From contig CAVSLY010000017.1 of NCBI GenBank assembly GCA_963728705.1, positions 58,702 to 122,701 on the forward strand: a stretch of 64,000 nucleotides of DNA, written 5' to 3'. Numbering within the stretch: the first letter of the stretch is position 1; every line of letters begins with the position of its first letter. This DNA is from an uncultured Gemmatimonadales bacterium (GTDB lineage: Bacteria; Gemmatimonadota; Gemmatimonadetes; Gemmatimonadales; GWC2-71-9). This document shows, piece by piece, positions 1-64,000 of this stretch. The position numbers and the translations under genes are program-made. The notes below the pieces were generated by a model. The model worked only from the letters and a program-made list of their open reading frames with translations. It did no database searches and was not told where the DNA came from.

Positions 1-679
1 GCGCTGCCAGGACTTCGATCCCGGTGTCGATGCCCTTGTGCGCCGCGAGCCGCGCCACCGTGAGCAGCCAGGGCCGCTCGCCCAGGCCGTAGCGGGCCCG
101 GACGTCACGACCATCCAGGCCGGGGAGGAAGCGATCGGGATCGGTGCCCAGCGGCAGCGTCCGGACTTCGACCTGGCCCGGTCGGAATCCCATCTCCTCG
201 AGCACCTGAAGACACAGCCGCCGGGTCCAGTCGCTGACACACACCAGTACGGCCGCGTGGCGGAGCGCGTAGGCCGCCGCGATGCGCTTCCGCGGCGAAT
301 ACCGGATGCGATGCTGGAGCAGCAGCAGCTCCGAGCCGTGAAGGAAGATACCGTACGGCGTGCCGGCACGCCGGTGGATCCACGCGGCCGGGAACCCGGC
401 CGGCTTGAGGTTCCCGCACCACACAAACCCGGGATCGAAGTCCCGGGCGAGCGCTCGCGCCCGCGGCGACCAGACGATGAGTCCCTGCACCGTGCGCAAC
501 CGTCGGCTGTCCATCGCTAGCCGGTCAACGCGGTTGGGGAACCGCGGGTCGACGGCCGCGGCGCCGGCGACCCGTCCGGTGGAGACAAGGAGGGACCCGG
601 CCGGATAGCGCATGGCCAGCTCGCCCATCATTCGAGCGATCCCGCCTCCCATGGGCGGGAAGTCATACGTGAGGAGCAT
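1..679 (-). CDS. Glycosyltransferase, GT-B fold / family 4 (N-terminal part; 3' end lies left of the window)
   Basis: Own minus-strand translation from ATG 679: MLLTYDFPPMGGGIARMMGELAMRYP...GSELLLLQHRIRYSPRKR...WLLTVARLAAHKGID. Absent from the ORF track because no stop lies inside the window. Begins 13 nt after the stop of the upstream GT gene. Confidence 0.7.
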   Translation of the reverse strand, partial: MLLTYDFPPMGGGIARMMGELAMRYPAGSLLVSTGRVAGAAAVDPRFPNRVDRLAMDSRRLRTVQGLIVWSPRARALARDFDPGFVWCGNLKPAGFPAAWIHRRAGTPYGIFLHGSELLLLQHRIRYSPRKRIAAAYALRHAAVLVCVSDWTRRLCLQVLEEMGFRPGQVEVRTLPLGTDPDRFLPGLDGRDVRARYGLGERPWLLTVARLAAHKGIDTGIEVLAA

Positions 680-692
680 GTGCCGAGACACG

Positions 693-1793
693 TTACCCCG
701 CGTCTTTCGCACAGACCGATTCGAGCGCCTCGACGTAGCTGCTGCGCATGACCTCGAGCGAGAAATGCTGCAGCGCCCGGCTCCTCCCCGCCGCGCCGAG
801 CGCGGCGCGGTGGCCGGGGTCGGCCAGCAGCTCGCGCACCAGCCCCGCGAAGGCGGCCACGTCGTCGACCGGCGCGAGCAGGCCCGCGTCCCCGAGCACC
901 TCGGGCACTGCCCCGCCCCGTACCCCAACGACGGCCAGGGAGCTGACCATGGCTTCGAGCACGCTCAACCCGAACGTTTCCACCGCTCCCGCGTGGACGA
1001 GGCAGGTGGCGGCGGCGTAGGCGGCGGGCACCTGAGCCCGCTCCAGCTGGCCGAGCCAGCGGATGTCCACTCCCAGCGCGCCGGCCCGGTCGCGCAGGCG
1101 CGCCTCGTCCCCGCCCTCGCCGCAGACGAGAAGCGGAGGCGCGTGGGTGCCCAGACGCTGCCATGCCTCGAGGAGAAAATCGTACCGCTTCTCGGGTGTG
1201 AGTGAGCCGATCGCGAGTGCGAACGGCGCCTCGCCGAGCCCGTGCGCGCGCCGGAAGGCGACGGCCGCCCCTGCGGCGGGCCGGAAGCGCTCCGGATCGA
1301 CCGCGCCGTGAATCACCCGGTGCGGCCGATTGAGAATGTAGGGCGCGAGCTGGAGGGTGCGGTCCGCGGACGCACGGCTCACGAAGACCGTGAGCCCCAC
1401 CCGGCGGTACGCCAGCCGGCTGAGCAAGTCGGAGGGCGGCCGCGCCCGGCTGAGGTTGTAGCGGTTCACGATCGCCAGAGGATGGCGGATGGACGCCAGC
1501 GCGGCCAGCCGCAGGTCCCGCGGCCGATCGACAAGGATGGCATCTGCCCCGATCCGGCGCAGGAGGCGCGCGATCGCGCTCGCCTCCCGCACGCCTGTGT
1601 CGCCGGCGGGAACCCGCGATGCCTGGAGGCCGAGCCGCGCGAACGCCTCGACCACGCCGTCGTCCCCGGCCATCAGATGCGCTCGGTGGCCGCGCTGCAC
1701 CAGACCCTCGGCGATGATGGCCAGGCTTGCTCCCGAGCCGCGCCAGGTGCGCGCGGAGGTGAGCAGTGCGACGGACAGCGGCCGCGCCGTCAC
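693..1793 (-). CDS. Glycosyltransferase family 4 (GT-B, group 1)
   Basis: Last 366 codons of ORF 693..2477. In-frame GTG at 1793 makes a GTGA overlap with the upstream stop (1790-1792). Motifs: LLTSARTWRGSG, GSLTPEKRYDFLLEAW, and E-x7-E in VETFGLSVLEAM. The longer N-terminal extension in the track is Arg/Pro-rich and overlaps the next gene. Confidence 0.85.
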   Translation of the reverse strand: MTARPLSVALLTSARTWRGSGASLAIIAEGLVQRGHRAHLMAGDDGVVEAFARLGLQASRVPAGDTGVREASAIARLLRRIGADAILVDRPRDLRLAALASIRHPLAIVNRYNLSRARPPSDLLSRLAYRRVGLTVFVSRASADRTLQLAPYILNRPHRVIHGAVDPERFRPAAGAAVAFRRAHGLGEAPFALAIGSLTPEKRYDFLLEAWQRLGTHAPPLLVCGEGGDEARLRDRAGALGVDIRWLGQLERAQVPAAYAAATCLVHAGAVETFGLSVLEAMVSSLAVVGVRGGAVPEVLGDAGLLAPVDDVAAFAGLVRELLADPGHRAALGAAGRSRALQHFSLEVMRSSYVEALESVCAKDAG

Positions 1794-2545
1794 CCGCGTC
1801 GTTCCAGCGCCCAGAGATGCGCGTACTTGAGAAACGCGGTGTATCCGCCGAGCACGGAGGTCACAAAGCCGAAGCGGCCGTCGAGCACACCGCCCTGGAG
1901 CAGATAGGCGCGCAGAAACCGCCCGACCGGATGGAAGCCGAGATCCCAGAGGCTGGCGCGCTCGCCGCGGTCGAACATGTCTTCCGCGCCCCAGCGGGCG
2001 TAGCGGTGCATCTTCTCGACTTGGTGCGCGAGGTCGCGGTAGGGCACGTGCCGCAGAGTGCCCGCGAGCCGGCCCGTGTCGGCCCCGGGCTCGAGTCCCT
2101 CGTGCACGCGGCGCTCGACGAAGCGCCGGTCGCGCGTAAACAACCGGGTGACCCAGTCCTTGCCCCAGCGGCCCCGGGTGAGCTCGCGTCCGAGGTAGAA
2201 GTTCTGCCGGCGGACCTGATAGACCTGGTGTGCCGGAGCGAGCAGGACCCCAGCCAGCTCGTCGCGCAGCACGTCGGACACGCGCTCGTCCGCGTCCAGG
2301 GCGAAGATCCACTCGTTGCGCGCCTGGCCGATGGCCGCGTTGCGCTGCGCGGCGATGGTCGGACCGGTCCGCTCGAGCACTGTCGCCCCCGCCTGGCGCG
2401 CCGCGGCGACGGTATCGTCGGTCGATCCGGCATCCGCCACGATGACCTCGTCCGCCCAGGCGTGGTGGCGGACGCACTCGCCGATCTGCGCGCCCTCGTC
2501 CAGGGTCGGAATGACGACGGTGAGCGGCACCGGTCGGCCGGCCAT
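1790..2545 (-). CDS. Glycosyltransferase family 2 (GT-A; LPS-core WaaE/KdtX-like)
   Basis: ATG 2545 in frame within ORF 1790..2989. Motifs: LTVVIPTLDEGAQIGECV, ADAGSTDDT, ALDADE (DXD). ATGA overlap with the upstream gene. Confidence 0.85.
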   Translation of the reverse strand: MAGRPVPLTVVIPTLDEGAQIGECVRHHAWADEVIVADAGSTDDTVAAARQAGATVLERTGPTIAAQRNAAIGQARNEWIFALDADERVSDVLRDELAGVLLAPAHQVYQVRRQNFYLGRELTRGRWGKDWVTRLFTRDRRFVERRVHEGLEPGADTGRLAGTLRHVPYRDLAHQVEKMHRYARWGAEDMFDRGERASLWDLGFHPVGRFLRAYLLQGGVLDGRFGFVTSVLGGYTAFLKYAHLWALERRG

Positions 2546-3411
2546 CACACCACGGTATAGTTGCGGAACTCGAAGACCCGGGCGCCGGTCAGCCGTTCGA
2601 TGATGTCGGACGCGTAGAAGCGGAGGAACTCGGGCTCGAAGTGCGGCGGTTCCACCCGGCGCTCCACGTCGTGCCGCCGCGCATCCACCCACTCCCGCGC
2701 GATCGCGGGATGCGTCCCCTGAAATCGGGTGAGGCCCGGAAACCACGGAAGCAGCGGCCGCCGAGCTTCCCGCTCGCGCGACCACGGGTAGATCACGCGG
2801 TTGGTCTCCCGCTTGGCCTTGAGCGCCTGCGTGGGACGGGCCCACCCATAGTGAAACATCTCGGCGCCGGTCACCCGCGCCCGGATCTTCCGAAGCTGGG
2901 GGCCGACGCGAAAACCCTGGGCGCCCTGGTAGGGGCGGATATCCAGCGCGGGGTCGAGACGGACGGCGCGCACCTCGCGCCGGTACCACCGTCGGTTCAC
3001 GGCGATGGTGTTCATGTCACCATAAAAGTGCTGGTATCGCACCAGCAGACCTTCCACCCGACGGTCGGCGTCGTGCCGCGCGATGGCCGCCGCCAACTCC
3101 TCGGCGCCGCGTTCGTGCAACACCTCGTCGGCCTGGATATAGATACCCCACGGATGGCGGCAGGCCCGCATGGCCCGCAGCGTCTCGTCACCGAGGACCC
3201 GGTTTCTGATGGTCATGTCCCACTCGGTCTCGAGAATCCGGACCTTCGGATCGTCGATCGACCGGACCAGCTCGAGCGTCTCATCGTCCGAGCGGCCGAC
3301 GTTCACCACCACCTCGTCGCATACCGGGAGGAGCGACCGGATGCTGGCGACGACCGGGAAATCCAGCTTGATCGCGTTCCGGACGATGGTGAATCCCGAC
3401 ACCCTGATCAC
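2545..3411 (-). CDS. Glycosyltransferase family 2-like protein
   Basis: ORF of 288 aa. N-terminus FTIVRNAIKLDFPVVASIRSLLPVCDEVVVNVGRSDDETLELV has the layout of GT-A enzymes. Embedded in the GT operon. Confidence 0.6.
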   Translation of the reverse strand: MIRVSGFTIVRNAIKLDFPVVASIRSLLPVCDEVVVNVGRSDDETLELVRSIDDPKVRILETEWDMTIRNRVLGDETLRAMRACRHPWGIYIQADEVLHERGAEELAAAIARHDADRRVEGLLVRYQHFYGDMNTIAVNRRWYRREVRAVRLDPALDIRPYQGAQGFRVGPQLRKIRARVTGAEMFHYGWARPTQALKAKRETNRVIYPWSREREARRPLLPWFPGLTRFQGTHPAIAREWVDARRHDVERRVEPPHFEPEFLRFYASDIIERLTGARVFEFRNYTVV

Positions 3412-3495
3412 GACGGTGCCTCCCCAGGAAGAGTCATGACGGGGAGGAATCTCGCCGCGCCTCCGGGCCCCAGCAACCGCCGAGACGGGAGCATC

Positions 3496-4632
3496 TCATC
3501 CCAGGCGGCGCGGCGGGGCAAGCGCGCCGGGGTCGAGGATGCTCTGGTAGAGTTGAAGCGTTTCCGCCACCGTCCGCTCGAGCGAGAAGGTCTCGCGGGC
3601 GGTGTGGCGGCCGGCGGCACCGAATCGCCGGGCGAGCTCGGCGTCTCCGAGCACGCGGTCGATCGCGCCGGCCCACGCGGCCGGGTCGAGCGGCGCCACG
3701 AGCAGGCCGTCGCCGCCGGGCGCCACGAGGTCCAGGTTGCCCGACGCGGCGGAGGCGATCACCGGCTTGCCGAGCGCCATCGCCTCGAGCAGTGACTGCG
3801 AGAACCCCTCGAACCGGGACGGCAGGAGGACCAGGTCGAGCAGATCGTAAAGCGGCCGCACGTCCGCGGTGAACGGCAGACACACCGCGGCGTGCGGCAG
3901 GGCGACTTTGCGGGCCGCCCGCGCGATCGGATCGGCGAGGTCGATGCCCGCGAGCACCAGTCGCACCGGCGTCCGCACCTGCGGCAGGGCGGCGAGCACC
4001 ACGCGCTGATCCTTGGGGCGCGCCACGATGCCCACGGTGCGCTGCGCCGGCGTCCACCCGATGCGCTCGCGCCACGCGTGCAGCTCCGCCGCACTCACCG
4101 GCCGGTCCACCCGGGCAGTCACGAGGCCGTTGGGAATGACCGCGAGCTTTGCGGCGGGCGTGCCTTTCCGCCGGAGCGCCTGCGCGACCGGCCGGCTCAC
4201 GGCAACGACCCGCGCCGCCGCCCGGCTGGCGAGCCAGTTCGCCAGGTAGAATGTCCGCGGCATCTGCCGGCGGGTCAGCACCAGCGGCACCGGCAGACGG
4301 CCGAGGATCGCCAGCCAGGTGAAAGCCTGCCGGTCACGCGCGCTCTGAGAATTGACCAGGTCGACCGGGTGCCGCGCGAGAAGCGCCGCGAGCCCGGCGG
4401 CGTTGGCGCGACGGGCGCCGGGGTGAAGCGCCAGCGGCAGCACGTCGAGCCCGCCCGCGCGGGCGAGCGCCTCGACCTCCGAATCCGGCGGACAGACGAA
4501 CCGGATCGCCACTCCGCGGCGCGCGAGGCCAAGCGACAGATGGAGCGTGGACGTGACGGAGCCGGCGCCTCCGCCCTGGTGCAGCACCTGCATGACGGTC
4601 GGGAGTCGCGAAGACGGCGTCGTCGGGGCCAT
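3496..4632 (-). CDS. Glycosyltransferase family 4 (GT-B, group 1)
   Basis: ORF of 378 aa. Motifs: VMQVLHQGGGAGSV and the E-x7-E region FEGFSQSLLEAMALGKPVIAS. Confidence 0.85.
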   Translation of the reverse strand: MAPTTPSSRLPTVMQVLHQGGGAGSVTSTLHLSLGLARRGVAIRFVCPPDSEVEALARAGGLDVLPLALHPGARRANAAGLAALLARHPVDLVNSQSARDRQAFTWLAILGRLPVPLVLTRRQMPRTFYLANWLASRAAARVVAVSRPVAQALRRKGTPAAKLAVIPNGLVTARVDRPVSAAELHAWRERIGWTPAQRTVGIVARPKDQRVVLAALPQVRTPVRLVLAGIDLADPIARAARKVALPHAAVCLPFTADVRPLYDLLDLVLLPSRFEGFSQSLLEAMALGKPVIASAASGNLDLVAPGGDGLLVAPLDPAAWAGAIDRVLGDAELARRFGAAGRHTARETFSLERTVAETLQLYQSILDPGALAPPRRLG

Positions 4633-4643
4633 CGCGGCGAGGC

Positions 4644-5479
4644 CTACGGCGCCTGCAGCCCGTGCGCGGTGCGCGTCGCCCGGCGGGCCCGATTCTCGTC
4701 GTAGAGCGCTCGATTGGCCGCCAGCTCTTCCGGCCGCGCGTAGGGACGTGCGTGTTCGAGGTGGAACACCGGCGCGGTGTAGCGAACCGACCTGCCGTGG
4801 ATCCCGTGCGCCTGGAGGCGGTGGCCGAGATCCGCGTCCTCGAATCCATAGGTGAACCGCTCGTCGAAGCCGCCGATCGCCCGCAGGTGCTCTGCGAAGG
4901 CCGAGGAATTTTCCCCCGCCAGCTCGGCTCGCGCGGAACCCGGCCGTTCATCCAGCGGCCCAGCCACGGCACACGACTCGCCGCCAGCCGGCGGCGCTTC
5001 CCCGCGTCCAGCCACCACAGCCCCAGGCTGTCGAGCAACCCCCGACGCACGTCGTCCACCGTGAGCCGGTCCGCCAGCCGCCGCGCCAGCGGAATCTTGC
5101 CGCCGGCCAGGTAGCTGTCCGGCCGGGCCGCGTCGAGGTGGATGGCGAGGCAATCGCTCCCCGCGATGCAGTCGCCGTCGAAGAAGACCAGGTAGTCGCC
5201 CTCAGCGGCCGCGATGGCCTTGTTCGTGATCGTGCATTTGCGGAATCCGGCGTCTTCATGCCAGACGTGACGCACGGGCACGGGCGCACCCGTCGCGGCG
5301 GCTGCGACCAGCGCCGCCGTCTCAGGCCCGCTGCCGTCGTCCGCGATGAGGATCTCGAAATGTTGGAGCGATTGCCGGTACAACCCGGCGAGGGCGAGAG
5401 CGAGAGCCCGCGGGTTTTCGTACGTCGTCACCACGACCGAGAGCCGCAGGCCCCGGCGACCGACCGGCCGCAGGGTCAC
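4644..5479 (-). CDS. Glycosyltransferase family 2, reading frame broken once (indel in a C5/G5 run at 4913-4917)
   Basis: N-terminal part lies in ORF 4334..5797 (LSVVVTTYENPRAL...ADDGSGPET...FFDGDC). C-terminal part lies in ORF 4644..5153 (ENSSAFAEHLRAIGGFDERFTYGFEDADLGHRL). The two join as SWRG|ENSS if the G run had one more base. GTG 5479 overlaps the upstream stop (GTGA). Confidence 0.75.
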
Positions 5480-6480
5480 GCGACTCCGCCGGCGAACTCG
5501 GCGACCTGCACGCCCCGCAGCAGCGCCGCGAGCCGGTGCATGTAGGTGTGCTCCGACAGCGCCCGCTGGCGCGCGCCGGCCGCCACCTGGTCGGCCCAGG
5601 CGCGATCGTGCAGCGCTTCCGACGTGAGCGAGCGCAGGTCCTGGGGTGAGCGGGCCACGAGGATCTCGGACCCCTCGCGGAAGTGGCAGTGGATGTCGGG
5701 ATGCTCCTCGACGACCTGGGGAACGCCGATGGCGGCGAGCTCGAACAGGCGGCGGCTCGCCCCCAGTTCCCCGCTGCCGTCGTGCCCCTCGGTGCACGCG
5801 ACGTTCACGGCGACCGACGCGCCGGCGTAGGCGCGGATGTAGTCCTCGTGGCTCAGCAGCTCGCCCCGGCAGTAGTCGCGCAGCCTGGTCCGCCGCCAGC
5901 CAGGCCCCCAGACCGCCACCCCGAACTCCACCAGCTCGAAGAGCTGCCGCTCGCGGTGCGGCGTGGCTGTGCCCGCGAAGACCACGTTGGCGCGATAGCG
6001 GTCGCGGGCGCGCATGGGACGGTGGATGGACGGGTCGCAGCCCGCGGGCAGGTAATGCACCGGCGGATTACCGACTTGGTCGAGTGCCTCGACGGTGGCG
6101 GAGTCGGCCACGAAGATGGCGTCGTAGGCCGCGGCGAGCGGCCGGATGTCTTCGGGGGAGCGGCGCGCGTCGCAGAACCAATTGGCCCACGATGGCCCGC
6201 CGCCATGGCGCAGCGACGCCACCATGGCGGCGTCCACCGGGCTGCCCTCGAGCACCAGCACGAGCGCCGGCGTGGTGCTGGCGATGGCGCGTGCCAGGCG
6301 GTCGTGGAGTCCGACGCGCCGGAGCCGGGTCAGCCAGCCACCCGTGCCGATCAGGTTCAGCGTGGCGACGCGGCAGCCGAGCCGCTCGAGCGCGCGACGG
6401 CGCAGGCCGGCGTGAGCGTGGAGGGCATCGTCGAAGGCGCCGACGAGGAGCACGTGGGGTTGAGGAGTGTGGGTCGCCAC
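5476..6480 (-). CDS. CgeB-like / DUF3880-type glycosyltransferase
   Basis: ORF 5476..6537; likely start is GTG 6480 (VATHTPQPHVLLVG). The C-terminal half (ANVVFAGTATPHRERQLFELV...SRRLFELAAIGVPQV...HTYMHRLAALL) resembles the CgeB/Glyco_trans_1_2 family from memory. Confidence 0.55.
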   Translation of the reverse strand: MATHTPQPHVLLVGAFDDALHAHAGLRRRALERLGCRVATLNLIGTGGWLTRLRRVGLHDRLARAIASTTPALVLVLEGSPVDAAMVASLRHGGGPSWANWFCDARRSPEDIRPLAAAYDAIFVADSATVEALDQVGNPPVHYLPAGCDPSIHRPMRARDRYRANVVFAGTATPHRERQLFELVEFGVAVWGPGWRRTRLRDYCRGELLSHEDYIRAYAGASVAVNVACTEGHDGSGELGASRRLFELAAIGVPQVVEEHPDIHCHFREGSEILVARSPQDLRSLTSEALHDRAWADQVAAGARQRALSEHTYMHRLAALLRGVQVAEFAGGVA

Positions 6481-6533
6481 GAAACGAAAGTAAGGGTTGG
6501 GATCTCGATTACAACCCGTGCCGCGACCTATGC

Positions 6534-8366
6534 TCAAATGCTGGCGGTGAGCGCGGGCTCCTGGTCGCGGAACTGCAGATCGTAGAGGCGGCGATAGAGG
6601 CCGCCGGCACGAAAAAGCTGATCGTGCGTGCCGCGGTCCACCACGCGGCCGGCGTCGAGCACGACGATTTCGTCGGCGTCCCGCACGGTGGCCAACCGGT
6701 GAGCGATCACCAGCACGGTCCGGTCGGCCATGAGGCGGTCGATCGCCTGCTGCACCAGCCGCTCGGATTCGGTGTCCAGCGCGCTCGTGGCCTCGTCGAG
6801 GATGAGGATCGGCGGATCTCGGAGCAGCGCCCGCGCGATGGCGATCCGCTGGCGCTGTCCGCCCGAGAGCCTGGTGCCGCGCTCGCCGAGGACCGTGTCG
6901 TAGCCGTGCGGGAGCTGGGCGATGAACAGGTCGGCGTTGGCGGCCCGCGCGGCGGCCTCGATCTGTTCCCGGGTGGCGCCGGCCGATCCGTAGGCGATGT
7001 TCGCCTGCACCGTATCGTTGAGAAGAACCGTATCCTGGCTCACGACACCCATGAGCGCGCGGAGCGAGCGGCGGGTGAGACTGGTGAGCGGCACGCCGTC
7101 CATGGTGATGCGCCCGCCGACCGGATCGTGGAACCTGGGCAGAAGGTCCGCGAGCGTCGTCTTCCCCGCTCCGGACGGTCCGACCAGTGCCACGACCTTG
7201 CCCTTCGGCAGCGTGAATGAGACGTCGCTCAGCACTGGATCGCCCTGGTCGTAACGGAAATCGACTCCTTCGTAGGCCACCTCCCGCTCGAAGCGCGCCT
7301 GGCCCTCTCCCGGATGGTCCACTTCGACGCTCGGCTCGTCCAGCATCTCGAACACCCGCTCCGCGCTGGCGAGCGTCACCGCCATCACCGCCGGATACGA
7401 GCTGATGGTCTTGAGCGGCGAGGTCAGCTTGAGCGCCGCGATCAGGAAGACGATGATCGTCTCGGGCGCGAGTGGCGCACCCAGGCCGATGAGCGCGGGC
7501 CGGGTGCCGGCCCAGATGATCAGGATCACGAGGAAACCCGAGAACACCTCGGTCAGCGGGCTGGTGAGCGACGAGAAGCGCTGAGTCCGGATCACCTGTT
7601 TCCGGTAGCGCGTCGCCTGGGCGGCGAAGCGAGCGCTCTCGCGCGCCTCCTCGCCGTAGGCGCGAATCAGGCGCACGGCGCCGATCCGCTCGGTGATCGT
7701 CGCGGTCACCTCCCCGCGCTCGTGCGCGCGGGCGCGGGCGTGCTGGCGCAGACGCTTGAGGAGGGTCTGGAGCACGAGGACCATCACCGGCACGCAGGCG
7801 AGCGTCAGCAGGGTGAGCCGGAGCGAGATCTGGCTCAGCACCACCAGCGTCGTCGCCACGACCACGACGTTCTGGAACAGCTGGATCAGCGACGCGGTGA
7901 CGACCGTCTTGGTCTGGTCTACCTCGGTGATGATCCCCGAGATGACCTGCCCCGCGCGGGTGCGCTGGAAGTAGCCGAGATCGAGCGTGAGCAGGTGGTC
8001 GAACACGCGGGTGCGGAGATCGCGCACCAGCCCCTCCTGCACGCCGACCGAGATCTGGGTCGACGCGTAGCCGAGCAGATTCTTGAGCAGCAGGCCGAGC
8101 ACGAGCAGCACGACCAGCCGTCCGGCCGCCGCCCCGGGCGTCAGGCCCGACACCAGCGGCTCGGTCAGGCGCGCGACCAGCGCCTCGAGCTGCGTCGAGC
8201 CCGCGCGGAGCTGGCCCGCGGTACCGAACAGGTGCTTGAGGAGCGGGATGAGGATGACCAGCGTGAAGCCGTCGAGCAGCGAGGCCAGGAAGGTCGTCAC
8301 CAGACCCAGGCCAAGGAGCCCCCGGTACGGGCGGGCCAGCCGGAGGAGGCGCCGCTCGGTTCGCAC
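6534..8366 (-). CDS. msbA: Lipid A/lipid export ABC transporter, fused permease-ATPase (MsbA family)
   Basis: ORF of 610 aa with a six-helix TMD then an NBD. Walker A GPSGAGKTT, signature LSGGQRQR, Walker B ILILDEATSALD. Confidence 0.85.
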   Translation of the reverse strand: MRTERRLLRLARPYRGLLGLGLVTTFLASLLDGFTLVILIPLLKHLFGTAGQLRAGSTQLEALVARLTEPLVSGLTPGAAAGRLVVLLVLGLLLKNLLGYASTQISVGVQEGLVRDLRTRVFDHLLTLDLGYFQRTRAGQVISGIITEVDQTKTVVTASLIQLFQNVVVVATTLVVLSQISLRLTLLTLACVPVMVLVLQTLLKRLRQHARARAHERGEVTATITERIGAVRLIRAYGEEARESARFAAQATRYRKQVIRTQRFSSLTSPLTEVFSGFLVILIIWAGTRPALIGLGAPLAPETIIVFLIAALKLTSPLKTISSYPAVMAVTLASAERVFEMLDEPSVEVDHPGEGQARFEREVAYEGVDFRYDQGDPVLSDVSFTLPKGKVVALVGPSGAGKTTLADLLPRFHDPVGGRITMDGVPLTSLTRRSLRALMGVVSQDTVLLNDTVQANIAYGSAGATREQIEAAARAANADLFIAQLPHGYDTVLGERGTRLSGGQRQRIAIARALLRDPPILILDEATSALDTESERLVQQAIDRLMADRTVLVIAHRLATVRDADEIVVLDAGRVVDRGTHDQLFRAGGLYRRLYDLQFRDQEPALTASI

Positions 8367-8368
8367 CG

Positions 8369-9934
8369 TCAGCCGGTCCGAGGCGTCAGCAGCGCGATCG
8401 GGAGAATCACTTCCTCGGGCGAGACACCGCCGTGGAGGAAGGCGCCCCGGTAGCGCGCTTGATACTCGCGCAGCTTGGTGGGATAGACGAAGAACCGGTC
8501 GCCGGTGGCCAGCAGCAGCCGGGTGCCGGGTGTGCGCGCGGGCAATCCGAAGCTCGCCAGGTCCTCGACGACCAGCGCCGCGTCCGCGTCCTGGGCCCGG
8601 AGGTCGTCGCCGAACTTATACCGCAGGTTGGAGGTCGTGTCGCGCTTGGCGTAGACGGTGGCGGGGGTGTGGCAGTGGATCGAGCCGTGATCGGTCGTGA
8701 GCAGGACCGGCACGCCCCGCCGCTCCGCCTCCCGCAGCGCGTCCCAGAGCGGCGAGCGCTCGAACCAGGTGCGGGTGAGGTTCCGGAGCGCCGACGTGTC
8801 GCGGGCCACCTCGTAGAGCGTCGAGTTCTCGGTCCGCCCATGGGTGAGCTGGTCGATGAAGTTGAAGACCAGCGCGGTCACGCCGTCCTGCGCCAGGTGG
8901 GCCGGCAGTCGCTTGAGGAGCCCGTCGCCGTCGGCGGCCGTAAACACCTTCTCGTAGTGGACGGGAACGTTGCGCCCGGTCAGCTCCTTCAACTGCTCGG
9001 TGAGGAGCTCCGCCTCGTGCGCGTTGAGGCTCGACTCCTCGCTGTCGGTCCACCACTGCGGGTAGCGGGCCTTGATTTCCGCGGGAAAGAGCCCGCTGAA
9101 GATGGCGTTCCGCGCGAACGGCGTCGCGGTGGGGAGAATCGAGAAGTAGTGGGCGGTCTCGATGTCGAACCGCGCGCTGATGAGCGGGCGGATCATGGCC
9201 CACTGGTCCAGGCGGAGGCAATCGACCACGACGAGCAGGACCCGCCGGTGCGTGTCGAGCACCGGTCGCAGAAACTCGGCGCCGATGTCCACCGAGAGCG
9301 GTGGTCGGTCGCTGTCGCCGTCGTGCAGCCAGCGGGCGTAGTTGCGCTGCAGGTACTTGGCGAAGTCCTGCCGGAGGCTCTCCTGCAGCGTCCGGAGCGC
9401 ATCCTGGAGCCCGGGTTCGTCCGCCTGCCCCAGCCGCACTTCCCACTCGGCGAGCTCGGCCACGAGCTCGACCCACTCGCGCCACGCCATCGGCCCGCCG
9501 CGGCGCGCCTCCAGCTCGCGGAAGCGGGTCGCGAAGTCGCGCGAGAGCCGCTGCTGCCGGATCCGGTCCCCGTCGAGCAGCCGGGTGACGACCGAGAGGA
9601 TCTGGCGGGGGTTGACCGGCTTGATCAGGTAGTCCGAGATGTCGGAGCCGATGGCGTCCTTGAGCGTCTCGGTCTCCTCGCTCTTGGTCACCATGACCAC
9701 CGGCATGGCGTGATCCAGGGCCCGAATGGCCCGGAACAGCTCCAGCCCCCGGCGGCCCGGCATCTGCTCGTCGAGCAGAACGACCCCATAGGGTTGGCGC
9801 TGGAGCAGGACGAGGGCGTCGTCGCCGTGAGTCGTGGTCTCGACGGCGAATCCCTGCTCTTCCAGGAAGAGAACGTGGGACGTGAGGCTTTCGACCTCAT
9901 CGTCCACCCAGAGGATGCTCTTGGGACGGGGCAT
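8369..9934 (-). CDS. Response regulator with C-terminal PglZ (alkaline-phosphatase superfamily) domain, PorX-like
   Basis: ORF of 521 aa. CheY receiver (ILWVDDE...VVLLDEQMPGRRG...ITKS-type VMVTKSEE). PglZ core (LLVVVDCLRLDQW...LLTTDHGS...FLHGG). Stop lies 2 nt before the msbA start. Confidence 0.8.
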   Translation of the reverse strand: MPRPKSILWVDDEVESLTSHVLFLEEQGFAVETTTHGDDALVLLQRQPYGVVLLDEQMPGRRGLELFRAIRALDHAMPVVMVTKSEETETLKDAIGSDISDYLIKPVNPRQILSVVTRLLDGDRIRQQRLSRDFATRFRELEARRGGPMAWREWVELVAELAEWEVRLGQADEPGLQDALRTLQESLRQDFAKYLQRNYARWLHDGDSDRPPLSVDIGAEFLRPVLDTHRRVLLVVVDCLRLDQWAMIRPLISARFDIETAHYFSILPTATPFARNAIFSGLFPAEIKARYPQWWTDSEESSLNAHEAELLTEQLKELTGRNVPVHYEKVFTAADGDGLLKRLPAHLAQDGVTALVFNFIDQLTHGRTENSTLYEVARDTSALRNLTRTWFERSPLWDALREAERRGVPVLLTTDHGSIHCHTPATVYAKRDTTSNLRYKFGDDLRAQDADAALVVEDLASFGLPARTPGTRLLLATGDRFFVYPTKLREYQARYRGAFLHGGVSPEEVILPIALLTPRTG

Positions 9935-9946
9935 GAGGCAAATATA

Positions 9947-10081
9947 GGCGGTCAGACGGACGGACGGTCGAACGATCAGAGCGCCAGACTATGAAGCACG
10001 CGAGCACCAGCTTCCGGCCGGCGCAAGCTGACCGTCCGGCCGTCCGACTGTCCGTCCCCTGTTCCGCAACCTCCCGTCCCC
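9947..10081. repeat. GACGG/CCGTC-rich imperfect inverted repeat tract (family 3)
   Basis: ggcggtcagacggacggacggtcg (9947-9970) faces ctgaccgtccggccgtccgactgtccgtcccc (10028-10059), with ctcccgtcccc at 10071-10081. Sits in the divergent gap between the PorX-like gene and the heptosyltransferase gene. Confidence 0.7.
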
Positions 10082-10097
10082 GCGTACATTACCGGCC

Positions 10098-11123
10098 GTG
10101 ACGTACAACTCCTTCCTGTCCCCCGACATTTTGGTGGTGCGGTTCAGCTCGATCGGCGACATCCTGCTGACGACCCCCCTCCTGCGAGCGATCCGCACCA
10201 AGTGGCCCGGGGCCCGGGTAACCGTGCTGACGAAGCGCCAGTACGTCTCGCTCGTGAGCGACAACCCGAACGTCACCGAGGCGTTCGGGATCGGACCGCA
10301 GCAGCGGATCCGGAGCGTTGCGGCCCAGATCAAGTCCGTGAAGTACTCGCACATCCTCGACCTGCAGGGTGGGCTCCGGACGGTCGCGCTGCGGGTGCTG
10401 GCGCCGGGGCCGTGGTCCGGCTTCTCCCATCGCCGGATGGCGCGGGCGCTGCTCATCCGATTCAAGCACAACACCTACCAGGAGCACGTCCCGGTCGCGG
10501 AGCGGTACTTCGAGGCCGCGACCGACCTGGGAGTCGAGCCCGACAACGGCCCGGCGGAGTTCTTCCTGAACCCCATTGCCGAGGAGCGCGCGGCGGCGTG
10601 GCTCGAGCGGTCCCGGGTGGGCACCAAGCGGGCGCTGGTGGCGATCGCCCCCGGTGCGTCCCACGCCACCAAGCGCTGGCCGATCGAGCACTGGATCAAG
10701 CTGGTCCGCACGATCGTAAACACCGGCGCCGACGTCGTGGCCCTCGGGGGCCCCGGGGATTCGGCGATGGGCGCCGAGATCGCCGCCCGCGGTGGCTCCC
10801 ACGTGGCGAGCGCCGCCGGCGACCTGACCCTGCAGGACACCGGGGGCATTCTCAAGCGTGCCGCCGCACTCATCTCGGGTGACACCGGCGTCATGCACAT
10901 GGCGACGGGCGTCGGCACGCCGGTCGTGGCCTTGTTCGGCCCGACGGTGCGGCAGTTCGGGTTCTTCCCCTACAACGCCCACGCGAGCGTCGTCGAGCGT
11001 AACCTCGACTGCCGCCCCTGTACCAGCCACGGCGGCCCCGAGTGCCCCCTCGAGCACCACCTCTGCATGCGCGAGATTCTGCCCGACATGGTCTTCACGA
11101 CGCTGACACGCACCCTCGCGTGA
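10098..11123 (+). CDS. Glycosyltransferase family 9 (LPS heptosyltransferase-like)
   Basis: ORF of 341 aa. Motifs: ILVVRFSSIGDILLTTPLLRAIR, APGASHATKRWP, and LISGDTGVMHMATGVGTPVVALFGPT, typical of WaaC/WaaF-type GT9. Confidence 0.85.
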   Translation: MTYNSFLSPDILVVRFSSIGDILLTTPLLRAIRTKWPGARVTVLTKRQYVSLVSDNPNVTEAFGIGPQQRIRSVAAQIKSVKYSHILDLQGGLRTVALRVLAPGPWSGFSHRRMARALLIRFKHNTYQEHVPVAERYFEAATDLGVEPDNGPAEFFLNPIAEERAAAWLERSRVGTKRALVAIAPGASHATKRWPIEHWIKLVRTIVNTGADVVALGGPGDSAMGAEIAARGGSHVASAAGDLTLQDTGGILKRAAALISGDTGVMHMATGVGTPVVALFGPTVRQFGFFPYNAHASVVERNLDCRPCTSHGGPECPLEHHLCMREILPDMVFTTLTRTLA

Positions 11124-11147
11124 GCGCCGCCGTGTGAGCGGCTCGGC

Positions 11148-11537
11148 GTGAGCGGGTGGGATCCGGCCGCAACGGCGCTCCTCAACGTCCTGCCGCAGGC
11201 TGCGCGTGGTCCACGGCGCGACGGCATCTTCGCCCTGTGGCTCACGGTCCGGGTCGCCCAGGACCTCGTGCGGGACCCGCCGCCCGCGGACCGAGCCCAC
11301 CGCCGCCGCCTTCAGGCCCTGGAGCACCGGCTCTCAAGCCTCACGGTGGCACCACCGCTCCGGCGCGCCCTCGCCGCCGCCTTGAGCCAATTGAAGGAAG
11401 GGCAGCCCGAAACGGCGGCCCAGGTGCTCAGCCAGCTCGTCGCGCCGGCGCGCGAGGCGGGTGGCGCCGAGGCCGGCGACGCGCTGGCGCAGGCCGCCCG
11501 CGCCGCACGAACCGCCGTTCGTGCGGAGCACCGATGA
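11148..11537 (+). CDS. Hypothetical Ala/Arg-rich protein
   Basis: ORF of 129 aa with a GTG start, sitting between GT9 and the DnaB-like gene. No motif recognised. Coding status rests only on position and length. Confidence 0.4.
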   Translation: MSGWDPAATALLNVLPQAARGPRRDGIFALWLTVRVAQDLVRDPPPADRAHRRRLQALEHRLSSLTVAPPLRRALAAALSQLKEGQPETAAQVLSQLVAPAREAGGAEAGDALAQAARAARTAVRAEHR

Positions 11538-11559
11538 CCTTCGGCCACGTGGAGCGCCC

Positions 11560-12420
11560 GTGACCCGGCGGGATCAGGACGTATCGCTCGAGGGCGTGGT
11601 GGGCCGGATCGACGCGATCGCCCCCGGCTCCACGGCGCCGGATACGGTGCCGAGCGGGTTCCCCTCGCTGGACCGTGTGCTTGGCGGCGGGTTCCGGCGG
11701 CAGGACCTGGTCGTGCTGGGCGGCGACGTGGGAAGCGGGAAGTCCGCGCTGGCGCTGGCGATGGCAGTCCGGGCCGCGCAGGCCGGCATGCCTACGCTCT
11801 ACCTCTCGGGGGAGATGAGTCCGGAGCGCGTGCTCGAGCGGGCGCTTGCGTTCGAGGGCCGGGCGCCGATCGACGACCTGCGCCAGGGCCGGCTCGACGC
11901 GCCCGCGCGGACCGCGGTCGGCGCGGCGGCGGTCCGGCTTCGAGGCATGCCGCTCCTGCTGCGCCCGCTTCTCGGCGCGAGCTTCGACGAAGTCTCGGCA
12001 TCGCTCGACCAGGTTCCCGGCCGGGCGCTCGTGGTGGTGGACGCGCTGCATCTGGCGCCTTCGCCCCTGCCCGCGACTCAGCTGGACGAGCGCATCGCCC
12101 TGGCCGTCCGCGCGCTCAAGGCGCTGGCGATGGAACGCAACCTGGCCGTGCTCGCCCTGGCGCAGCTGCCGGAGCATCATCGGGACCGCGCCGACCCGCG
12201 CCCCACGCTCGACGACCTCGGCGCACTCGGAAGCATCAAGCAGACGGCGGATCTGGTGCTGGGGATTTATCGGGAGGAGATGTACCGGCCGGGCCAGGGC
12301 GTGGAAGGCGCGACGGAGCTCATCATCGCCAAGAACCGCAACGGCCCGACCGGGTTCGTGGATCTGTTCTTCTATCCGAGGTGGCTCAGGTTCGAGGACC
12401 TGCTGGATCCGGAAGGATAG
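11560..12420 (+). CDS. DnaB-like ATPase, C-terminal (RecA-fold) domain only
   Basis: In-frame GTG 11560 within ORF 11461..12420. Motifs: SGFPSLDRVLGGGFRRQDLVVLGGDVGSGKSALALAMA (Walker A), ALVVVDALH (Walker B), LGSIKQTADLVLGIYRE, and IIAKNRNGPTGFVDLFFYPRWLRFEDL (DnaB C-terminal signature). No N-terminal helicase/primase-binding domain. Confidence 0.7.
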   Translation: MTRRDQDVSLEGVVGRIDAIAPGSTAPDTVPSGFPSLDRVLGGGFRRQDLVVLGGDVGSGKSALALAMAVRAAQAGMPTLYLSGEMSPERVLERALAFEGRAPIDDLRQGRLDAPARTAVGAAAVRLRGMPLLLRPLLGASFDEVSASLDQVPGRALVVVDALHLAPSPLPATQLDERIALAVRALKALAMERNLAVLALAQLPEHHRDRADPRPTLDDLGALGSIKQTADLVLGIYREEMYRPGQGVEGATELIIAKNRNGPTGFVDLFFYPRWLRFEDLLDPEG

Positions 12421-12433
12421 GCAGCCAGTCCGC

Positions 12434-12844
12434 TCATGACGCCGGCCTCGCGCCCGCGCTGTCGATCTTGCTCAGCACCGCCCCCGACAACTCGACCGTC
12501 GAGCCCCCGCCCTCGCGCGGTTGAATGCGCACCCAGAGCGGCGGACCGTTCCGCTGGGCGAGGAGTACGGTGGCGCCGTCCGCATCCTTCGCCTCGTTCT
12601 CCAGCTTCCACTGGCCGGTCTTGAACACGGTGCGATAGTAGTCCGCCACCGCGTCCGGGCTGGCCGGCGATCGCAGCGTGATCTGGAGCGCGTCCGGCCC
12701 GCCGGAGCGGCTGACGAAGCTCGGCTGCGGCGGCAGTGGGAGGTTGGGGAGCGCCTCGTTGACCTTGGCCATCTTGGGGGTCTTGTCGCCGCAGGCCGCG
12801 AGGGCCGCGCAGAGGACCAGCCAGCGAATTTTGGTGGGGATCAT
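12434..12844 (-). CDS. Hypothetical lipoprotein
   Basis: ORF of 136 aa. Signal peptide plus lipobox: MIPTKIRWLVLCAALAAC. Confidence 0.6.
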   Translation of the reverse strand: MIPTKIRWLVLCAALAACGDKTPKMAKVNEALPNLPLPPQPSFVSRSGGPDALQITLRSPASPDAVADYYRTVFKTGQWKLENEAKDADGATVLLAQRNGPPLWVRIQPREGGGSTVELSGAVLSKIDSAGARPAS

Positions 12845-12959
12845 AGGGGTGGGAGACTAGCGGAAGGGCGGCCGGGGGTCAAGCCCGCAGGTTTGCCGCA
12901 AACGGCTGTCCCGCTTATGTTTCCGCCTACCAAACCTCGCCCGCATCAAGGAGTTGGCC

Positions 12960-13709
12960 ATGGCCGGCCACAGCAAATGGAAGCAGATCAAGCGCAAGAA
13001 GGCCGTCACCGACGCCCGCCGCGCCTCGTCCTGGACCAAGGTCATCCGCGAGATCACCGTCGCCGCCAGGAGCGGGGGCGGCGACCCCGGCGGCAATCCC
13101 CGGCTCCGCACCGCGATCGACGCGGCCAAGGCGGTGAACATGCCGTGGGACAACATCGACCGGGCGATCAAGAAGGGCACCGGCGAGCTCGAGGGCAGCG
13201 TCTACGAGGAGCTGACCTACGAGGGCTACGGACCCGGCGGCGCCGCGATCTTCATCGAGGCCACGACCGACAACCCGAACCGCACTGTCGCCGAGATCCG
13301 CCACGCCTTCAGCCGGAACGGCGGCAACCTCGGCGCCACCAACTCGGTGGCCTGGATGTTCGACCGGAAGGGACAGATCTATCTCGACGCCGCCAAGTCC
13401 GACGAGGACGCGACGCTCGAGGCCGCGCTCGACGCCGGCGCCGAGGACTTCGCGCGCGAGGGCGACCAGTACATCGTCACCACGGCCCCCGCGGCCTTCC
13501 ACGCGGTGCAGGATGCGCTCGCCGGCCGGAAGCTCGCCATCGAATCGGCCGAGCTCACGATGGTGCCCAAGAACACCGTCCGGGTCGAGGGCGCAGACGC
13601 CGAGCGGATCCTCAAGCTCATGGAGGTGCTCGAGGAGCTCGAGGACGTCTCGCGGGTCTCCTCGAACTTCGACATCGACGCGGCGCAGCTGGCGGAGGCC
13701 GAGGCCTGA
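12960..13709 (+). CDS. yebC: YebC/PmpR family transcriptional regulator
   Basis: MAGHSKWKQIKRKKAVTDARR...NPRLRTAIDAAKAVNMP. ATG 12960 is preceded by AAGGAG (12948-12953). The track ORF starts two codons earlier at a TTG. Confidence 0.9.
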   Translation: MAGHSKWKQIKRKKAVTDARRASSWTKVIREITVAARSGGGDPGGNPRLRTAIDAAKAVNMPWDNIDRAIKKGTGELEGSVYEELTYEGYGPGGAAIFIEATTDNPNRTVAEIRHAFSRNGGNLGATNSVAWMFDRKGQIYLDAAKSDEDATLEAALDAGAEDFAREGDQYIVTTAPAAFHAVQDALAGRKLAIESAELTMVPKNTVRVEGADAERILKLMEVLEELEDVSRVSSNFDIDAAQLAEAEA

Positions 13710-13719
13710 GAGCCCTGCC

Positions 13720-14232
13720 GTGAGAGTGCTGGGCATCGACCCGGGGACGGCCGTCCTCGGGTACGGCGTCGTCGAGAGCGGGCTCGGCCTGCACCCGCGA
13801 CTGCTGGAGTGCGGCACCCTCACGACCACGGCCCGCGATCCCCTGCCGGCCCGCCTCCGCGTGATCCACGACGGCATCACCGCGCTGATCGCGCGCCACG
13901 CGCCCGACGCGGTGGCGGTCGAGAGCGCGTTCTACGGCAAGAACGTGCGGACGACCGTGGTGCTGAGCCACGCGCGCGGCGTCATCCTGCTCGCGGCGGA
14001 GCAGGCGGGAGTCCCGATCGCCGAATACTCGCCGGCGCAGGTGAAGAAGACGGTCGTGGGCCGCGGCGCCGCGCTCAAGCCGCAGGTGGCGTACATGGTG
14101 GCGCAGCTCCTCCGGCTCCGGACGGCGCCCCAGCCGGCCGACGCGGCGGACGGTGTCGCCGTCGCCCTCGCGCACCTGCTCATCGGCACCCGGCAGGCAA
14201 CGTTCTTTCGCCAGGTCACGGGCGCGCGATGA
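13720..14232 (+). CDS. ruvC: Holliday junction resolvase RuvC
   Basis: In-frame GTG 13720 in ORF 13513..14232. Sequence VRVLGIDPGTAVLGYGVVE...AVESAFYGKNVRTT...ADAADGVAVAL. Confidence 0.9.
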   Translation: MRVLGIDPGTAVLGYGVVESGLGLHPRLLECGTLTTTARDPLPARLRVIHDGITALIARHAPDAVAVESAFYGKNVRTTVVLSHARGVILLAAEQAGVPIAEYSPAQVKKTVVGRGAALKPQVAYMVAQLLRLRTAPQPADAADGVAVALAHLLIGTRQATFFRQVTGAR

Positions 14233-14828
14233 TCGCCTCGGTGAGCGGGGTGCTCTCGAGCCGCGCGGGCGACACGATCGTGGTGCAGACCGACGGCGGC
14301 GTGGGCTACGCGGTGACGGTGCCGGCCGGTGTGGCCGAGCGGCTGCCGGCGGCGGGCGGCCGGGTGAGCCTCCACACCGAGCTGGTGGTGAAGGAGGACG
14401 GGTGGTCGCTCTACGGGTTCGACCGTCCGGTGGAGCGGATGGTGTTCCAGCGGCTGCTCGGCGCCAGCGGGTTCGGGCCCAAGCTCGCGCTGGCCCTGCT
14501 CTCGGCGCTCGGGCCGGAGCGAACGGTGCGGAGCGTGCTGGCACGCGACCTCGCGGCGCTCAGCTCGGTGAGCGGCGTCGGGAAGAAGAAGGCGGAGCGG
14601 CTGGTGCTGGAGCTGCAGGACAAGTTCGGCGACGTGTCGCTGGAGTCGCACGCCCCTCGCGCCGCGGGCACCGAGGAGGCAGTGCGCGCGCTGATCGGGC
14701 TGGGCTACGGGCCCGTCGCGGCCGACGACGCGGTGCGGACCGCGCTCGCCGACGGCGCGTCGCAGGAGACCTCGCAACTGATCCGGCGGGCCTTGCAGGA
14801 GCTCGCCGCCGCCCGGGGAGGGCGATGA
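14229..14828 (+). CDS. ruvA: Holliday junction branch migration complex subunit RuvA
   Basis: ATG 14229 (ATGA overlap with the ruvC stop). Sequence MIASVSGVL...LYGF...ERMVFQRLLGASGFGPKLALALLS...VSGVGKKKAERLVLEL. Confidence 0.9.
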   Translation: MIASVSGVLSSRAGDTIVVQTDGGVGYAVTVPAGVAERLPAAGGRVSLHTELVVKEDGWSLYGFDRPVERMVFQRLLGASGFGPKLALALLSALGPERTVRSVLARDLAALSSVSGVGKKKAERLVLELQDKFGDVSLESHAPRAAGTEEAVRALIGLGYGPVAADDAVRTALADGASQETSQLIRRALQELAAARGGR

Positions 14829-15010
14829 CCGTGATGAGCGTGCCCGCCGTGACCGCCGAATGGAACTGCACCCGCTGCGGCAGCACCAACCGCAAGCTGG
14901 TGCCCGCCGACAGCACCAGCACTCGCGACCGCTGCAATCACTGTCGCGCGTGGCACATCGTGGAGCCCGATGATCGGCCGGTGCGCTGGAACGCGCGGCT
15001 GGACGACTGA
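14825..15010 (+). CDS. Small zinc-ribbon protein (61 aa) between ruvA and ruvB
   Basis: ATG 14825 (ATGA overlap with the ruvA stop) in the frame of ORF 14153..15010. Sequence MTVMSVPAVTAEWNCTRCGSTN...RDRCNHCRAWHIV has two CxxC pairs. Confidence 0.5.
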   Translation: MTVMSVPAVTAEWNCTRCGSTNRKLVPADSTSTRDRCNHCRAWHIVEPDDRPVRWNARLDD

Positions 15011-15043
15011 TCCGTGCTGACATCACGAATCGCGGGCATCGGG

Positions 15044-15138
15044 TTCACCACAGAGGCACAGAGGGCACGGAGAACAGCAAGAATCTGTCGTTGCTGTTCA
15101 CCCCAGTTCATGCCTTTCTCTGTGCCTTCTGTGGTGAA
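15044..15138. repeat. Family-1 hairpin repeat: inverted pair of TTCACCACAGAGGCACAGAG units around a central 9-bp hairpin
   Basis: ttcaccacagaggcacagagggcacggag (from 15044) faces the reverse complement ttcaccacagaaggcacagagaaaggcatg (15109-15138). Inner hairpin is gaacagcaa (15072-15080) with ttgctgttc (15091-15099). Lies between the Zn-ribbon ORF and ruvB. Confidence 0.85.
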
Positions 15139-15175
15139 AACCAACACCCGAACCGGCCACTGACGCAGGCATGGC

Positions 15176-16203
15176 ATGAACAGACTGCAGGTCACCACCC
15201 CTGAACCCCTCCCCGAGGAGACCGGCGCCGACGCCGCGCTTCGGCCGTCGCGGCTGGACGAGTTCGTGGGGCAGGAACAGGTGAAGAGCTCGCTGCAGAT
15301 CGCGATCGACGCGGCCAAGGGCCGGCGCGAGACGCTCGACCACACGCTGTTCTTCGGCCCGCCTGGCCTCGGCAAGACCACGCTCGCCATGCTCATGGCG
15401 CGCGAGATGGGCGTGCAGCTCCGCACCACCTCGGGTCCCGTGCTCGAGAAGCCGGGCGACCTCGTCGGCCTGCTCACATCGCTCGGCCCGGGCGACATGC
15501 TCTTCATCGACGAGATCCACCGGATGAAGCCGGCGCTCGAGGAGTTCCTCTACCCGGCCATGGAGGACTACCGGGTAGACGTCCGCATCGCCGATGGCCC
15601 CCACGCGCAGACCATCCCGATGGCGCTCGAGCGCTTCACGCTGATCGGCGCCACGACCCGCTTCGGGCTGCTCACCCCGCCGATGCGCGCGCGCTTCGGG
15701 CTGGTCGAGCGGCTCGGCTTCTATCCGCCCGAGGATCTGCAGCGGATCATCGCCCGCAGCGCGCACGATCCTCCAGGTCCCGACCGACGAGGCCGGCGCC
15801 TCCGAGATCGCCCGCCGGAGCCGCGGCACGCCGCGGGTGGCCAACCGCCTGCTCCGCCGGGTGCGCGACTACGCGCAGGTGAAGGCCGACGGCCGCATCG
15901 ACGCCGCCGTCGCGGCCGCGGCGCTGGCGCGCCTCAACGTGGACGAGTTCGGGCTCGACGACATGGACGCCCGCATCCTCACCACGATCATCGAGAAGTT
16001 CGCGGGCGGCCCCGTGGGGCTCGGCACCGTCGCCGTCGCCGTGGGCGAGGACGCCGGCACGCTGGAAGAAGTCTACGAGCCCTATCTCATCCAGCAGGGC
16101 TTCCTCGAGCGGACGCCCGCGCGGGCGCTGCGCCACGGCGCTCGCGTACCGCCGGTTCGGGCTCACGCCGCCCGCGGCACAGGCGACGATCTTTGACGCC
16201 TGA
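15176..16203 (+). CDS. ruvB: Holliday junction helicase RuvB, reading frame broken twice (~15757-15766 and the CCC run at 16116-16118)
   Basis: ORF 15176.. gives [16 protein letters not shown]...[11 protein letters not shown]...FIDEIHRM up to IIARSA. It continues as [39 protein letters not shown] (ORF 15837..16196). The true tail [30 protein letters not shown] is in a third frame and ends at TGA 16201-16203. Confidence 0.85.
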
Positions 16204-17355
16204 GCGCCTCCGCACCGCCGACTTCGACTACGACCTGCCGCCCGAGCTCATCGCCCAGGAGCCGCTCGCGGACCGGGCCGGGAGCCGGCTGCTGATGGTG
16301 CTCCGGTCCGACCGCCGTATCGGCGCGGCACCGGACCGGCGCACCGCGGAGCGTCCGACCCGCAGCCTCGGCCGCCGTGCCCCGGGCATCCGCTCCACCG
16401 GGATGCCGCCGGCGAGCGCCACTCCGTCGGCGGCGGCGTCCTGGCCGATACCTGGTTCGCCCAACTGGCGTCGCTCATTCCCGCCGGCGACCTGGTCGTC
16501 CTCAACACGACCCGCGTGCGGCACGCCCGCCTGCTCGGCACCCGGCCGTCGGGGGCGCCGGCCGAGGTGCTGCTGATCCATCCGGCGGCGGACGGGCGGC
16601 TGGATCGCGCTCGGGAAGCCGGGGAGCGCGCTGCAGCCGGGCAAGCGCATCGCGCTCGGCGGCGATGTCGCCGTCGAGACGCTCGAGGTGCTGGGCGACG
16701 GGCATCGCCGGGTCGAGTTCGTCGGCGCGACGGCGGAAGAGGCGATCCGCCGATTCGGCCGGCTCCCGCTTCCGCCCTACATCACGCGCGACCCCACCGC
16801 CGCCGATGAGCAGCGCTACCAGACCGTCTACGCGCGGGCCGAGGGCAGCGTCGCCGCGCCGACGGCGGGACTCCACTTCACGGCCGAGCTGCTCGACGCG
16901 CTCACGGCCAAAGGCGTCGCTGGTCTCGGGGCTCGACCTGCAGGTGGGACCCGGCACGTTCAAGCCGGTCGACGCCGACGATCCGGCCGACCATCCCGAT
17001 GCATCCCGAGCGCTACGAGATCTCCGCACGGCTCGCGGGGCTGATCGAGCTCGTCCGCGAACAGGGCGGCCGCATCTGGGCGGTCGGGACCACCGTGGTC
17101 CGCGCGCTCGAGAGCGCTGCTGACTCGGACGGTCGCGTGCGCGCCGGAGCAGGCGAGACCAGGCTCCTGATCACGCCGGGCTATGAGTTCCGGGTGGTGG
17201 ACCGGCTGCTCACCAACTTCCACCTGCCCCGCTCCACCCTGCTCATGCTGGTGAGCGCCTTTGCCGGCCACGAGCTCGCGATGGCGGCCTATGCCCACGC
17301 CGTCGCCGAGCGGTACCGGTTCTACTCCTACGGCGACGCCATGGTGATTCTCTGA
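16193..17355 (+). pseudogene. queA: S-adenosylmethionine:tRNA ribosyltransferase-isomerase QueA, at least four frame disruptions
   Basis: Homologous segments sit in four frames. (1) [34 protein letters not shown]. (2) [28 protein letters not shown]. (3) [16 protein letters not shown]...LPLPPYI...YQTVYA...[13 protein letters not shown]. (4) [13 protein letters not shown]. (5) MHPERYEIS...[12 protein letters not shown]...[15 protein letters not shown]. Switches are near 16300-16400, ~16600, ~16915 and ~16997. Confidence 0.8.
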
Positions 17356-17368
17356 CCCGGAGGACTCG

Positions 17369-17917
17369 ATGACCTTCGCCAATCCCGCCGGTGGCGCCGC
17401 TGCCGCCGCGCCAACCTACGTGCGCGCGCTGCTCGATCTGCTCGGCGACCAGGACCCCCTCGAGATCGCGGGCCAGCTGCCTGCCTTGGCTCGAGCGCCG
17501 CACCGCCGGGCTCGACGACGCGATGCTGCGCCGGCCGGAGGGGCCGGGCAAGTGGTCGACCATCGAGGTGATCCAGCATCTCGCCGACTCCGAGATCGTC
17601 CTGGCCTGGCGCACGCGGCAGATCCTGACCTTTGATCAGCCGGTCATTCAGGGCTACGACCAGGACGCCTGGGCCCGGACGCTTGGTTACGCCACGATGC
17701 CGCTCGATGTGACCCTCGCGCAGCTTCGCGGCGTCCGCACGGCCAACCTTCGGCTCTGGCGCTCGCTCACGCCGGCGGAGCGCGCTCGGGTTGGGCTGCA
17801 CGACGAGCGAGGGCCGGAGAGCATCGACCTGCTCATCCGCCTGATGGGCGCGCACGACCTGGTGCACCGGCGACAGATCGATCGCGTGCTGGCGGCGGCA
17901 GGCGCTCCCGCCCCCTG

Positions 17918-17918
<1 letters not shown>
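17369..17918 (+). CDS. DinB-family (metal-dependent hydrolase-like) protein, one frame disruption near 17485
   Basis: ORF 17369.. (MTFANPAGG...[23 protein letters not shown]) joins ORF 17391..17918 ([38 protein letters not shown]...[10 protein letters not shown]). Confidence 0.65.
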
Positions 17919-19040
<1,122 letters not shown>

Positions 19041-19049
19041 GGAGCAATC

Positions 19050-19382
19050 ATGTTTCAGGCGCCAACTGGTTCGGGTGGAGGCTTCACGGTTCTGCTGCTG
19101 CAGATGGCGGCGATCGGCCTCGTGTTCTACTTCCTGATCCTGCGCCCGTCGGGCCAGGCGCGGAAGAAGCACGCCGAGCTGCTCACCAATCTCAAAAAGG
19201 GCGACGAGGTGATGACCAGCGGCGGGCTGATCGGCAAGGTGCGGGACATCAAGGAGGTCGAGTCCGCCGGCGTGAAGGAGACCCGCGTCACGCTCGAGAC
19301 CGGGACCGCCAGCGTGGTGGTCGAGCGCTCGCGCATCGTGCGGATCGGCGGCGCCTCGGCCCCGGGGGCTCCCGCGGCATGA
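19050..19382 (+). CDS. yajC: Preprotein translocase subunit YajC
   Basis: ORF of 110 aa. Sequence LLLQMAAIGLVFYFLILRPSGQARKKHAELLTNLKKGDEVMTSGGLIGKV. Confidence 0.9.
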   Translation: MFQAPTGSGGGFTVLLLQMAAIGLVFYFLILRPSGQARKKHAELLTNLKKGDEVMTSGGLIGKVRDIKEVESAGVKETRVTLETGTASVVVERSRIVRIGGASAPGAPAA

Positions 19383-19915
19383 GCCTGCTGTCGCTGCACC
19401 TGCTGGGCTCGCCGGTGCTCCGACAGCGGAGCAAGGAAGTCGGCGCCGTCGACGACGAGGTCCGCCGCCTGGTCGACGACATGTACGAGACGATGGACGC
19501 GGCCCGCGGCGTGGGTCTCGCCGCCAACCAGGTCGGGGTGGCACGACGGGTCGCGGTGGTGGACGCCGACGAGGACCGCTTCGAGATGATCGACCCAGTC
19601 ATCCTCGAGAGCGAGGGCCGCGACTCCGCCGAGGAGGGGTGCCTCTCCATCCCGGAGATCTTCGGCGACGTCAGCCGGCCCGAGCGGGTCGTCATCGAGG
19701 CCACCGACCGCGATGGCAACCGCTACCGGAAGGAAGCGATCGGGCTCAAGGCCCGCGCCATCCAGCACGAGATCGACCACCTCGATGGCATCCTCTTCCT
19801 CGACCACCTCAGCCTGATCAAGCGGCAGATGCTGCTCGCCCGCTACCGGCGCGAGCACAAGGATGACTCGGGATACACCAAAGAGGTGCAGCCGGAATCG
19901 GCCAGCTCGGAGTGA
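19379..19915 (+). CDS. def: Peptide deformylase
   Basis: ATG 19379 (ATGA overlap with the yajC stop). Motifs GVGLAANQVG, EGCLSIP, HEIDHLDG. Confidence 0.9.
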   Translation: MSLLSLHLLGSPVLRQRSKEVGAVDDEVRRLVDDMYETMDAARGVGLAANQVGVARRVAVVDADEDRFEMIDPVILESEGRDSAEEGCLSIPEIFGDVSRPERVVIEATDRDGNRYRKEAIGLKARAIQHEIDHLDGILFLDHLSLIKRQMLLARYRREHKDDSGYTKEVQPESASSE

Positions 19916-20838
19916 TGCGGATCGTCTTCTTCGGGACGCCGGAGTTCGCGGTGCCGTCCCTCCGGGCGCTGCTGCGCGAGCGCTACCAGGTGGTAGGGGT
20001 GGTCACCCAGCCGGACAAGCCGCAGGGCCGCTCGCGCTCGACACTCGTGGCGCCGCCGGTCAAGCAGGAAGCGGAGCGCGCCGGGATCCCCGTGCTCCAG
20101 CCGGTCCGGCCGCTGGGCGACGTCTTCCTCGCCGGCCTCCGCCGGCTCGATCCCGAGCTCGGCATCGTCGTGGCCTACGGCCATATTCTGCGCCCCGACG
20201 TCCTCTCGCTCCCCGCGCAGGGCATGATCAACGTCCACGCCTCGCTCCTGCCGCGCTGGCGCGGCGCCGCTCCGATCCAGCACGCCATCCTCACCGGCGA
20301 CCGCGAGACCGGCATCAGCATCATGCAGATGGAGGCGGGACTCGACAGCGGGCCGGTGCTGCACCGGATCGCCACGCCGCTCGACGCAGACGAGACGGCG
20401 GGCGCGCTCGCCACCCGCCTGAGCGAGCTCGGCGCCACCGCGCTGGTGGACGCGCTCTCGCTCCTCGCCGCCGGCTTCGCGAAGCCCGAGCCCCAGGACT
20501 CGACCGCCATGACCCTCGCACCCAAGATCGACCGCGACAGCGCCCGCCTCGACTGGCGCCGCGGGGCCGACGCGCTCGCCCGGCAGGTGCGCGCCTTCGA
20601 TCCCGCGCCGGGCGCGTGGGCCACGCTCGCCGACGCACCGGTCAAGCTGTTCGGCGCCGCCGCCACCGACCAGGCCGGCGAGCCCGGCCGGGTCCTCGCG
20701 GCAGGTAGCCAGCTCGTGGTGGGCACCGGCCACGGCTCGCTCGAGGTGCGCGAGGTCCAGCCCGCGGGCCGCACCCGGCTCACCGTGGGTGACTGGGTCC
20801 GCGGCCGCGGCATTGCCGCGGGGGACCGGCTCGAGTGA
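19915..20838 (+). CDS. fmt: Methionyl-tRNA formyltransferase
   Basis: ORF 19912..20838; the ATG at 19915 gives MRIVFFGTPEFAVPSL. Also HASLLPRWRGAAPIQ. Confidence 0.9.
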   Translation: MRIVFFGTPEFAVPSLRALLRERYQVVGVVTQPDKPQGRSRSTLVAPPVKQEAERAGIPVLQPVRPLGDVFLAGLRRLDPELGIVVAYGHILRPDVLSLPAQGMINVHASLLPRWRGAAPIQHAILTGDRETGISIMQMEAGLDSGPVLHRIATPLDADETAGALATRLSELGATALVDALSLLAAGFAKPEPQDSTAMTLAPKIDRDSARLDWRRGADALARQVRAFDPAPGAWATLADAPVKLFGAAATDQAGEPGRVLAAGSQLVVGTGHGSLEVREVQPAGRTRLTVGDWVRGRGIAAGDRLE

Positions 20839-21458
20839 GACCCCTGCCCCGCCTCCACGCGGTGACCGATGCCGAGGTTCTCGCCGCGCCCGACTTCGGC
20901 GTCCGCGCGGCGGCGATCGCGGCGGCGGGATCGGCGGTCGCGCTCCATGCCCGCGACCGAGCGGCCGGAGGCGCCGCCCTGACTCGCGCTGCCGCACGGC
21001 TGCTGGCGCTCGCACGCCCGGCCGAGGCGGCCGTGTTCGTGAGCGGGCGGCCCGACGTCGCCGCCGCGCTCGGCGCCCAAGGTGTGCAGCTCGCCGCGGA
21101 GGACCTGGCGCCGGCCGACGCACGCCGGATCCTGCCAGCGGGCTGGATCGGACGCTCGATCCACACGGCGGCCGAAGCCGCGGCCGCGGTGGACCAGGGC
21201 GCGGATTACCTCCTCGTCGGCAACGTGTACCAGACGGCGAGTCACCCCGGCCGTGCCGCGGCCGGGCTCGACCTGGTTCGCGCCGCGGCGGCGCTGGGGC
21301 GCCCGGTGATCGCGATCGGTGGGATCGACGCGGCGCGGGCGGGTGCCGTGCGCGAGGCGGGCGCCTGGGGCGTGGCGGCCATCGCCGCGCTCTGGCGCGC
21401 GCCCGACCCGGCCGCGGCGGCCCTCGCCCTGCTCGCGCCTTGGGCCGACGACACATGA
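20835..21458 (+). CDS. thiE: Thiamine-phosphate synthase
   Basis: GTG start (GTGA overlap with the fmt stop). Sequence LHAVTD...DYLLVGNVYQTASHPG...VIAIGGI. Confidence 0.8.
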   Translation: MRPLPRLHAVTDAEVLAAPDFGVRAAAIAAAGSAVALHARDRAAGGAALTRAAARLLALARPAEAAVFVSGRPDVAAALGAQGVQLAAEDLAPADARRILPAGWIGRSIHTAAEAAAAVDQGADYLLVGNVYQTASHPGRAAAGLDLVRAAAALGRPVIAIGGIDAARAGAVREAGAWGVAAIAALWRAPDPAAAALALLAPWADDT

Positions 21459-21664
21459 GCGAGCTGGCCGTCACCATCAACGGCGAGGTCCGCCGGGTGC
21501 CTGGCCCGGCGACGCTGCTCGAGCTGCTCACGCACCTCGGGCTGGACCCGCGCACGGTCGTGGTGGAGCGGAACCGAGCGATCGTCCGCCGGGTGAGGCT
21601 GGGAGAGACGATGGTGGCGGACGGCGACTCTATCGAGCTCGTGCACTTCGTCGGCGGGGGGTGA
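21455..21664 (+). CDS. thiS: Sulfur carrier protein ThiS
   Basis: ATG 21455 (ATGA overlap). 69 aa ending in VHFVGGG, the C-terminal GG of the ubiquitin-like carrier. Confidence 0.8.
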   Translation: MSELAVTINGEVRRVPGPATLLELLTHLGLDPRTVVVERNRAIVRRVRLGETMVADGDSIELVHFVGGG

Positions 21665-21723
21665 GCCCGCGGGAGCGATTATCTTTCCCGTCATCCCGGA
21701 GAGCGCAACCCTAAGGAGTCGAC

Positions 21724-22528
21724 ATGACCGGCACCCTCGCCCCCCACACCCTCACCGACGCCCCGCTGACCATCGGCGGCCGGAGCTTCCGCTCGCGGCT
21801 CATGGTCGGTACGGGGAAGTACCGCAACAACGGGGACATGGTGCGCGCCATCGAGGCCTCCGGTGCCGAGATCGTCACGGTGGCCGTGCGGCGGGTGGAC
21901 CTCGACCGGACCAAGGAAGAGGGGGTGCTCCACCACCTGAGTCCCGACCAGTATTTCCTCCTCGCCAACACCGCCGGCTGCTACTCCGCCGACGAGGCCG
22001 TCCGGTATGCGCGGCTGGCGCGGGAGGCGGGATTCAACGACTTCGTGAAGCTCGAGGTCATCGGCGACCGCGAGACCTTGCTCCCGGACACCGAGGGCCT
22101 GCTCGCGGCCGCCCGAACGCTGGTGCGGGAGGGCTTCCAGGTCCTCGCCTACACCAACGACGACCTCATCACCGCCCTCCGGCTCGAGGACGCGGGCTGC
22201 GCGGCGGTCATGCCGCTGGCCTCGCCGATCGGCAGCGGCCTGGGTCTGGTCAATCCCTACAGCATCCGCACGATCAAGCGCCGGCTCTCGGCGCCCGTCA
22301 TCGTCGACGCCGGCGTCGGCACCGCGTCGGACGCGTGCGTCACCATGGAGCAGGGCGTCGACGGCATCCTCATGAACACGGCGCTCGCCGAGGCGCAGGA
22401 TCCGGTGGCCATGGCCCGCGCCATGGGGCTCGCCGTCGAGGCGGGCCGTCTCGCCTACCTGGCCGGGCCGGATGCCGCGGCGCGAGGTCGCGATGCCGTC
22501 TTCGCCGGTTCGCGGGATGCTGGAGTAG
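21724..22528 (+). CDS. thiG: Thiazole synthase ThiG, one frame disruption near 22465-22469
   Basis: AAGGAG sits 5 nt upstream of ATG 21724. Sequence LMVGTGKY...FVKLEVIGD...[12 protein letters not shown]...[10 protein letters not shown]. The authentic tail [21 protein letters not shown]-stop (TAG 22526-22528) is in the +1 frame. The track shows an artificial 658-aa read-through. Confidence 0.85.
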
Positions 22529-22542
22529 AGATCGTTGCCGTA

Positions 22543-22645
22543 TTCACCACGAAGGCACGAAGAGCACGAAGGGCCACGAAGCCCCACCCCCCATTTGTTG
22601 TTGTGTCTTCGTGGCCTTCGTGGCCTTCGTGCCTTTGTGGTGCAA
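22543..22645. repeat. Family-1 hairpin repeat: inverted pair of TTCACCAC-(GGCACGAAG)n units
   Basis: ttcaccacgaaggcacgaagagcacgaagggccacgaag (22543-22581) faces the reverse complement ttgcaccacaaaggcacgaaggccacgaaggccacgaagac (22605-22645). The centre is gccccaccccccatttgttgttgt. Confidence 0.85.
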
Positions 22646-22653
22646 GGCCAGTG

Positions 22654-23988
22654 ATGTCCGCTCCGGGGCTCGACTCCAGGCGCGCCGCGTACACCGTATT
22701 GCAGCAAGTCCGCGCCGGCCGCCCGTTCGAGGCGGCGCTGGACCGGGCGGTGCAGCGACTGACGGAGCCAGATCGGCGCTTGGCGCACGAGCTCGCCGCC
22801 GGCGTGCTCCGGAGCCAGACGGCGCTCGACGAGCGGCTGGCCCCGCTGGTTCCCCGCGGCTGGGCGAGCGTGGCACCGGAGCTCAAAGAGGTGCTGCGGC
22901 TCGGCGCCTTCCAGCTGACGGCGCTCGACCGGGTGCCCGTGCACTCGGCGGTGGACACCAGCGTCGCGCTGGCCAAGGAGGCCGGCGGCGCGAAGGCGGG
23001 CGGATTCGTGAACGCGGTGCTCCGGCGGGTTGGGCGGCTGGAAGGTGTGAAAGGTCGCTGCGCGCACGGACGACATCGTGCACGCACCGCCGGGCGATCC
23101 GACCGCGGCACAGCTGGCGGACGCGGCGTCGCACCCGCACTGGCTCGTGGAGCGCTGGCTGGCGCGGTTCGGTCCGGCGGAGACCGAGGCGCTGCTCCAT
23201 TGGAACAACACCCGGCCCCGGCTCGTGCTGCAGCCCGCGCGCGAGCCCGCGGAGGAGCTCGAGCGGCGCTGGCGGGCCGCGGGCATCGAGGTCACTCCGG
23301 CGCCGTTCGGCGCGGGGCTGATCACCGACCGGTCGCGGCCGCAGGACCTGCCGGGCTATGCGCATGGCGCCTTCCAGGTGCAGGATCCGGCGCAGGCGCT
23401 GCTCGCGTGGTACGCGGATCTGGCGCCGGACGCGACGCTCTACGACGCCTGCGCGGCGCCCGGCGGCAAGGCGATCACCCTGGGTCGCGGCGTGGCGCGT
23501 GTCGTCGCGGGCGACGCCAGCCGCGCCGCGGATACGGCGCCTCGCCGGGAACCTCCGCCGCGCCGGCAGCGGCCGCGAGTTCGCGATCGTTGCCGACGCG
23601 CTCGCGCCGCCGGTGCGGCCGGTCGACGCGGTGCTGGTTGACGCGCCCTGTCTCGGCACCGGCACCTTCGCCCGGCATCCGGACGCGCGCTGGCGGGTGA
23701 CGCCCGAAGCGCTGGCGTCGCTCGCTGAGCATCCAGGCCGCGCTGCTCGACCACGCGTCCGCGGCCGTGGCGCCGGGCGGGCTGCTGCTCTACAGCACCT
23801 GCTCGATCGAGCCCGAGGAGAACGCCGAGCAGGTCGAGCGGTTCCTGGCGCGCCACCCCGAGTACCGGCGAGAGCCAAGCGAGACCTTCCCCGCCACCCT
23901 GACGTCGCCCGAGGGAGACCTGATGATCCTGCCCCATCGGCACCAGATGGACGGGGCGTTCGCGGCCCGGCTGAGGCGGACGCCATGA
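22654..23988 (+). pseudogene. rsmB: 16S rRNA (cytosine967-C5)-methyltransferase RsmB/Sun, three frame disruptions
   Basis: Four segments. (1) [19 protein letters not shown]...GFVNAVLRR. (2) [10 protein letters not shown]...[13 protein letters not shown]...DACAAPGGK (ORF 23078..). (3) [24 protein letters not shown] (frame of 23358..). (4) APGGLLLYSTCSIEPEENAEQV (ORF 23767..23988). Switches are near 23040-23080, ~23530 and ~23740. Confidence 0.8.
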
Positions 23989-24560
23989 GGATGCGGCGGC
24001 ACACCGGGCCGACGTTCGGAGCGATCCGCTCTGCGTCGTGGGGGCGGTTCGCGCGCGACCTGGGCCTCGTCGCCCTCACCTTCGTCGTCGGCTACGCCAT
24101 CTCCGCATTCTGGATCACGCCCGGCGGCGTCACCGGCGACGACCACGCGATCCCCCGGGTGCTCGGCCAGCCGCTGGAGCAGGCGAAGACCGCGCTCGCC
24201 AACGCCGGCTTCCGCTCTCGGGCCGAGGGCGAGCGCCCGAGCCCGACGACACCGCGCGGCAGCGTCCTGTGGCAGGATCCGCCGCCGGGCATGGTCGCGC
24301 CGCCCAACGCGATCGTGCAACTGGTGCAGAGCGCGGGTCCGGCGCCGGTCACGGTGCCCGACGTCGTGGGTCTCGCCCTGCCCTACGCGGAGAAGGTGGT
24401 GGTCGCGGCCGGGATCCGGGTGGGACGCGTCGACACGGTGCGCGGCGGAGGGGCCGAGCCCGGCATCGTCATCGCCACCCGGCCCTCGCCGGGCAACGGG
24501 CGGCCGCGAGGTTCGCGGATCGACCTGGTGGTGAGCGGACCGCCGGCAGGTGGCCTGTGA
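23985..24560 (+). CDS. Membrane-anchored PASTA-domain protein
   Basis: ATG 23985 (ATGA overlap with the rsmB stop). TM helix LGLVALTFVVGYAISAFWI, then two PASTA-like units (IPRVLGQPLEQAKTALANAGF; VPDVVGLALPYAEKVVVAAGIRV). Confidence 0.6.
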   Translation: MRMRRHTGPTFGAIRSASWGRFARDLGLVALTFVVGYAISAFWITPGGVTGDDHAIPRVLGQPLEQAKTALANAGFRSRAEGERPSPTTPRGSVLWQDPPPGMVAPPNAIVQLVQSAGPAPVTVPDVVGLALPYAEKVVVAAGIRVGRVDTVRGGGAEPGIVIATRPSPGNGRPRGSRIDLVVSGPPAGGL

Positions 24561-25221
24561 GCGCCCGGATCTCGCCGAGCGTGCTGAGCGCCGACCTCGG
24601 CCGGCTGCGCGAGCAGCTCGAGCAGGCCATCGCCGGCGGCGCGGAGTGGATCCACGTCGACGTGATGGACGGGCACTTCGTGCCCAACCTCTCGTTCGGC
24701 GCGCCGATGATCCGGGCGATCCGGCGGCTCACCGACCGTCCCCTCGACGTCCACCTGATGGTGGAGCGGCCGGAGCAGTACATCGCCGAGTACGCCAACG
24801 CGGGCGCCAACGTCTTCACCTTTCACCCCGAGGCCACGGTGCACGTGCAGCGGCAGCTCGCCGCCGTGCGCGAGCGCGGGATGCAGGCGGGGCTCGCCCT
24901 CAATCCCGGCGCGCCGCTCGCGCTGATGGAGGAAGTCGTGCCCGATCTCGACCTGGTGCTCGTGATGTCCGTGAACCCGGGTTCGGCGGGCAGTCGTACC
25001 TGCCGGGCTCGACCGACAAGATCCGCCGCGTCCGCGCGCTGCTCGACCGCCATCGGTCGGCCGCCGCGCTGGAGGTCGACGGCGGGATCACCACCGCCAC
25101 CATCGCCGAAGCCTGGGGCGCGGGGGCGGATACGTTCGTGGCCGGCACCGCCGTGTTCGGCGCGACCGATCCCGCCGCGGCGGTGCGCGAGCTGCAGCGC
25201 CGCTGCGCCGTGAGGGTCTGA
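24557..25221 (+). CDS. rpe: Ribulose-phosphate 3-epimerase, one frame disruption near 24980
   Basis: GTG 24557 (GTGA overlap). Sequence ISPSVLSADLGRL...HVDVMDGHFVPNLSFG...DVHLMV...LVMSVNPG, then FGGQSYLPGSTDKIRRV...EVDGGI in the frame of ORF 24550..25221. Confidence 0.85.
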
Positions 25222-25228
25222 GGGACTC

Positions 25229-25769
25229 ATGCCGAAGCAGTGGATCTTCGTAGGGCTCGTCGTCGCCGGCCTGGCGGGCGGGGCCATCATCATGACCCAG
25301 CTCGGAAACGAGGTGAAGCCGGTAGCCGTGGGGTCCGTGGCCCCCGATTTCAAGGCGATCGATCTCGCGACCGGCGACTCCGTCTCCCTGCACGAGCGCT
25401 ACCGCGGCAAGGTGACGCTGATCAACATCTGGGCGACCTGGTGCGCGCCGTGCCGCGTCGAGATGCCCGTCCATGGAGCAGGTGTACGACTCGCTGGCGC
25501 CGCAGGGCTTCGCGATCGCGGCGGTGAGCATCGACGAAGGAGGTCCGGAGGAGGTGCGGGAATTCGGAAGCGAGCTCGGGCTGACCTTCGACCTCCTGCA
25601 GGACCGGAGCGGCCAGGTCCAGCAGCTCTACCAGACGACCGGGGTGCCCGAAAGCTTTCTGCTCGATCGCCACGGCGTGATCGTCAAGCGCATCATCTCG
25701 GCCCACGACTGGAACTCGGACGCCAACCGGGCGCTCATCCGCCGGCTCCTCGACGAGCCGGGCGCCTGA
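25229..25769 (+). CDS. TlpA/ResA-like thiol-disulfide oxidoreductase (thioredoxin fold), one frame disruption near 25469
   Basis: ORF 25229.. gives a signal anchor plus APDFKAIDL...INIWATWCAPCRVEMP. It continues in ORF 25473..25769: SMEQVYDSLAPQGFAIAAVSIDEG...YQTTGVPESFLLDRHGVIV. Confidence 0.75.
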
Positions 25770-25770
25770 C

Positions 25771-26691
25771 GTGAGCCTTCGCAGCGCTCTCACCGCCGAC
25801 CTGCCGCTCAAGTTCACTTCCCTCGGGCTGTCGGTCTTCCTCTGGTTCATCGCCGCCGGAGAGGAGCCCGCGAGCGCGCTCGTGCCGGTGGACCTGAGCG
25901 TCCGGCCGCCGCCAGGGCGGACCGTCGTCCGGACGGAGGGACCGGTACGGGCGCTCGTCACCGGCCCGCGGCGCGAGCTGCTCCGGCTCACCACCACGCC
26001 GATGCGGCTCACGCGCATCCTGCCCGACACCACCGCCGCCGACCTGGTGCAGGTCGAGCTCACGCCCGGGGAGCTCGAGATTCCCCGCGGCGTGGATGTG
26101 CACGTGCAGGACGTGCAGCCGCGCGCCGTGGCGGTCGAGCTCGACTCCACCTTCCAGCGCGTGGTGCCGGTGCAGGCCGTCGTCCGGCTGCCGCCGGAGA
26201 CGGGGCACGTGCTGAGCGCGATCGCGGTGGTCCCGGGCACCGTCCGTCTGCTCGGCCCGCGCGACGCGATCGAGCGCGTCGACTCGGTGCGTACCGAGCC
26301 GCTCGAGGTGGCCCAGGCCGACGGGCCGGTCGAGGAAACCCTCGCGCTCGACACCTCGGGCTTCGGGCGGGTGCGGGTACTGCCGGCGGAGGTCACCGTG
26401 CGGGTCAGCATCGAGGCGATGGGCGAGCGGACATTGACCCGAGTGCCGGTGCGGCTGCCGAGCGATCTCGCGGCGGTCGTGCGACCGGAGCGGGCGACGG
26501 TCGAAGTGCGGGTGCGCGGGCCCGCCACCCGTCTGGCCGGTCTCTCGCGCGACAGCGTGCCAGTGGTGGTGGACTGGACCGGTCCGCCGGGCGAGGGACG
26601 CGCCGCGCTTCGGGTGCTTGCCCCACCGGGACTCGACGCCCGAGCCCTGCCCGACAGCCTGGCGCTCGTCCGCCGGAGCGGCGATGGCTGA
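25771..26691 (+). CDS. YbbR-domain protein (CdaR-like)
   Basis: ORF of 306 aa. N-terminal TM LKFTSLGLSVFLWFIAAG followed by repeated beta-rich YbbR-like modules. Confidence 0.55.
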   Translation: MSLRSALTADLPLKFTSLGLSVFLWFIAAGEEPASALVPVDLSVRPPPGRTVVRTEGPVRALVTGPRRELLRLTTTPMRLTRILPDTTAADLVQVELTPGELEIPRGVDVHVQDVQPRAVAVELDSTFQRVVPVQAVVRLPPETGHVLSAIAVVPGTVRLLGPRDAIERVDSVRTEPLEVAQADGPVEETLALDTSGFGRVRVLPAEVTVRVSIEAMGERTLTRVPVRLPSDLAAVVRPERATVEVRVRGPATRLAGLSRDSVPVVVDWTGPPGEGRAALRVLAPPGLDARALPDSLALVRRSGDG

Positions 26692-27782
26692 GTGGATCCT
26701 GGGGATCGAGACCTCGTGCGACGAAACCTCGGCGGCCGTGCTCTCGACTGGCGATGCCTCGAATCACGGCGTGCGTGCGGAGCTCGCGGGCCTCTCGATT
26801 CTCTCGCAGGACGTGCACCGGATCTTCGGCGGCGTCGTGCCCGAGCTCGCCAGCCGGGCGCACGTGCAGGCGCTCGGCTCCGTGGTCAACCGAGCCCTGG
26901 GCGACGCCGGTATCGGCCTCCGGCAGCTCGACGGTATCACGGTGACCTCAGGCCCCGGGCTGGTGGGCGCGTTGCTGGTGGGCGTGATGCACGCGAAGAC
27001 GCTGGCGTACAGCCTCGAGCGCCCGCTGCTGGGCGTGAACCATCTCGAGGGCCACCTGTTCGCACCGACGCTGGAGGATGCCGAGCTGGCGCCGCCGTTC
27101 GTGGCGCTGCTGGTGAGCGGCGGGCACACCATGCTGCTCGACGTGCCCGCGTGGGGCGAGTATCGCCTGCTTGGCCAGACGCTCGACGATGCCGCCGGCG
27201 AGGCGTTCGACAAGGTGGCCAAGCTGCTCGGCCTCGGCTATCCGGGCGGGGCGGCGATCGAGCGGCTCGCGCGCGAGGGCCGGCCCGACCGGTTCCGCTT
27301 TCCGCGGCCCATGCGCCAGGAGCTCGATCGCGACGGGCCCCACCGCTACGACTTCTCGTTCAGCGGCCTCAAGACCGCCGTCCTTCGCGTCGTGCGGCCG
27401 ACGCCCGGCGGCGAGCCGGCCGCACTCGAGTGAGCAAGACAAGGCCGACATCGCCTGGGCGTTCCAGGACGCGGCCACCGACGTGCTCGTCGCCAAGGCG
27501 GCGCACGCCACCCTGGCGCTCGGCTACACCGCCGCGATGATCGGCGGCGGGGTCGCCTGCAATCGCGCGCTGGTGACGCGCCTCCGCGACCGGCTGGCGG
27601 GACAGGCCCGGGTAAGCGTAGCTTCCCCGCGGCTCAACACCGACAACGCGGCGATGATCGCCGCCGCGGGTGCGTGGCGGCTCGCGCGGGGCGAACGGAG
27701 CGGCTGGGACCTCGAGCCGCGCGACAACCTTCCCCTGCCGGGCCTCATCGCCCCGAATCCCGTCTCCGGATCCAACGCGTGA
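26684..27782 (+). CDS. tsaD: tRNA N6-adenosine threonylcarbamoyltransferase TsaD, one frame disruption near 27431
   Basis: MAEWILGIETSCDETSAAV...SGPGLVGALLVG...VNHLEGH...LVSGGHT...DDAAGEAFDK. The tail ADIAWAFQDAATDVL...GGGVACNRAL is in the frame of ORF 27171..27782. Confidence 0.9.
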
Positions 27783-28636
27783 CCATCTATCCCTTCAAGA
27801 TCCCGCTGCCATTCTTTCCCCACGAGCTCACCGGCTACGGGCTCATGATGATGGTGGCCTTCCTCATGGGCGGCTGGCTCGTCACGCTCGAGCTCCGCCG
27901 ACGGCGCCTGTCCGAGGACTACTCGGCCGACATGGTCGCCGCGGCGGTGATCGGCGGCATCATCGGGGCCAAACTCTGGTACGTGGCGCTCATGCGGGAT
28001 CCGGGTGCGCTGCTCTCGCGCGGCGGCTTCGTCTGGTACGGCGGCTTCCTCGGCGGCACCGCGGCGGTCATCCTCAACGGCTGGCGGCTCCGCGTGCCGA
28101 TCCGGTGGACCATGCAGCTCATCGCCCCGGCGCTCGCCGCCTCCTATGCGCTGGGCCGGGTAGGGTGCTTTCTCGTCAACGACGACTACGGCCGGCCGAC
28201 GTCGGTGCCGTGGGCCGTGAAGTTTCCCCAGGGGTTGCCGCCATCGACCGCCGGTAACATGGACGTGATGTTCGGCATTCCGGTTCCGCCCGGCGTGTCA
28301 CCGTCGACCGTGCTCGCGGTGCACCCGACCCAGCTCTATGAGACCACGCTCATGCTGGCCGCTTTCACCCTCCTCTGGGCCTGGCGCAAGCGGCCTCGGC
28401 CGGTGGGCTGGCTGTTCGGTTTGTATCTGGTGTTTGCCGGGATCGAGCGGTTCCTGGTGGAGATCCTGCGGGCCAAGGATGACCGCTTGATCGGGACGTT
28501 CACGCTTGCGCAACTCACGTCGGTCATCCTGGTCGCGGTGGGCGTGTGGCTGCTGACGGCTTGGAAGGGCTCGCCGGACCCGGCACCCGGGGCCTATCTC
28601 CTGGGTGGCAAGGAACTGGTCGTGTCAAAGTCCTAG
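27779..28636 (+). CDS. lgt: Prolipoprotein diacylglyceryl transferase
   Basis: GTG 27779 (GTGA overlap with the tsaD stop). Sequence GYGLMMMVAFLMG...WYGGFLGG...GRVGCFLVNDDYGRPT...HPTQLYE. Confidence 0.85.
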   Translation: MTIYPFKIPLPFFPHELTGYGLMMMVAFLMGGWLVTLELRRRRLSEDYSADMVAAAVIGGIIGAKLWYVALMRDPGALLSRGGFVWYGGFLGGTAAVILNGWRLRVPIRWTMQLIAPALAASYALGRVGCFLVNDDYGRPTSVPWAVKFPQGLPPSTAGNMDVMFGIPVPPGVSPSTVLAVHPTQLYETTLMLAAFTLLWAWRKRPRPVGWLFGLYLVFAGIERFLVEILRAKDDRLIGTFTLAQLTSVILVAVGVWLLTAWKGSPDPAPGAYLLGGKELVVSKS

Positions 28637-28784
28637 ACATTTCCTGTAACTTGTCTAGTAGTAATAGGTTACCAGGCGGATTTCAAAAGCTGTCACACTC
28701 CTCGACAGTTCGCGCCCCTTGGTCCACCCTCGGATCGCCGCCGTAAACCTTTGCCTCCCAATAACTTCCGATTTGTGCACCAAT

Positions 28785-28799
28785 TGGCACCACACTTGC
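28785..28799 (+). promoter_or_regulatory. Sigma-54 (-24/-12) promoter, exact consensus TGGCAC-N5-TTGC
   Basis: caatTGGCACcacacTTGCc, with TGGCAC at 28785-28790 and TTGC at 28796-28799. Lies in a 355-bp non-coding AT-richer gap. Inverted repeats sit at about -150 and -110. Confidence 0.5.
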
Positions 28800-28809
28800 C
28801 TTAAGAGAG

Positions 28810-28958
28810 CCCGAGAAGTCGCAGGGGACTTCCACCGGAAAGTGGTAGATCGAAGAAGGGTGGAGCTGGCACATCGGCCTGTCTCCGTAAACTCAGGGGG
28901 CGATCTACCACCTGTCTATGCGAACGGCCCGTCCATCTGGACGGGCCGCTCGCATGTT
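28810..28958 (+). ncRNA. Candidate sigma-54-dependent small RNA (unclassified, ~150 nt)
   Basis: Bounded by the predicted start about 11 nt after the -12 element and by the strong hairpin at 28926-28947. Internal helices are 28815-28832, 28832-28845 and an 11-bp long-range helix (28842-28852 with 28901-28911). No ORF closes before the hairpin. No known-family motif recognised. Confidence 0.3.
28926..28947. terminator. GC-rich hairpin (9-bp perfect stem, tetraloop), possible bidirectional terminator
   Basis: GGCCCGTCC-atct-GGACGGGCC. Followed by gctcgcatgttt on the plus strand. On the minus strand it lies 45 nt after the rraA stop. The U-tracts are weak. Confidence 0.45.
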
Positions 28959-28991
28959 TGGGAGCTGCCCACACGACCGGCACCACTTCGA

Positions 28992-29477
28992 CTAGTCGTC
29001 AGCCAGTTTCCGATCCGCGACCACGATGCCGTCTCGGTCCGCGTAGAGCCAGGCACCCGGGGCGAACGTGACGCCCGCAAAAGCGACGGAGATGCCGCGC
29101 TCGCCGGCGCCGGCCTTGGCACTTCTGCGTGGAACGGCGTGCAGCGCCTTCACGCCGACCGGCGTGCTCGCGATCTCCGCGGCGTCGCGGATGCAGCCAT
29201 ACACGACGAGCCCGCTCCAGCCGTTCTGGTGCGCCAGGGCAGCCAGGTTTCCGCCCACCAGCGCCGACCGGAGCGAGCCTCCGCCATCAATGACGAGGAC
29301 CCGACCCGCGCCCGGCATCTCCAGCGCCTGGCGAATCAGCGCATTGTCCTCGAAGACCCGTAGCGTGGCGATGGGGCCCGCGAACCTTTCGACGCCGCCG
29401 AAATCCCGGAGCACTGGCTCCGCCACACGGACCTCGGCGCCGAATTCATCGCAGAGGTCGGGAGTGGCGAACGGCAT
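28992..29477 (-). CDS. rraA: RraA family protein (RNase E regulator / 4-hydroxy-4-methyl-2-oxoglutarate aldolase family)
   Basis: ATG 29477 in the frame of ORF 28992..29855, overlapping the upstream stop by 1 nt. Sequence [13 protein letters not shown]...[20 protein letters not shown]...[13 protein letters not shown]. Confidence 0.8.
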
Positions 29478-31612
29478 CAGCGAGGCGGCCGAGGCTGGAC
29501 GGGGAGCGATGGCGCGGAGACCAGGTGTCGCCGCATCCGCTCGACCTCGGAGCGCATCTCGGCCAGGTCGGCCTCCATGCGCTCGAGCGAGCGCAGCAGC
29601 TCGACGACCGCGCCGGGACCGACCGCGGTGGCAGGCATGCGGAACGGGGCTGAAGCCGCCGGCGCCACGACGACGGGCGACGCGGGCGCGACGCTCGGCT
29701 CCGGCACCATCACCGAGGTCACGCCGCGCACGCGACGTGGCTCGAGAACGAAGTTCCACACCAGCGCCACCAGCGCGAGCAGGAGCAACAACCCCTGGGC
29801 GCCGAGCGACTCGGCGGTCGGGTAGACGCCGAGCGCCGGAATTCGCGGCGCCCACGAGAGGACCGTCGTGCCGATGAGCCCGCCTTCCTGCAATTCGGCG
29901 ACGCCCTTCCCGGCGAACACGAACGCCATGTAGTAGAGGAACGCGCTGGTCACCGCGAAGAACGGCTTGAGGGGCAGCCGCACACCGAACCGGTTGATCG
30001 CGATGTAGACGCCTACCAGCACCACCGACCCGGCCAGGATGCCGCCGACGATCGGCATCGTCCCGCCCGCGGTGCCGGCGACGAAGAGCGCCTTGTAGAA
30101 CAGCACCGTCTCGAAGCCCTCACGGTAGACCGCGAGAAACGCCGCGCTCGCGAGGGCCAGCGCCGAGCCGCTGTCGAGGGCATCCTGCACCTTGCTCTTC
30201 ACGAACTTGTTCCACTTCACCACTTCCATCTTCGACAGCAGCCAGTAGCTGACGTAGAACAGCATCACAGTCGCCACGACCATCGTGCCGCCCTCGAGGG
30301 CCTCGCGGTGAGCCGCGCTCAGCACGAACACCGTCTCGAGCGCGATCGCGGTCAGGAGGCTGGCGGCGATCGCCGCGCTGACGCCCACGTGGATGTCCCG
30401 GCGGCGACGGGAGGCCCCCATCTTCACGAGGAACGTCATGAGCGCGCCGACGATCAGAATCGCCTCGAGGCCCTCGCGCAGCATGATGATGAACGACTGC
30501 ATGAACAGGTTGAATGGCGAGTCCTGGTCGCCGAGCGCGCGCTCGGCGCTCTCGAGTCCGGCATCGAGCTGGCGGCGGAGCGCGTCGAGCTCGGCCGGCG
30601 TGGCGCCGCCTGCGGCCCGCGTCCGGAGCGAGGCGAAGTCGGTCTCGAGCCGGGTGGCCAGGCCGGGGTTCTTGGCTCGCACGCCGCGCTCGACCTGCTC
30701 GAAAGTCATGTACGCGTCGAACGCCCGGGCTGTCGCGGCGGGATCACCGGTGCGGGCAAGAGCGAAAGCCGTGTCGAGCTGCGCCCGCACCCGCGCGAAG
30801 ACCTGGTCGGACTCCGTGCCCGTGTGGTCGGCCTGGAAGGTGCGTACCGCCGCGAGCTGGCCGAGCGCCTCGGGCCCGCTCTGCCCACTCATGCCCAGCG
30901 CGCTGAGCACGGCTTCGTCGGACATCTTGCCGGTCGTCGCGAAGGGGCGGAGCGACGGCGGAACGTCGCCGCGGGGCGCCGGCACCCGGAGGATGCTGGC
31001 GTAGAGCGCGGCCGCCCAGCGGTCCTCGACGGGGAGGCGGCCCTCGAAGGCCGGCATCGCCGTGCCCACGGTGCCGATGCTGATGCGTCGGAAGTAGTCG
31101 AGCGGCGAGACGTCGCGCAGTGCGGCGCCGTCAGCCAGGTTGGCGGGTCGTGGATCGAGGCTGGCGGCCAGGGCGCCGTCGCCCCTGCCCACGGACCCAT
31201 GGCAGCTCGCGCAGTTGGCCTGGTAGATCTCCGCGCCTCGCGAAAGCGAGGGCGTCTGCGCCGGCAGCTCGTCGAGGGTGATCCCGAGGCGCTCGGTGAG
31301 GCCCGCGTTGAGCGAGCGCACGTGGGCATCGAGCGAGTCGGGAGGCGCGGTTCGGTTCACCAGCGACGCCAGCGCGTCGATCTCCGACGCGGCAGGCCGG
31401 CCGGCCTCGGACGGCAGAAGGGCCGCGGAGCGCCGGGCCTCCTGCAGGAAGAGCTGGGCCTCCTCCACCTCGGCCTTGGCCACGACCCGGCCGTCGATGA
31501 CGCCGATCCGGTACTCCTGGGCCGCGAGCTGTGCGGTCGCCGCGATGCGCCGGGCGACTGGGGCAGGATCCTGTGAGACGACCGGCTGCTGGGTAGCCTG
31601 GAGCGAAGACAC
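29477..31612 (-). CDS. Cytochrome c domain fused to an FTR1/EfeU-family high-affinity iron permease
   Basis: ORF of 711 aa. Heme motif [11 protein letters not shown]. Two REGLE-type motifs, [10 protein letters not shown] and [10 protein letters not shown], in a 7-TM region. The real start is probably ATG 31649 with a 1-nt indel near 31628-31640 (see findings). Confidence 0.8.
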
Positions 31613-31637
31613 TGCGAAAAGGAGCGGGAGAGCCGCC

Positions 31638-31654
31638 GATGAGAATCATTTTCA
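31638..31654 (-). promoter_or_regulatory. Fur-box-like site at the 5' end of the iron permease gene
   Basis: gATGAGAATCATTTTCa matches 13 of 15 positions of the core ATGATAATCATTATC of the Fur consensus. It is an AT-rich 15-mer in ~70% GC DNA and overlaps ATG 31649. Confidence 0.4.
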
Positions 31655-31774
31655 CCCGATTTGAAGTTGCTGCCGATAAATTAGAGTGCGGCGGTCGGAA
31701 TTGCTAGAGGCTTGGCAGTAAGGAGTTACGGGATGGGATGCACGGCGCGCCTGGCGTCGAGGCCCGCGCCGACA

Positions 31775-32170
31775 TCACTTGCCTTGCACCACCCCCACCA
31801 TCGCGATCGCCCCCGCAGACGTCGCCGAGTGGGTCAGGCTCACCTGCACCACCAGACCGCCGTTTGCTTCGGCGAGCCGGGCCGCGAGCCCGTGGAGACG
31901 GATCGCCGGACGGCCGTCGTCGTCCCGGGTCACTTCGATTTCGCGCCAGCCCACGCCGCGCGCTCCCGGGAGCGACTGGAGAGCCTTGTATACCGCTTCC
32001 TTTGCCGCGATCCTCGCCCCGGCGTGTCCGGTCGGGTCCGGCCGCGTGGCCAGGTAGGCGCGCTCCTCGTCGGTGAAGAACTTTTGCATGGCGTGCTCGC
32101 CCTTGTTCGACAGCAGTCGGGCGACGCGCTCGAGATCCACCAGGTCCACGCCCACGCCGATCACGTTCAC
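31775..32170 (-). CDS. acpS: Holo-[acyl-carrier-protein] synthase
   Basis: GTG 32170 (GTGA overlap) in the frame of ORF 31775..33364. Sequence VNVIGVGVDLVDLERV...FTDEERAY...AAKEAVYKAL...SLTHS. Confidence 0.85.
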   Translation of the reverse strand: MNVIGVGVDLVDLERVARLLSNKGEHAMQKFFTDEERAYLATRPDPTGHAGARIAAKEAVYKALQSLPGARGVGWREIEVTRDDDGRPAIRLHGLAARLAEANGGLVVQVSLTHSATSAGAIAMVGVVQGK

Positions 32171-32922
32171 AGCCGCGCCCACCAGAATGCCGTCAGTCCT
32201 TCCAGTGGAGCGGGCACCGGCAGGTAGCCGCCGAGCACCAGGCCGAGGTAGGTCGCGGCGCCGGCCACGGCCGCGGTGAGCAACCAGAGCGGCCATGTGG
32301 GACGCCGCCAGGCCCGCACCCGCGCGATCTCGTACGCCCAATGCTCCTGCTCCCGCCGCGCCCCCGCATCGAGCGCGAGCCATGCCGACTCCAGCCGCCG
32401 TGCCGCCGCGGCAAGTGCCTCCTGCCAGGCCTGCGCGCCGGCGGCACCACGTCCGCGGGCGCTGCCCGTCGTATGCACCGCCAGCTCGAGCTGATCCAGC
32501 GCCGCCACGAACTGGACGCCGCCGCTGCCGAGCCGAGCACCGATCGCGCGGACGTCTTCGTCCGTGACCGCGAGCCGCTCGCGCCGTCGCCGCGGGAAGC
32601 GCGACTCCTCGGCAGCCAGCCGAAGGCCGGCGTTCGCTTCGCTCGCGATCCGCCCCGCGGCCGTCTCGACCGCGTGCTCCCAGAGGCCGAGCCACGCCAC
32701 CCGTCCGAGCGAGGCCACCGCGCTTTCGTGGTCGCCGGCCGCAGCGAACGAGCGGCCCGCGGCCGCCAGGTCGAACACGCCGGTCACGAGGGCGAGCCGG
32801 ATGTCGTCGAGCGAGAGGCGGAGGGCGCCGCGAGCAGCGGCGGGAGGATCGACCAGCCGCCCGAGCGACGGGCCGAGCTCGGGCACGACCCAGAGCTGCT
32901 CGGAGCCGGGCGCCGAAGTCAC
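32167..32922 (-). CDS. Hypothetical protein with a C-terminal transmembrane helix
   Basis: ORF of 251 aa. ATGA overlap with the CYTH gene stop and GTGA overlap with the acpS start. TM helix WPLWLLTAAVAGAATYLGLVLGG. No motif recognised. Confidence 0.55.
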   Translation of the reverse strand: MTSAPGSEQLWVVPELGPSLGRLVDPPAAARGALRLSLDDIRLALVTGVFDLAAAGRSFAAAGDHESAVASLGRVAWLGLWEHAVETAAGRIASEANAGLRLAAEESRFPRRRRERLAVTDEDVRAIGARLGSGGVQFVAALDQLELAVHTTGSARGRGAAGAQAWQEALAAAARRLESAWLALDAGARREQEHWAYEIARVRAWRRPTWPLWLLTAAVAGAATYLGLVLGGYLPVPAPLEGLTAFWWARL

Positions 32923-33491
32923 GACGCGGCCAGCACCGCTGGCCGGCCGGTGCGGGCCTCGAACCGACGCACGAACTCGGCGAGCGAGTCGGCGGTGAAG
33001 GCGTCGCGGCCGATGCCGGTGGCGCGGATGGCGCGCTCGATGTCGGCGGGCGCGCCCTCCACCTCGAGCAGCGGATCCATGTCGGGATAGCGTTCGAGGC
33101 GCACGGTGGCGCCGCCCACGTCGTAGACCTCGACGTCGCGGTCGATGGCGTGCACCATGTCGTAGCCGAGCGAGGCGAGGAACGCGTGGGGAGATCCGGT
33201 GGGGCCGGCCGACGGCGCGATCGTGAGCTCGACTTCTTCGCGCTGCTTGTACCCGTCGGGCGAGAGCCGCACGGGCCCCTTCCAGCCGAGGATGGACTCG
33301 CTCCGGCCGTCGGCGTAGCGGTAGCTGCGCACCCGAAGCACCTCGCCGCGCGCGACGAGCTCACCGGCGCGGTCGAACCGGCGGTCGGTCATGCGGGCGC
33401 GGAAGCGCTCGTGCCCGCCCGACGCGCGGAGGCGCTCGCGCAGCGCGTCGGGATCGGGGATGACGGCCTTGAGCTCGAGTTCGTCACTCAC
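32919..33491 (-). CDS. CYTH-domain protein (triphosphate tunnel metalloenzyme / class IV adenylate cyclase-like)
   Basis: GTG 33491 in the frame of ORF 32919..33965 (GTGA overlap). N-terminal ExExK signature in VSDELELKAVI. About 190 aa, the typical CyaB/ThTPase size. Confidence 0.7.
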   Translation of the reverse strand: MSDELELKAVIPDPDALRERLRASGGHERFRARMTDRRFDRAGELVARGEVLRVRSYRYADGRSESILGWKGPVRLSPDGYKQREEVELTIAPSAGPTGSPHAFLASLGYDMVHAIDRDVEVYDVGGATVRLERYPDMDPLLEVEGAPADIERAIRATGIGRDAFTADSLAEFVRRFEARTGRPAVLAAS

Positions 33492-34186
33492 CGCAGGATC
33501 GCATCCAGCACCGCGTCCGTCTCGCTGAGATCCAAGAACACCGCGTGCGCCCCGCACGCCTCGAGATCGCCGACCGAGTACGCGCCGGTCGCGACCCCGA
33601 GCGCGCGGGCTTCGATCCCCGCCCCGCAGGCGACGTCGGCCGGCGTGTCGCCGATGATGACGACTTCGGTGCCGCGGGGCACACGACCGAAGATGGCCTC
33701 GGCGCGGCGCGCCGCGATCGGCGGGAGATCGTGCCGGTACGCCGCGTCCGAGCCGTAGGCACCGACTCGAAACCGCTCGGGCGCGATGCCGCCGGAGCGG
33801 AGCTTGAGCGCGGCGCCCTGGGCGACGTTGCCGGTCAGGAGCCCGAGCACCACGCCGGGATTCGCTTCGAGCCGCTCGAGCAGCACGTGGACCCCGGGCA
33901 TGACGGTCGTCCGCGTCGTGGCCCGCTCGAGCTCCTGTGCCAGAAAACCGACGTAGCGCTCGCACAGCGCGCGCACGCGCGCCGACTCCCGCGGCTCCGG
34001 TTGGCCCGCGGCCTCGAGCATCTCGGCCACGATCTGGGGATCGGTCTTGCCGTCGAACCGGATGCGCTCGAACGCCGGCGTGGGCCCCACCTCTTCGGCG
34101 AGTGCAGCCACGATGGCGCGGCGCCCCGCGCCGGCGGTGAGGAGAATGGTTCCATCGATGTCGAACAGGACGAGCTTCCGGGTCAC
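33488..34186 (-). CDS. HAD-superfamily hydrolase (phosphoglycolate phosphatase-like)
   Basis: GTG 34186 in the frame of ORF 33488..34738. Motif I LVLFDIDGTIL, motif II LLTGN, motif IV IIGDTPADV. Confidence 0.8.
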   Translation of the reverse strand: MTRKLVLFDIDGTILLTAGAGRRAIVAALAEEVGPTPAFERIRFDGKTDPQIVAEMLEAAGQPEPRESARVRALCERYVGFLAQELERATTRTTVMPGVHVLLERLEANPGVVLGLLTGNVAQGAALKLRSGGIAPERFRVGAYGSDAAYRHDLPPIAARRAEAIFGRVPRGTEVVIIGDTPADVACGAGIEARALGVATGAYSVGDLEACGAHAVFLDLSETDAVLDAILR

Positions 34187-34971
34187 CGCTCCTCCAGCCG
34201 CCTCACGGCGACGAGCCGCTCGCGGAGCGACGCGGCCCGGCTGCCCGGCAGCCAGGGCTCCTGCACCATCCCGCCCACGGCGATCGTCGAGTGCACCAGC
34301 GTGTCCCCCTCGCCGGCGAAGGCGACGTGGGTGACCCGCTCGCCCGTGCCCTCGCGGAAGAACAGCAGGTCGCCGGGCCGGATGGCGTCGAGCGCGACCA
34401 GCGCGCCGCACCGCGCCTGCTCGGAGGAGTCGCGCGGCAAGGTGATGCCGCGGGCGAGGAAGGTGGTCTGCACCACGCCGGAGCAGTCCACGCCGCACGG
34501 GGTCACCCCGCCCCACTCGTACGGCGAGCCCGCGAAATAGTCGAGGGCCCAGCGCTCGGGCGGCCTCGCGCGAGCGGCCGGCACCGCTTCGGCCGCGCAG
34601 GCGAGAGTGCCCTCGGCCACCTGCCCGCGGCGGCCGTCGGGCAGGCGGACCGCCTCGCCGTCGAGCGCCACCCGGGCGCGGAGCGGCAGTCGGACGGCCG
34701 GCCCCTCGACGGTCCGCACGGCGGCGCCGAGGCTCCACCCGGTGGCCTCCTGCCGCCAGGCCTCGGCCTTGGCGTCGTCCACCTCGACGCAGTATCCGGC
34801 GTGGACCCAGCCCTCGTAGCTGTCGAGATCGGTGCGCACGCGCCGCCAGTCGGCGGCGGCCTCGAGCACGGCCGCGGTCTCGCCTAGGACCAGCTGGGTC
34901 GCCTGCTCGGACCGGAGGGTGGGCTGGGCGAAGACGGGCACGATGGCCGCGCGCGCGATGACCGCGGTCAC
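34183..34971 (-). CDS. NlpC/P60 (C40) cell-wall peptidase with an N-terminal SH3-like region
   Basis: GTG 34971 in ORF 34183..35055. Sequence YEWGGVTPCGVDCSGVVQTTF (catalytic Cys), GDLLFF, VTHVAF (His). Confidence 0.8.
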   Translation of the reverse strand: MTAVIARAAIVPVFAQPTLRSEQATQLVLGETAAVLEAAADWRRVRTDLDSYEGWVHAGYCVEVDDAKAEAWRQEATGWSLGAAVRTVEGPAVRLPLRARVALDGEAVRLPDGRRGQVAEGTLACAAEAVPAARARPPERWALDYFAGSPYEWGGVTPCGVDCSGVVQTTFLARGITLPRDSSEQARCGALVALDAIRPGDLLFFREGTGERVTHVAFAGEGDTLVHSTIAVGGMVQEPWLPGSRAASLRERLVAVRRLEER

Positions 34972-35141
34972 GACGGGCTGGGTTCCTTGGCGGCGCACTC
35001 GCGGCAGAGCGTCACGCCGCGAAAGCTGCAGATGAGGCAGATGAACGTCCCACACTTGGCGCAGGGGTAGCCCTCGGAGGCACGCTCCTCACGGCCGCAG
35101 GCGCGGCAGCCCATGGCGTCGTGCTCGCGAATCTCGGCCAT
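34968..35141 (-). CDS. Small Cys-rich zinc-finger protein (57 aa)
   Basis: Own translation (below the ORF-track size cutoff): MAEIREHDAMGCRACGREERASEGYPCAKCGTFICLICSFRGVTLCRECAAKEPSPS, with four CxxC pairs. The ATG lies 7 nt after the activator stop. Its stop overlaps the P60 GTG (GTGA). Confidence 0.5.
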   Translation of the reverse strand: MAEIREHDAMGCRACGREERASEGYPCAKCGTFICLICSFRGVTLCRECAAKEPSPS

Positions 35142-35148
35142 GGCGACC

Positions 35149-36495
35149 TCAGGAGGTGAGCGAGTAGCGCTTGATCTTGTTGATCAGCGTGGCGCGCGAG
35201 ATCCCGAGCTCGAGGGCGGCGCGGGTCCGGTTGCCGGTGTGGTGCTTGAGGGTACGCTCGATGTGCTGGCGCTCGAGATCCTCGAGGCTGAGCGGCGTGT
35301 GGCGCCGATCGCCGATCCCGGGCCGGGCGCGGAATTCGCCGGGCAGGTGTTCGACGCTCACCGCCGGTGCGCCGCGGCCGAGAATGAGCGCCCGCTCGAG
35401 CACGTTCCGCATCTCGCGTACGTTGCCGGGCCAGCCGTAGGCCAGGAGTCGGTCGAGGACCTCGCCCGAGAGCGTCGGAGGGCCGTCGGGGAGCTCGGAG
35501 CGAAGGTCGGTCGACAGCCGGGTGATGAGCGCCATCCGGTCCTCGCGCGAGCGGTCGCGCACCGCGGGGAGCTGAAGCGGCATCACGCTCAACCGGTAGT
35601 AGAGATCCTCCCGGAAACGCAGGTCCTCGACCTCGCTCTGCAGGTCCTTGTTGGTCGCCGCGATGAGCCGCACGTCCACGGTGATCTCGCGGGTCCCGCC
35701 GAGCCGGCGGAAGGTCTTGGTCTCGAGCACCTTGAGGAGCTTGGGCTGGAGCTCCGGCGCGAGATCGCCGATCTCATCGAGGAAGATCGTGCCGTGGTCG
35801 GCGATCTCGAACAGGCCCTGCTTCCGGTCCTTGGCATCGGTGAACGCCCCCTTCTCGTGCCCGAACAGCTCGCTGTCGAGGAAGGTGGCGTTGAGCCCGG
35901 CGCAGTTGACCTCGACGAACGGAGCCTTGGTGCGAGGGCTCAGATCGTGGATCATCCGCGCTACCCAGCCCTTGCCGGTGCCGCTCTCGCCGGTGAGGAG
36001 CACAGTCGTCCGCTCGCTCTGGGCCAGGAGCCCCACCTGGTGGGCGAAATCCTGCATGCCCGACGACGTGCCCAGCGAGTCGAGCCCGTACCCTGGGGCG
36101 GTCTGCCCCAGCAGCGCCTCGTTGATCCGCCGGAGCCGTGCCTTGTCGGCCACTCGGGCGGTGGCGGCGGCGAGGTGCTCCATGTCCACGGGCTTGGTGA
36201 GGAAATTCTCGGCCCCGAGCTGCATGGCGCGGACCGCGGTGGCGACGTCGCTCTCGCCGGTGAGGAGAATGACGGCGGCGTCCCGTTGCCGCAGGTGCTC
36301 GAGGACCTCCAGGCCGTCCATCCCCGGCAGGCGCAGATCCAGGATCACCACCTCGGGCCGCAGGCGATCGAACGTGACCAGTCCCGCCTCGCCGCTCAGC
36401 TCCCGGGTGACCTCGTACGACAGGCGCTCGAAGTAGTTCCCGATGCTGCGCAAAACGTCGACATCGTCATCGATGAGGAGGACGGATCCGGCCAT
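35149..36495 (-). CDS. Sigma-54-dependent response regulator (NtrC family: receiver + AAA+ + Fis-type HTH)
   Basis: ORF of 448 aa. Motifs: VLLIDDD...ILDLRLPGMDG, Walker A GESGTGKG, sigma-54 contact loop variant GAFTDA, GTIFLDEIG, GNVREM, and C-terminal HTH RTRAALELGISRATLINKIKRY. Confidence 0.9.
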   Translation of the reverse strand: MAGSVLLIDDDVDVLRSIGNYFERLSYEVTRELSGEAGLVTFDRLRPEVVILDLRLPGMDGLEVLEHLRQRDAAVILLTGESDVATAVRAMQLGAENFLTKPVDMEHLAAATARVADKARLRRINEALLGQTAPGYGLDSLGTSSGMQDFAHQVGLLAQSERTTVLLTGESGTGKGWVARMIHDLSPRTKAPFVEVNCAGLNATFLDSELFGHEKGAFTDAKDRKQGLFEIADHGTIFLDEIGDLAPELQPKLLKVLETKTFRRLGGTREITVDVRLIAATNKDLQSEVEDLRFREDLYYRLSVMPLQLPAVRDRSREDRMALITRLSTDLRSELPDGPPTLSGEVLDRLLAYGWPGNVREMRNVLERALILGRGAPAVSVEHLPGEFRARPGIGDRRHTPLSLEDLERQHIERTLKHHTGNRTRAALELGISRATLINKIKRYSLTS

Positions 36496-36583
36496 GAAAG
36501 TTTGCCTTGGAAAGGCGCGGAACAGGGTTGTCAGGGTGACTCAGGCCCACCAAAAATTAGTCAGTAGGCATCAACTCGCCAAC

Positions 36584-37486
36584 CTACCCGCCCGGCACCA
36601 TGATCTGGATCGCCTTGGGCACCACCGTGGCTGTGAACGGCGTCTCGCCACCGGCCTCCCCGTCGAGCTGGACCGGCTGGACGGGATGGGTCTCGACCCG
36701 CACCTCCCGGCCGCGGGCATATCCGACGTAGGTGTCGAGCCCGTCGACCTCGGGGGCCATCCGGAGCAGGTCCCAGACGGCCCGGAGACTCTGCCCGAAG
36801 CCGTTGGCGCGCACGACCACCACGTCGAGCAGGCCGTCGTCCGGGCGGATGCCCGCACCCAGCCGGACGTACGGCGGGATCACTTCGCCGCAGTTGGCTA
36901 CGAGCACCATCGCCGCGTTGGCATCGTAGACCACGCCGTCGATGGTGATGACGTGGTCGGTGCTGCGGATCTCGCGGACGAGCCGGAGCGTCGTCGCCAC
37001 GTAGGCGGCCATGCCCCAGCGACGTTTGTGCTCGCCCAGGGTCTCCGCCATGATCCGCGCGTCGTAGCCCGCGCCGCAAGCCACCGCGAAGAAATGTTCG
37101 CCGTCCGGGCGCTGCACCCGGCCCAGGTCGAACAGCTTGGGCCGCGCCGTGATGAGCGCGCGGACGGCCCGCGCCGGGGCCGACGGGATCCGGAGGTTGC
37201 CGGCCAGCAGGTTGCCGGTGCCGCCCGGGATGACGCCGAGCGCCACGTCGGTGCCAACCAGCGCCGCGGCGGCCTGCATGGTCGTGCCGTCGCCGCCGAA
37301 AACCGCCACGATGTCCATGCCCTGGGCGACGCCCTCGGCCGCGATCCGGCGTGCGTCGCCCTGACCGCCGGTCGCCAGCACCTCCGCGCTCCACCCGGCC
37401 CCGGCAAAGGTGCGCATGAGCACGTCCACGGCGCTGGCCCGGGTGCGTGCCGCGGCGGGGTTGGTGATCAGCAGCACTCGCGGCAC
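36584..37486 (-). CDS. Diacylglycerol kinase-family lipid kinase (YegS/DagK-like)
   Basis: GTG 37486 in ORF 36584..37612. Sequence VLLITNPAA...VAVFGGDGT...LGVIPGGTGN. Confidence 0.8.
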   Translation of the reverse strand: MPRVLLITNPAAARTRASAVDVLMRTFAGAGWSAEVLATGGQGDARRIAAEGVAQGMDIVAVFGGDGTTMQAAAALVGTDVALGVIPGGTGNLLAGNLRIPSAPARAVRALITARPKLFDLGRVQRPDGEHFFAVACGAGYDARIMAETLGEHKRRWGMAAYVATTLRLVREIRSTDHVITIDGVVYDANAAMVLVANCGEVIPPYVRLGAGIRPDDGLLDVVVVRANGFGQSLRAVWDLLRMAPEVDGLDTYVGYARGREVRVETHPVQPVQLDGEAGGETPFTATVVPKAIQIMVPGG

Positions 37487-40400
37487 TAGAACTCGCGCTC
37501 CCAGAGAATGTCGAGGCCGATCTGGTACAGGCTGCTGTTCCCGAACTGGTTGGAGATGACGAAATTGGTGCACGACTGGATGGTGGGCTCCACCGAGCTC
37601 TGGAGCTTCCACTCGCGGCTGAAGCGGAATTCGAGGTTGGCCCCCAGGTTCTTGTAGCTGACCTGGCTGAAGTCGGGACAGAAGCCGGCGTTGAACGTGA
37701 GGAACGTCTTCTTGCCGATCTGCCAGCCGGCCGCGAGCTGGGTGAGCGAGCCGCCGGCGCCGGTCGGACTGGACGAGGCGCCCGGACGGATCTCGATCAG
37801 GTCGATCGGCACGCCGATGTCCTGGATCAGGGCGCGCTCGAGTTCGCTCGAGAGGGCGCTCGAGAAATAGGCCAGGCCGGTCTGGAACCCGAGCAGGGTG
37901 GCCTCATTGGCCGGGTACCCGGTCATGATGTACGAGATGAGATCGGTCTCGGAGATCGGAGGCCTGACCGTGCTCCCGAGCGAGAGCTTGGGCTGATACA
38001 GCGTGCCGGTGACGCTCGCGATGACCGGGATCTCGTCACCCCGGATGCTGCGCACCGTGTACTGCGCCGCGATGTCGAGCCCGGCGTTGAGGTCGCCGGT
38101 GTAGGTCACCTGGCCGCGGGTCACCGTGAAGTCGCGGCTGACCGGACCGACCTTGAGCGTGTAGGAGCCGCGCGGCGCGTTCAGCGTGCCGATCGGATTG
38201 TACGTCTGGGCTCGCTTGCTCAGCCGCATGCGGCCCTCGAGCTGGATGTTCGCCTCGGCGGAGCGCAGCCAGACGTCGGAGCCCATCTCCACCCGCAGGT
38301 CCTCGATCCGGAGCGAGTCGAGGAACCGGTTCTGGAACTTGGCGCCCAGGTTCTCGCGGCGGATGAGGGTCGTGTCCACCAGGTCGGCGATCGACGGATC
38401 CTCGAGGTCGATGATCCGCTTGTTGACCAGGTCCGCGAAGTACAGCACCCCGCTGTTGGCGAGCAGCCCGCCGGTCAACGTCGCGCCGAAGACCGGACCG
38501 CGAAGCTCGAGATCGCCCGTGCCGACGAGCGTGAGGAAGCTCCGCACATCGAGGGCGCGGAACTGATTCGCCTTGACAACGAGGTCGAGGATCGGCCGCG
38601 AGAGGTTCTCGAGCCGCACCGAGCCGCCGACCTCCATCCGGCCGCCGCCACTCGTGAGCACCACGTCGTGCAGCCGCAACGAGTCGCCTTCGAGGATCGC
38701 ACCGCCCTGGACCGTGGCGAAACGCACCCCGAGCCCCGGGACCGACATGCTGCCGCCATTGATGTCGATCGCGCCCGCGAGCCGCGGCGCGGACCACGTG
38801 CCGCCCACCTGGACGTCCGCCTTGAGGGTCCCGCCGACGCGGTTGACGGCCGGTGTGAGGGCCTCGAGCAGGCCGAGGGAGACGCTGTCCGATTGCGCTC
38901 GGACCGAGAGCGGGCCGTCGATCTGTCGCTTCTCGACTCCGGTGAGCGCCAGGTCGAGCGGCAGGTGGGCCTCCACCTGCAACAGGTTTTCTCCCGTGCG
39001 CCAAAGGTCGAGATTGGCGTCGAGCCGGCGCGATTCGTAGTTGAGCACGCCCTGGATGAACGGCGACTGGAAGTCGCCGAAGCGCGCGTCGGCCAGCCGC
39101 GCGAGCCCGCGGAAGGTCGGCGCCGCAGCGGTGCCGCCGATCTGCAGATCGAGCTCGACCTCGCCGTGCACGCCGGTCGTGTCGCGCTGCAGCAGTCCGT
39201 AGACGTCGTGCACATCGAGCCCGAGGAGCTGCACCTGGAGATCGCCCGGCGCTTTGCCCGGGATCCGGCCGGCCACCTGGAGCGCGCTCGAGCCGTCGAG
39301 CGAGGCCAGGCGGAGCGGGCTCACCGACGGCGCCGAATCCGAGAGGGCAACCGTCACCGGCGCCTCCAGCCGATACTGCCGCACCGCGAGCCGCGCGAGC
39401 AGGGAGTCGATCCGGAGCACGCGGGACTCGCCCCGCTGGTACCACGCACCGGTGGCGTCGAAGCGAGCGGCGTCGCCCAGGTTGGTGCCGGCGCTCCAGC
39501 CGAGCGAGTCGGCGAAGCCGTCCACGACGCCACTGGCCCTGTGGAGCACCCACTGCTTGATCCGGATCGAGTCGGAAGCCCCGCGCGCCGTGAGGCGCGG
39601 GCGCCTCCCGCCGAGCCAGCTGATGGTCCCGGTGAACCGCGGCGAGCGCAGCAGTTGCCACTCGAAGCCGTCGACCGCGAACGATCCGTCGGCCAGCAGA
39701 GAGTCGAGGCTGCCCGCCAGGTCCACGCGACCCGTGGCGCGGCCGGTGAGCGGCCGGGCTTCGGGGGAGGTATCGCGCTTCTGCTGGGTCATCGCGAGCA
39801 GCAGCGAGTCGAAGCCGATCAGGCTGTCGGCCGCGAGGTCGAAGCGCATGCGCCCGTTCCGCGGGGCGCGCCAGCCCAGCGTGCCGCCGCCCGACGCGCG
39901 CGCACCCTTCCATTCCGCGTAGGCGGTATCCACCTGGATCACGCTGTCGTGCACGCCGCCCCGGCCGAACAGGCTGTCGATGGTCCACTCGCGGATGCGG
40001 CTCCGGGTGAGGGCCAGCTCGAGGCTGCCCTCAGGCGCCTGCGCAGTGTCGATGCGGCCCGTGGCGCGAAGCTCGCCGGTGAGTGAGGTGGAGAGCGTCT
40101 GCCCCGTGAGGGTGGCGAGGTTGACCCGCGCGAACCGGAGGCGGAGCCCGTCGGCGCCCCAGAGAGGTGGGAGCGCGGTAATGAATCCTTCGGCCTGGAC
40201 GTCGCCCAGGTCGCCGGTCAGATCGGCGTTCACCGCGAGCCGGCTCAGCGTCCCCTCGCTCTGGAACCGGCCGCGCAGCTCGCCCTTGGTCTTGAGCGTG
40301 GGAAAGGCGCGCCGGATCCCGTCGAACACGAGCGGCTCGAAGACGACATCGGTCGCGAGCGCGAGCGAGTCCCGGCGGGTGTCGAGATACACGGTCCCGG

Positions 40401-41874
40401 TGGCCGTGCTGGGCGGCCGATCGCCGTCCTGCTGCCGGGCGGTGCCGCGGAAGGTGACGTTCTTGAGCGGACCGTCGAGCGTGCCCGCTGCGGCGAGCCG
40501 CCCTTCGATGATCACGGCCGGCGCGAGCCGGCGCACGGTCCGGAGATCGACGTCCGAGCGGCGCACCACGAAATTGGTGAACGTGAGTCCGCTGTCGCGG
40601 GTCGAGCCCACAATGCCGGTCCCCGCGATCTTCGACACCGGCCGGCCCGGCACCCGCGCATCAGCGAAGGACCAGTCGATCGTCACGTCCATGGCGTCGA
40701 GGAACCCTGCACCGGTCATGGTGCCGCTCAGCGTGCCGAAGAACGGCAGCGAGTCGACGTAGGCCCGGGCCGCGTCGAGGTCGAGGTCCCGGAGCGTGAC
40801 ATCCATGTCACGGAAGCCGAGACCGCGCCGCCGGTCGGTGATCGCGACCAGCGAGCCGTTGACCTGCTGCTCGCCGTTCCGGAGATGCAGCTCGCGGATG
40901 TCGTAGGCGGTTCGGGCACCGGTCTCCGACTTCCCGGCGACGACGCCACTGCCGACCATGGGCGGGAAGTCGGGCGACACCCAGTGCAGATCATCCAGGT
41001 TCACATGCGGCGAGGTCACCTGGAAGTCGTACAGCGTCGTGTCGTTCGGCCAGGTGACCGCTCCGCCGCCCGAGAACCGGGTATCGGGAAGTGAGCCGCT
41101 GGAGAGACTGAAGATGGCGCTGTCGCCGTGGAGGCGGACCCGGCCCACCGCTTCGGTGACGGTCACGGCCGGATCGCTCACGCGGGTCGCGAGCGCATCG
41201 ATGTCGACCGTGAACGGCTTCCGGTCCGGCGTCGCGATTCGGAGCCGGGCGAAGCGGGCGTCGAGATCGGAGAGCAGGATGACCCGGCGGAGTCCGTCCC
41301 CGCCTTCCTCGATCACCCGCCCGGGCTTGGCCCGCTCGGCCTCGAGCGCGGAATCGCGCTGCGCCACGGTGCGGAGCGAGCGGTCGGGATTCCAGGGCAG
41401 CGCGATCCGGAGCGTGCCGCCGGTGACCCTCACGTCGTGGAAGTCGATCAGCGGCCCGGGGCCCCCACCCTTCCCCTTCTTGAGCCCCAGCACTTCCTCG
41501 AAATTCATCCGGCCGTTGCGGAGCTTGATGAGCTGGATGGTCGGGTGGTCGACCGTGACGCCGCTCAGGAGCACCTGGCCCGCGAGCAGGTTGGGGAGCC
41601 GGTAGGTCACCCGCACGCGCGGCAGGTCGGCGAGCAGGCCGCCCGCGGTGTCGCGGACGACCAGGTCCTCGATCGCGAGATCGTACACGAACGAGCCCGA
41701 GATCGCGCCAACCTTCACCTGGCCGATCACGATCCGGTCGAGCGCCTGCGACACCGTGCGCGCGAGCAGGTTCCGGCCGGGCGGCGTGAGCGTCATCGAC
41801 GTCGCCACGCCCAGCACCATCGCCACGGTGCCGAGCAGGATGACGAAGAAGAAGCGCGCGATCCGCCGTCGCAT
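37486..41874 (-). CDS. tamB: Translocation and assembly module subunit TamB (AsmA-like/DUF490 giant periplasm-spanning protein)
   Basis: ORF of 1462 aa, unbroken. N-terminal anchor FFFVILLGTVAMVLGVA, a long beta-rich body and a DUF490-like C-terminus. Lies immediately downstream of an Omp85 gene (1-nt overlap). Confidence 0.8.
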   Translation of the reverse strand: MRRRIARFFFVILLGTVAMVLGVATSMTLTPPGRNLLARTVSQALDRIVIGQVKVGAISGSFVYDLAIEDLVVRDTAGGLLADLPRVRVTYRLPNLLAGQVLLSGVTVDHPTIQLIKLRNGRMNFEEVLGLKKGKGGGPGPLIDFHDVRVTGGTLRIALPWNPDRSLRTVAQRDSALEAERAKPGRVIEEGGDGLRRVILLSDLDARFARLRIATPDRKPFTVDIDALATRVSDPAVTVTEAVGRVRLHGDSAIFSLSSGSLPDTRFSGGGAVTWPNDTTLYDFQVTSPHVNLDDLHWVSPDFPPMVGSGVVAGKSETGARTAYDIRELHLRNGEQQVNGSLVAITDRRRGLGFRDMDVTLRDLDLDAARAYVDSLPFFGTLSGTMTGAGFLDAMDVTIDWSFADARVPGRPVSKIAGTGIVGSTRDSGLTFTNFVVRRSDVDLRTVRRLAPAVIIEGRLAAAGTLDGPLKNVTFRGTARQQDGDRPPSTATGTVYLDTRRDSLALATDVVFEPLVFDGIRRAFPTLKTKGELRGRFQSEGTLSRLAVNADLTGDLGDVQAEGFITALPPLWGADGLRLRFARVNLATLTGQTLSTSLTGELRATGRIDTAQAPEGSLELALTRSRIREWTIDSLFGRGGVHDSVIQVDTAYAEWKGARASGGGTLGWRAPRNGRMRFDLAADSLIGFDSLLLAMTQQKRDTSPEARPLTGRATGRVDLAGSLDSLLADGSFAVDGFEWQLLRSPRFTGTISWLGGRRPRLTARGASDSIRIKQWVLHRASGVVDGFADSLGWSAGTNLGDAARFDATGAWYQRGESRVLRIDSLLARLAVRQYRLEAPVTVALSDSAPSVSPLRLASLDGSSALQVAGRIPGKAPGDLQVQLLGLDVHDVYGLLQRDTTGVHGEVELDLQIGGTAAAPTFRGLARLADARFGDFQSPFIQGVLNYESRRLDANLDLWRTGENLLQVEAHLPLDLALTGVEKRQIDGPLSVRAQSDSVSLGLLEALTPAVNRVGGTLKADVQVGGTWSAPRLAGAIDINGGSMSVPGLGVRFATVQGGAILEGDSLRLHDVVLTSGGGRMEVGGSVRLENLSRPILDLVVKANQFRALDVRSFLTLVGTGDLELRGPVFGATLTGGLLANSGVLYFADLVNKRIIDLEDPSIADLVDTTLIRRENLGAKFQNRFLDSLRIEDLRVEMGSDVWLRSAEANIQLEGRMRLSKRAQTYNPIGTLNAPRGSYTLKVGPVSRDFTVTRGQVTYTGDLNAGLDIAAQYTVRSIRGDEIPVIASVTGTLYQPKLSLGSTVRPPISETDLISYIMTGYPANEATLLGFQTGLAYFSSALSSELERALIQDIGVPIDLIEIRPGASSSPTGAGGSLTQLAAGWQIGKKTFLTFNAGFCPDFSQVSYKNLGANLEFRFSREWKLQSSVEPTIQSCTNFVISNQFGNSSLYQIGLDILWEREF

Positions 41875-43901
41875 CAGAAGGCCTGCCCCACCGCGAAGTG
41901 GAAGGTGAACTTGCTGCCCCGCGCCTTGACGTACGAGCCCTCGCCCGGCACCGGTGTCAGCGCACCCAGGGTGTCGACCTGAAAGAGCGTGCCCGCCTGC
42001 AGCTTGTATGGATTATAGGCCACGTCCAGCCGCGCCGGCCCGAGCGGCGTCGAGAGCCGGATGCCCACGCCGGGAGTCACCCGGATCACGGCCGGATTGC
42101 CACTGCCGCGGTCCCAGACGCCGCCCGCGTCCACGAAGGCGGCGAGCCGGAGCCGAGAGCTGAAGACCGGCGACGGCACCCGCAGTTCGACGTTGCCGAC
42201 CGCGAGTGTGTTGCCGCCGGTGGCCGCGACCGTCACCCGGTCCGGATCGATCTCCCGCATATCGATGGCGGCGGTGTCCACCTCGCCCTTGGGGACGACG
42301 TAGACCACCGCGCCGAGCTCGTTGCGCTCGAAGCCGCGCACGTCGTTGGGGCCGCCGGCGTAGAACCGCTGCTCGGGCGGAATGAAGTTGCCGCTCTGGG
42401 TCGCGACGTCGACGGTGGGCGCGAAGATGGCGCCACCGCGGAGTCGCCAGCTGAACACCACGTCACGGGCGATGGGCCGGTACCATGAGTAGTCGCCGAC
42501 GGCCCGGAAGAACTGCTGGAACGAGCTCGAGCCGAGGAAGCGCGAGCTCCACGTGAGATCGAGCGAGGAGAGCGAGCCACGCGAGGGATCGAGCGCGTTG
42601 TTGACCCGTGGCAGGCTCCCGTTGGCGGTGAGCGTGGCGAGCACCCGGTTCTGGCGTAAGAGCGCCACCACGTCCGGCGTGCACGCATTGAACGATGCGC
42701 AGAAGCTCTCGGCCGTGGCCTCGGTGTGGCCGTAGGACAGCGTGTAGGCCAGCGACAGCGGGATCCGCCGCTTCGGCGTCTCGCGCCGGAGGGTGACGGT
42801 GGTGCCGGTCTCCTGCCGCAGGTACACCTTGAACTCCGAGCGCCGCTCGGTGAACAGCGACACGGCGATCGTGTTGTTGGGCGAAAGGAACGCGGGGCGC
42901 CGGATCGACGCGCCCAGGTTGAAGTTCACCTTGCTGGACCCGACGGTGTCCTCGCGCGAGCTGCGGCAGATGTCCTGGTCGAGCCCCCAGTCGAATGGCG
43001 TGCCCACGCCCACCTTCGAGATCCGGCTCGTGAGGTCGAGGATACGGCCGCCGCTGCCCAGGAAATTGCGCGTGGTCCAGCCGAGGGAGCCGCGGAAGCA
43101 GTCGTCGGTGGCGTAGCCGATGCCGCCGCGGATGCGCCGGCGCCGGGCCTCGCTCACCGCCACCACGAGCGGCACCGAGTCGGCATCGGGGCGGTACTTG
43201 GTCGTGTCGACGTTGACCGTCGCGTAGCGAAAGAGGTCGGAGCTGTAGAGGTTCCGCTGGCTCTGGAACATCTCGTCCTGGGAGTAGAGCCGGCCGCGCC
43301 GCGAGATGAGCAGGTTGCGGACGACCTGCGGGTCGATCCGGTTGGTGCCCACGACGCTCACCTCGCCGATCCTCGCTCGGCGGCCGGCCGCGGCCTCGAA
43401 GGTGACGGCGGCGGTCTCCGTCTCCCGGTTGCTCTCGAAGCTGGTGAACACCCGCGCGGACGGGTAGCCGCGGTCGCGGAGCCGGCGGGCGATCGTATCC
43501 GCCGTAGCCTGCATGATGAAGCGGTTGAACGGGTCGGCGTGACGAAGCGGGAGATCGACCAGCGTCTGTGCCCGGACGATGGTGGGCAGCGTGTCGAGGC
43601 CCAGCACCTCGAGCCGCGTGACCCGGATGGGCTCGCCCTCCTTGATGCGGAAGCTGATGTAGACATCGGTGGGGGTCCGCCGGACGACAGTGTCGGTCTG
43701 CGCGTGCGGGTAGCCGCTCCGCCGGTAGAGCACCTCGAGGCGGACCACGTCGCGCTTGAATTCCTGCTCGTCGAAATAGCGCTTCTCGCCGAGGCCCAGC
43801 GAGCGGATGAGGAACGCGCGCGCGAACCAGCTCGACCTGGTGGTGGCGATGGCGCTGGCGAGGAGCTCGTTGGAGAGGGCGCGGTTGCCCTCGAATGCCA
43901 C
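41874..43901 (-). CDS. tamA: Omp85-family outer-membrane protein (TamA/BamA-like), N-terminal signal peptide probably lost to a frame disruption
   Basis: ORF of 675 aa. POTRA-like repeats, then a beta-barrel ending in FHFAVGQAF (terminal aromatic beta-signal). A signal peptide (RGRAAVALALLLAAAGPAGAQEP) is encoded just upstream in the frame of ORF 42463..44076. Confidence 0.8.
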   Translation of the reverse strand: MAFEGNRALSNELLASAIATTRSSWFARAFLIRSLGLGEKRYFDEQEFKRDVVRLEVLYRRSGYPHAQTDTVVRRTPTDVYISFRIKEGEPIRVTRLEVLGLDTLPTIVRAQTLVDLPLRHADPFNRFIMQATADTIARRLRDRGYPSARVFTSFESNRETETAAVTFEAAAGRRARIGEVSVVGTNRIDPQVVRNLLISRRGRLYSQDEMFQSQRNLYSSDLFRYATVNVDTTKYRPDADSVPLVVAVSEARRRRIRGGIGYATDDCFRGSLGWTTRNFLGSGGRILDLTSRISKVGVGTPFDWGLDQDICRSSREDTVGSSKVNFNLGASIRRPAFLSPNNTIAVSLFTERRSEFKVYLRQETGTTVTLRRETPKRRIPLSLAYTLSYGHTEATAESFCASFNACTPDVVALLRQNRVLATLTANGSLPRVNNALDPSRGSLSSLDLTWSSRFLGSSSFQQFFRAVGDYSWYRPIARDVVFSWRLRGGAIFAPTVDVATQSGNFIPPEQRFYAGGPNDVRGFERNELGAVVYVVPKGEVDTAAIDMREIDPDRVTVAATGGNTLAVGNVELRVPSPVFSSRLRLAAFVDAGGVWDRGSGNPAVIRVTPGVGIRLSTPLGPARLDVAYNPYKLQAGTLFQVDTLGALTPVPGEGSYVKARGSKFTFHFAVGQAF

Positions 43902-44095
43902 TTGGCGGACGACCCGCGGCGGGCTCCTGCGCCCCCGCCGGTCCGGCAGCCGCGAGGAGCAATGCCAGCGCCACCGCGGCCCGGCCCCTCACTGGGGCAC
44001 CTGGGCCGGGCGTCGAGGGACGGAGAGGGGTGGCTGCGCGATTGACGGCATGCTCTAAGCCCGGTAGTTTGACCACCTTACGCTTTCAAGTCAAC

Positions 44096-45713
44096 GTGCG
44101 GCCCCGCCCTCATCCGCTCACGGGCCTCCCCATTCGTCAGATCCGTCTACGCCTGCTGCCGTGCCTGCTGGTCGCCATCGCCGCCTGCGCCGTGGGCGGC
44201 GAGACGTCCGGACGCGGGCTCACCTACTATGAGAGCGCCGATCCCGCGTCGCTCGACCCCGCGCTCTCCAACGACGTGCAGAGCGGCGAGGTCATGACCC
44301 TGCTGTTCGACAACCTGGTCCAGTTCGACACCGAGGCGCAGCTCCAGCCCGGCCTCGCGACCCGCTGGGAGAGCGACTCGACCGGCGCCGTGTACACCTT
44401 CCACCTCAGGACCGGCGCCACGTTCCACGACGGCCGGCCGATCGGCGCCCGCGACGTGCGGGCCTCGATGCTCCGGGCGCTCGATCCCGCGCTCGAAGGC
44501 GGGCCGGCAGTGGCCGCTCTTTCCGATCAAGGGTGCGCGCGAGTACGCCGCTGGCAAGGCGCGGGCCGTGGCCGGCATCGCCGTGCCGGACGACACCACG
44601 ATCGTCTTCACCCTCACCGAGCCGCTCAACATCTTTCCCAAGTTCCTCGCGATGCCGGTGGCGGCCGTCGTGCCGACGCCGACGCCGCCGGGCTTCGACC
44701 AGGCGCCGGTGGGGAGCGGGCCCTGGCGGTTCGTCTCCTGGTCGCACGACGACGCCATCGTCCTCGCCAGGAACTCCACCCACTGGGCGGGGCCCCCGAA
44801 AGGGGACACCCTCACCGTCCGCATCATCCCGGAGGTGTTGACCCAGGGGGCCGAGTACGAGACCGGCAACCTGAGCGTGGTCGAGATTCCCTTCGGGGAG
44901 ACCCGGCACTGGGAGATGGCGCGTCCTGACGAGCTGCAGCGCCGGCCGGCGCTCCGGGATCTCTTCATCGCCATGAACACCACCCGCGGCCCGCTCCGGG
45001 ACGTGCGCGTGCGGCGCGCGCTCAACCTCGCCACCGACGTCGAGACGCTCCTCCGGACCCAGATGGCGGGCCGCGGCGTCCGGGCCGCCGGCGCCATTCC
45101 GCCGGGCATCCTGGGCTACGACTCCACCCGCGCCCCGTACGCCTGGGACACGGCGGGGGCGCGTCGGCTCCTGGCCGAGGCCGGCTACGCGAAGGGCTTC
45201 CGGCTGCAGCTCTGGCGCGGCAAGCGCGCCGAGCTCGCCCGGATTGCGCAGTCCGTGCAGCAGGACCTCGCCTTGCTTGGTATCCACGTGGAAATCATCG
45301 AGCGCGACGCGCCCAGCGTCCGGGCCACGGTGCGGAATGGCGAGGCCGATCTCTTCCTGGGCGACTGGTACGCCGATTACCCGGACCCCGAGAACTTCTC
45401 CTACCCGCTCTTCCATTCGATCAACAAGGGCCCCGGCGGCAACTACGCCTTCCTGAGCGATGCGGCGCTCGACGCCATGATCGAGCGCGCGCGGAGCACG
45501 CCGGACACGCTGGAGAAGGCCCGGCTCTCGCGCGAGATCGATGCCCGTGTGTTCGAGCTCGTGCCCTGGATCTTCCTCTGGTTCCCGGCCGACGTGTGGG
45601 CGGTGCAGCCTGACGTGAAGGGCTGGCGGATTCCCGCCGTGTTCACCGGCCAGCGTTGGACCACCGTGGAGCGGACCGGCACGGAGCAGACCAGCGTGGC
45701 GCGGGTCCCGTGA
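44096..45713 (+). CDS. ABC transporter substrate-binding lipoprotein, family 5 (peptide/nickel, DppA/OppA-like), one frame disruption near 44500
   Basis: GTG 44096 in ORF 43895... Lipobox LLVAIAAC. Sequence YESADPASLDPA...TFHLRTGATFHDGRP, continuing in ORF 44568..45713 (WPLFPIKGAREY...GSGPWRFVSW...GDWYADYPDPENF). Confidence 0.8.
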
Positions 45714-46631
45714 CGCGCTTCCTGTTGAGCCGGCTCGCGCTGCTGCTTCCCACGCTGCTCGGCGTCCTCGCCGTCACCTTCCTGATGCTCTACGTCGCCC
45801 CCGGCGATCCGGTGCAGGCGATGGTGGGCGAGCGGGCCGACGCCGAGACCATCGCCCGGCTCCGGGCCGAGCTGCACCTGGATGACCCGCTGCCGCTCCA
45901 GTTCGTGCGCTACGTCGGCGGCGTCGTCCAGGGCGACCTCGGCACGAGCTACATCACCCGCCGGCCGATCCTGACCGACCTGCTGCAGCGCTTCCCTGCC
46001 ACGCTCCAGCTGGCCGGCGCGGCGATGCTGTTCGCGGCGGTGACGGGCATCGCGATCGGCATCTACGGCGCGTGGCGGCCGGGCAGGCTGGGTCGACCGG
46101 GTCACCACCTTTGCCGCGTACCTGGGCGTGTCGTTTCCGGTCTACTGGGTGGGGCTGCTGCTGATCATGGTGTTCGCTGTGACCCTCGGCTGGCTGCCAC
46201 CGTCGGGCGCGCGGGGACCGTTGTACATCATCCTGCCGGCGCTCACGCTGGGAATGCGCTCGGTCGCCTTCCTGTCGCGGATGACGCGAGCGGCCATGCA
46301 GGAGATCCTCCGGAGCGACTTCGTCCGGACCGCGCGCGCCAAGGGCCTGGGCGAGGGACGGGTGGTCCTCCGGCATGCCTTCCGGAACGCGCTGCTGCCG
46401 GTGCTCACCGTGCTGGGCCTCGACTTCGGCAGCTATCTCACCGGCTCGATCCTCACCGAGACCATCTTTTCGTGGCCGGGCGTGGGACGCTACGTGCTGA
46501 CCGCGATCGACAAGCGGGACCTGCCGGGGGTGCAGGGCAGCATTCTATTTCTGAGCCTGGTGTTCGTGCTGGTGAACCTGTTGACGGATATGCTCTATGC
46601 GCGGGTGGATCCGAGGGTGGCGTATGACTGA
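45710..46631 (+). CDS. ABC transporter permease (DppB/OppB-like), one frame disruption near 46086
   Basis: GTG 45710 (GTGA overlap). Sequence VTRFLLSRLALLLPTLLGVLAVTFLM...DPLPLQFVRYV, continuing in ORF 46128..46631 (YWVGLLLIMVF...SDFVRTARAKGL...ETIFSWPGVG). Confidence 0.8.
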
Positions 46632-46666
46632 CGGGCGGGCGGACGGTCAGACGGTCGGGCGGTCGG
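46626..46666. repeat. GACGG-rich tract (family 3)
   Basis: gactgacgggcgggcggacggtcagacggtcgggcggtcgg. Shares the GGTCAGACGG core with the tract at 9947-9970. Overlaps the permease stop codon. Confidence 0.6.
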
Positions 46667-46683
46667 CCAGGCAGCCGCAAGCA

Positions 46684-46789
46684 CCGTCATCCCGAGGGAG
46701 CGCCAGCGACCGAGGGACCTGCTCACCCGGGGCTCGAGGCCGGGCGGGAAGGTCCCTCCCCTTCGCTACGCTCAGGGTCGGGATGACGG
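46684..46789. repeat. Family-2 hairpin repeat: inverted pair of GTCATCCCGA...AGCGA...GAGGGACCT units
   Basis: ccgtcatcccgagggagcgccagcgaccgagggacct (46684-46720) faces the reverse complement ccgtcatcccgaccctgagcgtagcgaaggggagggacct (46750-46789). The right arm supplies the dacB ATG. Confidence 0.85.
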
Positions 46790-48255
46790 CGGTACTGGCG
46801 CTCCTCGCCCTTCCGCTCGCAACCGCCGCCCAGTCCCTCCCCCACCGCCTCGACGCCCGGCTCGACGCGCCACCCTACGACCGCCACCTCTGGGGCGTCG
46901 CGCTGGTGAACGAGAAAGGCGCGCTGGTCTACGGCCGGAACCCGCGCCAGCTCTTCATCCCCGCGAGCAACACTAAGATCGTCGTCGCCGCCGTGGCCTC
47001 GGCGCTGCTGCCGCCCGACTGGACGGTGAAGACCAGCCTCTACGCCAACGGTCCCGTCACTGGCGGCGTGCTCCAGGGCGACCTCATCCTCTACGGCCGT
47101 GGCGATCCGACCTTCGGCAAACGCTGCTTCGCCACCGACACGCTGCGCGAGGGCGCCTGCGAGACCGACTCGTTCACCCGCCTGCGCGAGCTCGCCGAAG
47201 GGCTCCGGAAGCGCGGCGTGCGCCAGGTCCGCGGCGACCTGGTGGGCGACGGGAGCTGGTTCGAGCCCCTCACGGTCCATCCCGGATGGGAGACCTTCGA
47301 CATCAACTGGTGGTACGCGGCGCCCGTCACCGGGCTCGGCTTCAACGACAACAGCGTGGACTTCGTCTGGGGTCCGGGCACCGAGCCCGGCACGCCGGCG
47401 GTGATCACCATGTCGCCCGACGTGGGCGACGTGGTCTTCGAGAACCGCACCGTCACCGTGCCGGCCGGCGGCCGCTCCGATATCGGCGACCGCTTCTTCC
47501 GTGAGTCTGGCACGCTCAGCGTGTGGGCCGAAGGCACGGTCGCGCTCGACAAGCCGACGCAGACCGAGTCGTTTGCGATGCCGGATCCGAACCTCTTCAC
47601 CGCGCGCGCCTTCCGGCAGGTGCTGCAGGAGGTGGGAATCGCGATCACCGGCACCACCCGCTCGACCACCGACTCGATGCTCTACCGCCCCGCCCGGCGC
47701 ACGCCGCCGCTGGCGGAGATCACGTCCCGTCCGCTGCGAGAGTGGATCTTCCCGATCCTCAACCGGAGCCAGAACTGGTTCGCCGAGATGGTCCTCAAGC
47801 AGCTGGGCCGCCAATTCGGTCGCGGCGGATCGTGGACCGAGGGGCTCTCGGTCGAGCGCCGGTTCCTGATCGACTCGGTGCGTGTGGACTCGACCGAGTT
47901 CTCGCTGTCGGACGGATCGGGCCTCTCGAGCGGAAACCTGGTGAGCCCCGCCGCGTTCACCAAGATCCTGCGCTTCATCCGGGGCCATCCCCGGGCAGCG
48001 ACGTTTCTCGCCGCGCTGCCCCAATCGGGACAGGTCGGCTCGCTGAAGAGCCGGTTCCTTCGGACCCCGCTCGAGGGCCGGGTGCGTGCCAAGGACGGCA
48101 GCATCGCCGGGGTGAACGCGCTCTCGGGCTTCATCGAGCGGCCGGACGGCAAGGTGTGGACGTTCTCGGTCCAGGCGAACCATCACGCGCAGGTTGGGCG
48201 GGCGGTGATTCAACAGATCGACAGCGTGGTGGTGGAGATGGGACGGGGGAAGTAA
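46783..48255 (+). CDS. dacB: D-alanyl-D-alanine carboxypeptidase/endopeptidase (PBP4, S13 family)
   Basis: ATG 46783 in ORF 46597..48255. Signal peptide MTAVLALLALPLATAAQ. Sequence FIPASNTKIV (SxxK), SDGSGLS, AKDGSI(A)GV. Confidence 0.85.
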   Translation: MTAVLALLALPLATAAQSLPHRLDARLDAPPYDRHLWGVALVNEKGALVYGRNPRQLFIPASNTKIVVAAVASALLPPDWTVKTSLYANGPVTGGVLQGDLILYGRGDPTFGKRCFATDTLREGACETDSFTRLRELAEGLRKRGVRQVRGDLVGDGSWFEPLTVHPGWETFDINWWYAAPVTGLGFNDNSVDFVWGPGTEPGTPAVITMSPDVGDVVFENRTVTVPAGGRSDIGDRFFRESGTLSVWAEGTVALDKPTQTESFAMPDPNLFTARAFRQVLQEVGIAITGTTRSTTDSMLYRPARRTPPLAEITSRPLREWIFPILNRSQNWFAEMVLKQLGRQFGRGGSWTEGLSVERRFLIDSVRVDSTEFSLSDGSGLSSGNLVSPAAFTKILRFIRGHPRAATFLAALPQSGQVGSLKSRFLRTPLEGRVRAKDGSIAGVNALSGFIERPDGKVWTFSVQANHHAQVGRAVIQQIDSVVVEMGRGK

Positions 48256-48270
48256 GGTTCAGCATCGCTC

Positions 48271-48295
48271 GTCATCCTGAGCGGAGCGAAGGATG
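48271..48295. repeat. Family-2 repeat, solitary unit
   Basis: gtcatcctgagcggagcgaaggatg, between dacB and sixA. Confidence 0.6.
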
Positions 48296-48326
48296 GCACC
48301 ACTCCCTCGTACCGGAGCCCCCCGCT

Positions 48327-48815
48327 ATGCTCCTCCTCCTCATCCGCCACGCCAATGCCGGCGACCGCGACCCCCAGCGCTGGCCCGACGACCGCGACCG
48401 CCCGCTCACCGACAAGGGTCGGAAGACCCAGCGCGACGTGAGCCGCTTCCTCCTCAAGCGCGACTTCGTGCCCACGCTGGTGCTCACGAGTCCGTGGGCC
48501 CGCGCGGCCGAAACCGCGGAGATCCTGGTCCGCGAGCTCCATTCGTCGAAACCGCCGGTACCGTGCGATGCGCTGGCAGACAAACCTGACTTGGCGCGCC
48601 TGGCGGAGGCCATCGGCGAGCCCGGTCCGGACGCCATCGTCGCCCTGGTGGGTCATTCGCCGTGGATGGAGGAGCTGGCAAGCCTGCTGCTCGGCGGAAA
48701 GGCGGAGGGAGTGCGGATCGACTATCCGAAGAGCGGGGTGATGGGAATCGACGTCGAAAAGCCGGAGGCGGGAGCGGGGGAGCTACGGTTTTTCCTGCGC
48801 CCCAAGATGGTGTAG
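48327..48815 (+). CDS. sixA: Phosphohistidine phosphatase SixA
   Basis: ATG 48327 in the frame of ORF 47523..48815. Sequence MLLLLIRHANAGDR...LTDKGRKT...LTSPWARAAETA...LVGHSPWM. Confidence 0.8.
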   Translation: MLLLLIRHANAGDRDPQRWPDDRDRPLTDKGRKTQRDVSRFLLKRDFVPTLVLTSPWARAAETAEILVRELHSSKPPVPCDALADKPDLARLAEAIGEPGPDAIVALVGHSPWMEELASLLLGGKAEGVRIDYPKSGVMGIDVEKPEAGAGELRFFLRPKMV

Positions 48816-48824
48816 CGCGAGTCA

Positions 48825-48857
48825 CCTTCCGTCTTCCCGTCCTCCCGTCCTTCCGCC
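48825..48857. repeat. Tandem CCGTC octamer tract (family 3, opposite orientation)
   Basis: ccttccgtc-ttcccgtc-ctcccgtc-cttccgcc: four tandem YYCCGYC-type units in the convergent gap between sixA and the FNR gene. Confidence 0.6.
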
Positions 48858-48862
48858 CCCCC

Positions 48863-49891
48863 TCAATCCTCCTTCTGCCCGAAAATCGCCAGGTTCGACG
48901 AATGCCCAGGATTCACCTTTGCCTTGGGGTTGATCAGGTGCACCGCGTTGTTCACCGCGATGCACGCCTCCGACGCGCCCGTCGCGATCAGCTTGAGCTT
49001 GCCGGGATAGGCCGTGATGTCGCCCGCGGCGTAGATGCCGGGGACGTTGGTCTCCATCAACTGGTTGACCTTGACGTCCGCCTTCTCGGTGTCTAGCCCC
49101 CACTGCTTGATGGCGCCGAGGTCGGAGTGGAAGCCCAGCAGCGGGATGATGGCGTCGAGCTCGAGGGTCTGCTCTTCCTTGGTCTTGTTGTTGAAGATGG
49201 TGACCCGCTCGACCTGCCCGTTGCCCTCGATCTTCTTCACCTCCCAGAACGTGCGGAGGTCGCACCGCCCCTGGCGGCAGAGCTCCTCGACCTGGTGGAT
49301 CGTGGCGGCGTGCGCGCGGAAGCCGTCGCGCCGGTGGATGAGCATGATCGACTCGGCGACGCCCTGGAGGTTCACCGCCCAGTCGAACGCCGAGTCGCCG
49401 CCGCCGACCAGCAGCACGCGCCGGCCCGCGAACGCCTTCGGATCGAGCACCTTGAAGAAAAGGCCCTTCTCCTCGAATGCATCCTCGTCCGCGACGCCGA
49501 GCCGCCGCGCCTCGAACGCGCCGATGCCCGCCGCGATGACGATGGTGCGGGACGGGTAGTCGCCCCCGTCGGTCTCGAGCACGAAATGGCCGCCCTCGCC
49601 GTCCTCGACCCGGCGGAGCCCGGTGACGATCTCGCCCAGATGCGTGGTGGCGCCGAACTGCAGCCCCTGGATCGCCATGTCCCGCACCAGATCCTTGGCC
49701 AACACCTTGGGGAAGCCGGCCACGTCGAAGATGTACTTCTCCGGATAGAGGGCCATGAGCTGGCCCCCGAGCGCGGGCAAGGCGTCGATGATGCGGGCCG
49801 ATGCCCCCCGCATCCCGGCGTAGAAGGCCGCGAACAGCCCGGTGGGCCCCCCGCCGATGATCGAAATGTCCTTCAGCTCCTGCTCGGCCAC
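48863..49891 (-). CDS. Ferredoxin-NADP+ reductase, thioredoxin-reductase-like type
   Basis: ORF of 342 aa. Sequence IIGGGPTGLFAAFYAG (FAD), LVGGGDSAFDWA (NADPH), GIYAAGD. AGGAG sits 6 nt before the GTG start. Confidence 0.8.
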   Translation of the reverse strand: MAEQELKDISIIGGGPTGLFAAFYAGMRGASARIIDALPALGGQLMALYPEKYIFDVAGFPKVLAKDLVRDMAIQGLQFGATTHLGEIVTGLRRVEDGEGGHFVLETDGGDYPSRTIVIAAGIGAFEARRLGVADEDAFEEKGLFFKVLDPKAFAGRRVLLVGGGDSAFDWAVNLQGVAESIMLIHRRDGFRAHAATIHQVEELCRQGRCDLRTFWEVKKIEGNGQVERVTIFNNKTKEEQTLELDAIIPLLGFHSDLGAIKQWGLDTEKADVKVNQLMETNVPGIYAAGDITAYPGKLKLIATGASEACIAVNNAVHLINPKAKVNPGHSSNLAIFGQKED

Positions 49892-50011
49892 GTCGGCTCC
49901 TGCGTGTACGGTCGGCGTTTCGGGAACAAGCGGTGGAATGTATAAAAATAACGGCTCCTGTCAGGCCCCCCACCCTTCCCCTCGACCGCGGGAGCCATCA
50001 CATTGCCGCCC

Positions 50012-51175
50012 ATGTCGCCCCGGCGCGCGTCCGTTTCCACGCTCCTTCCCCTCGTGGCGCTCCCGCTGCTGCTCTCGATGGGGCTGGGCGCCTGTCGGGG
50101 CGCCGGCCGCTTCCTGGGCGAGCTGCTGCGCGAGCGCCCGCCGGCGCCGCTCGACTCCCTCGGCCTCACGAGCGATGCACGGCTCGACTCGACCGGCACG
50201 CTGGCGGGGAGCTTCGTCGGCGAAGGGACCAGCCGCGCGGTGCATCTGCTGTCGAGCGACACCGCGTTCATCACCCAGCTGCTCCGGCGCTACCGGCCCG
50301 ACCTGGCCGCGGCGCGCGACCCGTGGGGGGCGCTCGCCCGCGAGCGCGTCGTGACCCTCGGCGGCCCGGAGCGGCGACGGACCGTGGCGGGGTCGGGACC
50401 GACGGTCGAGTCGGCCGTCGTCGGTTCGCCACTCGGGCATACCGAGGTCGCGGTCGAGGCGATGCTCATCCGAGGTGGAGCGGGCGGGCGCGGATGCGGC
50501 GCGCGCGGCGCGCAGGTCGAGATCATCGTAGCGGATGAGCGGCCCCGCGGCGATCCGCCGCTCCGGGGTCCGGTGCTGGGCTCGCTTCGCGCCGGCGTTG
50601 CGGCGGAGCGGCACGAGCGCGGGCTCGTCCGGCGCGACCCGGTGGCCCCACCGTCGGCGGCGCTGACTCATGAGCTCGTGGGCCGCACCGAGCGCGTTCT
50701 CGACTCGGTGCTCGCCGCGGACAATCGCTCGCTCCAGCTCCACGCCGACCCCGACACCAGGATCGAGATCAACACCCTGGCCGACGCCGACGCCGCCGAC
50801 GTCATCGCCTTCCGAGTGGCCGACGACCGCGTGCGCTACGCCGTCTCGCTCCGGGCGCGCCGCATCGCGGCCCGGGGCGACACGCTCGTGGCCACCGCCG
50901 TCATGGCCTGGGATAGCGCCGGCGCGTGGCAGCAGACCATCTTGCGCCCCACGTTGCTCGCGCTCCGGCGCGGGCGCATCGAGCCCTGGAGCGCGACGGC
51001 TCGGCGCCCCATCTACTGGCGGCGGCTGCAGCCGATCAGCGACTTCGCGTTCCGCCGCGACGATCTCTGGATGGAGCAGGTCGACGTACGCGACGGCAGC
51101 GTGCGCTGGGGCATCGTGCAGCCGCGGGAGAACCTGGTGGTGGCCGCTGCGGAGGTGGACGGACCATGTCGATGA
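50012..51175 (+). CDS. Hypothetical lipoprotein
   Basis: ATG 50012 in ORF 50003..51175. Lipobox in MSPRRASVSTLLPLVALPLLLSMGLGAC. No other motif recognised. Confidence 0.55.
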   Translation: MSPRRASVSTLLPLVALPLLLSMGLGACRGAGRFLGELLRERPPAPLDSLGLTSDARLDSTGTLAGSFVGEGTSRAVHLLSSDTAFITQLLRRYRPDLAAARDPWGALARERVVTLGGPERRRTVAGSGPTVESAVVGSPLGHTEVAVEAMLIRGGAGGRGCGARGAQVEIIVADERPRGDPPLRGPVLGSLRAGVAAERHERGLVRRDPVAPPSAALTHELVGRTERVLDSVLAADNRSLQLHADPDTRIEINTLADADAADVIAFRVADDRVRYAVSLRARRIAARGDTLVATAVMAWDSAGAWQQTILRPTLLALRRGRIEPWSATARRPIYWRRLQPISDFAFRRDDLWMEQVDVRDGSVRWGIVQPRENLVVAAAEVDGPCR

Positions 51176-51717
51176 AGATCTACACGCGCACGGGCGACGA
51201 GGGCGACACCGGACTCTTCGGCGGCGGTCGCGTGCCCAAGGACCATCCCCGAGTCATCGCTTACGGCGACGTGGACGAGCTCAACTCGGCGCTCGGCGTG
51301 GTGCGCGCCACCCAGCCGGTGCACTTCTTCGACGACCTGCTCGAGACGGTGCAGCGCGACCTGTTCGCCATCGGCGGCCACCTCGCCACCCCCGATCCGG
51401 AGAAGGTGGCCGCCGCGCTCGAGAAGGCGGAGCTGTCTGCCGAGCGGGTGAGTCAGTTCGAACAGGTCATGGACGCGGCCGACCAGGAGCTGCCGCCGCT
51501 TCGGGCGTTCGTGCTGCCGGCCGGCACGCCCAAGGCCGCGGCGCTCCACCTGGCGCGCACCGTTTGCCGCCGCGCCGAGCGGAGCGTGGTGCACCTGGCG
51601 CACGAGGCGGCGGTGCCGGCGCTGTTCGTCGTCTACCTCAATCGCCTGTCCGATTTCCTGTTCACCCTGGCCCGCCTGGCCAACCACCGCGACGGCGCGG
51701 GCGACGTCACGTGGTAG
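51166..51717 (+). CDS. ATP:cob(I)alamin adenosyltransferase, PduO type
   Basis: ATG 51166 in the frame of ORF 50926..51717. Sequence MKIYTRTGDEGDTGLFGG...NSALG...RRAERS...YLNRLSDFLF. Confidence 0.85.
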   Translation: MSMKIYTRTGDEGDTGLFGGGRVPKDHPRVIAYGDVDELNSALGVVRATQPVHFFDDLLETVQRDLFAIGGHLATPDPEKVAAALEKAELSAERVSQFEQVMDAADQELPPLRAFVLPAGTPKAAALHLARTVCRRAERSVVHLAHEAAVPALFVVYLNRLSDFLFTLARLANHRDGAGDVTW

Positions 51718-52817
51718 CCCCGACCACGCGCGTCCCTGCTCCGATCATCGTCACCCACGCGCTCGGCCGCTACCCGGTCTACGTCGAACCCGGCGTGCTC
51801 GGCCGCCTCGAGGCGCTGGTGGCCGAGCACCTGCCCGGGGCGCGTGTCGCTGTCGTCGCCGACGCCGCGGTGCACCAGCTCCTGCAGGCCGGGCGCTTCG
51901 GACGCGGCCCGTGGGAGGGCGCGGCGCTCACCTTCCCGCCCGGCGAGTCGTCCAAGACCCGCGAGCAGTGGGCCCGGCTCACCGACGCGCTGCTCGAGCA
52001 GGGCTTTGGGCGCGATAGCGGCCTCGTCTCCCTCGGCGGCGGCGTGGCGGGCGACCTGGCGGGCTTCGTCGCCGCCACCTACATGCGCGGGTTGCCGTAC
52101 CTCCAGGTACCGACCACGCTGCTCGCCATGCTCGACGCGTCGGTGGGCGGCAAGACCGGCATCGACACGCCGCAGGGCAAGAACCTGATCGGGGCCTTCC
52201 ACCCGCCGGCCGCCGTGGTCGCCGACCCCCGCGTCCTCTCCACCCTGCCCGAGCGCGACTTCCGCGGCGGCATGGCGGAGGCGGTCAAGCACGGGCTCAT
52301 CGCCGACGCGGGTTACTTCGCGTGGATGGACGACAACGCGGAGGCGCTGCTCCGCCGTGACGAAGCGGCGCTCACGCGGCTGGTGCGCCGGAGTGTGGAG
52401 ATCAAGGCGGAGGTCGTGGGAGCCGACGAGCGCGAGGCGGGCCGCCGGGCAATCCTCAACGCCGGGCACACCGTGGCCCACGCGCTCGAGCACACGACCG
52501 GCTACGCGTTGCCGCACGGCGAGGCCGTGGCGCTCGGCCTGGTGGCGGAGTGCGAGCTGGCCGAGGCGATCGGCGCGGCCCCCGAGGGCCTCCGCCTCCG
52601 AGTGTCGGCCCTGCTCGAGCAGCTCGGCCTGCCGGTCCGCGCGGCCGAAGCACTCGACCCGGACCGGGTGATGGCGGCGATGGCGAGCGACAAGAAGAAC
52701 CGGGCCGCCCGCGTGCGCTTCGCGCTGCCCAGCCGGCTCGGCGAAATGCACGCGGAGGCATGGACACAGGAAGCGCCGGACGATGCCGTCCGGCGCTCGC
52801 TGCAGGTCATCCTGTAA
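51711..52817 (+). CDS. aroB: 3-dehydroquinate synthase
   Basis: GTG 51711 in the frame of ORF 50670..52817. Sequence GESSKT...LGGGVAGDLAGFVAATYMRG...PTTLLAMLDASVGGKTGI...NAGHTVAHALE. Confidence 0.9.
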   Translation: MVAPTTRVPAPIIVTHALGRYPVYVEPGVLGRLEALVAEHLPGARVAVVADAAVHQLLQAGRFGRGPWEGAALTFPPGESSKTREQWARLTDALLEQGFGRDSGLVSLGGGVAGDLAGFVAATYMRGLPYLQVPTTLLAMLDASVGGKTGIDTPQGKNLIGAFHPPAAVVADPRVLSTLPERDFRGGMAEAVKHGLIADAGYFAWMDDNAEALLRRDEAALTRLVRRSVEIKAEVVGADEREAGRRAILNAGHTVAHALEHTTGYALPHGEAVALGLVAECELAEAIGAAPEGLRLRVSALLEQLGLPVRAAEALDPDRVMAAMASDKKNRAARVRFALPSRLGEMHAEAWTQEAPDDAVRRSLQVIL

Positions 52818-52821
52818 CCGA

Positions 52822-54003
52822 TCAGAGCGGATTCAGCACCTCGACCGGCGTGAACCGGTCATTGTGCGACGTGCCGTCTCCCAGTTGGCCCTGCTCGTTG
52901 TCGCCCCAGCAGAACGCGCGGTTGCTGGTGGTGACGCCGCAGGTGTAGAACCCGATGACCGACGCGCTCAACCCCCGATACGTCCGGCCCCCGGCTACCT
53001 GCGTGGGGGGATCCACGGCCGCCGGGCCGCTACCGATGCCGAGGGCTCCCTGCTGGTTGCTCCCCCAGCAGAACGCGCCGCCCGCATAGGTGAGACCACA
53101 GGTGTGGAAGCTGCCGGGGTTCACATACAGCCAGGCCCTGGTCGGAGCGATGGGCGTCGTGGGGGCGGTAGTCGCCCAGAAGCCGCAGTACAGCCGATCT
53201 GTGGTGCTGACGCCGCAGACGTAGATGTTGTCCGTGAAGGGGCCGGACCCGTTCATGCTGATAGCTCCCGAGGCGGGCAGCAGCTGCCGGAAGGCCACCG
53301 TACCGGGGATTGCGCGAGGCGTCTTCGACCAGAGAAAGCCCCAGCAGTAGCCGCGGTTGCTGGTCGTGGTTCCGCAGGTGTGGGACCAGGCGGTCATCAC
53401 TCGCCGCCATTTGAGGTCGCCCGCGATCCGTACCGGCACGGTCGAGGCGGTGACTCCGGCCACGCCCATTTGACCATAGTCGTTGTTGCCCCAGCAGTAG
53501 GCCACGCTCCCGGTGGTCACGCCGCAGGTATAGCTGACGCCGGGGCTCACCTGCCGCCACTTCCGCCCGCCGGCCACCAGCTTGGGCGTCAGCTGAGAGA
53601 CGGCCGTCCCATTGCCCAGCTGACCCGATGACCCAGCTCCCCAACAGTAGGCCAGGCTGTCGGTGGTGACACCGCAAGTGTGACCCATTCCTGCCCGGAT
53701 CTCCATGAACTTGTGCCCGCCGAGCACCTTGACCGGCCGCAGGCGGCTGATCGTCGTACCGTCGCCGAGGGCGCCGCCGGTCCCCCAGCAGTACGCGATG
53801 TTGGCCGTGGTGACGGCACAGGTGTGCTGCCATCCGACGGCGATCTGGCGCCAGGAGACGGCCACGGCCGTGACGGCGAGGTCGGGTGAGTCACCGGGTC
53901 CGGGGGACGGCTCGGTGCCGCGCTCGCAGGCGCCGGCGGTCAGGATCGACACGGTCAACAGCAATGCTCGGGTGAGAGCGGTGCGGGTCGGCTGGATTGG
54001 CAT
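52822..54003 (-). CDS. RCC1-repeat (seven-bladed beta-propeller) lipoprotein
   Basis: ORF of 393 aa. Lipobox LLTVSILTAGAC. Seven repeats of HTCGVTT...AYCWG..(G)QLG(D/N)G. Confidence 0.8.
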   Translation of the reverse strand: MPIQPTRTALTRALLLTVSILTAGACERGTEPSPGPGDSPDLAVTAVAVSWRQIAVGWQHTCAVTTANIAYCWGTGGALGDGTTISRLRPVKVLGGHKFMEIRAGMGHTCGVTTDSLAYCWGAGSSGQLGNGTAVSQLTPKLVAGGRKWRQVSPGVSYTCGVTTGSVAYCWGNNDYGQMGVAGVTASTVPVRIAGDLKWRRVMTAWSHTCGTTTSNRGYCWGFLWSKTPRAIPGTVAFRQLLPASGAISMNGSGPFTDNIYVCGVSTTDRLYCGFWATTAPTTPIAPTRAWLYVNPGSFHTCGLTYAGGAFCWGSNQQGALGIGSGPAAVDPPTQVAGGRTYRGLSASVIGFYTCGVTTSNRAFCWGDNEQGQLGDGTSHNDRFTPVEVLNPL

Positions 54004-54093
54004 GGGGTTGCCTCGATCGCGCGGGGAACGGTCGTTACGATCGTGACCATGCTAGCGCGGCGGTCTCAAGCAGATTTCAAGCGCCGGAGTCCC

Positions 54094-54210
54094 CCGTCAT
54101 CCCGAGCCCGAGCGGAGCGAGGGGGAGGGACCTTCTCGCCTCGCCCCGACCGCCACGACGAGCCCAGCGAACTCGCTGGCAAGATCCCTCGACCCGCTCG
54201 GAGGGATGGA
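54094..54210. repeat. Family-2 hairpin repeat: one intact unit facing a degenerate inverted unit
   Basis: ccgtcatcccgagcccgagcggagcgagggggagggacct (54094-54133) faces agatccctcgacccgctcggagggatgga (54182-54210). Inner hairpin CCAGCGA..TCGCTGG at 54164-54179. Confidence 0.75.
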
Positions 54211-54365
54211 TCTGCCTTGGTCGGCTCTAGCCTAGCAACTCAAAAACCTGCAATAAGTTACACCGAATGACGTCAGCTGGCACATCACCCAAGAATGTCT
54301 ATAAGTGGACAAAAACCCGAACCCGCTCCGCACGAACGATTTGTGATGTGGATTCAACATTTTGC

Positions 54366-54394
54366 TTGACCGCCTCATCGCTCATTCATATATT
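54366..54394 (+). promoter_or_regulatory. Sigma-70-type promoter of the sigma factor gene
   Basis: TTGACC (54366-54371), a 17-nt spacer, then TATATT (54389-54394), in an AT-richer gap about 85 nt upstream of ATG 54478. Confidence 0.5.
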
Positions 54395-54477
54395 CAGTGC
54401 CTCTCACCTCGGCCCAGCCGGCCGCCCATACGTACACAATTGACGTCTGTCCAAACTCTCGCCCGGGGTGTTTGTCT

Positions 54478-55299
54478 ATGGCCCACGTCCGTACGAAAGC
54501 TCGTATGCTGGTCCGTTCCGCCCCGTCCGGCGCCTTCGATCAATATCTCCTCGACATCCAGAAGCTCCCGATGATCTCGGATCCCGAGGAGGAGAAGCGT
54601 CTGGCCCGGCGAGCCCTCGCCGGCGACGAGACTGCGGCCGAGAGACTGGTGACGGCCAATCTCCGGTTCGTCATTTCCTACGTGAAGAAGTACCAGGGCC
54701 ACGGGCTCGACCTCTCCGAGCTGGTCGCCATCGGCAACGAAGGCCTGCTCAAGGCGGTCAAGAAGTTCGATCCCGACCACGGCGTGAAGTTCATCTCCTA
54801 CGCGGTCTGGTGGGTCCGCCAGGCAGTGCTCAAGGCGCTGGCCGAGCAGACCCGGAGCGTGCGGATCCCGCTCAACCAGAACTCGGCGCTCGTCCGCATG
54901 GCCCGCGCGCAGAGCTTTCTGGCCCAGGAGCTCGGCCGCGAGCCGACCGACGCGGAAGTTGCCACGGCGCTCAACGACACCGTAGACAACATCCGGAGCG
55001 CCCGCCGCATGACCTCCACTGAGGTCTCGCTCGACGCCCCGGTCGAGCGCCAGGACCGGAGCGCCAGCACGTTCGGCGAGCGGGTGGCCGGCACCGGCGG
55101 CGGCGAGATCGAAGAGCAGACCGACTGCCGGCTGCAGCGCGAGTTCATCGACCGCATCTTCGAGCGGCACCTGACGCCGCGCGAGCGCACGGCCGCACGG
55201 ACGCCGTGGCCCTCCGGCTCTTTCCGGGTCCGCTGGTCGCGCGGGATCAAGTCGCCGCGGTCTGGTACCCGAGCAGCGACGCCACCGCCGCCGGCCTGA
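54478..55299 (+). CDS. RpoD/SigA-family sigma-70 factor, homology ends abruptly after region 3 / start of region 4 (~55188)
   Basis: ATG 54478 in ORF 54397..55299. Sequence DQYLLDIQKLPMIS, LVTANLRFVISYVKKY, GNEGLLKAVKKFDP, FISYAVWWVRQAV, IRIP. After ...ERHLTPRER the translation (TAARTPWPSGSFRVRW...) is no longer sigma-like. Confidence 0.75.
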   Translation: MAHVRTKARMLVRSAPSGAFDQYLLDIQKLPMISDPEEEKRLARRALAGDETAAERLVTANLRFVISYVKKYQGHGLDLSELVAIGNEGLLKAVKKFDPDHGVKFISYAVWWVRQAVLKALAEQTRSVRIPLNQNSALVRMARAQSFLAQELGREPTDAEVATALNDTVDNIRSARRMTSTEVSLDAPVERQDRSASTFGERVAGTGGGEIEEQTDCRLQREFIDRIFERHLTPRERTAARTPWPSGSFRVRWSRGIKSPRSGTRAATPPPPA

Positions 55300-55577
55300 T
55301 CCGGCCGGAGTTCGCGTGGGCGGCGCTGGACTGTCCGGGCGGCTGGGCGGCGGTCCACTTCGGGCGGGTCGACCGGCCCGTCGTGCTCGGCCGGATGGCG
55401 GCCCGGCTGCTGGAGCCGATCACGGCGCAGAGCGCGCACATCGTGGTCGGCTGGCTGGAGGGCGTGTCCGGGCGCAAGCTGGCAGCGGGTTCGGCTCTCT
55501 ACTCGCGCGACGGGGTCCTGCAGGGCTTCTCGCGCCAGACCTGGATCACGCTCGCGGACCCCGGGACGCAACCATGA
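55206..55577 (+). CDS. Hotdog-fold (thioesterase-like) protein, C-terminal fragment only
   Basis: ORF of 123 aa: LRLFPGPLVARDQVAAVWYP...IRPEFAWAALDCPGGWA...VLGRMAARL...GRKLAAGSALYSRDG. The expected N-terminal half is missing. Its stop overlaps the next ATG (ATGA). Confidence 0.55.
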   Translation: MALRLFPGPLVARDQVAAVWYPSSDATAAGLIRPEFAWAALDCPGGWAAVHFGRVDRPVVLGRMAARLLEPITAQSAHIVVGWLEGVSGRKLAAGSALYSRDGVLQGFSRQTWITLADPGTQP

Positions 55578-56537
55578 GGCGGGGCATCGCGGTCACGCCG
55601 ATGGAGATCCGCCGCGACGTCATCGTGCGCGCGGCCGTGCTCGCCGACGAGCTCGGGTACGAGGTCTTCTCCGTCGCCGAGGGCTGGGGCCTGGACTCGA
55701 CCATCCTGCTGGCCGAGCTCGCCGCCGCGACCCGGCGGATCACGCTCGCGGCCGGCGTCCTATCGGTCTGGGGCCGCTCCCCCGCAACGATCGCGATGAC
55801 CGCCGCAACCCTGCACCGGCTCTCCGGCGGCCGGTTCGTGCTCGGGCTGGGCGCGAGCACCCGACAGATCGCGGAGGGCTGGCACGACATCGGGTACGAC
55901 CGGCCGGCGGCCCGCCTGCGAACCGTCACCAGTCGGGTCCGCGCACTCCTGGACGGTAAACGGGCAGCGCTGTCGGCCGTACCGGCGGCAAGGGCGCTGC
56001 GCCTAGGCCAGCCGCCCGTCCCGGAGCTGCCGATCTGGCTCGCCGCGACCGGCGAGCGGACCATTCGGGTCGCCGCCGACCTGGCCGACGGCTGGTACCC
56101 GCTGTACCTGCGCCGCGACCGGGTCCGCGAGCTCGGCGCCGGCATTTCTGAGCGACGAGCGGCGACGCACCCGATCACCGTCGTGGCCGGGCCGTTCACG
56201 GTCGTCGACCCGGACGTCACGGCGGCCCGGGCGACCGCGGCGGCGTGCACCGCGGCGTACCTGGCGGCGATGGGCGACATCTATCCCCGCGTGGTCGCCG
56301 CCCAGGGCCTCGCCGCCGAGGTCGACCTCGTCCGGTCCACGAACACAATCCCGCGGCGAGGCGCAGATTCTGCTCGACGAGTTCACCGCGTACGGCACCG
56401 CGGCGACGGTCCAGGAGCAACTCGAGCGGTGGGACGCGGCGGTCGACGTCACCATGGTCGGGCTGCCGCCCGGCCTGCCGTGGCCCCGGATCGAGGCCAC
56501 GGTCCGCGCCGCCGCGCCCCGGGCGTCAGTTGGCTGA
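55574..56537 (+). CDS. LLM-class (luciferase-like) F420-dependent oxidoreductase, one frame disruption near 56345
   Basis: ATG 55574 in ORF 55316..56569. Sequence AVLADELGYEVFSVAEGWGLDS...GRFVLGLGAS...GWYPLY. The authentic tail SRGEAQILLDEFTAYGTAATVQEQLERWDAAVDVTMVGLPPG... ends at TGA 56535-56537 in another frame. Confidence 0.75.
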
Positions 56538-56573
56538 GCAGGACACGGACGGACACCCGGTGCCTGTGACTGA

Positions 56574-57173
56574 TCACCCACGGAGGGCCGGTCCGATCCA
56601 GCGCCGGACGAGGGCCCGCATCTGGTCGTCGGTGAGTGGCGGTGTCGAGGGGTATCGCAGGAACGAGATGAACAGTCGCATGAGGATCTCGGCGAGGCTG
56701 CGCAGGTCGGCGTCGGTGGTGACGCCGACCGCCGACCAGTTGACGGGCAGGTTGCCGAGGATCCGTGCGCCGAGGGCGAACGAGAGCGGTGAGGTGACTC
56801 CCGCTGTGAAGGAGTCGGTCTCGCCGGCCTGTAGGAGCAGGCCCATGTAGGGCTCCTGGGGGATTGTGCGGACGGCCCACACGACGGACTCCACGGCGGC
56901 TTCTTCCGGGGTCTCGAACGAGGCCAGGTGGTGTTCCATCCGTTCGGCGAACTCCTCGGCGCCGGCTTCTGCGACGGCGGTGAGGATGTCGGCCAGGCTC
57001 GGGAAGTAGCGGTAGACGGTCTGTCGGATCACGCCGGCCTCGGTCGCGATGTCGGAGAGGCTGGTCTTGGCGAGCCCGCGCCGGTCGATGCAGGCCGTCG
57101 CCGCCTCGACGATCCGGCGGCGTGCCGCGTTCTCGGTGCCGGGCGGGTTGCCCTGCCATCCGTGGTACCCCAT
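56574..57173 (-). CDS. TetR-family transcriptional regulator
   Basis: ORF of 199 aa. HTH region: RRRIVEAATACIDRRGLAKTSLSDIATEAGVIRQTVYRYFPS. Confidence 0.85.
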   Translation of the reverse strand: MGYHGWQGNPPGTENAARRRIVEAATACIDRRGLAKTSLSDIATEAGVIRQTVYRYFPSLADILTAVAEAGAEEFAERMEHHLASFETPEEAAVESVVWAVRTIPQEPYMGLLLQAGETDSFTAGVTSPLSFALGARILGNLPVNWSAVGVTTDADLRSLAEILMRLFISFLRYPSTPPLTDDQMRALVRRWIGPALRG

Positions 57174-57200
57174 GCGCCCATCTTCCCCGAACGGGTCAGG

Positions 57201-58191
57201 TCAGACGGTGACCGGGGCGGTGCGCCGGTGCAGCGCGATGAGCAGCAGGCCGGCACCGGCGAAGCAGGCGAGCGCGTAGGGCCCGCTGCCAATCGGCGTG
57301 CCGTCGCTGGTGACGCCGTTGTCCGCGGCGAAGTAGGCCGGGAGTGCGCTGAGCCAGATCACCGCCATCCCACCGAGGTAGACGGCTGGGTAGTACCGCG
57401 CGAAGGTCGACACGTCCGGGGCGCGGTCGGTGGACCGTAGGTAGGACACAACGGTCCAGGTGCCCACGAAGCCAGAGCAGGGCCAGCTCAACGCCGAGGA
57501 CCCAGGCCTGCGCGGTGCTGTTCCCCTTGAAGAAGCCCGAGGGGATGCCGGCGATCGTCATGGTCAGCGGCGTCAGCACCCCGGCCACCACGACGCTCGG
57601 CACAAGCGACCACCGGCTGGCCAGGCGCACGACGAGGTAGGTCATGGCCCCCATCGAGACCGAGGCGAACAACAACATGCTGTTCATCGGCACCGACGCC
57701 AGCGTGGGCTGGTTGACGATGTCGTTGTCCATGTTCCAGGCCCACCACTTCAGCTGCGGACCGATGTGGTCGAACACCTCGTAGAAGACCTGGCAGGTGA
57801 AGGCGACGGCCACCGATCCGATCAGCGCGCCGCGGCGGGCGAAGATCCCGAGCGACCGAACGAGCTCGTAGGCGAGCTGGCTGAACGCCGGGTAGAACGC
57901 CACGATGTACAGCGGCAACCGGTCCCACATGAACTGCACGGTGAACCGGTTGTGGGCGAAGATGAACCCGTAGAGCTGGTCGAGACCGAACCATTCCGGA
58001 AAGTACAGCGGCGGCTCGATCACGAGGAGGTAGACCAGCGAGGCGAACCACAGCGCCAGGTTGGTCGGATCGCCGGCGCGGTGCCGGCGGATGGCATGTA
58101 TCAGCGCGAAGACCGCGCCGCCGATGATGATCACTTCGAGCAGCGGCATGGTCCAGTTGGCGAGCTCCCACGGGAAGCGGACCGAGATCAC
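57201..58191 (-). CDS. Polytopic integral membrane protein, one frame disruption near 57480
   Basis: ORF 57196..58191 shows multiple hydrophobic helices (LEVIIIGGAVFALIHAI, LVYLLVIEPPLYF...). It continues in ORF 57201..57491 (YYPAVYLGGMAVIWLSALPAYF...ALACFAGAGLLLIAL). Confidence 0.6.
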
Positions 58192-58263
58192 GGCGGAGAC
58201 GTCGTGGCAGTCGAAGCCGAGCTCGCGGGTGACGGCCTCCGCACCGGGCCCGCACTCGGTCGC

Positions 58264-59739
58264 TCACCGCACCGCCGCCGTCGCGGTGGCCGATGAGTAG
58301 TCCGTGGCCGGCGGCTCGGCGTTGGGGTCGAACCCGAAGGGAACCCGGCGCCGCCCCAGCGCGGCACGGATGCCGTGGCGCACGAGTCGCGCGAGCACAC
58401 CCGGGTTGCCCAGCATGTCGCCGAGTGACTCGTCAAGGTTGAACACCTTGGCGAAGTGCAAGTCAATCACCGGGTCCTCACGGGCGGCACCGACGATGAA
58501 GCTGAACGCGGGATCGGACACGGCAGCGAGGACGCGACGGCGCCACTCGGCCGGCTTCTCGGTGCCCACCGCGCACGCATAGCCCTGGTCCCGCGCCATC
58601 GCCAGCCGCCACGGCACGCCGAGCAGCTTGCGTTGTGCCGTGAGGAACCGCGAGAAGAATGCTGCGTCGAGTCGTTCGGCGCGGGCTTCGGAGCGGGCAA
58701 GGTGCTCGCGCAGCAGCAACGCGGACAGCGACGCGGAACTGATGCCCTGGGCATAGAACGGGTTGAACGCACAGATCGAGTCACCGACGAACGCCAGCCC
58801 TGTGGGTGGCGTCGCCCACCGGTCGTAGCGCCGCCAGACGTTGCCGGTCGACCGCGTCAGATGGACCTCCGAGGTAGGGGTACACCGATCCATCGCGGCC
58901 GCGAACAGCGGCGCCCGCACCCGGCGAGCAGACTCGACGAACGTGTCGTCGGTACGCGGCATGGCGTGCCCCCACGACCCCATACATGCGATGACGCGGT
59001 TACCCTCGATCGGGAAGAAGTTCACCAGGAACTCGTGCTCGGCCGGGTGCTCGCCCTTGTCCCGGGTCGGCATGATCACGAGGTGCTGCCACCACCAACT
59101 CGGCGGTCGCTGTGCGGGTAGCTCGTACCAGCGCGAGGTGTACGTGACCTTGGCGTCAAGAGTCTGTGTTTCGAGCGTGGGCCAGCCCGCCGCCACCAGC
59201 CAACTGCCGACCGGGGAGCCACGCCCCATCGCGTCCACGACGAAGTCGGTGTCAAGGTGCTCGTCACCGGTGGACGTGGTGAGATCAACCCCGGTGACTG
59301 TGCTGTCCCGGGTACTCAGCCCGGTCACGCTGACACCCTCGCGGATGGTCACGTTGGCCAGCTCCCGGACTTTGTCGCGCAACACCCGCTCGATGAGGAT
59401 GCGTGAGCTGTAGATCATCGTCATCGCGCTGCGCTTACGCGCCGACCAGCCTTCCCCGTCAAGGTAGGCGGCATCCATCGACGGCATCAGGTGCAACCCA
59501 CCCCCCGCGACGAGGTCGTCCTCGAACCCGGGGAACAACTTCCCGATCGCACGCCGCCCCGAGTTCAACAGGAAATGCGGATGCTTGCTCTGCGGCACAC
59601 CACGCCGATGCTCGGCGTCCGCAGGAAGCTCATCACGCTCCAGCACCAACACCCGGCTGAAGTACGGGGCGAGCGCACCAGCCACACAGAGACCGGCAGC
59701 ACTCCCACCCAGAACGACGGCAGTCATGCCGAGCTTCAT
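58264..59739 (-). CDS. FAD-dependent oxidoreductase/monooxygenase
   Basis: ORF of 491 aa. N-terminal dinucleotide-binding fold MTAVVLGGSAAGLCVAGAL...VLVLER. Also DFVVDAMGRGS and FVGDSICAFNPFYAQG. Confidence 0.75.
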   Translation of the reverse strand: MKLGMTAVVLGGSAAGLCVAGALAPYFSRVLVLERDELPADAEHRRGVPQSKHPHFLLNSGRRAIGKLFPGFEDDLVAGGGLHLMPSMDAAYLDGEGWSARKRSAMTMIYSSRILIERVLRDKVRELANVTIREGVSVTGLSTRDSTVTGVDLTTSTGDEHLDTDFVVDAMGRGSPVGSWLVAAGWPTLETQTLDAKVTYTSRWYELPAQRPPSWWWQHLVIMPTRDKGEHPAEHEFLVNFFPIEGNRVIACMGSWGHAMPRTDDTFVESARRVRAPLFAAAMDRCTPTSEVHLTRSTGNVWRRYDRWATPPTGLAFVGDSICAFNPFYAQGISSASLSALLLREHLARSEARAERLDAAFFSRFLTAQRKLLGVPWRLAMARDQGYACAVGTEKPAEWRRRVLAAVSDPAFSFIVGAAREDPVIDLHFAKVFNLDESLGDMLGNPGVLARLVRHGIRAALGRRRVPFGFDPNAEPPATDYSSATATAAVR

Positions 59740-59756
59740 CGCTCACCCAACTCCCA

Positions 59757-59793
59757 TTCATTCATACAGATCAGCAGCAAATGTATGGATGAA
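59757..59793. promoter_or_regulatory. Palindromic operator candidate upstream of the FAD-monooxygenase/membrane/TetR operon
   Basis: TTCATTCATACA-N13-TGTATGGATGAA, with 11 of 12 arm positions complementary. Begins 18 nt upstream of ATG 59739 in an AT-richer gap. Confidence 0.45.
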
Positions 59794-59919
59794 GTGTCGC
59801 AGGTGTCAAGGATCGGTCCCGAGCAGCACACGGATGCCATGATCAGCATCGCTCCTGCACGGTCGGCGGGTTGGTGGTCGGCGCGGGAAGCTGACGAACG
59901 GGTGTGGCCTGCCTCGCTG

Positions 59920-60579
59920 TCAGTTCAGGAGGAACTCGCCGATCAGGCGGTGGGCGAGCGCCGCCGCGAGGATCGTCACGCCGATCCACAGCAGCGCCGA
60001 CGGATCGGTGGCGTCGGTGGCCCAGTGCGGGTCGCTGCGGCCCGTCGGGTCGAAGCGGACGTCGCGCTGCTCCTCCGGCCGGGCGCCGGCCCCGCGGGTG
60101 GTGATCGCGGTCAGGCGGGGGTCGGCGCAGCGCAGCTCGTGCTCGTAGGAGGTCTTCGTGCGGTTCTCCGAGTCCGTCCAGGTGCGCACGTGCACCGCGG
60201 TCACCTCGCAGCGGGTGACGACGCCGCGGTCGCGCAGGGCGACGCGTTCGATGGCGGTCGGGAAGACGAACAGGCCGATTCCCGTCGCGAAGAACATGAC
60301 GATCGCGACGATCAGCGGGCGGTACTCGAAGGCCGGGAAGGCGGCGAGCGCGGCCCCGCCCAGGCGCAGCGGGAGATAGAGGATCTCGAACCAGCGGCTG
60401 GCGAACACGTGCGGGCCGTAGTTCGACAGGACGGCCGGCACGCAGATCAGCACCGCGCCCAGCAGCAGCGGCGCGACGACCGTCAGCACCCGGCCGGGCA
60501 CCGTCTCCAAGCGGCTCACCGGCCGGACGCCTCGTGCGCGAGCCGGCCGCACGGCGGGATCGCGGCCTCGATCATCCAT
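59920..60579 (-). CDS. Hypothetical membrane protein
   Basis: ORF of 219 aa with helices VLTVVAPLLLGAVLICVPAVL, LGGAALAAFPAF, LIVAIVMFFATGIGLFVF and LLWIGVTILAAALA. The start codon is uncertain. Confidence 0.5.
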   Translation of the reverse strand: MDDRGRDPAVRPARARGVRPVSRLETVPGRVLTVVAPLLLGAVLICVPAVLSNYGPHVFASRWFEILYLPLRLGGAALAAFPAFEYRPLIVAIVMFFATGIGLFVFPTAIERVALRDRGVVTRCEVTAVHVRTWTDSENRTKTSYEHELRCADPRLTAITTRGAGARPEEQRDVRFDPTGRSDPHWATDATDPSALLWIGVTILAAALAHRLIGEFLLN

Positions 60580-60735
60580 CGAACGATATCAAGCAGCGCC
60601 GGACCGAGCGCGGCGGTCATCGACGGACCGACGCGGAACGCCTCGCCCCCGCTCGCCAGAGCGCCTTCAGCAGACTTCTCGGGCTGCGTCAGCTTGTCGC
60701 CCGCGATCGATCATTGACATCTGTCTCTGTTTGGC

Positions 60736-62865
60736 GTGAGTATGGGAGCGCTCCCACACCTCGCCCCCGTGGAGTCAGCCGTGCATACCTCGCCCGGTCG
60801 CCGCGTCCTCGCGAGCACCGCCCTGCTCATCCTGGTCGCCGCGACCTCCGCCACGCCTGCCGCGCAGGCCGCCCCGACGGCCGCCGTCGCCACCACCGTC
60901 GACGTCGACGTCCGCGCGGGCCTCGCCACCGTTCCCGAGACGGCCCTCGGCGTCAACCACGCCATCTGGGACGCCGAACTCGGCACCACGGCCGTCGTCC
61001 GACCTGCTGCGGCGGCCGGCGTGCGGATGCTGCGCTACCCCGGCGGCTCCTACTCCGACATCTACCACTGGCGGGACCACACCGCGCCCGGCGGCTACGT
61101 CGCGCCGGACACCGACTTCGACACCTTCATGGCGGCGGCGCAGCGGGCCGGCGCCGCAGCCGATGATCATCGCCAACTACGGGACCGGCACGCGCGCAGG
61201 AGGCCGCCGACTGGGTCCGGTACGCCAATGTCACCAAGGGCTACGGCGTCAAGTACTGGACGATCGGCAACGAGAACTACGGCAACGGCCACTACGGCGC
61301 GGCGTGGGAGGCCGACAACCACGCCGACAAGAGCCCGGCCGAGTACGCCGGCCGACGTCGTCGCCTACGCCCAGGCGATGAAGGCCGTCGACCCGACCAT
61401 CAAGGTCGGCGCCGTGCTGACCATGCCGGGCAACTGGCCGGACGGCATCGTCGGCGCCGGCGACTCGGGCACCTGGAACCAGGTCGTGCTCAGCCATCGC
61501 CGGCCCGCACATCGACTTCGTCGACGTCCACTGGTACCCGGGCGGGGGCACCGCCGCCGAGGTCGCTGGCCCGGACCGAGCACATCAACGACGCGGTGTA
61601 CCTGCTGCGGCAGCAGATCGCCCGGTACGCCGGCGCGCAACGCCGGCCGGATCGGCATCAGCATGACCGAGATCAACGTCGGCGTCGGCCTGAACACCCA
61701 GCCGGGCGCGCTGTTCCTGGCCGACGCCTACGCGGCCTGCTGGCAACAGGGCGTGTTCACCGTGCACTGGTGGAACGTCCACAATGGAATCGGCACCGTG
61801 TCGACGGTCGCCGGGCAGACCGACTACGGCGACTTCGGCCTGCTGTCCAGCGGCAACTGCCTGGCCGACGGCTCGGTCTGCGAGCCGCCGCTGAACACGC
61901 CGTTCGCGCCGTACCACGCCCTGACGCTGATGGCGCTCCTTCGCCCGGCCCGGCGACCAGTTGGTCGGCGCCGGCACCGGCAACCCGCTGGTCAGCGCCC
62001 ACGCGGCCCGCCGGCCGAACGGTGACCTGGCCGTGCTGCTGGTGAACAAGGACCCGGACAACGCGCACACGGTCGACCCTGCGACTACACCGGCTTCGAC
62101 GCCGCGCGGCGCCGTGCCCGACGGTCGCGTCGTTCACCAACGGCGCCACCGCGATCACCACCGACCACCGCGGGCACCGCCACCAGCCAGACGCTGCCGC
62201 CGTACTCGCTGACCGCTGGTCACCCTGCGCCCGAGCCGCGCGCGACCGCCCGGCCGCCGGCGCCCGGGCAGCCCGGCCGCCACCGCGGTCACCGACCGCA
62301 CCGCGACGATCTCGTGGCCCGCGGCCGTCGCCCGGCGAACGGCCGATCGCGAAGTACGAGGTCTACCGGCAGAACGGCGGCGCGCAGCGAGCAACTCGGC
62401 GAGACCACCGGCACCTCGTTCACGGTGCACAACCTCGACCCGGGCACGCCGCTACACGGTCAACGTCGTCGCCCGCGACACGGCCGGCGGCGTCTCCTGG
62501 TCGTCGCCGCCGCTGACCTTCATCACCGACGAGCCCGCGCAGCGCCGAGCTGCACGGTCGCGCTTCACCAACGCCACCGACTGGGGCAACGGCTACGTCG
62601 GCTCGCATCGACATCACGAACAACGCGGCGCCCGCCGATCGGCGGGCTGGACGCTGGCGTTCACCTGGCCGACCGGGTGGCAGCAGCTCGGACAGCGGCT
62701 GGAACGCCACCTGGAGCCAGACCGGCACGACGGTCCGGGTGACGTCCGACGACGACGCTCGCCGCCGGGGGCACCTGGAACGTGGGCTTCGTCGGCTGCT
62801 ACAGCGGCCCGAACGTGCCGCCGGGCGTGTTCACCCTCAACGGCACCGTCTGCACAACGGTGTGA
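60736..62865 (+). pseudogene. Secreted glycoside hydrolase (clan GH-A TIM barrel) - FN3 - CBM2 modular enzyme, at least eight frame disruptions
   Basis: Signal peptide LLILVAATSATPAAQA. Catalytic pieces are spread over three frames: RMLRYPGGSYSDIYHW, MIIANYGTG, VKYWTIGNENYGNG, IDFVDVHWYP, GISMTEINVG, VHWWNVHNG. FN3 piece: YEVYRQNGG...TSFTVHNLDPGT. CBM2 piece: TNATDWGNGYVG...WTLAFTWPTGWQQ...FTLNGTVCTTV-stop (62863-62865). Confidence 0.7.
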
Positions 62866-63057
62866 CCCGCGTGCGCGTCGTGAATTGGCGGCTCAGGTGC
62901 TCACACACCAGAGCAGCGCCCGCCGTGGCGGCGCCCGCAGCTGCCGTTGCCGTGCAGCACGACGCTGCACAGCAGTGGACGATGGTCGCCGTGTGATCGA
63001 GCGCACTCAGCGGCTAGATGTGCTCGCCGGCGCCCTCATGCGTCGGCTCTGAGCCGG

Positions 63058-64000
63058 CTACCGGCTTGGGAGCGATCGCGGTAGCCCGAACCATGGGAGG
63101 ACGCTGTTCTCGAAGCGGGTCATGGCGCAGATCCGGTCGCCGGCGAGGGTGAGCACGTAGAGGCCGACCCCGTGGCTGATGCCGTCGGGGGTGCGCAGGT
63201 AGGCGCCGAACGCCGGCTGGCCGTTGGCTCGCGTCGGGCACGAGGTCGAACCTGCGACCGGCGCGGAAGATGCTGGCGCAGAAGCGGGCCACGACGTCGC
63301 GGCCCTCGTACTCGAAGGGCATCGGTGGCATCGACATGAAGACGTCGTCGGTCAGCAGGGCCACCAGCGCGTCGAGGTCGGCGGACTCCCACGCGCGGAC
63401 GAACTTCGCCACGATCGCATCCTCGGCGGGTGAGCCGGAGGCGGGCGGCGGTTCGCGGTCGGCGACGTGGCCGTCGGTGCTGCAGGCTGGCGCGCGCCCG
63501 TTTGAGGGCGCTCTTGACCGACTCGACGCTCGAGTCGAGCATGTCGGCCACCTCGTCGGCGTGGAAGCCGAGGACGTCGCGCAGGATGAGCACGGCGAGC
63601 TGGCGAGGCGGCAGGACCTGCAGGGCGGTCACGAAGGCCAGGGAGATGGATTCGGTCTGCTCGTAGCGGGCCTCCGGGCCGAGCGGCGCGTCGATGGCAC
63701 CCTCGAGCAGGGCGTCGGGAAACGGCTCGAGCCAGACGACCTCGCCGAGCCGGGTCGGCTCGGGCGGTTCGACATTGGGCACGTCCCACTCCTTGGCCGG
63801 GCGCCGGCTGGCCGACCGGCGCGCGTTGAGGCACCGGTTGGTGGCGATCCGGTAGAGCCAGGTGCGCAGCGAGGCGCGTCCCTCGAACCCGCCGAAGCCC
63901 TGCCAGGCGGCCAGCAGCGTGTCCTGCAGGGCGTCCTCGGCGTCCTGGAACGATCCGAGCATCCGGTAGCAGTGCACCTGCAGCTCCCGGCGGTACGGCT
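63058..64000 (-). pseudogene. ECF sigma-70 factor with a SnoaL-like C-terminal domain (SigJ/TIGR02960-like), 5' end beyond the window, at least two frame disruptions
   Basis: ORF 63120..63977 gives HCYRMLGSFQDAEDALQDTLLAAWQG...LRTWLYRIATNRCLN...LPPRQLAVLILRDVLGFHADEVADMLDSSVESVKSALKRAR. ORF 63014..63412 gives FVRAWESADLDALVALLTDDVFMSMPP. The tail ...LTLAGDRICAMTRFENSVLPWFGLPRSLPSR ends at TAG 63058-63060 in a third frame. Confidence 0.7.

Follow-up and report, generated by a model that had tools for sequence, protein, structure and literature searches.

A candidate sigma-54-dependent small RNA gene between lgt and rraA in soil Gemmatimonadales

The gap between the convergent genes lgt and rraA most probably holds a stand-alone gene for a structured regulatory RNA of about 150 nt, which would belong to an uncatalogued family, depend on sigma-54 and an activator for its expression, and act in trans. 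Judging from the sequence and its conservation, we put the probability of this reading at about 0.8. The gene was found in a 64,000-nt stretch of Gemmatimonadales DNA (hereafter the window), where the predicted RNA occupies 28810–28960 of the plus strand, with a start expected near 28809–28812, that is, 11–13 nt after the GC of the -12 promoter element, and an end in a T-rich tail. The initial annotation had suggested an undescribed sigma-54-dependent sRNA here, and our analysis favours that suggestion, since the RNA matches no Rfam family, carries a conserved promoter and covarying helices, and is single-copy and non-coding. Gemmatimonadota rank with the most abundant bacteria of soil, and we found no regulatory RNA described for them in the open-access literature. 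The element recurs in about 190 soil Gemmatimonadales sequences, which offer a ready-made mutational map of natural variants, and it presents the parts of a complete candidate circuit, namely sites for an activator and for DNA bending, followed by a sigma-54 promoter and by a structured RNA with its terminator.

The locus and its conservation

The gene upstream of the element, lgt (27779–28636, plus strand), encodes prolipoprotein diacylglyceryl transferase (Pfam LGT, 4.6e-51) and converges on a gene for a Pfam RraA-like protein, rraA, whose end lies at 28992. The gap between them is AT-richer than its surroundings (53–61% GC vs about 70% in the flanks) and lacks a credible open reading frame, both as originally claimed. 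Its sole long plus-strand frame (28719–29363) continues antisense into rraA. An envelope gene cluster lies near the element, as does tamAB.

In 70 of 80 related Gemmatimonadales genomes, the RNA unit lies directly downstream of lgt. The sequence pattern GAAGAAGGGT-N25-34-CTCAGGGGGCGA, which describes the RNA only, retrieved 120 metagenome contigs, and the unit again directly follows lgt in 119 of them; one match of the pattern (L170) was discarded as a purine-rich chance match. Two Lgt relatives with long flanks (P0105 and P0111) both carry the sRNA as well. The lgt context shared by 119 of the 120 pattern matches, together with the one copy in the window, led us to reject a dispersed repeat. 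The gene is missing from 8 of the 80 related genomes and survives as a relic in one, so it appears dispensable in some lineages.

We assign almost no probability to the element being a small protein gene or a DNA-level feature, for example a mobile element, a repeat or a site of recombination. A GTG-initiated frame does stay open through the element in this window, but relatives carry 1-nt indels within the conserved core (L009, L033, L041 and L043) that break every frame, and the element is therefore non-coding. Variation at third positions or of any codon-like kind is absent; the changes are compensatory and fall on paired columns. A DNA-level element is contradicted by the single copy and the fixed context, and ARAGORN found no tRNA or tmRNA in the window.

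Fold, strand and termination of the RNA

Covariance model R1 scored 154.9 bits on 28807–28960 of the plus strand, the single full copy in the window. The plus strand of this ~150-nt stretch folds with a minimum free energy of -76.8 kcal/mol (z = -5.1). Across the genome alignment, the 41 base pairs of the fold reach 98.4% pairing, with compensatory changes at 21 of them, while an independent metagenome set gave 98.3% pairing with 20 compensatory pairs. Not one of 500 shuffles equalled this pairing and covariation, and slid controls were 32–49% paired. The helices first noticed in a single sequence are thus conserved and covary in relatives. When read as the minus strand, the alignment is 91.1% paired, vs 98.4% with 208 G.U cells for the plus strand; because the G.U pairs fit the plus strand only, we place the RNA on that strand, which also carries the T-rich tail.

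The fold opens with hairpin P1 (28815–28832), in which GAAGUC (28815–28820) pairs with GACUUC (28827–28832). Its sequence is variable and its pairing is kept, with compensatory changes in five of the six pairs (for example, C-G to U-A in 28 of 65 sequences). A near-invariant 70-nt core follows (28842–28911), made up of P2, an internal loop, P2a, a bulge and P3. P2 is a perfect 11-bp helix (28842–28852 with 28901–28911) that is 100% paired; seven of its 11 pairs are invariant, and U-A is replaced by C-G in 5 (A1) and 14 (A2) sequences. P1 and this long helix were both confirmed where they had been proposed. The purine-only 5 × 6 internal loop (AAGAA, 28853–28857, opposite AGGGGG, 28895–28900) shows no variation. 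P2a (GGGU/ACUC, 28858–28861 with 28891–28894) is predicted only, because P2a and the loops never vary and this part of the fold is untouched by covariation. The core is completed by the bulge GUAA (28887–28890) and by hairpin P3 (28862–28886), which has compensatory changes in five of eight pairs. The linker 3' of the core is variable and pyrimidine-rich and is among the least conserved parts of the RNA. Two further pairings were rejected. An extension of P1 by CCG/CGG is only 39.5% paired, and the CCAC/GTGG hairpin, which had been thought to compete with the 11-bp helix, is present in this sequence and is not conserved (58.6% paired in relatives, with no covariation and no better than controls).

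An intrinsic-terminator-like hairpin with a T-rich tail closes the unit (28918–28960). The GC-rich stem noticed earlier at this place (inverted repeat I1) proved longer than claimed, with 18 nt per arm (28918–28935 and 28938–28955), and it shows compensatory changes in 9 of 13 pairs. In 171 loci of this lineage of about 70% GC, T makes up 45% of the 12 nt that follow GGGCCG. A simple terminator scan did not call the hairpin in this window because its tail here (CTCGCATGTTTG) is weak.

Searches against known RNA families agreed with the earlier failure to match RNase P, tmRNA, SRP RNA or common riboswitch cores. With Rfam 15 at gathering thresholds, there were no matches on either strand of the 64 kb. 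In E-value mode, the region 28500–29100 gave only spurious miRNA and CRISPR hairpin matches on the terminator, and a match to ivy-DE was rejected (E = 2.5, wrong strand). A CsrB/RsmZ-type sponge was also rejected, since the consensus has no GGA in any hairpin loop; the few that it contains are confined to a stem or to the non-conserved linker.

The strand and the fold also bear on a role in cis. In such a role, the hairpin would serve lgt and rraA as a bidirectional terminator, and antisense transcription into rraA or another downstream gene would start from the promoter. The terminator stem is indeed symmetric and sits between convergent genes, the minus strand folds well too (z = -6.9), and the plus-strand frame shows no sequence-level block to read-through into rraA. 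However, the 70-nt core is far more conserved than a terminator requires, and the G.U pairs, as noted, suit one strand alone. The same RNA, unchanged, stands beside differing downstream genes (rraA, a DinB-like gene, an FTR1-cytochrome c gene and others), and in relatives that lack the element lgt and rraA abut with no such hairpin between them. We therefore regard a cis element as very unlikely. Whatever its identity, the gene 3' of the sRNA is convergent in every locus examined, and a riboswitch or other cis-regulatory leader was rejected on that ground.

Promoter, upstream sites and candidate activator

The predicted sigma-54 promoter consists of TGGCAC (-24), a 5-nt spacer and TTGC (-12), and its sequence, TGGCACcacacTTGC, lies at 28785–28799 on the plus strand. 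As the initial annotation had supposed, such a match is expected well under once: it is the only exact one in the window, against 0.11 expected. At least one match arose in 11 of 100 shuffles, so that the exact match taken alone is only modestly unlikely. Its conservation in relatives is more telling. In an unconstrained MAFFT alignment of 71 sequences, conservation is at least 97% in the columns of TGGCA and TTGC, and the spacer is variable. The hexamers are likewise kept in 70 genome loci while spacer and flanks drift, and 102 of the 103 metagenome loci have the promoter at a constant distance. Sites with one mismatch occur in the window at chance level (4 found vs 3.3 expected). One of them, near tamA (43959–43973), was rejected as lying inside coding sequence, and the other two were rejected because their number does not exceed chance. 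No sigma-70 promoter was found by a promoter scan in 28300–29300, and hence there is no overlapping promoter of the glmY kind. A six-frame translation of the 64-kb window contained no RpoN box.

Upstream of the promoter lie two candidate activator sites of the form TGTC-N9-GACA, of which the 64 kb has no further exact copy. The proximal one, TGTCACACTCCTCGACA (28691–28707), has its centre about 112 bp before the predicted start, and the distal one, TGTCAAAGTCCTAGACA (28623–28639), at about -180, where it overlaps the lgt stop codon TAG (28634–28636). Among 151 distinct loci, at least six of the eight palindrome bases match in 82 for the proximal site and in 73 for the distal site, the latter vs 2–10 of 151 in four control windows; the distal consensus is yGTCAAA-N5-TnGACAg. 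In 51 of the 56 loci in which both sites reach at least six of eight, they are spaced 66–67 bp apart. The N9 spacing predominates, with 107 matches to GTC-N9-GAC vs 5 for N10 in the 151 loci.

Two other inverted repeats flank the proximal palindrome. Repeat A (CCTGTAAC...GTTACCAGG, 28644–28677; sTAAG-N-CTTAs in relatives) separates the two candidate activator sites and has half-sites similar to IHF sites (CAR-N4-TTR). Repeat B (GTAAACCTTTG...CAATAACTTCC, 28743–28769; cTAAGtcgTTG...CAACGACTTAC in relatives) is also IHF-like; it is placed downstream of the proximal site and ahead of the -24 element, and AACGACTTAC of this repeat is visible in alignments of relatives. For repeat A, the peaks of STAAR and YTTAS over the 151 loci fall at about -140 and -120 from the start of TGGCAC, and for repeat B they fall at about -45 (STAAR) and -20 (YTTAS). 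The earlier proposal of activator repeats stood in part. CTGTC-N9-GACAG (28690–28708) is conserved, but CCTGTAAC...GTTACCAGG is not its partner, which is instead the TGTC-N9-GACA at 28623–28639. CCTGTAAC...GTTACCAGG had also been placed one base too early, at 28643–28676, and is an imperfect copy of a different conserved inverted repeat.

These signals weigh against a second route to the RNA, in which it would be a 3'-UTR element of lgt, or an RNA derived from its 3' end, arising from read-through with later processing, and the match to the sigma-54 consensus would be a chance or secondary feature. In favour of this route, lgt is the immediate upstream neighbour on the same strand in 135 of the 136 loci that could be assessed, and a terminator scan called no terminator between lgt and the element. 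Against it, TGGCAY-N5-TTGC with its free spacer is conserved in more than 170 loci, and the position-fixed palindromes and the IHF-like repeats upstream are conserved too, which is the signature of a DNA signal read by protein and not of an RNA motif. The tight linkage would also arise without co-transcription, because the distal activator site is embedded in the 3' end of lgt. We consider such an origin improbable and favour an independent sigma-54-dependent gene.

A candidate cognate activator is encoded about 6 kb away (35149–36495, minus strand), and the presence of a sigma-54 activator in the window favours our reading. As had been predicted, its product is a sigma-54 activator, and Pfam resolves it as an NtrC-family response regulator with REC, sigma-54 AAA+ and HTH_8 domains. 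It has an unusual GAFTDA loop, and no NCBIfam equivalog reached the cut-off for it. The gene lies between those for a YegS-like kinase and an NlpC/P60 protein, with no histidine kinase beside it, and no TGTC-N9-GACA was found near its own operon. In L201, in L202 and in each of the 10 metagenome contigs long enough to include the site, an ortholog (89–93% identical) is encoded about 5.4–6.5 kb away from the sRNA.

Under the mechanism that we propose, a pair of NtrC-type activator dimers would occupy the two palindromes, the DNA from these palindromes to the promoter would be bent at the two IHF-like repeats, and the activator would remodel sigma-54 RNA polymerase held closed on TGGCAC-N5-TTGC. 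Transcription would begin near 28810 and stop at the GC-rich hairpin and U-rich tail near 28957. The RNA would then fold in order into the variable 5' P1, the near-invariant P2/P2a/P3 domain with its purine-only loop, the pyrimidine-rich linker and the terminator, and would act in trans.

Mode of action and comparison with known systems

For the mode of action, which we can only infer, we lean, at a little under even odds, towards the invariant domain being a platform for recognition by a conserved protein, so that the RNA would work either as a decoy in the manner of GlmY or as a module bound by a chaperone. Other modes, ligand sensing among them, are unlikely. A classical Hfq-type base-pairing sRNA is a serious contender, though we would not bet on it; it contests the mode of action only and leaves the rest of our explanation in place. 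Here the linker (CCACCUCUCU-like, 28908–28919) or the opened purine stretch CGAAGAAGGGUGGAG would pair with mRNAs, probably envelope or lipoprotein mRNAs, and the remainder would be scaffold. The layout of 5' hairpins, a single-stranded linker and a terminator with a U tail is the usual one for base-pairing sRNAs. AAGAAG can be read as two A-R-N triplets, which are what Hfq recognizes with its distal face, and about half of the copies have a linker similar to an anti-Shine-Dalgarno sequence. Yet the linker is one of the parts that relatives conserve least, and the invariant bases, including the seven P2 pairs, are poorly accessible because the domain that holds them is fully paired and very stable. 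Conserved 9-mers complementary to the RNA were sought in about 1.1 Mb of neighbouring sequence, and nothing syntenic emerged. Target prediction with RNAduplex against the 49 translation-initiation regions of the window returned meaningless full-length duplexes in this GC-rich DNA.

In a more specific and distinctly tentative form of the protein- or ligand-binding reading, the P2/P2a/P3 domain would not be a base-pairing seed but a receptor dedicated to a small ligand or a conserved protein, and the RNA would be the decoy or sensor output of an envelope-linked sigma-54 two-component pathway; we hold this version to be somewhat unlikely. If it were true, the RNA would be a functional analogue of GlmY, evolutionarily unrelated to it, and the phylum Gemmatimonadota would gain its first defined regulatory RNA circuit.

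The closest parallel is with GlmY and GlmZ of Enterobacteriaceae, which share with the present RNA a stand-alone gene of about 150–200 nt, three stem-loops, an intrinsic terminator and a sigma-54 promoter. In glmY, which is activated by the NtrC-family response regulator GlrR, GlrR sites (TGTCN10GACA) lie more than 100 bp upstream and IHF sites flank the proximal palindrome (PMC3045617); here, the two TGTC-N9-GACA palindromes are likewise over 100 bp upstream, the proximal one stands between two IHF-like repeats, and the promoter layout converges on that of enterobacterial glmY. GlmY is a protein decoy tied to the supply of cell-envelope precursors (PMC4152352), and the present gene, too, has an envelope link in adjoining lgt, with the envelope gene cluster near. 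This glmY-like layout and the proximity to lgt and tamAB are both consistent with a proposed role of sigma-54 in governing the cell exterior (PMC3162934). The differences are nonetheless considerable. Neither Rfam model (GlmY_tke1, GlmZ_SraJ) matched even at E = 10, and there is no sequence similarity. The present gene has two sites with an N9 spacer, whereas glmY has three with N10. It also lacks the overlapping sigma-70 promoter of glmY and an adjacent glrK-glrR (qseE-qseF) operon, the nearest activator being the one about 6 kb away, which has no histidine kinase beside it. Finally, it belongs to a different phylum, and no paralogous second copy was found.

The Qrr sRNAs of Vibrionaceae are also short, have sigma-54 promoters only, are controlled by the NtrC-type regulator LuxO and contain a long, absolutely conserved segment. 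The present RNA resembles them as a short sRNA with a sigma-54 promoter and a long, highly conserved segment. However, Qrr sRNAs are about 100 nt long, Hfq-dependent and multi-copy, stand beside luxO in at least one case and have a conserved segment that is largely single-stranded, whereas the RNA described here is single-copy, keeps its conserved bases in a closed helical domain and has no Rfam Qrr match. In Pseudomonas, CrcZ/CrcY and NrsZ are driven by sigma-54 with CbrB or NtrC. CrcZ, of about 400 nt, sequesters a protein through repeated A-rich motifs, and NrsZ consists of processed repeats; in contrast, the present RNA has no internal repeats, and it has no Rfam match to them.

Covariance model R1 can be used at once for annotating this RNA in metagenome-assembled genomes, and the RNA element may account for the frequent assembly breaks at this spot.

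Predicted promoter and candidate activator sites between lgt and rraA

The convergent genes lgt (27779-28636, + strand, Pfam LGT) and rraA (28992-29477, - strand, Pfam RraA-like) enclose a gap of 355 bp, with a GC content of 53-61% versus ~70% in the surroundings. The initial annotation had proposed an undescribed sigma-54-dependent sRNA here, and a conserved promoter, a covarying fold and the absence of an Rfam match support this proposal. Its predicted promoter, TGGCACcacacTTGC at 28785-28799 (+), is the sole exact TGGCAC-N5-TTGC in 64 kb. Since 0.11 exact sites are expected per window by dinucleotide-preserving shuffling and 11 of 100 shuffles contained one, the match by itself is suggestive but not decisive, and one-mismatch sites occur at chance level (4 versus 3.3 expected). 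The site is real and retained in relatives: when 71 sequences were aligned by MAFFT without constraints, identity reached 97% or more in the TGGCA and TTGC columns, whereas the 5-nt spacer and the flanks on both sides vary, as would be expected where a protein reads a DNA signal.

To compare the DNA further upstream, we anchored 151 distinct upstream regions, among the matches listed, on the promoter. Two palindromes with the consensus yGTCAAA-N5-TnGACAg (TGTC-N9-GACA) begin upstream of TGGCAC at distances of ~92 and ~159 bp, with a spacing of 66-67 bp. At least six of the eight palindrome bases were present at the proximal position in 82 of the 151 regions and at the distal position in 73, versus 2-10 in four equally wide control windows, and GTC-N9-GAC occurred 107 times, versus 5 for N10 and 15 for N8. 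In the window, the proximal copy is TGTCACACTCCTCGACA (28691-28707), and the distal copy, TGTCAAAGTCCTAGACA (28623-28639), runs across the lgt stop codon; these candidate activator sites are the only two exact TGTC-N9-GACA in 64 kb. The embedding of the distal palindrome in the 3' end of lgt would explain the near-absolute linkage of the sRNA gene to lgt, and a functional tie between the two need not be assumed.

The anchored regions also show a second inverted repeat, sTAAG...CTTAs (cTAAGtcgTTG...CAACGACTTAC), at two positions, and its half-sites resemble the IHF consensus. In the window, one copy lies at 28644-28677, between the two palindromes, and the other at 28743-28769, downstream of the proximal palindrome but upstream of the -24 element. 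Of the two enhancer sites suggested earlier, CTGTC-N9-GACAG stands as the conserved palindrome, while CCTGTAAC/GTTACCAGG turned out to be the first copy of this other, IHF-like repeat.

Covarying fold and near-invariant core

Three stem-loops form on the + strand between ~28808 and 28960 (-76.8 kcal/mol, z = -5.1), but the - strand folds too (z = -6.9), so that folding energy gives no choice of strand. A repeat finder recovered a hairpin with 18-nt arms (28918-35/28938-55) and the 11-bp long-range helix (28842-52/28901-11) already seen in the initial annotation, which is 100% paired in relatives. Using RNAalifold on 65 genome copies, we obtained the helices P1, P2, P2a, P3 and a terminator (41 pairs in total), with 98.4% of cells paired and compensatory changes in 21 pairs. 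None of 500 column shuffles matched the observed pairing and compensation, and with the 3' partners shifted by 1-3 columns, 32-49% of cells remained paired. Ninety-nine independent metagenome copies gave 98.3% and 20 compensatory pairs, in an alignment that is model-fitted and has two blocks fixed by the search pattern. Covariation is free in P1 (5/6 pairs), P3 (5/8) and the terminator (9/13). P2 is 100% paired and varies at only four positions (U-A to C-G in 5 and 14 sequences, G.U to A-U in 7 and 9); the loops and the predicted P2a (GGGU/ACUC) never vary, which places P2a outside the reach of covariation. The CCAC/GTGG hairpin put forward as an alternative pairing is 58.6% paired in relatives, the control level, and is not conserved; a CCG/CGG extension of P1 was rejected for the same lack of conservation.

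The G.U pairs settle that the RNA lies on the + strand: 208 cells are G.U, including one position in 57 of the 65 sequences, and only 91.1% of cells pair when read as the - strand. On the + strand, the 12 nt 3' of the terminator stem are 45% T (171 loci, among the matches listed). A protein-coding reading is ruled out by single-base indels within the core (L009, L033, L041 and L043) and by variation that is not codon-like.

The 70-nt core (28842-28911), GUGGUAGGUCG-AAGAA-GGGU-(P3 hairpin)-GUAA-ACUC-AGGGGG-CGAUCUACCAC, hardly varies among genomes with Lgt identities of only 70-94%, in contrast to the drifting sequences of P1, the linker and the terminator. The constraint on both helix strands and on the purine-only 5x6 internal loop goes beyond the needs of pairing, which suggests a folded module recognised by a conserved partner. 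The pyrimidine-rich linker, which would be the obvious seed of a classical sRNA, is among the least conserved parts. Comparative sequence evidence gives very good support to a predicted new sRNA family that depends on an activator and sigma-54, and we assign a probability of roughly 0.8 to a predicted stand-alone, trans-acting RNA under sigma-54 control. For such an RNA, protein recognition or a decoy mechanism has slightly less than an even chance, base pairing is almost as likely, and some other mode seems improbable.

Distribution of the element in relatives

In the whole window, Rfam 15 gave no match at gathering thresholds, so that the search recommended initially returned no known family; in E-value mode only meaningless hairpin matches on the terminator appeared, and ARAGORN found no match in the window. 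By its Lgt protein, the window falls within Gemmatimonadales; among 80 species-representative genome loci, the best match is 94% identical. These loci are labelled Gemmatimonadales, Gemmatimonadaceae, Gemmatimonadetes or Gemmatimonadota, with the sole exception of L058 (Acidimicrobiia). With the gap as nhmmer query, 70 of these 80 loci were found to carry the element directly 3' of lgt, promoter and helices kept; a comparison of lgt-rraA gaps had been proposed initially. At one further locus (L047) the contig stops exactly at the promoter TGGC. L053 (4846-4960, downstream of lgt) is a relic that retains only the 3' half (GTAAACTCAGGGGGCGA and terminator), lacks the promoter and the 5' half, and scores only 44 bits with the covariance model. 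The other eight loci lack the element; in four of them (L023, L024, L057 and L062) lgt and rraA abut. In L064 (1090-1300), a relative without the sRNA gene, tandem CCCTCTTAGCCCTCTTTT-like repeats occupy the DNA 3' of lgt.

A metagenome search by the RNA-internal pattern alone, GAAGAAGGGT-N25-34-CTCAGGGGGCGA, found at least 120 contigs, mostly from soil. Of the 120 matches listed, 119 were genuine by the covariance model, which ruled out L170 as a purine-rich chance match. Among the matches listed in the genome and metagenome sets, the gene directly 5' of the element is a co-directional lgt in 135 of 136 assessable loci, and a convergent rraA follows in 122 of 153; the other downstream neighbours (a DinB-like gene, the FTR1-cytochrome c gene and others) are convergent as well. 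No co-directional gene follows the element in the loci examined, which excludes a leader or riboswitch, and its single copy in a fixed context excludes a mobile repeat. Many metagenome contigs start or end inside the sRNA gene (L082, L086, L091, L092, L094, L111, L146, L147, L150, L160 and L181), probably because the near-identical core, common to co-occurring strains, breaks assembly graphs there.

Candidate activator and known systems

The sigma-54 activator noted initially at 35149-36495 (-) is a response regulator with REC, sigma-54 AAA+ and HTH_8 domains (Pfam), for which NCBIfam gave no equivalog at cut-off. Its sigma-54-contacting loop reads GAFTDA, versus the canonical GAFTGA, identically in nine orthologs. 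It belongs to an envelope-flavoured cluster in the order tamA, tamB, YegS-like lipid kinase, activator, 61-residue ORF, NlpC/P60, HAD, unassigned 247-residue ORF, ACPS, FTR1-cytochrome c and rraA. No histidine kinase gene lies beside it, no TGTC-N9-GACA lies near its own operon, and rpoN is not within the window. Orthologs (89-93% identical) occur 5.4-6.5 kb from the sRNA in 10 of 10 sufficiently long metagenome contigs and in L201/L202; this proximity fits a link but is no evidence for one, because these relatives are collinear with the window throughout this region.

Qrr, CrcZ and NrsZ have only the logic of activator plus sigma-54 in common with the present RNA. The closest functional analogue is glmY/glmZ, where an RNA with three stem-loops is made from a sigma-54 promoter; GlrR activates this promoter from TGTCN10GACA palindromes located over 100 bp upstream, the proximal one flanked by IHF sites (PMC3045617). 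The element does not belong to the GlmY/GlmZ family, however: no covariance-model match was obtained, the palindrome spacer is N9 rather than N10, a neighbouring two-component operon is absent, and the phylum differs. In the open-access literature, we found no paper that links Gemmatimonadetes either to sigma-54 together with sRNA or to structured non-coding RNA motifs. Francke et al. described sigma-54 as almost universal in LPS-containing diderms and proposed that it controls the cell exterior, which the lgt and tamAB neighbourhood fits, as context only (PMC3162934).

Three further features of the window were observed. Near the annotated tamA start, the one-mismatch sigma-54-like site TGGCGCTGGCATTGC (43959-43973, -) falls within what look like codons of a signal peptide; tamA therefore probably begins further upstream, and the site is probably no promoter. 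The FTR1-family iron permease (29477-31612, -; 711 aa) carries a fused N-terminal cytochrome c domain and is rraA-adjacent in relatives too. At 8369-9934 (-), inside a glycosyltransferase and ABC-exporter cluster, a PglZ domain is fused to a response-regulator receiver domain.
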